DNA from: Synechococcales cyanobacterium VAR_4_metabat_354
GTDB taxonomy: Bacteria; Cyanobacteriota; Cyanobacteriia; Cyanobacteriales; Chamaesiphonaceae
NCBI GenBank assembly: GCA_031414775.1
Contig: JANOQI010000029.1
Coordinates: 1-31,387 of the forward strand
Length of the DNA: 31,387 bases
Direction: 5' to 3'
The notes under the pieces were generated by a model. That model saw only the letters and a list, made by a program, of their open reading frames with translations. It was not told the origin of the DNA and did not search any database. This document shows positions 1 through 31,387 of the stretch, piece after piece. The position numbers and the translations under genes are program-made. Positions within the stretch are counted from its first letter, which is position 1. Every line of letters begins with the position of its first letter.

Positions 1-139
1 GACAAGCACTCAATCATCATTTACTTGAGCGATTTATTTCCATGTTAGACCTTGACCTGACTTGGATTAAATCCCATCCTAACTACGCCAGCCTTCTCCA
101 GTACGGTTCTTTGACACCATAAATCTGTCCGGACTATTG
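1..139 (+). mobile_element. 3' end of an IS4-like insertion sequence (transposase C-terminus at 3..122 plus terminal repeat)
   Basis: The frame from base 3 reads QALNHHLLERFISMLDLDLTWIKSHPNYASLLQYGSLTP* (stop 120-122), resembling cyanobacterial IS4-type transposase C-termini. It is followed by ...TCTGTCCGGACTATTG, which is CAATAG.. on the other strand, an IS4-like end. A near-identical inverted copy sits at the other window end. Confidence 0.75.
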
Positions 140-215
140 ATAACCAATACTTAACCCTACTGAGTGAATAACTATGGAAAACTAGATAAAATAATCTAAA
201 AATCTGTTTTCTATT

Positions 216-962
216 ATGTCTAATATTTATGAATTTGTCTCCAAAGGCGGGCCAGTCATGTGGCCACTCGTGGGGTTATCTGTCATGACGATTGGTTGTG
301 CTTTAGAGCGAGCAAACTATTGGTGGAAACTGATCAGTCAAGAAGATCGCATCGTACATGATGTCTTGGAAGCTGCCCGCTCTAGTTTGGACGATGCGGC
401 AGCGATCGCTTATCAAGCAAGAAGTCTAGCAATTGGCCGTTTTTTATTTGCCACCCTGCGACTTAAGAATTCATCCCCTGAAACTTTTCATTTAGCGATG
501 GAAGCGGCAGCTGAAAGAGAATTTATCCAAATGCGTAAAGGAGATAAATTATTAGAAACAGTAATAGCGATCGCCCCTCTTTTGGGTTTACTGGGAACGG
601 TAACTGGTCTGATGGCTACTTTTGGCAATATGAATATTGGGGGTAGTGGGGCTGGCAGTGCAAGCGCTACTAAAGCGGCAGCGGGGATTGGAGAGGCTTT
701 GACAGCGACTGCTTCTGGAATGTTTGTCGCAATTTTAGCCTTGGCATTTTTCCGAATTTTTGTGACTTTACAATCTAAACAAATTGATTATTTTACTAAC
801 GTTGGCAATCAACTTGAACTAATCTATCGTCATGTTTGGTGTGAGGGGCATCGCTATCGATCGGAAGAAATGGATCCTGATACTGAAGAAGTTGCAGCTA
901 TCCAATTAGCATCGTCCACTTCTTTTAAAGGCAGAAGACCGCTAGTAAGCGATATTTATTAA
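216..962 (+). CDS. exbB: MotA/TolQ/ExbB proton channel family protein
   Basis: GGPVMWPL N-terminal TM, APLLGLLGTVTGLM and AAGIGEALTATASG motifs; directly upstream of exbD. Confidence 0.92.
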   Translation: MSNIYEFVSKGGPVMWPLVGLSVMTIGCALERANYWWKLISQEDRIVHDVLEAARSSLDDAAAIAYQARSLAIGRFLFATLRLKNSSPETFHLAMEAAAEREFIQMRKGDKLLETVIAIAPLLGLLGTVTGLMATFGNMNIGGSGAGSASATKAAAGIGEALTATASGMFVAILALAFFRIFVTLQSKQIDYFTNVGNQLELIYRHVWCEGHRYRSEEMDPDTEEVAAIQLASSTSFKGRRPLVSDIY

Positions 963-996
963 AATATTCATACAAATAATTGAAAGGTGTAAAATA

Positions 997-1428
997 ATGG
1001 GCTTAGGATCAAAGCGTAGAAACAATCACAGCCAAATGCCAGAAGTTAACTTAGTACCAATGATGGACGTGATTTTGACAATTCTCACTTTCTTCATCAT
1101 TATTTCCATGTCTTTATCGGGAGAATCGAGTTCGGTAGATCTGACTCTGCCCAGCACTAAAACTGGTGTATCTAAAAGCGCTCAGAAAGCTCCAGATCCA
1201 CTGATTGTCAATGTTGATAGTAAGAGTGTTATTTACGTGGGTACTAAAAAACTCGATAACAACCAATTGGCTCCAGAAATAAAAGTCTATTTATCCCAGC
1301 ATCCTACCAATGGGGCGGTGGTTCTTAAGGCCGATAATAAACTTCCCTATTCCCGCATCATTGAAGTTTTAGGCCAAATGCGGGCAGTGGGTGGGGAAAA
1401 GGTATCATTGGCTGTTAATAAGGAATAG
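997..1428 (+). CDS. exbD: Biopolymer transport protein ExbD/TolR
   Basis: EVNLVPMMDVILTILTFFII TM with the conserved Asp; C-terminal VVLKAD..LPY..IIEVL motif. Confidence 0.92.
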   Translation: MGLGSKRRNNHSQMPEVNLVPMMDVILTILTFFIIISMSLSGESSSVDLTLPSTKTGVSKSAQKAPDPLIVNVDSKSVIYVGTKKLDNNQLAPEIKVYLSQHPTNGAVVLKADNKLPYSRIIEVLGQMRAVGGEKVSLAVNKE

Positions 1429-1433
1429 CAAAG

Positions 1434-1471
1434 TGCAAAGACATTTTCTCGATCGAGAAAATGTCTTTGCA
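1434..1471. terminator. Perfect 38-bp palindrome, probable bidirectional terminator
   Basis: TGCAAAGACATTTTCTCGA|TCGAGAAAATGTCTTTGCA between convergent genes, centred on CGATCG. Confidence 0.7.
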
Positions 1472-1491
1472 AATATGAAGTCTGAGTTAAA

Positions 1492-1526
1492 ACCTAGATT
1501 AAATTAAACTACAACTTAATCTAGGT
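1492..1526. terminator. Second stem-loop in the convergent intergenic gap
   Basis: ACCTAGATTAA (1492-1502) ... TTAATCTAGGT (1516-1526), an 11-bp inverted repeat. Confidence 0.5.
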
Positions 1527-1558
1527 CAGATATTTTAGATAGCAAAAGTACATCCAAT

Positions 1559-2767
1559 CTAATTAGGCGGAGTATTCCAAACTACCACAATTGTGCCCGA
1601 TCCATCTTTAGCGGGAATAAGATTTAAGTAACGGGCAAATCCTCCTTGCCGAATTTCATAGAGATTGCCACCGCCATAATTACTTTTGGGTGTAACTTGA
1701 AAATTCCCCTGTTGCAAACTGCCAGCAAATATGCCGGTGTAAGCTGTGCCTGGATTCTGCCCGCTAATAAATCTAATACTGCCATCAATGCCATTTTTGA
1801 CTTGTTTCTCTAGAAATCCTTTCTCATCCTGCCCATATTTATCGTGAAAAGCTTTAGGATCGGGTAGCTTCTCATCAGCACTATCGTTCTGCTGAAAAGG
1901 TACCCGTCCTAGTGCTGCATCAAAAGCATTTTCCTGCGCGGATGCTACTTCTGTATTACCTAAATTATCTGGTAAAGGCTTTTTACTTTTAACAATGATC
2001 GTACCTTTGCCGCTTTCAAAGATCAGAGTTAAATACTCAGTAACTCCACCTTTACTAACTTCATATACTTTTTTATTATCTGTGTTGGTGGATACACTTG
2101 ATTGATAACTTCTCCCTTTTAGTTCACTATCAAAAAAACTACTAACTTGTTTGAGATCATCGGGAGTTTGCTGCGCAACCTTCTCGATCGCTTTGAGATC
2201 AAAAGCACCAGAAGCAGCATTTGGATATTTCGGGAAGTCACTAAACGGAGTATTAGGTGCTGGCGGCTTCGGAGCAACTGGAGTAGTGCTCGTCGCTTTA
2301 GGGGAAGCTTTTGGACTGGGTTTAACGACAGCTAGCCTACTAGCTAATGGTTTAGGAGAAATGCGAGGACTAGGTTTAATAGTAGGGGTTTTACTCACTT
2401 TTGGCCTGGGAGAGGCATTCGGACTGGGTTTAGTTGTGGGAATAGGTTTAGGCGAAATTGTCAACTGCGGCGATTTACTGGCAGAAGAGCGATCGATCGA
2501 TTTAACCTCTGGCGACTGAGCCAATGCCGATGGGGAAGGCTGGGGAGTTGCTGAACTAGGATTCGTTGTTACCACTTCGGTCGGTAACTCTGTCAACTTA
2601 ACTTTCTCTTCTTTCGGGATGGGAGGTGCTGACTGTTGATGAACACCCGCTAGCGGCATTATCAACAGTAATCCGTGCAAACCGATCGATATTAAAATAG
2701 CCGGCTTCAGCAAGCTGCGCCAAGAAAATGAGTTACTAGACTCATCAAGTATTTGAAGATTAGCCAT
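1559..2767 (-). CDS. TonB-like membrane-anchored proline-rich protein with non-canonical C-terminus
   Basis: Single TM with S-x3-H (ISIGLHGLLL), long P/K/S/T-rich linker, adjacent to exbBD. Start is probably ATG 2767 (MANLQ); the ORF track extends to 2818. Confidence 0.6.
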   Translation of the reverse strand: MANLQILDESSNSFSWRSLLKPAILISIGLHGLLLIMPLAGVHQQSAPPIPKEEKVKLTELPTEVVTTNPSSATPQPSPSALAQSPEVKSIDRSSASKSPQLTISPKPIPTTKPSPNASPRPKVSKTPTIKPSPRISPKPLASRLAVVKPSPKASPKATSTTPVAPKPPAPNTPFSDFPKYPNAASGAFDLKAIEKVAQQTPDDLKQVSSFFDSELKGRSYQSSVSTNTDNKKVYEVSKGGVTEYLTLIFESGKGTIIVKSKKPLPDNLGNTEVASAQENAFDAALGRVPFQQNDSADEKLPDPKAFHDKYGQDEKGFLEKQVKNGIDGSIRFISGQNPGTAYTGIFAGSLQQGNFQVTPKSNYGGGNLYEIRQGGFARYLNLIPAKDGSGTIVVVWNTPPN

Positions 2768-3095
2768 GAGAGTTTGAAGTACACAGTAATTAATAAATAG
2801 GATGGAGCGAGCATCCAATTACCTGCGGTAAAAAGTCTTTGCTGTCGCTCACATGAAGCCAATATGTAATGTTTTATTAGCTACCAATTTAGCCGTAAAA
2901 CACAAATTTATCCCCACCGGTTAGCATTTTAGAGCAAATACGGCAGGTCTACACCTAAAACATTGCGCTAAAACTCTCAAAAGAGTGTGTATACATTTAA
3001 CTGTTTTTACAGCTCGTATTTGTGGTTGTTCTCCCAAGAAAACCCTTGGATTAACGCCTTCAGATAATAACAGGTGAAACACCGAAGAATTAGGA

Positions 3096-3146
3096 TTTTA
3101 CCGAAATTTAATCTTGGTTAACTATAGCTTAATCTTTGTTTTACTT
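3096..3146 (+). promoter_or_regulatory. Probable Pho box (SphR/PhoB site)
   Basis: Octamers TTTTACCG (3096), TTTAATCT (3107), GTTAACTA (3117), CTTAATCT (3128), TTTTACTT (3139) at 10-11 bp period, resembling the cyanobacterial PyTTAAPyPy(T/A) consensus, about 100 bp upstream of pstS. Confidence 0.65.
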
Positions 3147-3250
3147 GCTCTTATTTAATGAGAAATACTATCTACCCTAGGCATGTCTAAATAAGACACA
3201 TTGCCAACCTCCATATTACAGACAGTCCTTTATCTTTAAATTTTATAATC

Positions 3251-4297
3251 ATGACAGCTGCTAAGTCTTTGTTCAAACTCCAGAAAATCATGCCGATCGC
3301 TTTAGCTGGCATGAGCCTCTGCCTAATCCCAGTTTTGGCTTTTGCTCAATCAGCTTCTTTGACTGGTGCTGGTGCAACTTTTCCCGAACCTCTCTATCAA
3401 AGATACTTTTCAGAATTCAAGAAGACCAGCAACACCGATGTTCGGTACAACGGTATTGGTAGTGGTGGCGGGATCAAACAATTTATTGCAGAGACTGTAG
3501 ATTTTGGGGCTAGCGATGCTGCCATGAGTGATGCTGAGATTCAGCAGGTCAAAAGAGGAGTTGTGATGGTGCCAACCGCTGGTGGAGCAGTTGCGGTAGT
3601 CTACAATGCCCCCGGAGTTTCTAATCTGAAGTTATCTAGAACTACTCTCCCAGCTATTTTTAGCGGAAAAATCACGAAATGGAACGATCCGGCGATTGCC
3701 AAAGATAATCCCGGTGTTAGTTTACCTGGGAAATCAATCCGTTTGGCCGTTAGAGCAGATAGTAGTGGTACATCTTTTATTTTTACCAATCATCTTAGTG
3801 CTATTGATCCCGGCTTTAAGAGCAAAGTAGGAGCCACTAAATCACCAAACTGGTCAGGAAACACTCTGAAAGGTAAGGGCAATGATGGTGTCGCCGCTCT
3901 GGTTCAGCAAACAGAAGGTTCGATCGGTTATGTAGAAGCAGCATTTGCTAAACAGGCCAAGCTCTCAACTGCTCTGGTGCAAAACAAGAATGGTCAGTTT
4001 GTGCCACCTTCTCTAGCGGAAGCTAATAAAGCCATTCAATCAGTTAATTTCCCGTCTAATTTTCGGGTTTTTGAGGGAGATCCGCAAAAAGGCTATCCCA
4101 TTACTGGTCTAACTTGGTTGCTGGTCTACACTCAATACGACAAGAGCAAAGGTGATGCGGTGAAGAAGTTGGTAAGTTGGATTTTGACTGACGGTCAAAA
4201 GCTAAATGGTTCCTTGGAATACACTAAAATCCCCGACTCTGTAGCTAAAAAAGCAATTGCGGCAGTCAATGGTAGTGTCAAAGTTGCCGGCAACTAG
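3251..4297 (+). CDS. pstS: Phosphate ABC transporter substrate-binding protein PstS
   Basis: Signal peptide; LTGAGATFPEPLY, GSGGGIKQF, DFGASD, RADSSGTS motifs. Confidence 0.96.
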   Translation: MTAAKSLFKLQKIMPIALAGMSLCLIPVLAFAQSASLTGAGATFPEPLYQRYFSEFKKTSNTDVRYNGIGSGGGIKQFIAETVDFGASDAAMSDAEIQQVKRGVVMVPTAGGAVAVVYNAPGVSNLKLSRTTLPAIFSGKITKWNDPAIAKDNPGVSLPGKSIRLAVRADSSGTSFIFTNHLSAIDPGFKSKVGATKSPNWSGNTLKGKGNDGVAALVQQTEGSIGYVEAAFAKQAKLSTALVQNKNGQFVPPSLAEANKAIQSVNFPSNFRVFEGDPQKGYPITGLTWLLVYTQYDKSKGDAVKKLVSWILTDGQKLNGSLEYTKIPDSVAKKAIAAVNGSVKVAGN

Positions 4298-4399
4298 CAT
4301 TTTTTGAAAGTACCAGGAGTTGGGGGTGCGGCGACATGTTACCGAATTCCCCAGACTCTTAATTGATGCGATTTGCTCCTAATTCAAATGGTTTAAACC

Positions 4400-5356
4400 T
4401 TGATCACAGAAAGCGAACACGATAGCTATCTCCAGACCAGTGATGGCTTCTCTGAATGGTTAGCCCGTTTGTTTGGCTATATCGTCCGAGGCGCGGCGCT
4501 GGTGAGCTTATTGCTGCTGGCGTGGCTAGCCGCAATTGTCTGGCAACAGGCGCAACCTGCTCTACATAAATTTGGTGTAGGTTTTCTTTTCAGCCAGATT
4601 TGGAATATTGGCGACAGCGTGTTCGGAGCAGCTCCTTATCTTTATGGCACCATCGTTAGCGCTAGCATTGCTCTCTTGCTGGCAGTGCCCATTGGTATTG
4701 CCGTAGCTATTATCACTAGCGAAGATAATTTGTTACCTCCCAAGTTGCGCACTATTTTAGCTTTCATGGTCGAACTGATTGCTGCCATCCCCAGCGTCAT
4801 TATTGGATTATGGGGAATCTATGTGATGATTCCGGCGATTAAACCATTCCAAATGTGGCTCTATGAAAGCTGGCAATGGTTGCCATTTTTTAATACCGAA
4901 CCGAGTGGACCAAGTATGTTGGCGGCAGGTTTGATTTTGGCTTTGATGATTCTGCCAACGATCGCAGCCATTAGTCGCGATATCTTCGTCACTGTTCCAC
5001 CAGAATTAAGTAGTGCTTCCCTTTCTTTAGGAGCTACTCGCTGGGAGACCATCCTAAAAGTCAAATTACCAGTAGCTGTGGCCGGCATTATTGGAGCGGT
5101 GATGCTGGGCTTGGGTAGAGCGTTGGGAGAAACGATGGCTGTAACAATGGTCATTGGTAACTCCGCCCAGATTAACTTTTCACTATTAGATCCGGCTTAT
5201 ACTATTCCGGCAGTGCTAGCTAACGAGTTTGCGGAGGCTCTTGATCCTTTACATATTGGAGCTTTGATGTATCTGGCTCTCATCCTGTTTATTTTGACGC
5301 TGGCTGTCAATATGCTGGCTTTGCTATTAGTCAAATTAGTGGATAGGCAGAAGTAA
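4400..5356 (+). CDS. pstC: Phosphate ABC transporter permease PstC
   Basis: IAAIPSVIIGLWG and GLGRALGETMAVTMVIGN motifs; operon position. Confidence 0.95.
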   Translation: MITESEHDSYLQTSDGFSEWLARLFGYIVRGAALVSLLLLAWLAAIVWQQAQPALHKFGVGFLFSQIWNIGDSVFGAAPYLYGTIVSASIALLLAVPIGIAVAIITSEDNLLPPKLRTILAFMVELIAAIPSVIIGLWGIYVMIPAIKPFQMWLYESWQWLPFFNTEPSGPSMLAAGLILALMILPTIAAISRDIFVTVPPELSSASLSLGATRWETILKVKLPVAVAGIIGAVMLGLGRALGETMAVTMVIGNSAQINFSLLDPAYTIPAVLANEFAEALDPLHIGALMYLALILFILTLAVNMLALLLVKLVDRQK

Positions 5357-5358
5357 TT

Positions 5359-6309
5359 ATGGAAGATGATAGCTACGTTTATAAGCCTCGACCAGACTAT
5401 GAAATGCTCCTTCAGAACAGGTATTGGGGCAGTCAATTGTTGAACAAGCCATTACCGTTACTACGCAATCTACTCAGTTGGCTTTTTTCTGGATTAGTAT
5501 ATTTCTGTGCGGTTTGCGCGGTCATTCCGTTAGTTTCGATCTTGTGGACGATTGTCCGGCGGGGTCTACCAGGTTTGAAATGGACAGTACTAACCGCAAT
5601 TCCAGCGCCGGTGGGAGTAACGGATGTCCCAGATGGTTTTGGTAATGCCATTATGGGGACGTTAATGATTGTTGGAGTATCTAGCCTGGTGAGCATTCCC
5701 TTGGGGATTTTGGTGGGCATTTATTTAGCCGAATTCAACCAGGGCAGTTTGTTCGATCGCTATTTAAACAGTACAGTGCGTTTTACACAGCGGATTCTGT
5801 CCAGTATTCCGTCGATTATTATTGGCGTGTTTGCTTATGGGGTAATTGTATTTACTACCAAAAAGTTTTCGGCATTCGCTGGTAGCTTTTCTTTAAGTAT
5901 TATTATGTTGCCGATTGTCGCGCTGACGACCGAAGAAGCAATGAAAAGAGTACCAAACAATCTTCGTTTAGCAGCCGCGTCACTGGGCGGCAATAAATTT
6001 CAAATTACCAGCCAAATTGTGCTCAAATCGGCACTGAATAGGATTACTACTGGCTGTCTATTGGCGATCGCCAGAGCCGCTGGAGAAACGGCGCCGCTGA
6101 TTTTTACCGCTTTGAACAGCCCCACCTGGCCAGAGGGCTTATTTGCGCCTGCTCCATCCCTGCCAGTCTTGATTTTCAAGTACGCTAGCTCACCCTATGA
6201 TGTCCAAAAAAATTTAGCTTGGACAGCGGCGTTGGTGCTGTTGTTGCTGGTGTTGATTGGCAATATGGCCTCCCGGTTTTTCGTCAATCGTCGTTTTGCT
6301 TCCAAATAA
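5359..6309 (+). CDS. pstA: Phosphate ABC transporter permease PstA
   Basis: SIPSIIIGVFAY and ARAAGETAPLIFTA motifs; operon position. Confidence 0.95.
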   Translation: MEDDSYVYKPRPDYEMLLQNRYWGSQLLNKPLPLLRNLLSWLFSGLVYFCAVCAVIPLVSILWTIVRRGLPGLKWTVLTAIPAPVGVTDVPDGFGNAIMGTLMIVGVSSLVSIPLGILVGIYLAEFNQGSLFDRYLNSTVRFTQRILSSIPSIIIGVFAYGVIVFTTKKFSAFAGSFSLSIIMLPIVALTTEEAMKRVPNNLRLAAASLGGNKFQITSQIVLKSALNRITTGCLLAIARAAGETAPLIFTALNSPTWPEGLFAPAPSLPVLIFKYASSPYDVQKNLAWTAALVLLLLVLIGNMASRFFVNRRFASK

Positions 6310-6335
6310 ATTCAGCACATCTGTAGTCCAATTTC

Positions 6336-7187
6336 ATGACCAGCAAAATGTTTGATAATTTCTCACCAGATACTAACGATATATTAGATAACTTCGAGTT
6401 CGATCGGCAATCTCCAGATTTTCCGGTGATTCAAGTCCGGAACTTCAGTTTTGCCTATGGCCAGAAGCTAACATTAGATAGCATATCGATCGATATTACT
6501 CAAAATCAAGTTACTGCCATTATTGGTTCCTCGGGCTGTGGTAAATCTACCTTTCTCAAGTCGCTTAACCGAGTGGCGGAGCTAGAAGGCAAAGTCCAGA
6601 TCAAAGGCAAGATTGATTTTCTGGGTCAGAATATTTATTCCCGCAATGTCAATGTGAATCGCTTGCGACGGCAAATCGGTATGGTTTTCCAGCGGCCAAA
6701 TCCATTCCCCATGAGCATCTACGATAATATTGCTTATGGAGTTAAATTAATCAAAAGATTTTCTAGAAGTGAATTAGATGAAATTGTGGAATTGGCTTTA
6801 ACGGATGTGGCACTCTGGGAAGAAGTGAAGAATACCTTGGGGAAATCGGCTTTGAATTTGTCTGGTGGTCAGCAGCAGCGCCTATGTATTGCCAGAGCAT
6901 TGGCCGTACAACCAAAAGTATTATTAATGGATGAACCCTGTTCAGCGCTCGACCCAATTTCAACTGGTAAGATTGAGGAACTAATCAATGATCTGAAAGC
7001 AAAATTGACGATCGTGATGGTCACTCACAACATGCAACAAGCCGCCAGAGTGGCAGACTACACTGCTTTTTTCAATACTGATGAAACCCGCATCGGTCAA
7101 CTAGTGGAGTTTGGCAAAACCGAAAATATTTTTGGCATGGCGATCGATCCAGCGACACGCGATTATGTTAGTGGGCGGTTTGGCTAA
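6336..7187 (+). CDS. pstB: Phosphate ABC transporter ATPase PstB
   Basis: Walker A GSSGCGKST, LSGGQQQRLCIARALA, LMDEPCSALDP, C-terminal YVSGRFG. Confidence 0.97.
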   Translation: MTSKMFDNFSPDTNDILDNFEFDRQSPDFPVIQVRNFSFAYGQKLTLDSISIDITQNQVTAIIGSSGCGKSTFLKSLNRVAELEGKVQIKGKIDFLGQNIYSRNVNVNRLRRQIGMVFQRPNPFPMSIYDNIAYGVKLIKRFSRSELDEIVELALTDVALWEEVKNTLGKSALNLSGGQQQRLCIARALAVQPKVLLMDEPCSALDPISTGKIEELINDLKAKLTIVMVTHNMQQAARVADYTAFFNTDETRIGQLVEFGKTENIFGMAIDPATRDYVSGRFG

Positions 7188-7245
7188 TTGATACCAGCCC
7201 ATCCAGCCACCAATCTATTTATTGATCTTAATCAGGAGATATTTT

Positions 7246-8151
7246 ATGCCAGCAGCAGGAAGATACACGGTACTAACCGGCGAATATCAGATTCGTAACG
7301 CCAAAGGTCAACAGCCTCGTCCCGATGGCGATACGATTAAATTTGTAGTGGATAGTCCGAAAGCTGTGAAAAAACTCACCCGCTTTGGTGGAGTTGCCCC
7401 CGATATTGGCAAGACTGGTGGAATCAAATTGCGGCTAGAGGTGATTGATACTTTAGAGACTCATTACCCTACGAACCGTGGTAGAGGTGAGGAAGTCCGA
7501 CAAAGGTTAGATCTGGCTAATGCTGCCCGTGATTCTCTTGTGGAATTACTGGGATTTACCAATGTGGTATTCAATGAAAACTCGACTGTGAAATCGGCAG
7601 ATGATTTTACGATACGGGGATTTATCCTGGCCAATGGTATAGAAGGAAACGGTCGAGTGGTGGGCTTTGCCTACGCGGGGGAACAGCCTCCGGCTGCTGA
7701 TAAACAGGTTCTCCGCCTAGAGCCTCAATTGATGAATAACTCGGCCAACATCCAGATATTGCAGCAAGGACTAGCCTATGCCACCTTGTACCAGACTTTG
7801 CCCTTCGAGCTAATTCAAGAAGCTCGTAAGATTGTGGGAGATGTTCGCGATCGAGCATCTGGTATCTTTGGAGCCGAAGATATTGGAGTTGATAAATTTG
7901 CGCAGATTGCCGACATTACAGCTTTGCAAGAATTAGTAGTCATGCCGAAATTATTTCGCCGACTGGCCGATTTCTTCGTGACTACTGGGGATACTTTGAG
8001 TGAATTTGATGCGTGGATTCGTGATAATGGCAAAGATGATTCTTTAATATTACCCAGTGGGGAAGTTGGTAATTTGCATGATTTGTATGAAGTGAATGAT
8101 AACGGAATTGGTCTGCGTGTTCAGCCCGAAGATGTCCAATTCTTAGATTAA
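7246..8151 (+). CDS. Thermonuclease (SNase)-like nuclease
   Basis: PDGDTIKF and LRLEVIDTLETHY resemble the SNase DGDT and RLxxIDxxE motifs. AGGAG RBS at 7234-7238 before ATG 7246. Confidence 0.65.
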   Translation: MPAAGRYTVLTGEYQIRNAKGQQPRPDGDTIKFVVDSPKAVKKLTRFGGVAPDIGKTGGIKLRLEVIDTLETHYPTNRGRGEEVRQRLDLANAARDSLVELLGFTNVVFNENSTVKSADDFTIRGFILANGIEGNGRVVGFAYAGEQPPAADKQVLRLEPQLMNNSANIQILQQGLAYATLYQTLPFELIQEARKIVGDVRDRASGIFGAEDIGVDKFAQIADITALQELVVMPKLFRRLADFFVTTGDTLSEFDAWIRDNGKDDSLILPSGEVGNLHDLYEVNDNGIGLRVQPEDVQFLD

Positions 8152-8231
8152 TTTAGATTTTCGTCTAATCAAATGGTTCAGTCTGGGGTGCATCGCTTTG
8201 TCCAATATTTGATTTGTGCAACAACGCCGTT

Positions 8232-9437
8232 TTAATCTCTAGTAAAGTTAGCCGGATCTTGATCCCGCCGATGTTTGATCGGTAGCGGTGGACTTGGTCG
8301 ATCGCCTGCCAATACTGCTGTACTTTCCAACGCTGCCCTCAGCCGCTTAGCGGCATAAATAGACATGTCCCGAGGCACATTGATTCGATCGCGCAAATAA
8401 CGCAAAGCCAGATCGGATGATGGCGGTGGCGGACAGATTTCGCTAGTCATCATGTTAGTCAAAGCACAACGCAGTGCCTCGTCGAACAAATGATCTTCTG
8501 CCGGATTGACCTTGATAATGTCGTCACGATGTTTGATTACTCGCTGGAGCGCTTCAGCCCGAGAATTAGCCGGTTCAGGATAAGTGACATCTGGTAAACC
8601 ATCCCAAGGGCCATGATCCACTCTGGTCTTGTTCAGGAGCATTTGCGGTTCGCCATTTTCCCAGCAGCCGCCCATCTGGGGAGGTAAATCATGCACATGG
8701 GTATGGAAATCACTCTGAGTGCCACGATAAGTCGAGCGGCTTTCCATTGCCGCAAACCACTCTTTCAGATATGGATTTTCCTCTCGCAAGGAGTAGCCTT
8801 TGTAGTAGTAAAGACTAGCATTCATTCTTTCTACATAGGGTGTGAAAATCACGTCAGCAGTACTAAAATCATCCAAGAAATAAGGACTGGCCGTCAGACT
8901 GAGTGCTTCTTCGACCATCGTCACTACCCCAGTGAATTGGGCGCGATTGCGTTGTTCTTCACCAGCTGAATTAGCCGGACGGCATAGCCAACCACACCAA
9001 GCTCTAAATAATAGTCTTTCTAGTCGTCGTAAAGTCAGCACCGCTGGCTCAGACATACCCATTCCCAAAGCTCCAAAGACCTGTTCGAGGGCAATTAAAA
9101 TGTCGTCACTTTCCGTGATGATCCGGTCATCTAGTTCTATCGCCGGGAGCATCCCTGATGGCACTTGGCGTTGGTACCAGCTCTCTTTTTCCCCATAGCA
9201 AAACATCGTTACTTTTTCGATGCGGTAGGGAATTTGTTTTTCTTCTAGCCACAGCCAGATTTTCTGACAGTAAGGACACCAGGCATGATGATCTCGGTAC
9301 AGCGTCACCCGCACATCAGCTTCGGTGCCACCAAATAAGCGCAGACGGGCTTGGGAGTTAGTAGCACCATTCACAGTATCTATTGAAAAGTCAGTGAGGG
9401 CGGCTAGTTCAGACCAGCTGTAAGGGGCGATCGACAT
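8232..9437 (-). CDS. Glutathione S-transferase family protein
   Basis: [15 protein letters not shown] and TESDDI N-domain motifs; [16 protein letters not shown] typical of cyanobacterial long GSTs. Confidence 0.88.
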
Positions 9438-9487
9438 ATCAAAATCAGGGCTTGGAACTTTGTTAGTCTAACAGATTCCGGAAAATA

Positions 9488-10435
9488 CTAAGGAATTGCC
9501 ACCTCTTGTAGGAGTTGATCGACAATCTGACTACTGCGCTTGCTGCCGTTGGTGACAATTCGATGAGTGAACACATAGGGAGCCAAGAATTTCACATCAT
9601 CAGGAATAGTGTAGTCACGACCTTTAATTAAAGCGCGTGCTTGCGCTGCTTGGTAAAGGGCAATTGTCCCGCGCGGACTCACTCCCAATGACACATCACT
9701 ATGTTGACGGGTGGCTTGTACTAAATTCACAATGTACTGTTGGACAGAAGACTCTACATACACTGCCCGACATTGTTGAGTGAGTGCTGTGAGTTGCTCT
9801 AGCGTTAAACAAGTGCCGGAGTGTTCGCCGCTTTCTCGCGCAGCAATTCCTTGGAGCATCCGTAACTCTTCATCTACTGTTGGGTAGCCCAAGCTCAAAC
9901 AGACCATGAACCGATCCATCTGTGCTTCTGGCAGCGGGAAGGTGCCCTGGTATTCCACTGGGTTTTGGGTGGCAATCACGAAAAATGGTCGATCGACTGG
10001 TCTCGTTTGGCCGTCGATTGTGACCTGCTGTTCGGCCATTACTTCTAGTAAAGCCGACTGGGTGCGGGGCGTAGCTCGGTTGATTTCGTCAGCCAGTAAA
10101 ATATTAGTAAAAATTGGGCCGGCCAAAAATTCAAATTCGCGGTTACTCGGATTCCAAATGTTCGTCCCAGTCAGATCGGTTGGTAGCAAATCGGGCGTAC
10201 ATTGAATTCGCTGATACTGACCATCGATCGATCGCGCTAAGGACTTGGCCAAGACGGTCTTTCCTACTCCGGGCACATCTTCTAGTAATACATGACCACC
10301 GGCTAGAAAAGCTGTTAACAATAGCTCGATCGGCTTTTCTTTGCCGACAATTGTTTGGCCGAGATGAGCTTGGAGCTGTTGAATAGATTTAACTAACGTT
10401 GGTGTAGATGGTGGCGCAATAGATGGAGTGGGCAT
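9488..10435 (-). CDS. MoxR family AAA+ ATPase
   Basis: HVLLEDVPGVGKT, RIQCTPDLLPTD, LADEINRATPRTQSALLE, ATQNPVEYQGTFPLPEAQMDRF. Likely start is ATG 10435 (avoids overlap with ribF). Confidence 0.93.
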   Translation of the reverse strand: MPTPSIAPPSTPTLVKSIQQLQAHLGQTIVGKEKPIELLLTAFLAGGHVLLEDVPGVGKTVLAKSLARSIDGQYQRIQCTPDLLPTDLTGTNIWNPSNREFEFLAGPIFTNILLADEINRATPRTQSALLEVMAEQQVTIDGQTRPVDRPFFVIATQNPVEYQGTFPLPEAQMDRFMVCLSLGYPTVDEELRMLQGIAARESGEHSGTCLTLEQLTALTQQCRAVYVESSVQQYIVNLVQATRQHSDVSLGVSPRGTIALYQAAQARALIKGRDYTIPDDVKFLAPYVFTHRIVTNGSKRSSQIVDQLLQEVAIP

Positions 10436-10458
10436 AAAGATCGAGGGCAACAATATCC

Positions 10459-11382
10459 TTAAGTCTTCCCCATTTCTTGATAAAAACTTTGTGCTGCTTC
10501 GCAATCGGCCTGAATTTGAGCTGTCAGCTCGTTTAACCCGGCAAATTTTTGCTCCGATCGCAGGAACTGATCTAAATAAATAGTGATCTGCTGATCGTAG
10601 ATATCACCAGACCAGTTCAATAAATGCACTTCGACGGTAGTATTTTGACCATTGACCGTGGGACGTTTCCCAATATTCATTACGGCAGGTAATTGTTGGT
10701 GTTGCTCGGTATTGACTCGCACACAATAAACGCCCAAGTGCGGTAAAAACTTTTCCGGGGGATAGTCGATGTTGGCGGTGGGGAATCCCAGAGTGCGGCC
10801 TAATTGCTGACCGGCTACTACCCGACCAGATAAGCTATAACTTCTGCCTAACAGCCGACTAGCTTCTGCTAAATCACGATTGAGCAATGCCGACCGAATT
10901 CGAGAGCTGCCAATGCGGGAGTTTTGATCGATCGCTAGTTCTACAATGTTGGTTTCAATGTCGTATTTAGCTGCCAATCTTTGAAGAAGTTGGGCGTTTC
11001 CTTGCCGTTGATAACCAAAATGGAAGTCAGCCCCGATCGTAATGCGGCGAGCAGCCAGCTGCTGGTGCAGAATTTTCTCGACAAATTCTGGGGGAGTCAA
11101 GTTGGCCAATGCTTGGTTAAAGTTTAGTAACACCAGTTGTTCAATCCCTAACTCTCCCAAAAATTGGGCTTTCTCGGCCACCGTCGTCAGAAATTGGCGA
11201 GGCTGCCCAGAAAAAAATTCCTGGGGATGGGGGTGAAAGCTGACAATGGTAGGAATTAGCCCGGAAGATGCTTGCAAAACTAATTGAATAACCTGCTGAT
11301 GACCGCAGTGCACCCCGTCAAAGTTACCCAAGGCGATGGTGGTGGGCTTTGAAACAGTTGCCAACGTTAAATGAATCTGCAC
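10459..11382 (-). CDS. ribF: Bifunctional riboflavin kinase/FAD synthetase
   Basis: ALGNFDGVHCGHQ, SSRIR, GRTLGFPTAN, NIGKRPTV, EVHLL motifs. Confidence 0.96.
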   Translation of the reverse strand: MQIHLTLATVSKPTTIALGNFDGVHCGHQQVIQLVLQASSGLIPTIVSFHPHPQEFFSGQPRQFLTTVAEKAQFLGELGIEQLVLLNFNQALANLTPPEFVEKILHQQLAARRITIGADFHFGYQRQGNAQLLQRLAAKYDIETNIVELAIDQNSRIGSSRIRSALLNRDLAEASRLLGRSYSLSGRVVAGQQLGRTLGFPTANIDYPPEKFLPHLGVYCVRVNTEQHQQLPAVMNIGKRPTVNGQNTTVEVHLLNWSGDIYDQQITIYLDQFLRSEQKFAGLNELTAQIQADCEAAQSFYQEMGKT

Positions 11383-11693
11383 GCTGGTAATTTCCTAATT
11401 TATAAGCCCTTTTGGTGCGAATTAGTATGATAACGGAATTGATAATTCGATACAAGCTGTCAATTTTGAATGATGGGGCAGTGGCATGGCTTGCAAAATA
11501 TCTGAAAACAGCATTGTCTTGCCACTGTAATTATTACAGAGTATTACTTTCAGTATTTTTCTGTCAATTTAGACGGGGATCAATATTAATCGTGCGATCG
11601 ATCACATCCAATTTATTTCCTGATGTTCATGGTTTGGGGCGAATAAACAAATAAGTAAATCAATAAATCATCATAATTTGGTAGCAACTCCAT

Positions 11694-14600
11694 ATGTTTG
11701 AAAATCAAAGCAACGCCCAAAATGTTTTGCTCGGCTCGGGCATTCAATTTTTCACCGGAGCGGTTTCTAACTATGACGGCGTAGACTATTACAAACTACA
11801 AGTGAATAGTCGTAGTAGTCTAAACCTGAGTTTGTCTGAATTGACTGGAGATGCCAATGTTTATTTACTAGATAGTGCTGGTGCGTCGTTAGATTTCTCT
11901 ACTCTAACTGGCAACAGTTCAGAGGCGATTAACACTACGCTGGATGCGGGGACTTATTTTGTTAAAGTCGATTTTGCTAGAGACAATCAAGGCGCAGCGA
12001 ATCTGCCATACCAGTTAGCGATTGCTAACAATTCGATTTTTAGCAATATTGATGACAAGAATCCTAATGGTCAAAAGTTTTATGCTGGAGATTTTAACGG
12101 TGATGGTATTCAGGATATCTTTCGTCAAGAACGCGGGAATTTGGTCGATGGCGATAAAGATGCCGAAGTTTTATTAGGAAATGTTGCCGGAGGATTCGAC
12201 ACCATCCAAATTGCCAATGCTGAGTTATTCCAAGGCAACAAGAACCGATTGGTTTTGGGAGATTTCAACGGCGATGGCCAGACCGATATCATTCGTCAGG
12301 AATACGATGGCTGGGTAGATGGAGTTAGCAAAACTCAATTCGTTTCTTTCCAGGATGGAAATTTTCAGGTAGTGGCCGATCTCCAAGATATGAATATGAT
12401 GCGGGGAGATTTGACCAATCTGATTGCCGGAGATTTTAATGGTGATGGTCGGGACGATTTAATTCGCCAAGAAAAAGGTGGATTGGTTGATGGTAATCGC
12501 GATGTAGAGCTATATATTTCCGACGGTAAGTTTAAGTGGTCTAGTCAGAAGGTCTTACCTAACTCGCCCACACTGAATGGTAATGACACCTTACTGGTAG
12601 CTGGAGATTTTATTGCCGGTGGTGGTAAAGACTTAATACGGATCGAGACTAATAGCACTTTGATTGACGGGATTGGGGATATTCAGTATCTTTCCTACAA
12701 AAATGGCAACATGTTAGTGGCTGGTAACAACCCTACTAATATTGCGCCTAAAGCTCCCTTGATTAATGGTGTGAAGTCTAGTTACGATGCTAACTCTACC
12801 CTCACTCTGACTAATAGTTATGTTTTTGATAGTAATGGTTGGAAAGATGTTAGTAAAGTGGATTTCTGGCTGACTAATGCTCAGGGGCAGCGGATTGAGT
12901 TGAAAGATGCTAGTGGTTTTACATCTTACAATGCCAACTACTCACAATTTAAATACAGTACTAGTCTCAGTGGGATTGCCGTAGGTGCGTATAAGCTAAA
13001 TGCGGTAGCTTATGATAAAGCTGGATCAGCAAGTAATCAGTTTACTAAATCCTTTAAAATTATTAATAATGCACCGCAATCTTTACTGATTAATGGCCTG
13101 AAGTCTAGCTATGATGCTAACTCTACTCTATCGATCGATAGCGGTTCGATCACTGATAATAATGGCTGGCAAGATGTTAGTAAGGTGGATTTCTGGCTGA
13201 CTAATGCTAAGGGGCAGCGGATTGAATTAGATGATGCTAATAGCTTTGCTGCTAAGAGTCAAAATTCTGCTAAGTTTAGTTACAATGCTAGTCTCGATGG
13301 CATCGCAGTTGGCAATTACAAGTTAAATGCGGTTGCTTACGATCAAGCTGGGGCGATGAGTAAGCAGTTTGCTCAATCCTTTAAAGTTATTAATAACGCG
13401 CCTCAAATTTTACTAATTAATGGTGTGAAATCTAGCTATGATTTAAACTCTACTCTATTGATCGATAGCGGTTCGATTACCGACAATAATGGTTGGAAAG
13501 ATGTTAGTAAAGTAGATTTTTGGCTGACAAATTCCCAGGGAAAACGGATTGAATTAGATGATGTCAAAAGTTTTACTACTAATGGCCAAAATTCAGCTAA
13601 ATTTAATTACAGCACTAGTCTCCAGGGTCTGACCGTGGGCAATTATAGACTCAATGCTGTAGCTTATGATCAATCTGGGGTGGTGAGCAATCAGGTTACT
13701 AAGTCATTTGCCATTGGAGATCCTGATTGGTTTATTTTAAACTTAAAAGATGCTGATACGATCGATCTAGTTCGGGCATCAGCACAAGATGGAAAACTGG
13801 ATCGGAATGAGGTACTTGCTATTCTTAAAGGAATGAAAGATGGTGGCGTAGTTAATGACTCTGAGCTTTCTGATCTGAAAAGCTTGATCGCAACTAACGA
13901 TAATAATCTATTCACAATGTCTGACTCGGTTCGCTACTTGTCTAACAAAATTGCGATCGAATCTGCTCCTAACTTCACCACTGAGCAATTTGAGTCGGCG
14001 ATCGGCAAGTGGTTCAAAGGAACGGTTGCTCCCACTGCCAAATTCAATGGAATAACCATCCAGTACGAGCGAGTTACCGGCAGCTTATTTGGAAAGAGTA
14101 ATCAAGCCCGCATTGGGGATATCGATCAGGGCGGTCTGAATGATTGTGTATTGCTGGCATCTTTAGCCGCAACGTTTGCCTCTCAATCGAATGATGCTGG
14201 TAATAGTAGTAGCCAAGTTATTAACGATATGCTTATCGATAATGGCGACAATACTTACTCCGTGCGCTTCTACAACCAAAATCAAAAAGCGGAATGGGTA
14301 ACAGTCGATAATCGATTAGCTAAAGAACAGCAAAATGTCTTGAGAGCAAGTAAGAGCGGTGGCTTGTGGGTACCAATTATTGAAAAAGCTTACGCTCAGT
14401 GGTTTGAACTCAATAAAGACCCCAAAGACTTGAGTACCAAAACTGGCTGGGATATTATCGGCAATGGTGACTATTACAGCGTTGGTTTGCAGCGCATCAC
14501 CGGTCGTACTAATCAATACCATTGGAAAGATGGCGGTTCTAGCGACTATAGCTTTAATCTAATTAAAGAATCCCTCGCCAAAGGACAGGCAATTCTGGCC

Positions 14601-14825
14601 GGTAATGCACAGGATAGTTCTAAATTTATTCTTAACCATGCCTATAGTGTGACCAATGCTTATCTGGATAGCAATGGTAAGGAGCGGGTAGTAGTTCGTA
14701 ATCCCTGGGGAATCGATAAAAGAAATGAAAAAGGCTATAGTGTCGCTGTGACAGGCTCTAATGATGGATTTGTTGACTTGTCGTTTAGTGAGTTTCGGAG
14801 CTTCACCGAAGTTAATATTGCTTAG
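11694..14825 (+). CDS. Large modular protein: PPC domain, FG-GAP/VCBS repeats, three Ig-like repeats, calpain-like (C2) cysteine peptidase
   Basis: N-terminal DYYK..LSELTGDANVYLLD..GTYFVKV (PPC); three GDFNGDG motifs; three 109-aa repeats; C-terminal IDQGGLNDC, EKAYA, NHAYSV, RNPWG catalytic motifs. Confidence 0.82.
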   Translation: MFENQSNAQNVLLGSGIQFFTGAVSNYDGVDYYKLQVNSRSSLNLSLSELTGDANVYLLDSAGASLDFSTLTGNSSEAINTTLDAGTYFVKVDFARDNQGAANLPYQLAIANNSIFSNIDDKNPNGQKFYAGDFNGDGIQDIFRQERGNLVDGDKDAEVLLGNVAGGFDTIQIANAELFQGNKNRLVLGDFNGDGQTDIIRQEYDGWVDGVSKTQFVSFQDGNFQVVADLQDMNMMRGDLTNLIAGDFNGDGRDDLIRQEKGGLVDGNRDVELYISDGKFKWSSQKVLPNSPTLNGNDTLLVAGDFIAGGGKDLIRIETNSTLIDGIGDIQYLSYKNGNMLVAGNNPTNIAPKAPLINGVKSSYDANSTLTLTNSYVFDSNGWKDVSKVDFWLTNAQGQRIELKDASGFTSYNANYSQFKYSTSLSGIAVGAYKLNAVAYDKAGSASNQFTKSFKIINNAPQSLLINGLKSSYDANSTLSIDSGSITDNNGWQDVSKVDFWLTNAKGQRIELDDANSFAAKSQNSAKFSYNASLDGIAVGNYKLNAVAYDQAGAMSKQFAQSFKVINNAPQILLINGVKSSYDLNSTLLIDSGSITDNNGWKDVSKVDFWLTNSQGKRIELDDVKSFTTNGQNSAKFNYSTSLQGLTVGNYRLNAVAYDQSGVVSNQVTKSFAIGDPDWFILNLKDADTIDLVRASAQDGKLDRNEVLAILKGMKDGGVVNDSELSDLKSLIATNDNNLFTMSDSVRYLSNKIAIESAPNFTTEQFESAIGKWFKGTVAPTAKFNGITIQYERVTGSLFGKSNQARIGDIDQGGLNDCVLLASLAATFASQSNDAGNSSSQVINDMLIDNGDNTYSVRFYNQNQKAEWVTVDNRLAKEQQNVLRASKSGGLWVPIIEKAYAQWFELNKDPKDLSTKTGWDIIGNGDYYSVGLQRITGRTNQYHWKDGGSSDYSFNLIKESLAKGQAILAGNAQDSSKFILNHAYSVTNAYLDSNGKERVVVRNPWGIDKRNEKGYSVAVTGSNDGFVDLSFSEFRSFTEVNIA
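12740..13715 (+). repeat. Three tandem intragenic repeats with a 327-bp (109-aa) period
   Basis: ATTAATGG anchors at 12762, 13089 and 13416; each unit carries NGWxDVSKVDFWLTNxxGxRIEL and YxLNAVAYD. Boundaries approximate. Confidence 0.9.
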
Positions 14826-14837
14826 CTAACTAGTGTT

Positions 14838-14898
14838 TTAATCCAGAATCAGCTAGTTATTTATTTATGATAAAACCAACTAGCTGATTTTGGATTAA
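14838..14898. terminator. 21-bp inverted repeat downstream of the peptidase gene
   Basis: TTAATCCAGAATCAGCTAGTT ... AACTAGCTGATTTTGGATTAA, with one G-U pair and a 19-nt loop. Confidence 0.65.
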
Positions 14899-15070
14899 GA
14901 AACCTTAGAAAAGTCTGAATAATAAACAAAAACTTTCTGTCTTACGGCTTTTGACGCAACTAGCACTGATGTTCTTTTGTAGTTATGAAAAATATGCTAC
15001 AGTCTGTCTTCAGAAAGTCATTTACTCCAGGACTAGCTCAATACTCTACTTAAGTTTAGGAATTTTTTAG

Positions 15071-16255
15071 ATGCCTGATATCAGCTCCACAGATCTGGCT
15101 TTACCGCTGCACCCGACTTTCTCTAGTAGGCCAGTACGTATTCTTCATGTCGTTGGTGGTATGAATCGTGCCGGAGTTGAAATGTGGTTGATGAACATCC
15201 TCCGACGGATCGATCGAACTCAGTTTCAGATGGATTTCTTGGTTCATTCCGACCAACATTATGCTTTTACTGATGAAATCAAATCCCTCGGCAGTCAAAT
15301 TATTCCGTGTCCAGAATTATCTCGACCTTGGCTTTATGCTGGCGATTTTAAACGCATTACTCAACAGTATGGTCCTTACGACATCATTCACAGTCATAGC
15401 CATTATTTTGGAGGTTTTGTCATGTGGCTGGCCAAACAGGCTGGCATCCCAATTCGGATTGTGCATGGTCATCTAGACTCATCTTCCTATGAATCTAATC
15501 TCAGCTTTTCTAGACATCTTTATCGTTCTTTGATGAAGTGGTTGATTTCCCGTCATGCTAATCATCAGATTGCCTGTAGTGAGCAATCGGCTCTAGATTT
15601 GTTTGGTTTGAGCTGGCATCAAGGCGGAATGATTTTGCCTTATGGTATTGATTTAACTCCATTTGAACAGACTATAGATGCCAGTCAATTACGTGCCGAG
15701 CTAAATATCCCTGATGATGTATTTGTTATTGGTCATGTTGGCAGATTTGATATTCAAAAAAACCACACTTTTTTACTAGATATCGTTGCAGAAATTGTTA
15801 AAAAAGATCCGAATATAAGATTGCTAGCAGTCGGAGATGGTGCTTTACGGTCTGATATTGAGCAGAAAATTGACCGCTTGAATTTAAGAGATTACGTCAT
15901 TCTTACTGGGGTTCGTTCCGATACTGGTCAGTTGATGCAGAACATTATGGATGTATTTTTATTTCCCTCTCTGTACGAAGGACTAAGTTTAGTTACGCTA
16001 GATGCCCAAGCAGCAGGTTTACCATGTGTCTTTTCTGATGTAGTTTCCGAAAAGGCTGATGTAATAAATTCTTTGATGTATAGAATGTCATTAACTCAAT
16101 CTGTTTCAGCTTGGGCTGAAGCAGTTTTGTCACTTAGATATAAAAAATTAGAAGTTAGTAAATTGGACTCTCTCAATGCTATGAAACGGAGCAGATTTAA
16201 TATCGATAATAATGTCCAAGAGCTATCTGATTTGTATACTTCCCTGATCACCTAG
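15071..16255 (+). CDS. Glycosyltransferase, GT-B fold (GT4, EpsF-like)
   Basis: RILHVVGGMNRAGVE, GHVGRFDIQKNH, DVFLFPSLYEGLSLVTLDAQAAGLP. Confidence 0.9.
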   Translation: MPDISSTDLALPLHPTFSSRPVRILHVVGGMNRAGVEMWLMNILRRIDRTQFQMDFLVHSDQHYAFTDEIKSLGSQIIPCPELSRPWLYAGDFKRITQQYGPYDIIHSHSHYFGGFVMWLAKQAGIPIRIVHGHLDSSSYESNLSFSRHLYRSLMKWLISRHANHQIACSEQSALDLFGLSWHQGGMILPYGIDLTPFEQTIDASQLRAELNIPDDVFVIGHVGRFDIQKNHTFLLDIVAEIVKKDPNIRLLAVGDGALRSDIEQKIDRLNLRDYVILTGVRSDTGQLMQNIMDVFLFPSLYEGLSLVTLDAQAAGLPCVFSDVVSEKADVINSLMYRMSLTQSVSAWAEAVLSLRYKKLEVSKLDSLNAMKRSRFNIDNNVQELSDLYTSLIT

Positions 16256-16273
16256 GTGGCGATTGATCACAAA

Positions 16274-16792
16274 TTACTTCGGCAACTGGTTTTTGAGCGA
16301 TGCCAGACCACTCCAGCGACCATCTAGTGAGATGGGAGTGATCTCTGCTGCTGGGGCTGTAACATTTTTAGCTAAACCCGGACACTTCTGATCACAGAGT
16401 TGCCGGTGCGGAAAAGCTAGGCATAACTGTTCGTATAGCCATTCTTCTGTGTTGAAATGACCATTGGGTGTTAAAGATTCGATTAAATCATCAAAATCTA
16501 CGCGTAGCTCGATCGGACCTTGATAATCTTCACCCGCTGCCGCATCAAGCCAAATAATTTCGTTAGCATCTAACTTTAACCGTTGGTTGTACTGGTTCAA
16601 GCATCGATCGCAAGTTAAATTAACAATGGTATCAGCGGTAGCCGAGACATCTAAGAAAGTACCCTGATGCTTAATTACCATCTCACCCCTTACTGGAGTT
16701 AGAGTTGCTAAGTCTAATACCGACTGATCGATCGGAATTTTGAGGGTGTGATCTTCACAGCGTAGCAGGTGAGGAATAAAAACTGTTTCCAT
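16274..16792 (-). CDS. YceD/DUF177 family protein
   Basis: LTCDRCL, LCxxxCPGL and DGRWSGL motifs; usual position after jag in cyanobacteria. Confidence 0.88.
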   Translation of the reverse strand: METVFIPHLLRCEDHTLKIPIDQSVLDLATLTPVRGEMVIKHQGTFLDVSATADTIVNLTCDRCLNQYNQRLKLDANEIIWLDAAAGEDYQGPIELRVDFDDLIESLTPNGHFNTEEWLYEQLCLAFPHRQLCDQKCPGLAKNVTAPAAEITPISLDGRWSGLASLKNQLPK

Positions 16793-16810
16793 GGAATTAG
16801 CTACTTTAGG

Positions 16811-17311
16811 TTACGAATTCTCAGGACTGTTAGCTAACTTCACCACCAATCTTCGGTCGGCCTCTAGACCGCGACTATAGGTAGAAAGATCGGCGTAATC
16901 AGATTCCAGCTCAAAGAAACTGTGGAGTTGGCGGCGTTCAGCTCCAGACAAAGGAGGCATCACATATTCTTCGCCAGTTTGACGGACATGGGCGGCTGCT
17001 TGATCGGCGATTGCCCGTAGTTCAGTGGTGCGGCGGAGGCGATATTCGTTCAATTCCACTACAAAAGGGATAGTTTCTTCGCTATTAGGCAGAGTCGCAT
17101 TTACCAAATATTGAATGGCATCGATCGTTGCTCCTTCGGCGCCAATTAGACTATCCACTTGCAGAGAGGTGAGCGGATCGTGATTGATCGTCAGCCACAG
17201 ATAATGTCGATCGGTCGGCGGTTGCTGAATATCAACTGGGGTGTTGACCCCAGAGAGCTGTAATAGCTCTGTCATCCACTGTTGACCTTGGACTAGACGT
17301 TGTTGGCTCAT
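16811..17311 (-). CDS. jag: Jag/KhpB-like KH-R3H RNA-binding protein
   Basis: [15 protein letters not shown] (KH) and ERRQLH (R3H); follows yidC. Confidence 0.85.
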
Positions 17312-18483
17312 GAGGTAGATTTTTTCTTAGAGGTGTTTTTCTCGAAGGGGAGACTTTCCCGACCTTCCTTGGCTTTTTGCTCTTTTTCTTGAGCGTCCAC
17401 GATTTTTTGCAAATCTTCTGGCAAGGGTTCTCTAGAGAGAATGTAAGTTTGGGCTGTCTGGAAGATGTTGGCAATTACCATATACATCAGAACCCCAGCT
17501 GGCAAGGGGAAGAACAAAAACATCCCAGAAAAAATAATTGGGGTGAATTTAGTAGCGGCTTGCTGGCTAGCGGCCATTTCAGGGTTAGCTGAACCACTGG
17601 CATTGCCCTGGCTATTAGTAAGATTTTGACTCACATACAAACTGATACCAAAGAAAATAATCATTCCCAACACATCCCAATGGATTTTCCCATCAGGATC
17701 CATTGCCCCAACGTGACCCAGCGCGTCAATAAACAAAAAACCAGTGTCGGCAGCAATTCCTGGTACTGTACCTTTGAGAGTTACATCGCCAGCAGCGATC
17801 GCTTGAATACTGCCATCAGCGTTGACTTTGGCGTTTTCTTCGCCTTTAGTAATCGTCCAAGTGGGGACAATCTTAGAAGCAGGATATTGAGCGACTACAT
17901 CGGCTAATGGCTTGCCATCAACTGTTTTAAAGTCAATTTTGGCAGTTTTACCAATGCCTAAGGTATTACCAGTAGCTAATTCTGCAATTACTGGCGCATG
18001 GTAGTTGTCGCTAAAGTAAATATTGTGTGGCTCGCTAATGAAAGGTACTGCGGCTACTTGCACTTCTGCGGTGGCTGCTGGTGGTACAACTTGCAAATTA
18101 ACGGTGTAGTCCACATTTGAGAATGGCGATCCGCGTAAAGTGGCGAACAGCGCAAATAAAACGGGCATCTGAAACACTAATGGAAAGCAGCCAGATAGTG
18201 GATTGCCAAACTCTTTGTAGATGGCGCTCATTTCTTCTTGTTGCTTCGGCGGGTCATTCTTGTATTTTTCTTGGACTTCCTTAACCCGCTTTTGCATTAG
18301 TGGTTGAGCAATCTTGGTGCGCCGCATACTGCGAATCGAACCTGCACTCAACGGATAGAGCGCAAAGCGAATTACTAAGGTTAGAGCAACAATTGCTAGG
18401 CCATAGCTCGGTACAATCCCGTAGAAAAAATCTAGGATCGGCAACATGATGTTGTTCGAAATAAACCCAATACCAAAATCCAT
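17308..18483 (-). CDS. yidC: Membrane protein insertase YidC (cyanobacterial type)
   Basis: [53 protein letters not shown]. Confidence 0.96.
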
Positions 18484-18549
18484 GAGTTCAGTCTGCTGTA
18501 AGAGGAAGAGGGCACACCACGATGGAGGAGCTGGTCGTGGCCACAGCTA

Positions 18550-18948
18550 TTAGCTAGCTTTCGCTAAAGATTTGAAAGGTTCGCCATTTTTGGCCTGAAC
18601 TTTTTCGTTGATGTAGTTGAAGATTTCTACATATTTAGGGATGGCTCGCAATTCTAGACGGCTACCGTCTTTCATTACCAATACCATATCGCCCCACATG
18701 CCTAAACCACGCGGGATTTTGATCGCATCCACAATGTCTGCATAGATAATGTCGGTGCGCTCCTGTCCCATCCAACCACCAACTACGGATACCCGCCGAT
18801 CAGTAATTTTAAACCTCAGCCAAATGGCGCGGACGATCGCGCCTACCGTCAAGGGAATAAAAACTACAAATGTGCCGAGAAAGATATTGAACAACAGATC
18901 CCCGATGTGTGGACCGCCTTCATAAAAAGTCTCTTCCCGAATTCCCAT
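18550..18948 (-). CDS. Bacterial PH-domain membrane protein
   Basis: MGIREETFYEGGPHIGDL N-terminus, the conserved cyanobacterial gene between rnpA and yidC. Confidence 0.8.
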   Translation of the reverse strand: MGIREETFYEGGPHIGDLLFNIFLGTFVVFIPLTVGAIVRAIWLRFKITDRRVSVVGGWMGQERTDIIYADIVDAIKIPRGLGMWGDMVLVMKDGSRLELRAIPKYVEIFNYINEKVQAKNGEPFKSLAKAS

Positions 18949-19303
18949 TGATTACCTCAAGTGCTACCAATATTTTTTTTAATTCTCGCAAAATTTCAGA
19001 ATATTCGCACTGGGTGATGCCTGATCGACAGCCAATGACCACCATTTTACCAGGCATAATCTGGGCTGCTAGTTGGCGTAAAGCTGCTTTGATGCGTCGT
19101 TTCACTAGATTGCGGACAACTGCTTTTTTGCTGATTTTTTTACCAATTACAATACCAAAGCGGGTTGTTGGTATTATTTCAGATTTACTAGAATTTAAAC
19201 AAGCTAAAACCGACATGTTGGTACTTGTCCGTCGTCGCCCCTGTTGATACACTCTTTGGAAATCGCGGCGGTGGCGCAGTCGATAGGCGCGCGGCAAAGA
19301 CAC
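18920..19303 (-). CDS. rnpA: Ribonuclease P protein component
   Basis: LPRAYRLRHRRDFQRVY and KKAVVRNLVKRRI (RNR motif); GTG start just after rpmH. Confidence 0.93.
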   Translation of the reverse strand: MSLPRAYRLRHRRDFQRVYQQGRRRTSTNMSVLACLNSSKSEIIPTTRFGIVIGKKISKKAVVRNLVKRRIKAALRQLAAQIMPGKMVVIGCRSGITQCEYSEILRELKKILVALEVINGNSGRDFL

Positions 19304-19310
19304 GAAAAGC

Positions 19311-19448
19311 CTAGACTGCTAAGCGTTTACGGCCTCTAGCGCGACGCGCTCTAATTACATTTTGGCCATTGCTAGTGCGCATCCGCGCTCTAAAACCAGA
19401 TGTTCTTTTTTGTTTGCGGTTAGTTCCGCCCAGAGTACGCTGTGTCAT
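19311..19448 (-). CDS. rpmH: 50S ribosomal protein L34 (absent from the ORF track)
   Basis: Hand translation: [45 protein letters not shown], 45 aa. Confidence 0.97.
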
Positions 19449-19538
19449 AATACGTTAGTTCTAGAAGTATTCGATTTCGGGCGAAAAGCCACAATTCACT
19501 AATATAGCAAATTTTCCCAGCAATCGCTGGTTCTTTCC

Positions 19539-20900
19539 TTGTCAATCTTACCTCTTCTTGCCCCCAATCCACGCCAAACAGCTTTAGCTGCTCTCCGGGA
19601 TGTGGTTCGTGACGCTTATGCTGATGCTGCTTTAGACAAAAAACTGCGCAAGGTCAATCTTTCGGTGCTCGATCGACAGCTAGCTACTGAATTGTTCTAT
19701 GGCACGGTGCGCCGCCAAAGAACGCTGAATGCGTTGATCGATCGATTGACCCGCAAGCCGGAAAAAGAAACTAGCGATCTGCGTTTGATTCTGCAAATTG
19801 GTTTATATCAACTTCGTTACATGGATCGCATTCCCGAATCTGCTGCTGTGAATACGACGGTAGAATTGGCTAAACAGAATGGACTAAAAGGTTTAGCCCC
19901 AGTCGTTAACGGCATCCTGCGTCAATATATTCGGCAGGCCGATGAGTTTCAAGGTGCTTGGGATGATTCTGAGCAGCTCGCTACTCAAATTGCTGTGGAG
20001 CAGAGCTTCCCGGATTGGCTAATTGCCCATTGGCTGGAAATATTGGGCGAAGAGGGCACCATTGCTCTGTGTCGAGCCTTTAATCAGTCGCCATCGATCG
20101 ATCTACGGGTGAATCAGCTCCAGATTGATCGCGATACGGTGCTGGATGCTTTGACAGCTGCTGGTGTAGACGCTATTCCGTTAGATTATTTGGTACAGGG
20201 GATTCGGCTGACTGGTAAAGTAGGCGCAGTCCCGGCACTTCCCGGCTATGATCAAGCTTGGTGGACGGTACAGGAAAGTAGTGCCCAATTGGTGACAACT
20301 CTGCTAGACCCCCAACCGGGAGAAGTAATTGCTGATGCCTGCGCCGCTCCTGGTGGCAAAACTACGCATATTGCCGAGTTGATGGGCGATCGGGGAGTGG
20401 TGTGGTCGATCGATCCCACCTCTTCCCGACTCAAGAAAATTAGCCAGAATTGTCAACGATTAGGCTTGACCTCGGTGCAGATTAGAGAAGGGGACAGCAG
20501 GTCTCAACCAGATTTGGTCGGTATGATCGATCGAGTATTACTAGACGCGCCTTGCTCTGGCTTAGGCACGCTGCATCGGCGAGCGGATGCCCGGTGGCGG
20601 AAGACCCCCGAGAACGTATTGGAATTGAGTCAGCTCCAAAAAGAATTGCTAACCAGCTGTGCCAGTTGGGTTAAACCGGGTGGTGTATTGGTTTATGCTA
20701 CCTGCACGGTGTATCCTGCCGAAAACGAGGAAGTAATTCTGCCCTTTTTAGCAGCTCATCCAGAATGGTTGATCGATCAACCCCAGCCAAAATTCTTGGC
20801 CAGCCTCGCTAGTCCAGAAGGCTGGATTAAGACGTGGCTACACGAGCACCAGATGGATGGTTTTTTTATGGTGCGGCTGGTGAGAGGGCGGCTACAATAA
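19539..20900 (+). CDS. rsmB: 16S rRNA m5C967 methyltransferase RsmB
   Basis: NusB-like N-terminus; DACAAPGGKTTH, LLDAPCSGLG, LVYATCT, ENE. Start codon uncertain. Confidence 0.94.
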   Translation: MSILPLLAPNPRQTALAALRDVVRDAYADAALDKKLRKVNLSVLDRQLATELFYGTVRRQRTLNALIDRLTRKPEKETSDLRLILQIGLYQLRYMDRIPESAAVNTTVELAKQNGLKGLAPVVNGILRQYIRQADEFQGAWDDSEQLATQIAVEQSFPDWLIAHWLEILGEEGTIALCRAFNQSPSIDLRVNQLQIDRDTVLDALTAAGVDAIPLDYLVQGIRLTGKVGAVPALPGYDQAWWTVQESSAQLVTTLLDPQPGEVIADACAAPGGKTTHIAELMGDRGVVWSIDPTSSRLKKISQNCQRLGLTSVQIREGDSRSQPDLVGMIDRVLLDAPCSGLGTLHRRADARWRKTPENVLELSQLQKELLTSCASWVKPGGVLVYATCTVYPAENEEVILPFLAAHPEWLIDQPQPKFLASLASPEGWIKTWLHEHQMDGFFMVRLVRGRLQ

Positions 20901-20930
20901 TGGCAGGTTGATCATTGCCAAATTATTTCT

Positions 20931-21146
20931 ATGAATGGTAAAAGAGTGCATTTTTCGCGAAGCCGTAGTTCCTACCGCAGCTCACAGCCCAGAACATTAA
21001 GGCGGCGACCTTTGCCAGCTCATTTTCTGGCACCGGATGAATCGGACAATGCTAATCCTAAAGATTCCACAATTTATGATGGTTTAGTCGATGACTACCA
21101 TGATTACGATGAAGATCTGCCAGAAATTGCCTACTGGTGGGACTAA
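20931..21146 (+). CDS. Small hypothetical protein (basic N-terminus, acidic C-terminus)
   Basis: 71-aa ATG ORF filling the rsmB-SPFH gap without overlap, followed by a hairpin. Confidence 0.5.
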   Translation: MNGKRVHFSRSRSSYRSSQPRTLRRRPLPAHFLAPDESDNANPKDSTIYDGLVDDYHDYDEDLPEIAYWWD

Positions 21147-21160
21147 GTGGCAATTTCTGG
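21120..21160. terminator. 12-bp inverted repeat between convergent genes
   Basis: CCAGAAATTGCC (21120-21131) ... GGCAATTTCTGG (21149-21160). Confidence 0.55.
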
Positions 21161-21190
21161 TCAAACTTTGATTGGTTGTCAATATTCTTA

Positions 21191-21988
21191 CTATTTCTGT
21201 GGTGTTGGCATATTAATGAACGGCACCGCCCCATTGCCACCCATGACCGTTGGGAATTTACCATCCCACTTCTCGATCGCCTGTTTTTCCAGTAGCTCTT
21301 TGTTGAGGCTTTGTCTAAGTAATTTTTGGGCTTCGGCGGTGCCCTTTGCCCGGTTGACTTCAGCTTCCGCTTGCCGAGTAGCTTTTAACGCTTCAAACTC
21401 GGCTTTTTTAGCATCTTGTTCGGCGATTTGTTTCTGTTCGATCGACTTAGTAAAATCTGGTGAAAATCCAATGTTAACTAGGGAGACATCATCAACCTGT
21501 AGTCCGTATTTTACTAGTCTAGGTTTCAGGGCCTTTTCAATTTCCTCTTTTAAAGTTCCCCGCTGTTTGAGGATCTCTTCGGCTGTTCTTTGCGGAGTAG
21601 TCGATTTGAGAACTTCGGAAATTGCTGGAATAATTATAGTGTTTTGTACCTGTTGATCGTCGCCTACCTGTTGATAAACCCAATTAGCTCGATTAGCCAC
21701 AATATGCCAATTGACGGCTGTTTTAACATCTAGTGTTTGTAAGTCTTTGGTACCAACTTTGGCAGTGACATCAACTTTCTTAACCCGAACGCTCATTTTT
21801 TTGACATTTGTATAAATCGGTAAAACGAAGTGAAATCCTTCATCGAGGGTTTTTTCTTGAACTTGGCCAAAATGCATTACTACCCCCCGTTCGCCAGCAT
21901 TAATTACCGTGAACGGTCTGAGCATGAAAGCTAATACTAAGAAGAATACTCCACCACCCATGTATACATATGACTTTAGATTGTCCAT
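21191..21988 (-). CDS. Prohibitin/SPFH (band 7) family protein
   Basis: N-terminal TM, AGERGVVMHFG, TKDLQ, FTKSIEQKQIAEQ, AE-rich coiled coil, IEKWDGKFP. Confidence 0.92.
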   Translation of the reverse strand: MDNLKSYVYMGGGVFFLVLAFMLRPFTVINAGERGVVMHFGQVQEKTLDEGFHFVLPIYTNVKKMSVRVKKVDVTAKVGTKDLQTLDVKTAVNWHIVANRANWVYQQVGDDQQVQNTIIIPAISEVLKSTTPQRTAEEILKQRGTLKEEIEKALKPRLVKYGLQVDDVSLVNIGFSPDFTKSIEQKQIAEQDAKKAEFEALKATRQAEAEVNRAKGTAEAQKLLRQSLNKELLEKQAIEKWDGKFPTVMGGNGAVPFINMPTPQK

Positions 21989-22026
21989 TATTCACCTACC
22001 TATTTACTGTATGGTTCCTATTTAGC

Positions 22027-22056
22027 TAGTTGGGATGGCTGTTACGGGAATATGCA
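22027..22056 (-). promoter_or_regulatory. Putative cognate-sigma promoter for the SPFH gene
   Basis: Minus strand reads TGCATA-TTCCCGTAACAGCCATC (17)-CCAACTA, 38 nt before ATG 21988. Confidence 0.55.
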
Positions 22057-22145
22057 AAAATATTAAAATTAATTCTTCTGAAAATTTTTGATTTCTAAGG
22101 ATGATGGTAACTTTATTGATTTTTGTAACAAATTGGAATTAGCTG

Positions 22146-22174
22146 TGCATAAAACTAATTTGAGCGACCAATTA
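22146..22174 (+). promoter_or_regulatory. Putative cognate-sigma (autoregulatory) promoter
   Basis: TGCATA-AAACTAATTTGAGCGA (16)-CCAATTA, 44 nt before ATG 22219. Confidence 0.55.
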
Positions 22175-22218
22175 AGCTGTGTCGGAGTTATCGCTTGTGA
22201 TATTTAGAGACCCGAGAC

Positions 22219-23529
22219 ATGTTCCAATTTACTGAAGCTGAAATATTTACTAAAATCATTGCCTATCAAGAGCAAGCTAATTTCTCGCGACTAACCCTCA
22301 AGCTGTCTAATAAATTACAACGATCGATCGACTCCCGTTGGCAGGCCATTTTACAGGCGAACCCAACAGTCGAAGATACTAGTGATGTTTTTAAAATCCT
22401 CGCCCAAAATCTATTTGATGAATTGCAAGACAACCCGAGCGACGTACTCTTGGCTCATTGGCTGTCTTTCCTTTGTGATCTAGCACTAGCTGTATCGAAG
22501 GCAATATTGAAAATTGTTGATGTGCAGCGTAGTCCAAGTTGTTTACTAGATATTCAGAGTATCTGTATTGGATCGATCGGCAACCCCCGGCAGTTTTTTG
22601 GGGGCTTTGATCTAAAATCTTCCCGGAAAAGTAATTTGCTGGTGAGCTTGCAAGCTTATGCTTACCGAGCCATTAAGTACTCAGCTTATCCAGCTATTCG
22701 GCAAGAATTCGGTGATCCAAATATCGGGCGGAGTAACCTGGGTTTATTTAATCACTATAGTGATGCAGCTGTCTCGGATGCTTTACTGAAAATTGGACTA
22801 GAGCCAGCTACGCAAGACCAATATTTTGCTCTTTGTCGTTGCGCTAAAGAATATCTACGTCAGAATAGTAAAAAAATCAATCAACTCCAACCCGATGACT
22901 TCGATCGCATTGGTGATTTATACCAAGTAATTACTGGCGATTTACCGCCGCCGGTACGGGACAGACTCGAAAAAATTGGTGTGGCTATTCGTCAATCGAC
23001 ATCCCCTCTGATTCTATCGATCGATATGCCGCTCAGCACGAGTGATGAAAATAATCAGACGATGGCAGATACCATTGCATCCCTAGAGCCGCAGCCAGAT
23101 GTATGTGTAGAGATGCAAGACATTCAATCCGATTGGCGAAATATCTGCAATTGTTGGCTCAGTGCTAACATTCAGCCGCGCGATCGACAAATGTTGTACT
23201 TGCGGTATCACTGCCATCTGAAGCAAGATGTGATTGGATCGATTATTCGTATTGATCAAACGAATGTTGCCAAACGGCTAAGAAAAATTCATTTAGGACT
23301 AGCCCGAATTCTGATCCAGCAAACTAATCCAGAAAGTAGTATCAACCTGATAGAAATTTGTAAACTCGTTGTAGAAATGCTTCAAGAAAGCTTCGATCAA
23401 TTAAGTATTGCCCAGATTAGTTCCGAAGATCAGCAGGATTTGGCAGTATTAATTCAGATCTATCGAGAACAAAAGGAGCCAGCTTTAGCGGAGAAAATCA
23501 GGACAATACTAGAACGGCTCTGGAATTAA
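22219..23529 (+). CDS. Atypical sigma-70 family RNA polymerase sigma factor-like protein
   Basis: Region 2-like FDLKSS..SLQAYAYRAIK; region 3.2-like LSIDMPL...TMADTI; region 4 HTH MLYLRYHCHLKQDVIGSIIRIDQTNVAKRLRK; upstream of DUF1822. Confidence 0.72.
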   Translation: MFQFTEAEIFTKIIAYQEQANFSRLTLKLSNKLQRSIDSRWQAILQANPTVEDTSDVFKILAQNLFDELQDNPSDVLLAHWLSFLCDLALAVSKAILKIVDVQRSPSCLLDIQSICIGSIGNPRQFFGGFDLKSSRKSNLLVSLQAYAYRAIKYSAYPAIRQEFGDPNIGRSNLGLFNHYSDAAVSDALLKIGLEPATQDQYFALCRCAKEYLRQNSKKINQLQPDDFDRIGDLYQVITGDLPPPVRDRLEKIGVAIRQSTSPLILSIDMPLSTSDENNQTMADTIASLEPQPDVCVEMQDIQSDWRNICNCWLSANIQPRDRQMLYLRYHCHLKQDVIGSIIRIDQTNVAKRLRKIHLGLARILIQQTNPESSINLIEICKLVVEMLQESFDQLSIAQISSEDQQDLAVLIQIYREQKEPALAEKIRTILERLWN

Positions 23530-23558
23530 TGCATAAACAGCTTTCTTCAACTCAACTA
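23530..23558 (+). promoter_or_regulatory. Putative cognate-sigma promoter for the DUF1822-CHAT genes
   Basis: TGCATA-AACAGCTTTCTTCAAC (16)-TCAACTA immediately after the sigma stop codon, 26 nt before ATG 23585. Confidence 0.6.
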
Positions 23559-23584
23559 ATAATTGTCACTATTATTCGGTCTAT

Positions 23585-25030
23585 ATGAAAACTAACACTA
23601 GTAATTTAGCTATGCTGCATCAATTAAGCCAAATTTACTCTGAGCATGAATGGATCAATCTTGAAAATTACCCTAATGTAATTACTGAGGATACTAACTC
23701 GATTTCTCTGAATTTGCAATGCCTACAGGTAATTAAGGTGTGGATTGAGAAAACAATCGGGTTGCCGATCGAATATGATTTTCCCTATCGAGGATATTTG
23801 GATGAGGATCAACAGGTTAGTGAATTGCTCAATGGTTTTTGCCTGAAGGTGAATGGTTCTAAAGTCGTTTTTATTCCTAGCCAAAATATAGATATCACTA
23901 GCTGTGAAATTTCTCAGGAATGGGTGGATTTGCCAAACTGGGCTGGTGATTATTATGTACCAGTTCAAGTGGATGTAGAGGCTAAATACTTGCATCTTTG
24001 GGGTATAGCTACTCATCAACAACTGAAGCAGTCTGCCAGATTAGATTCACTTTTTCGCTACTATCATGTGGGTATCGATCGCCTGAACCATAATATGGGT
24101 TTATTGTGGACTAGTTGTGAATTAGCTCCGCTGCCCAGAAGTGAACATATTCCAAATTTAGCAGCAGTAAGCAGTACTCAAGCACAACAGTTAATTGAAC
24201 GTTTGTTATCAAAATCATCGGCCAGTTTCCTGCGGTTAACTTTATCTTTTAGCGAGTGGGGCGCAATATTAAATTCTCCTCCATACCTTAAACACTACCT
24301 AGCAAGCAGAACTCCCAAAGTAGATGCCCCCCCCATATTTACGATGTTGCAAGAATTATTAAAGAAAGAGGTAAGTACTTTATATCAACAGTGGGAAACT
24401 GTAGAGTCTTTTATTAATCTCCCTTTACCGAGCATGTCTTTTCGCAGTAACCGCAATGGTGTATCTAAATTACTACGTGAAAAAAACTATCGAGGTATTC
24501 CGCTAGAAACACCAGACCAAATCAAAGTGGCGGCAGACCAGCTTTATCGTAGTCAAAAAGAAATTAATGTACCTCGTTCGATTACTGGGGTGGAAAATTT
24601 AGTTGAGTTGATGGAAAAATCTACCAATGAGACGATTCGTTGGAAAGCTACCGAATATCTGTGGACGATCGATCCTGAGCATCCTAAATTACCAATGAGA
24701 CGGATTCGTGATTTAGGAATTCAGTTTGCGACTGGTTCGATCGCTTTGATGATAGCTCAACTCCCCTTGGACAGCAATCGTTGCGCTATTTTGCTGAGAG
24801 TTTATCCCGTCAGCGCTGAGGTCTATTTACCAGGTGGGGTGAGATTGTCGATTTTAGATGGAAGTGGTGATGAGGTTTTGCTTGGTGCTGGCCAGCCTTT
24901 TGAGGCGATATCAAGAAGTGAACCGCAGGACAGTTATATTCAATTATATTTTGTTGCCGATAGAGGCGATCGATTTGATGTTTGTGTTAATTTAAGTGAA
25001 CAGCAATTCACTGAACAATTCATAGTTTAA
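23585..25030 (+). CDS. DUF1822 family protein (candidate anti-sigma)
   Basis: EWVDLPNWAGDYYVPVQV..LWG N-domain and LLRVYP..YLP.GVRLSILD..G..DSYIQL.F..GDRF..FTEQF C-domain, recognised from cyanobacterial DUF1822 proteins. Confidence 0.82.
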   Translation: MKTNTSNLAMLHQLSQIYSEHEWINLENYPNVITEDTNSISLNLQCLQVIKVWIEKTIGLPIEYDFPYRGYLDEDQQVSELLNGFCLKVNGSKVVFIPSQNIDITSCEISQEWVDLPNWAGDYYVPVQVDVEAKYLHLWGIATHQQLKQSARLDSLFRYYHVGIDRLNHNMGLLWTSCELAPLPRSEHIPNLAAVSSTQAQQLIERLLSKSSASFLRLTLSFSEWGAILNSPPYLKHYLASRTPKVDAPPIFTMLQELLKKEVSTLYQQWETVESFINLPLPSMSFRSNRNGVSKLLREKNYRGIPLETPDQIKVAADQLYRSQKEINVPRSITGVENLVELMEKSTNETIRWKATEYLWTIDPEHPKLPMRRIRDLGIQFATGSIALMIAQLPLDSNRCAILLRVYPVSAEVYLPGGVRLSILDGSGDEVLLGAGQPFEAISRSEPQDSYIQLYFVADRGDRFDVCVNLSEQQFTEQFIV

Positions 25031-25048
25031 GGTCTTTGTGGAAAAACC

Positions 25049-27844
25049 ATGCTAGACAACAGTAACATTCGGCTTAAAACAGTAAATTTAAAGATTACAG
25101 GAATATCTAAAGAGCTACTTTCGATCGAGGTGGCGGTCAGATATACCGATAACAACAAATTAGTTAGTTCAACTGTTTTTGGTTCATTGCCACCGTTGCC
25201 TCAAGAACTATTGGATGCATACGCCGATTGGAAACGCAGTTATTTATCTTGGGGTAAAACTCATCGATATTGGAAAAATCAAGGTAAATCAATAGAAAAA
25301 TCTATTGATCCAAATCAAGACAGATCAATAAAAATACCTACTGATCCGATCGAAACTAATATAAGCATTCAAGACTGCGACACCTTAGAAGAAAAACTGA
25401 TTCAGAAGTTCAACTCTTGGTTAGATGTTCATGAATCTCCAGGATTATCTAAGGTTGCTGCGAGCTTAATTACTAGTGCCCAACCTGACGATTATAGAGA
25501 TCACCCAGAATTATTATCTTTTATTGTTCAAACCAAAACTAGTGATTCTCAGCTAAATTTGAATTTGCAAAAGCTGCCCTGGAATGAGTGGGAGTTTATT
25601 CGAAATAACTATAATAATTCTGGCATTGCCCTAAGCACAGAGAGAGCACCAATTGTTGAAAGACAGCAACATCAGTTGAAGGCTTTGGTAATTTGTGGGC
25701 AGTACGATGAATCAGCTAATCAAATTGATCTAAAACCGGACTTAGCTGCTTTACGAGAACATTTGGGTTATATTGATTTAGAGATTTTAAAATGTAACTC
25801 CACCACATCGAAGCCAGAATTATTGAAAAAACTAGATGAGTCAACTTATAATTTACTATTTTTTTGTGGACATTCTTCCTCTAATAATCAAATTCAACTC
25901 AATGATTCGGAATATATATTCTCAGATGATCCTAAATTTAGAGGGATCTTAACCAAATTAAAAAATAAGGGGTTGATCCTAGCTTTTTTCAATAGCTGTG
26001 ATGGTTTAGGAATTGCACATTCGATCATGTCTGTGGGAATTCCTTATGTGGTAGTTATGAAGGAACCAGTCCATGATGGTGTAGCTCAAAATTTTATCGA
26101 AAATTTTCTCAAAGAAGCTACTAAACCGCAACGACCTATTCACTTAGCTGTTCATGAAGCAAGGTTGGCATTGCAGTGGCTAGCAGGATTGCCACATGGT
26201 GAGTTTTTACCAGTTTTATTTCAAAATCCGGAGCAGCCACCGCTGTATCTTAATCCACAACTAATTACTCAACCGACAAAAATACCTACTCCACGACCTA
26301 AGTGGATTAAATACTTAATAGTTGCAGCCATATCAGCACTTGCTATATTGATTTGGGCTAGCGCTCCAGAACTAAAAAAAATGTTTGTAACTTTTACTTA
26401 TCCGTCAATTTGCAAATTTGCTGATGAAAATAAAGATATCGGTTGTGGGGAAGAACCTTTGCTAGTTCAAGCAGGTGGATCTGAATCTCAAGCAAAAAAA
26501 GAAGGGTTTGATTTAATAAAAAAAGGCTTAAATAACCCACTTTCATATTCACACGTAATTCCACTTCTAGAAAAAGATTGGAAAGAAAAACACGATCCAG
26601 AAACTGCTATCGCGATCGAAAACGCTTCGATCGCTCTTCAATCATCTCAAGGTGCAAAATTTCAAGTAAAAAACATCGCTATTGTTGCACCTACTAAAAC
26701 CAACACCCCTTTTTCTATAGCCGATAGCCTTCTGAAGGGGATTGCTTACGCTCAACAACAACATAATCGAGCGAACCAAGATTGGAAATTGCGAGTGATC
26801 ATTGCCAATGATGAGAATGACCCATCCTCAGCGCTAAAAATTGCTTTAGCCTTAGCTAATCGTGAAGACATTTTAGGAATAATTGGCCATTACAGTTCTT
26901 ATGTTACTGTCCCAATTGTTAATAAAGAAAGAATCTACGAAAATAAAGTAGTTTTAATTTCGCCAACGGCCACTTCACATGAACTTACTGACAGTAGTAA
27001 CTTCTTTTTTAGAGTGGTACCTTCTAGCGTGGTTTCTGCGAAAGATATGGCTAAAAAATGGATGACCCCAGATAAGAAAATAGTCATATTTTATAGACCA
27101 GATCGAGAGTTCAGTAACTCTTTGACAAAAATGTTTGAGAGCGCAATAAATGCTAAATCCATTATTAAGAAAGTAGATCTAGGCAAAGCCAATAACATTT
27201 CTAATGAGATTAAGGAGGCTAAAAGACTAGGGGCTAACGCGATCGTATTATTTCCTGATGCTTATACCGGAGAGAAGAGAATTAATGATCGATCGGCAGA
27301 AATTCTGAGACAAAATAATGGAGAAATGCCAATTCTAGGAAATACTTCCATCTATGATTTATATGATGATCATTCTCAAACTAAGTTAAAAAAATTATAT
27401 GAAAATGTAGTAATGGCTATTCCTTGGGAATACCAGGATACTTTGAATAGTAAGGCTCAGTATAACAAGAAGTTGATTGTTGAAGATGATGATGCAAAAT
27501 CCAAACACAATGAATTACCATACATACCGTCATGGTGGCTTACTGATCAAAAGTCAATATCCACTATTAATGAAAGAATTGTCATGAGTTATGATGCTAC
27601 GTTAGTCCTCATTAAGGCTTTAAATAAAGATCACAACAACTCAGATTTCGGAAAAGTAGTAAGAAGCAAAGCCGAGGAGCGCTTGGCTATTCAAAAATTA
27701 ATCAATGATAGAGATTTTCGTCTTGAAGGTATTACAGGTAATATTAGCTTTGTTGGCAGCGATCGAAAAGAAGAAATGAACAGCTTAGTTACTCCTACTT
27801 GTGACGAAACTCAATGTAATGGATTAAAACCTTATCGTAAATAG
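25049..27844 (+). CDS. CHAT-domain protease / TM / LivJ-type periplasmic binding domain fusion
   Basis: LQKLPWNEW, LFFCGHS (His275), AFFNSCDG (Cys317), LPVLFQN; TM from Trp419; binding-domain motifs LLKGIAYAQ, ANDENDP, GIIGHYSS, ISPTATS, FFRVVPS, GITGNISF. Confidence 0.85.
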   Translation: MLDNSNIRLKTVNLKITGISKELLSIEVAVRYTDNNKLVSSTVFGSLPPLPQELLDAYADWKRSYLSWGKTHRYWKNQGKSIEKSIDPNQDRSIKIPTDPIETNISIQDCDTLEEKLIQKFNSWLDVHESPGLSKVAASLITSAQPDDYRDHPELLSFIVQTKTSDSQLNLNLQKLPWNEWEFIRNNYNNSGIALSTERAPIVERQQHQLKALVICGQYDESANQIDLKPDLAALREHLGYIDLEILKCNSTTSKPELLKKLDESTYNLLFFCGHSSSNNQIQLNDSEYIFSDDPKFRGILTKLKNKGLILAFFNSCDGLGIAHSIMSVGIPYVVVMKEPVHDGVAQNFIENFLKEATKPQRPIHLAVHEARLALQWLAGLPHGEFLPVLFQNPEQPPLYLNPQLITQPTKIPTPRPKWIKYLIVAAISALAILIWASAPELKKMFVTFTYPSICKFADENKDIGCGEEPLLVQAGGSESQAKKEGFDLIKKGLNNPLSYSHVIPLLEKDWKEKHDPETAIAIENASIALQSSQGAKFQVKNIAIVAPTKTNTPFSIADSLLKGIAYAQQQHNRANQDWKLRVIIANDENDPSSALKIALALANREDILGIIGHYSSYVTVPIVNKERIYENKVVLISPTATSHELTDSSNFFFRVVPSSVVSAKDMAKKWMTPDKKIVIFYRPDREFSNSLTKMFESAINAKSIIKKVDLGKANNISNEIKEAKRLGANAIVLFPDAYTGEKRINDRSAEILRQNNGEMPILGNTSIYDLYDDHSQTKLKKLYENVVMAIPWEYQDTLNSKAQYNKKLIVEDDDAKSKHNELPYIPSWWLTDQKSISTINERIVMSYDATLVLIKALNKDHNNSDFGKVVRSKAEERLAIQKLINDRDFRLEGITGNISFVGSDRKEEMNSLVTPTCDETQCNGLKPYRK

Positions 27845-28182
27845 ATAAAATTAATTATACAGATAAGTATTTATTTGAAGTATGGTTAGTATTTCTCTAA
27901 CTAGACCATAAAATCTTCCCACGTAAAAATCAAATATTCATCTAATCGCCTAATAACTATATTTTAGCGTTCAATTTACTACGCCGAAATTCGTGGTAGG
28001 TGTTTTACCCAAGTCCAATAAAATCGTGATACTTCACAGCATACAGAAACAATTTACAAAATAAAAGTCAATAATCATATTAATATTACCTCTAGATTAT
28101 TAGTAGCTACCAATGCTGAGCATAAATATCCTATTTGGGTCAAAGTGATCCGAACCAGTTTCCAATTTTAATTTCTAGAAAA

Positions 28183-28211
28183 TGCATAAAAATTTGAAAC
28201 CAACCCAACTA
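28183..28211 (+). promoter_or_regulatory. Putative cognate-sigma promoter for the stand-alone binding protein
   Basis: TGCATA-AAAATTTGAAACCAAC (16)-CCAACTA, 31 nt before ATG 28243. Confidence 0.6.
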
Positions 28212-28242
28212 CTACTTATAAACAAGTTGGAAAATATTATTT

Positions 28243-29619
28243 ATGAAAGTACCACCAATTGGATACGTTGTAATTGCTGGCGTTAGTTTGTTCCTGGTAA
28301 CAAAAATGATTCCTGCAGCTAGTTCTGCATCAATCTGTGAAGTAGTCATCAATATTGAGAAAATCAGTTGTGGTGAAAAAATTCTTTTAGCCCCTCCAGG
28401 CGGCTTGTCCCGCCGCGATAAGCAAGCTGGCTTTGCTGCTATTCAGCAAAAAGATTATACTCAAGGGATTGATTTATTACAAAAAGATTGGGACTTAACG
28501 AAAGACCCTGAAACTTTAATCGCACTCAATAATGCAAAGCTTATAAAAAGTTCTGCTGCCAAGATTAAAACGATTGCAGTTGTCGTTCCTATTAGCCAAA
28601 CACCAGTATTTGTCGCCACCAGTATCCTTAAAGGTGTTGCTGAAGCACAACGAGAATGGAATCAATCTAATCATGAATGGAAGCTGAAAGTTGTTATTAC
28701 TGATGATAGCAATGATCCTGTCGAAGGAAAGAAAATGGCAAATGAATTGGTTAAATATCCAGATATTTTGGCTGTCCTTGGACATTATAGTTCTAATGTA
28801 ACTGTGAATGTTAAAGACATTTATCAACAAGCTAAAACTATTCTTTTGTCACCAACTAGTACGGCTAATGATTTGACTAGTACGGATGCCAATAACTTCT
28901 TTTTTCGAGTAGTGAGTAGTAACCAGGTAAGTACCAATGATATGTCAAGAAAGTGGGCTAAAAAGTATGATAAATTCGCTCTGTTTTATACTCCAAATAA
29001 AAAATTCAGTGAATCTTTGCGCAAGGCCTTCTCATCTCAAATTTCACCTGGTAGCATTGTCAAAGAATTTGATTTGACTAATCCTAGTAATGCGGCTCAA
29101 GAAATTGCTGTTGCTAAAGCTGCCGGAGCCAAAGCAATTGTCTTATTCCCTGATGCTTATACTGATCCGATCGAACGCGATCGAGTACTATCCATTATTA
29201 AAGCAAACCAAGGTCAATTGCCCATTCTTGCTGACTCGATGCTTCAGGATGCTTATTTGTTCCAGGTTAATCCGCAAGGGCTAAAAAACTTAGTAATCAG
29301 TGTCCCGATTCATCCTAGCGATCGACTGCATATTGATGAAGGTAAATTAAGTAAAAGTCCTAATTGGTGGGGAGATAAATCTCAGCTTCATGAACGAGTC
29401 ATTAATAGCTATGATGCGATGCAAGTTCTCCAGTCTGCTTTAGACCTAGCTAATGATCGAGAGGCTATTCAAAAAGTAATCAGCAATCCTAGCTTTAATG
29501 TGCGTGGAATTACTGGCAAAATCAGTTTTAAAGGTAGTAATCGAGCAGAAGAAATTAATAGTTTAATCACACCTAATTGTGATCTGAGAAAATGCGAAGG
29601 ATTCAAAGCAGCTTTCTGA
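28243..29619 (+). CDS. Stand-alone LivJ-type (branched-chain amino acid ABC-like) substrate-binding protein
   Basis: Signal/anchor N-terminus; ILKGVAEAQ, DDSNDP, VLGHYSS, LSPTSTA, FFRVVSS, GITGKISF; paralogous to the C-terminal half of the upstream gene. Confidence 0.85.
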   Translation: MKVPPIGYVVIAGVSLFLVTKMIPAASSASICEVVINIEKISCGEKILLAPPGGLSRRDKQAGFAAIQQKDYTQGIDLLQKDWDLTKDPETLIALNNAKLIKSSAAKIKTIAVVVPISQTPVFVATSILKGVAEAQREWNQSNHEWKLKVVITDDSNDPVEGKKMANELVKYPDILAVLGHYSSNVTVNVKDIYQQAKTILLSPTSTANDLTSTDANNFFFRVVSSNQVSTNDMSRKWAKKYDKFALFYTPNKKFSESLRKAFSSQISPGSIVKEFDLTNPSNAAQEIAVAKAAGAKAIVLFPDAYTDPIERDRVLSIIKANQGQLPILADSMLQDAYLFQVNPQGLKNLVISVPIHPSDRLHIDEGKLSKSPNWWGDKSQLHERVINSYDAMQVLQSALDLANDREAIQKVISNPSFNVRGITGKISFKGSNRAEEINSLITPNCDLRKCEGFKAAF

Positions 29620-29712
29620 ATTAATTTGCAAGTAATAGATAAGAGCAATCAGATAGGTGAATTGTTAGTATTTAACGATTCACTATTTACTAACTTAATA
29701 AAGGTGAGAAAT

Positions 29713-30420
29713 ATGAATAACTTAATTTCATGGCTAATGGGAGACACATTGGGTGGATTGATCATGAATGGTTGGAACTGGTTATGGCAAACACCTATTA
29801 AATCAACACCCAATGTAACAGCAGTAAATAAAAATAGTGATGATATTACTTTAGAACATGCTACTCAACTATTAGTATCAATTACGGCGAGAGTTTTAGA
29901 AATGCAAAAAGCTGTGGAGCGGGTGAGAGCTATTATGCATGAAATCAAGCGCCAATATGATATGAAATGCCAGCAACATCAAGAACTAGTTGCTATGGTA
30001 TTAGAATATAAACGTGTAGGAGAGATTGTCGAAGCCAGAATGGCAATGGCAAAAGCCATTGGGATCGAAAGAATTCTACCGGAGCTACAAGTTCGTTTAG
30101 AACATTCCCAAGAAATGCTGATTAGCATTAATGAATTGCATACCCAAGAACAATCTAAGTTATCCCTGTTAGAGATAGAAATGGAAACTATTAAGGCTTG
30201 TATGGCGATGAATGATTCGATGAGTGGTAGTCGAGATGCAGATAAATTTAATGATCTGAGTAATCTTCAAGATAAGTTCCGGAACGTCCAAACTGAAATA
30301 GAAGATCGTTACCAACAAGTGCAGATAATGAGTCAGTTCTCAAATCAATCTAGTTTTGGAGCACAAGAACCACTTAATATTCAAGATATTGACGAACGAA
30401 TTAAATCCCTTGGCAATTGA
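29713..30420 (+). CDS. PspA/IM30-like coiled-coil protein
   Basis: Long predicted coiled coil, EARMAMAKAIGIE motif, C-terminal DIDERIKSL. ATG 29713 follows an AAGGTGAG RBS (the ORF track starts at 29626). Confidence 0.68.
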   Translation: MNNLISWLMGDTLGGLIMNGWNWLWQTPIKSTPNVTAVNKNSDDITLEHATQLLVSITARVLEMQKAVERVRAIMHEIKRQYDMKCQQHQELVAMVLEYKRVGEIVEARMAMAKAIGIERILPELQVRLEHSQEMLISINELHTQEQSKLSLLEIEMETIKACMAMNDSMSGSRDADKFNDLSNLQDKFRNVQTEIEDRYQQVQIMSQFSNQSSFGAQEPLNIQDIDERIKSLGN

Positions 30421-30514
30421 AGATATATTTGGAGGTTGCTATTGTGACTATGTTTCAATTTCAACCTGCATTTTTTGCTATGGATTGTTTCCTATTCCTG
30501 TGCATGTATTTGCA

Positions 30515-31029
30515 TTAGTTTTTCTGGTTTGTCGGTGGTTGATCTATGATCACTTCGACAGGACGCAAAAGGTGTTCATCAATTTTAAATCCTTGCCTGA
30601 TTATTTTACTGATCGTAGGTGCTTGCACTTCTGGACTAATTTGTGTATCTACAATCTGACATAGATCCAGATCTGATTCTATATTAGTGATTTCTATTCT
30701 TTTTACCTGCTTTCTTCCTAGAGTTGCCAGAAGTTTGCTTTGAATAGTATCAAGTGATTTAGGTAAGCGCTTAATAACACGTTCGCTTAGTTCTTGATTA
30801 GTTTCAAAATAACAGATCAAAGACTCTAAAGCATCAAATATTTCTAGAAGTTCCAAAAATAACTGTTCATTGTCGGCGATATTTTTTATATCTTGATTTG
30901 CTAACGACTGTTGAAGAGATATTTTTCTTTCAATAAAAATTTTATTTGCTCGATGGTTTGTTGCTGTTGTTCTTGGCTAATAATCAGATTATATACTGAT
31001 GAAGATTGTTGTTGATGATTATGATTCAT
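30515..31029 (-). pseudogene. GrpE-like nucleotide exchange factor with a -1 frameshift
   Basis: The C-part has LFLELLEIFDALE and KIIRQGFKIDEHLLRPVEVII. The N-part from ATG 31029 (MNHNHQQ..IKFLLKEK) is one base out of frame, plausibly at the T5 run 30922-30926. Confidence 0.68.
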
Positions 31030-31032
31030 TAC

Positions 31033-31248
31033 TTATGCCTCCCAAACTAAGTTCGCTAATTCTTCATTACTTTTACCTTCCATATTTTCTTGATTTAATT
31101 TATCGATCTCTATCTGAATTAGTCGATTAATTTGTGCAGGATATAGTTCTTTTTGAGCTTGATCTTCGATCTGATCATCACTACCAAAATTTGAGAAACG
31201 AAAACGTTTAACTAATGGAATGATAGGACTTAGATAGTCTGCTATTAT
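31033..31248 (-). pseudogene. 3' remnant of an IS-interrupted gene, probably a small DnaJ-like protein
   Basis: IIADYLSPIIPLVKRFRFS begins exactly at the IS terminus with no native start. It resembles, from memory, the IIADYLRP segment of cyanobacterial J-like proteins found upstream of grpE-like genes. Confidence 0.5.
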
Positions 31249-31387
31249 CAATAGTCCGGACAGATTTATGGTGTCAAAGAACCGTACTGAAGAAGACTGG
31301 CGTAGTTGGGATGGGATTTAATCAAAGTCAGGTCAAGGTCTAACATGGAAATAAATCGCTCAAGTAAATGACGATTGAGTGCTTGTC
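31249..31387 (-). mobile_element. 3' end of a second copy of the IS4-like element
   Basis: Reverse complement of bases 1-139 with 5 mismatches; the transposase tail at 31266-31385 reads QALNRHLLERFISMLDLDLTLIKSHPNYASLLQYGSLTP*. Confidence 0.75.

Follow-up and report, generated by a model that had tools for sequence, protein, structure and literature searches.

A conserved two-box motif as the probable promoter of an alternative sigma factor in a cyanobacterial DUF1822/CHAT protease cassette

Organization of the locus

The window, the whole stretch of 31,387 nucleotides of cyanobacterial DNA that was analysed, carries genes for a divergent sigma factor, a DUF1822 protein, a CHAT protease fused to a periplasmic binding domain, a stand-alone binding protein, a PspA/Vipp1-like protein and, on the opposite strand, an SPFH protein (Table 1). 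Four copies of the bipartite motif TGCATA-N16/17-YCAAYTA had been noticed here in a sequence-only reading. Their coordinates, strands, intergenic placement and orientation towards the genes are all correct, and they lie 38, 44, 26 and 31 nt (boxes 1 to 4) from the start codons, within the 26-44 nt claimed.

Table 1. Genes and motif copies of the locus, in order of position in the window
Feature	Position	Strand	Remarks
SPFH/Band 7 membrane protein, likely regulon member	21191..21988	-	265 aa; PF01145 E 9e-38
Box 1	22027..22056	-	N17 spacer, weak copy; SPFH side; predicted start near 22020-22019; retained in G007
Box 2	22146..22174	+	Upstream of sigma gene; predicted +1 = G22181
Divergent sigma70-family factor	22219..23529	+	436 aa; TIGR02937 E 3e-6, below cut-off
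Box 3	23530..23558	+	Abuts sigma stop codon, upstream of DUF1822; predicted +1 = G23565
DUF1822 protein, predicted anti-sigma factor	23585..25030	+	481 aa; PF08852 E 4e-54
CHAT (caspase-like) protease, TM helix, periplasmic binding domain	25049..27844	+	931 aa; PF12770, PF13458, PF01094; without own box
Decayed fifth box	27920..27948	+	Aligns with intact box preceding oprB in relative G007
OprB porin gene remnant	27963..28168	+	Last 70 codons, frameshifted; tblastn 60-65% identity to residues 337-408 of G007 porin
Box 4	28183..28211	+	Upstream of stand-alone binding protein; predicted +1 = A28218
Stand-alone membrane-anchored periplasmic binding protein	28243..29619	+	458 aa; protease-less receptor counterpart; PF13458, PF01094
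Divergent PspA/Vipp1-like coiled-coil protein	29713..30420	+	235 aa; likely co-transcribed from box 4

The pattern TGCATA-N14..19-CAAYTA occurs four times in the window, against a mean of 0.08 and a maximum of 1 in shuffled sequence. With the extended matrix three of the boxes score 17.3-24.2 and the 22 other scored gene starts all score at most 2.3, in agreement with the earlier observation that housekeeping genes lack a copy. Box 1, the weakest copy, scores 1.1 with the extended and 8.9 with the core matrix and has no YR dinucleotide at the canonical +1. The longer form said to be shared by boxes 3 and 4 was read correctly in the window, but its CAAC extension is absent in the orthologous locus G007. 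As it is not conserved among relatives, the extension was ruled out as a general feature of the motif.

Conservation and geometry of the motif

Locus G007 retains all four boxes, with 51 of 52 box positions identical as compared to 28 of 37 in the mid-spacers. A de novo search of 39 regions from 21 independent loci, mostly of Chamaesiphonaceae and with the window and G007 left out, yielded TRCATAAA-N14/15-YCAAKYA. This is the motif of the window again, 34 of the 39 regions having N16 or N17; the shuffled controls were run with fewer restarts. At the predicted +1, a position fixed beforehand, 32 of 34 sites carry a YR initiator (next-best position, 17/34), as do 25 of 32 held-out, hand-picked sites. 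Because of this initiator the motif is very likely a real promoter, with TRCATA as -35 and YCAAKYA as -10 element. The -35/-10 geometry suggested by the first reading is borne out by two boxes 16-17 nt apart, by the initiator and by boxes better conserved than spacers.

It is improbable that the motif instead serves sigmaA promoters as an operator or activator site for a DNA-binding regulator, or that it acts at the RNA level. Such a reading could draw on the TATAAT-like hexamer included in TGCATAAT, on the AT-rich DNA after the second box and on the short, fairly constant distance between box and start codon. However, two unlike boxes 16-17 nt apart with YR fixed 7 nt past the second fit polymerase geometry, the motif contains no palindrome, and sigma70-type consensus sites show no enrichment, with 25 as compared to 33.9 in shuffles. 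The boxes would also be located upstream of the predicted transcript.

Among the regions of this sigma clade 46 of 54 score at least 13, although 34 of the 54 had trained the matrix and the genomes are related to one another. Of the 106 regions from other sigma/DUF1822 pairs two reach this score, and these come from a single truncated member of the clade; the remaining 104 score 6.4 or less. No single common motif was found for these other pairs (best 11.4 versus 9.9-10.2 in shuffles). A subgroup of them shows AAACAT..TGTAGTAAAG, and in family f9 a variant box accompanies the gene set of the window.

Sigma factor, DUF1822 protein and protease-receptor

By its modelled fold the product of 22219-23529 is a sigma70-family factor. 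Each of the 50 listed Foldseek matches is either a sigma factor or a complex of one with RNA polymerase. The helix-turn-helix of sigma-4 superimposes on a sigmaH region 4 (Z 9.3, rmsd 2.6, 75 aligned residues), and a profile search retrieved SigF region 4 (E 2e-5). Ahead of it lies region 2, residues 59-370 aligning to WhiG, AlgU, SigL and SigB with Z 7.6-8.6 and a high rmsd that stems from domain movement. TIGR02937 is matched by 30 of the 39 members of this sigma family; a single-sequence search of the PDB gave no useful match.

The DUF1822 protein is predicted to bind the sigma factor and to mask its -35-reading helix. The modelled complex scored 0.78 against 0.00 for the best control, on a measure whose mark is reached by 116 of 157 solved pairs and 2 of 215 mismatched pairs. 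Its interface includes sigma residues 347-362, the runs agree in at least 65% of contacts, and partner pLDDT is at least 76. In the protease-receptor, an N-terminal stretch of about 210 residues comes ahead of the CHAT domain, whose catalytic pair His275 and Cys317 is invariant in 12/12 sequences, and a hydrophobic peak lies at residue 420. By analogy with HetF and PatU3, we infer that the protease would be activated by a periplasmic ligand and then cut DUF1822. A conserved arginine cleavage site in DUF1822 (FR287S in the window) was considered and rejected, Arg being present at the candidate linker in only 6 of 13 homologs.

Envelope-related target genes

The proposed tie of the divergent SPFH gene to the system holds beyond the window: its orthologs at unlinked loci are boxed in 7/7 cases with upstream DNA, and paralogs in 0/14. 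The porin and PspA/Vipp1-like genes are boxed in some relatives. The box preceding oprB is intact together with the gene in G007 and degraded in the window, where oprB is deleted. The PspA/Vipp1-like gene has its own box in G022, G035 and four family f9 loci. Its product finds Vipp1/PspA first in the profile search (E 0.006 over 185 residues) and Vipp1 first with Foldseek (E 0.003), both short of the firm threshold for coiled coils, and PF04012 is detected in 3 of 15 family members. Boxed SPFH, porin and PspA/Vipp1-like genes point to an envelope-stress regulon, which suggests that the outputs form a membrane or envelope stress response. Absent from the first reading were the porin gene and the PspA/Vipp1-like gene as targets, the degenerate fifth box and the box inside the receptor gene of relatives.

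Intragenic box and protease-less receptor

In 12 relatives a box lies inside the protease-receptor gene, upstream of an in-frame internal start, and synonymous codons are under constraint at this intragenic box. The start of the stand-alone binding protein of the window coincides with the internal start of the fused genes. The internal start would yield a protease-less receptor. This putative promoter ahead of an in-frame start in the protease-receptor gene is what is new here. A direct origin of the stand-alone protein from the clade with internal boxes found no support, since stand-alone genes form their own clade in a quick tree.

A tentative reading, to which we give slightly less than even chances, is a self-damping envelope-stress circuit. 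The intragenic sigma promoter would produce a membrane-anchored, protease-less decoy that titrates ligand away or disables receptor dimers. In some lineages, the window included, the decoy would instead be encoded by a separate boxed gene, without internal promoter, and the same promoter would drive the PspA/Vipp1-like, SPFH and porin genes. If true, bacterial signalling would gain an unusual form of feedback, in which an intragenic promoter for a protease-less receptor can be exchanged for a duplicated gene.

Genome-wide occurrence and assignment to the cassette sigma

The sequence-only reading had held that occurrence at background frequency genome-wide would refute its promoter reading. In number the exact pattern is indeed unenriched at this spacing; the copies are nevertheless clustered and conserved at the cassette. 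The whole genome contains five matches at N16-19, four of them in the window, and 0-3 at each of the other spacings. The signal therefore resides in clustering and conservation. In the matrix scan window boxes occupy genome ranks 1, 2 and 5, box 3 being the top site genome-wide. A genome-wide regulon in the source genome was rejected, 36 sites reaching a score of 13 as compared to 28-32 in shuffles. Two intergenic matrix candidates lie elsewhere in the genome (C16:25308, C35:93492).

The lack of enrichment at this spacing, together with the weak SPFH copy, would agree with chance matches or functionless leftovers of local duplications. This explanation is largely refuted and highly improbable: the box is conserved across loci whose sigma factors are only 20-30% identical, it recurs in trans, it is lost together with a target gene, and it constrains synonymous codons.

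A weightier alternative, though still unlikely, accepts a real promoter that is read by a wider host sigma factor or by another member of the sigma/DUF1822 family, and that serves a general envelope-stress regulon with the cassette among its clients. In favour of the cassette sigma, the strict pattern has 49 matches versus 9 in controls in 21 cassette-bearing genomes, and 12 versus 6 in 18 genomes without cassette. The looser pattern exceeds controls both with (146 versus 62) and without the cassette (81 versus 44), and the latter excess favours a wider sigma. So does the box before a core group-2 sigma gene, present in 7 of 19 genomes with cassette and also in 2 of 11 without. Such boxed genes occur in G023 and G018, where no cassette was found. 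Likewise, no cassette was detected in G011 (93% complete), where an SPFH gene is boxed, or in G031 (84%), where the boxed gene encodes a secreted protein. Moreover, the recognition helix of sigma-4 differs widely among sigmas sharing the box (QTNVAKR, as in the window, QSKVSRK, PGTVSRR, FANIIKP). On the other hand, two of these four genomes are fragmented, their assemblies comprising 770-850 contigs, and the near-complete source genome has no matrix excess over shuffles besides the cassette, unlike what a core regulon would give. Within the clade the box precedes the sigma gene, adjoins the sigma stop codon and occurs within the receptor gene, and it is missing from the 104 regions of other sigma/DUF1822 pairs. 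We consider it probable that the promoter is read by the cassette sigma itself. An autoregulated regulon, as the earlier reading proposed, is supported by promoter geometry, by the initiator, by the conservation of boxes above that of spacers, by the boxes flanking the sigma gene and by the boxed SPFH orthologs in trans.

Proposed mechanism

The best overall explanation, and probably the right one, is that the motif is the promoter of an alternative sigma factor which is predicted to be bound by DUF1822 and which the membrane CHAT protease would free. The full protease-gated chain is a more tentative proposal, a little short of an even bet. Binding of a ligand at the periplasmic domain would activate the CHAT protease, which would cut DUF1822 and release sigma. 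Released sigma would transcribe its own gene via box 2 as positive feedback, and the anti-sigma and receptor genes via box 3 as negative feedback. Box 4 would drive the protease-less receptor and the PspA/Vipp1-like protein, and box 1 the SPFH protein; in relatives the OprB porin would also be transcribed. The sensor copy lacking the protease could damp the response, in which membrane-repair genes would be switched on.

Cassettes of sigma, DUF1822 and caspase genes occur widely among cyanobacteria, and the targets give a first functional hint for this clade, namely membrane protection. If true, a caspase-gated route would be added to the control of PspA/Vipp1 and SPFH proteins in cyanobacteria. 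With starts predicted to the base and candidate targets listed, the clade becomes testable by the E. coli reconstitution used for sigmaHetZ.

Comparison with known systems

In the rpoE-rseABC operon of E. coli, sigma-dependent promoters precede the sigma gene and stand at its 3' end ahead of the anti-sigma gene, and the membrane anti-sigma is cut by DegS and RseP. The window likewise has boxes flanking the sigma gene, whereas a soluble DUF1822 protein and a CHAT receptor take part here. In the sigmaW system RsiW is cleaved by membrane proteases. SigmaW of Bacillus subtilis, as described in the literature, is an alternative sigma factor controlling PspA and SPFH proteins in envelope stress (PMC8581546), but its sigma, anti-sigma and protease are unrelated to those of the cassette, so that the likeness concerns outputs only.

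An EACC2-caspase/ECF sigma/DUF1822 system was catalogued computationally, without experiments (Kaur 2021, eLife, PMC8195603). That account includes a sigma-like gene, DUF1822, a caspase/CHAT protein that has a module at its N-terminus besides a membrane-linked sensor, and proposes a protease-driven transcriptional output (PMC8195603). The window likewise holds sigma, DUF1822 and caspase-domain genes in one neighbourhood, with catalytic His and Cys and a C-terminal TM helix plus periplasmic binding sensor. The main text of Kaur 2021 does not contain the words 'promoter', 'periplasmic', 'PBP', 'PspA' or 'SPFH', and motif, regulon and protease-less receptor are absent from it (PMC8195603). Among the matches listed from the open-access literature, Kaur 2021 was the only one for EACC2, and a search there for TGCATA with cyanobacteria, sigma and promoter found nothing.

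A close functional parallel is sigmaHetZ-PatU3-HetF of Anabaena PCC 7120, the published description of which has a large cyanobacterial sigma70-type factor (Hu et al. 2026, PNAS, PMC13342950; PMC9457339), an anti-sigma directly downstream driven by a sigma-dependent promoter, a CHAT protease cleaving the anti-sigma, and two promoter boxes 16-17 nt apart (PMC13342950). By analogy the cassette appears to work like this system without belonging to the same family. The sigmaHetZ promoter is TCCGGA-N16/17-TGnA with the helix RQRDYLQQ (PMC13342950), versus TRCATA/YCAAKYA with QTNVAKR in the window, and the outputs described there are heterocyst genes, as compared to membrane proteins here. Membership in the sigmaHetZ family was rejected, the window sigma having no NF037963 match at E 0.001 and an hhalign probability of 3.6%. 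When DUF1822 was compared by hhalign to PatU, represented by a shallow alignment of three sequences, the probability was 0.1%. Two other genes of the source genome are recognised by the HetZ model, but not the window sigma, for which a HetZ-related cluster in the Atlas appears only at 0.89, as a lead.

The box is conserved and very probably a promoter

All four copies of a two-part motif described in the sequence-only reading are present, lying 38, 44, 26 and 31 nt before the start codons of the SPFH, sigma-like, DUF1822 and stand-alone binding-protein genes. The pattern TGCATA-N14..19-CAAYTA has four matches in the window as compared to 0.08 expected (100 shuffles, largest 1). In the 3.56 Mb genome there are five matches with a 16-19 nt gap, four of them within one 6.2 kb stretch of the window, and 0-3 matches at each other gap length. 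The signal is therefore local clustering, not genome-wide excess.

The relative G007 carries the orthologous locus (sigma 68% identical) with all four boxes kept; 51/52 box positions are identical to the window as compared to 28/37 mid-spacer positions (three equal-length pairs). De novo search of related loci, covering the DNA upstream of sigma and that flanking its stop codon (39 regions, 21 loci, neither the window nor G007 among them), recovered the same two-box motif, (T/C)(G/A)CATAAA followed by YCAA(T/G)(T/C)A, with 26 sites at N16, eight at N17 and an information of 14.2, as against 9.6-10.3 in four shuffles with fewer restarts. The derived matrix scored at least 13 in 46/54 regions of the clade, 34 of which had trained it, and in 2/106 regions of other sigma/DUF1822 pairs; because the genomes compared are related, no count over them is an independent test. 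Both exceptions belong to one clade member, misfiled owing to a truncated DUF1822, and the remaining regions score at most 6.4. In the matrix scan of the window genome, rank 1 goes to the DUF1822 box, rank 2 to the binding-protein box and rank 5 to the sigma box. Family f9, which has the same gene set, shows a variant box before sigma at 3/4 loci and before the PspA-like gene at 4/4, and family f8 has a box before DUF1822.

In the accessible text of Hu 2026 (PMC13342950), the sigmaHetZ promoter has its -35 box at -35..-30 and its second box from -13. Laid on our boxes, this geometry predicts +1 seven bases past the motif, a position fixed before testing. Pyrimidine-purine (YR) stands at -1/+1 in 32/34 sites (next best position 17) and in 25/32 held-out sites (next best 18), the latter hand-picked and scored without the downstream columns. 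Three of the four window copies have YR at the predicted +1; in the SPFH copy it is displaced one base further downstream. The conserved motif is very probably a real promoter.

Coordinates of features (G, genomes, G000 being that of the window; C, contigs; L, fetched loci)
Feature	Position or loci	Remark
Predicted +1, boxes before sigma, DUF1822, binding protein	G22181, G23565, A28218	YR
oprB remnant	27963-28168	frameshifted
Box of oprB remnant	27920-27948	decayed
Intragenic box	L041, L042, L046, L047, L085, L092, L101, L106, L107, L248, L249, L251	within CHAT-receptor gene
Group-2 sigma box	L280-L283, L290, L294, L296, L298, L299	~170-260 nt upstream of gene; 9/30 genomes
Weaker intergenic boxes	G000:C16:25308 (+), G000:C35:93492 (+)	candidate targets; ~50 nt ahead of a secreted-protein gene and of one for a pentapeptide-repeat-like protein
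Sigma TAA stop supplying part of the DUF1822-promoter -35 box (CA-TAA)	L089, L094, L090, L095, L111, others
Another two-box motif, AAACAT .. TGTAGTAAAG	L048, L055, L056, L060, L061, L065, L076 (family f7, others)	upstream of sigma/DUF1822 pairs from another clade
Boxes before further secreted or outer-membrane genes	L164, L190, L176, L196
166-aa ORF before sigma gene	G016 (L034:8833-10924)	separate; resembles sigma N-terminus; box found before neither
Surface protein, 1043 aa	11694-14825	by eye, FG-GAP-like and tandem Ig-like repeats, C-terminal region cysteine-peptidase-like
GrpE-like and neighbouring frames	30515-31387 (-)	broken by stops/frameshifts; likely decayed chaperone-type cluster

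Proteins of the locus and the sigma that probably reads the box

The locus comprises a divergent SPFH gene and genes for the sigma-like protein, DUF1822, a CHAT fusion (CHAT protease, transmembrane helix, periplasmic binding domain), the stand-alone binding protein and a coiled-coil protein. The sigma-like protein matches TIGR02937 below cut-off in the window, and 30/39 aligned homologs match it. With its predicted structure (pLDDT 84.5), all 50 Foldseek matches listed were sigma factors or polymerase-sigma complexes, two of them reaching E 0.001; region 4 gave a structural alignment of Z 9.3. The complex model of sigma and DUF1822 scored 0.78 (best control 0.00), a mark attained by 116/157 solved and 2/215 mismatched pairs, with at least 65% of contacts in agreement among runs and a partner pLDDT of at least 76. 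The modelled interface takes in the recognition helix of region 4 (residues 347-362 of sigma), a predicted contact that would be as expected of an anti-sigma factor. The CHAT catalytic pair His275 and Cys317 is unchanged in 12/12 homologs. The coiled-coil protein is likely, if not firmly, PspA/Vipp1-like: Vipp1/PspA were the best matches by profile (E 0.006) and by fold (E 0.003), and PF04012 was found in 3/15 family members.

The promoter is probably cognate to the adjacent sigma. With the cassette defined by a full-length DUF1822 (21/39 family genomes), the strict pattern gave 49 matches versus 9 controls in genomes with it and 12 versus 6 in those without; the looser pattern gave 146 versus 62 and 81 versus 44. 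Boxed genes occur in G011 and G031, where the cassette was not detected, and the recognition helix differs among sigmas with a common box. We therefore keep the reading that a host sigma factor recognises the same box, improbable as we consider it. The core group-2 sigma gene, too, is boxed in 7/19 genomes with the cassette and also in 2/11 without, the predicted start there being displaced one base.

Members of the putative regulon

Wherever upstream DNA was available (7/7 cases), a recognisable box precedes the genes of SPFH orthologs (60-76% identical) that lie on other contigs than sigma; its extended score is 12-25 in six and 3.2 in the remaining one. Of 14 paralogs at 44-47% identity none has a box scoring above 0.6, and four further, partial matches were set aside. 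Stand-alone binding-protein genes are boxed in 7/8 cases. At 2/26 loci examined (G022, G035) the PspA-like gene is itself boxed, and in the closest relatives it lies downstream of the boxed binding-protein gene. OprB porin genes are boxed in G007 and G022; the gene intact and boxed in G007 is a remnant in the window, and the box decay beside it is a natural control. In G017 and G019 a box with an N15 spacer precedes a gene for an outer-membrane beta-barrel-like protein; in G031 and G034 a box precedes a gene for a small secreted protein.

According to the accessible text of PMC8581546, PspA and SPFH proteins are the known output of Bacillus sigmaW in envelope stress, which matches the boxed genes here; by this analogy we infer that the regulon may serve in envelope stress.

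A box inside the receptor gene

The receptor genes with a binding domain sharing 40% identity or more with the window stand-alone protein number 15. In 12 of them, three of which are cut by contig ends, an in-frame box is located past the CHAT domain and ahead of the membrane helix. This copy has YCTARTA or a similar sequence as its second box; YR is at +1 in 10/12, and downstream follow a purine-rich, ribosome-site-like stretch and an in-frame start (ATG in five, GTG in seven) at the stand-alone protein's start position, in one case off by one or two codons. The His codon beneath the -35 box is CAT in 12/12, the sole fixed one among seven invariant His columns (nine full genes); the Leu codon beneath the -10 box is CTA in 11/12, with 4/44 Leu columns fixed. 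The codon after it has TA as its last two bases, whichever of three amino acids it encodes. Box and start predict a putative protease-less receptor isoform.

Three of the 15 lack the intragenic box (G007, G013, G033); like the receptor gene of the window, which has none either, they come from genomes that also hold a boxed binding-protein gene as a separate unit. Eight of the ten internal-box genes assigned to genomes come from those where a separate binding-protein gene was not found, and the remaining two from genomes with a second cassette. In a quick tree the stand-alone genes form a clade of their own, and the G013 and G033 receptor genes are nested among internal-box genes (support 94, 84), which would fit box loss. 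The arrangement is not universal, since G002, G005 and G012 have neither an intragenic box nor a separate boxed gene. Most simply, a sigma-induced receptor without protease would be a brake; co-receptor or scavenger would be less simple roles.

Relation to known systems

The gene neighbourhood is one catalogued by Kaur et al. 2021 (PMC8195603), whose main text, as far as accessible, names neither promoter nor targets. The window system is a version of this computationally known cassette; new are its putative targets and one predicted feedback feature. The cassette would work much as sigmaHetZ - PatU3 - HetF does; homology and motif tests against that system failed. Two HetZ-related genes lie elsewhere in the window genome, on G000:C24 (L274) and G000:C57 (L278). 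Beside the former no patU was found within the fetched locus, and its protein retains the sigmaHetZ recognition helix RQRDYLQQ.
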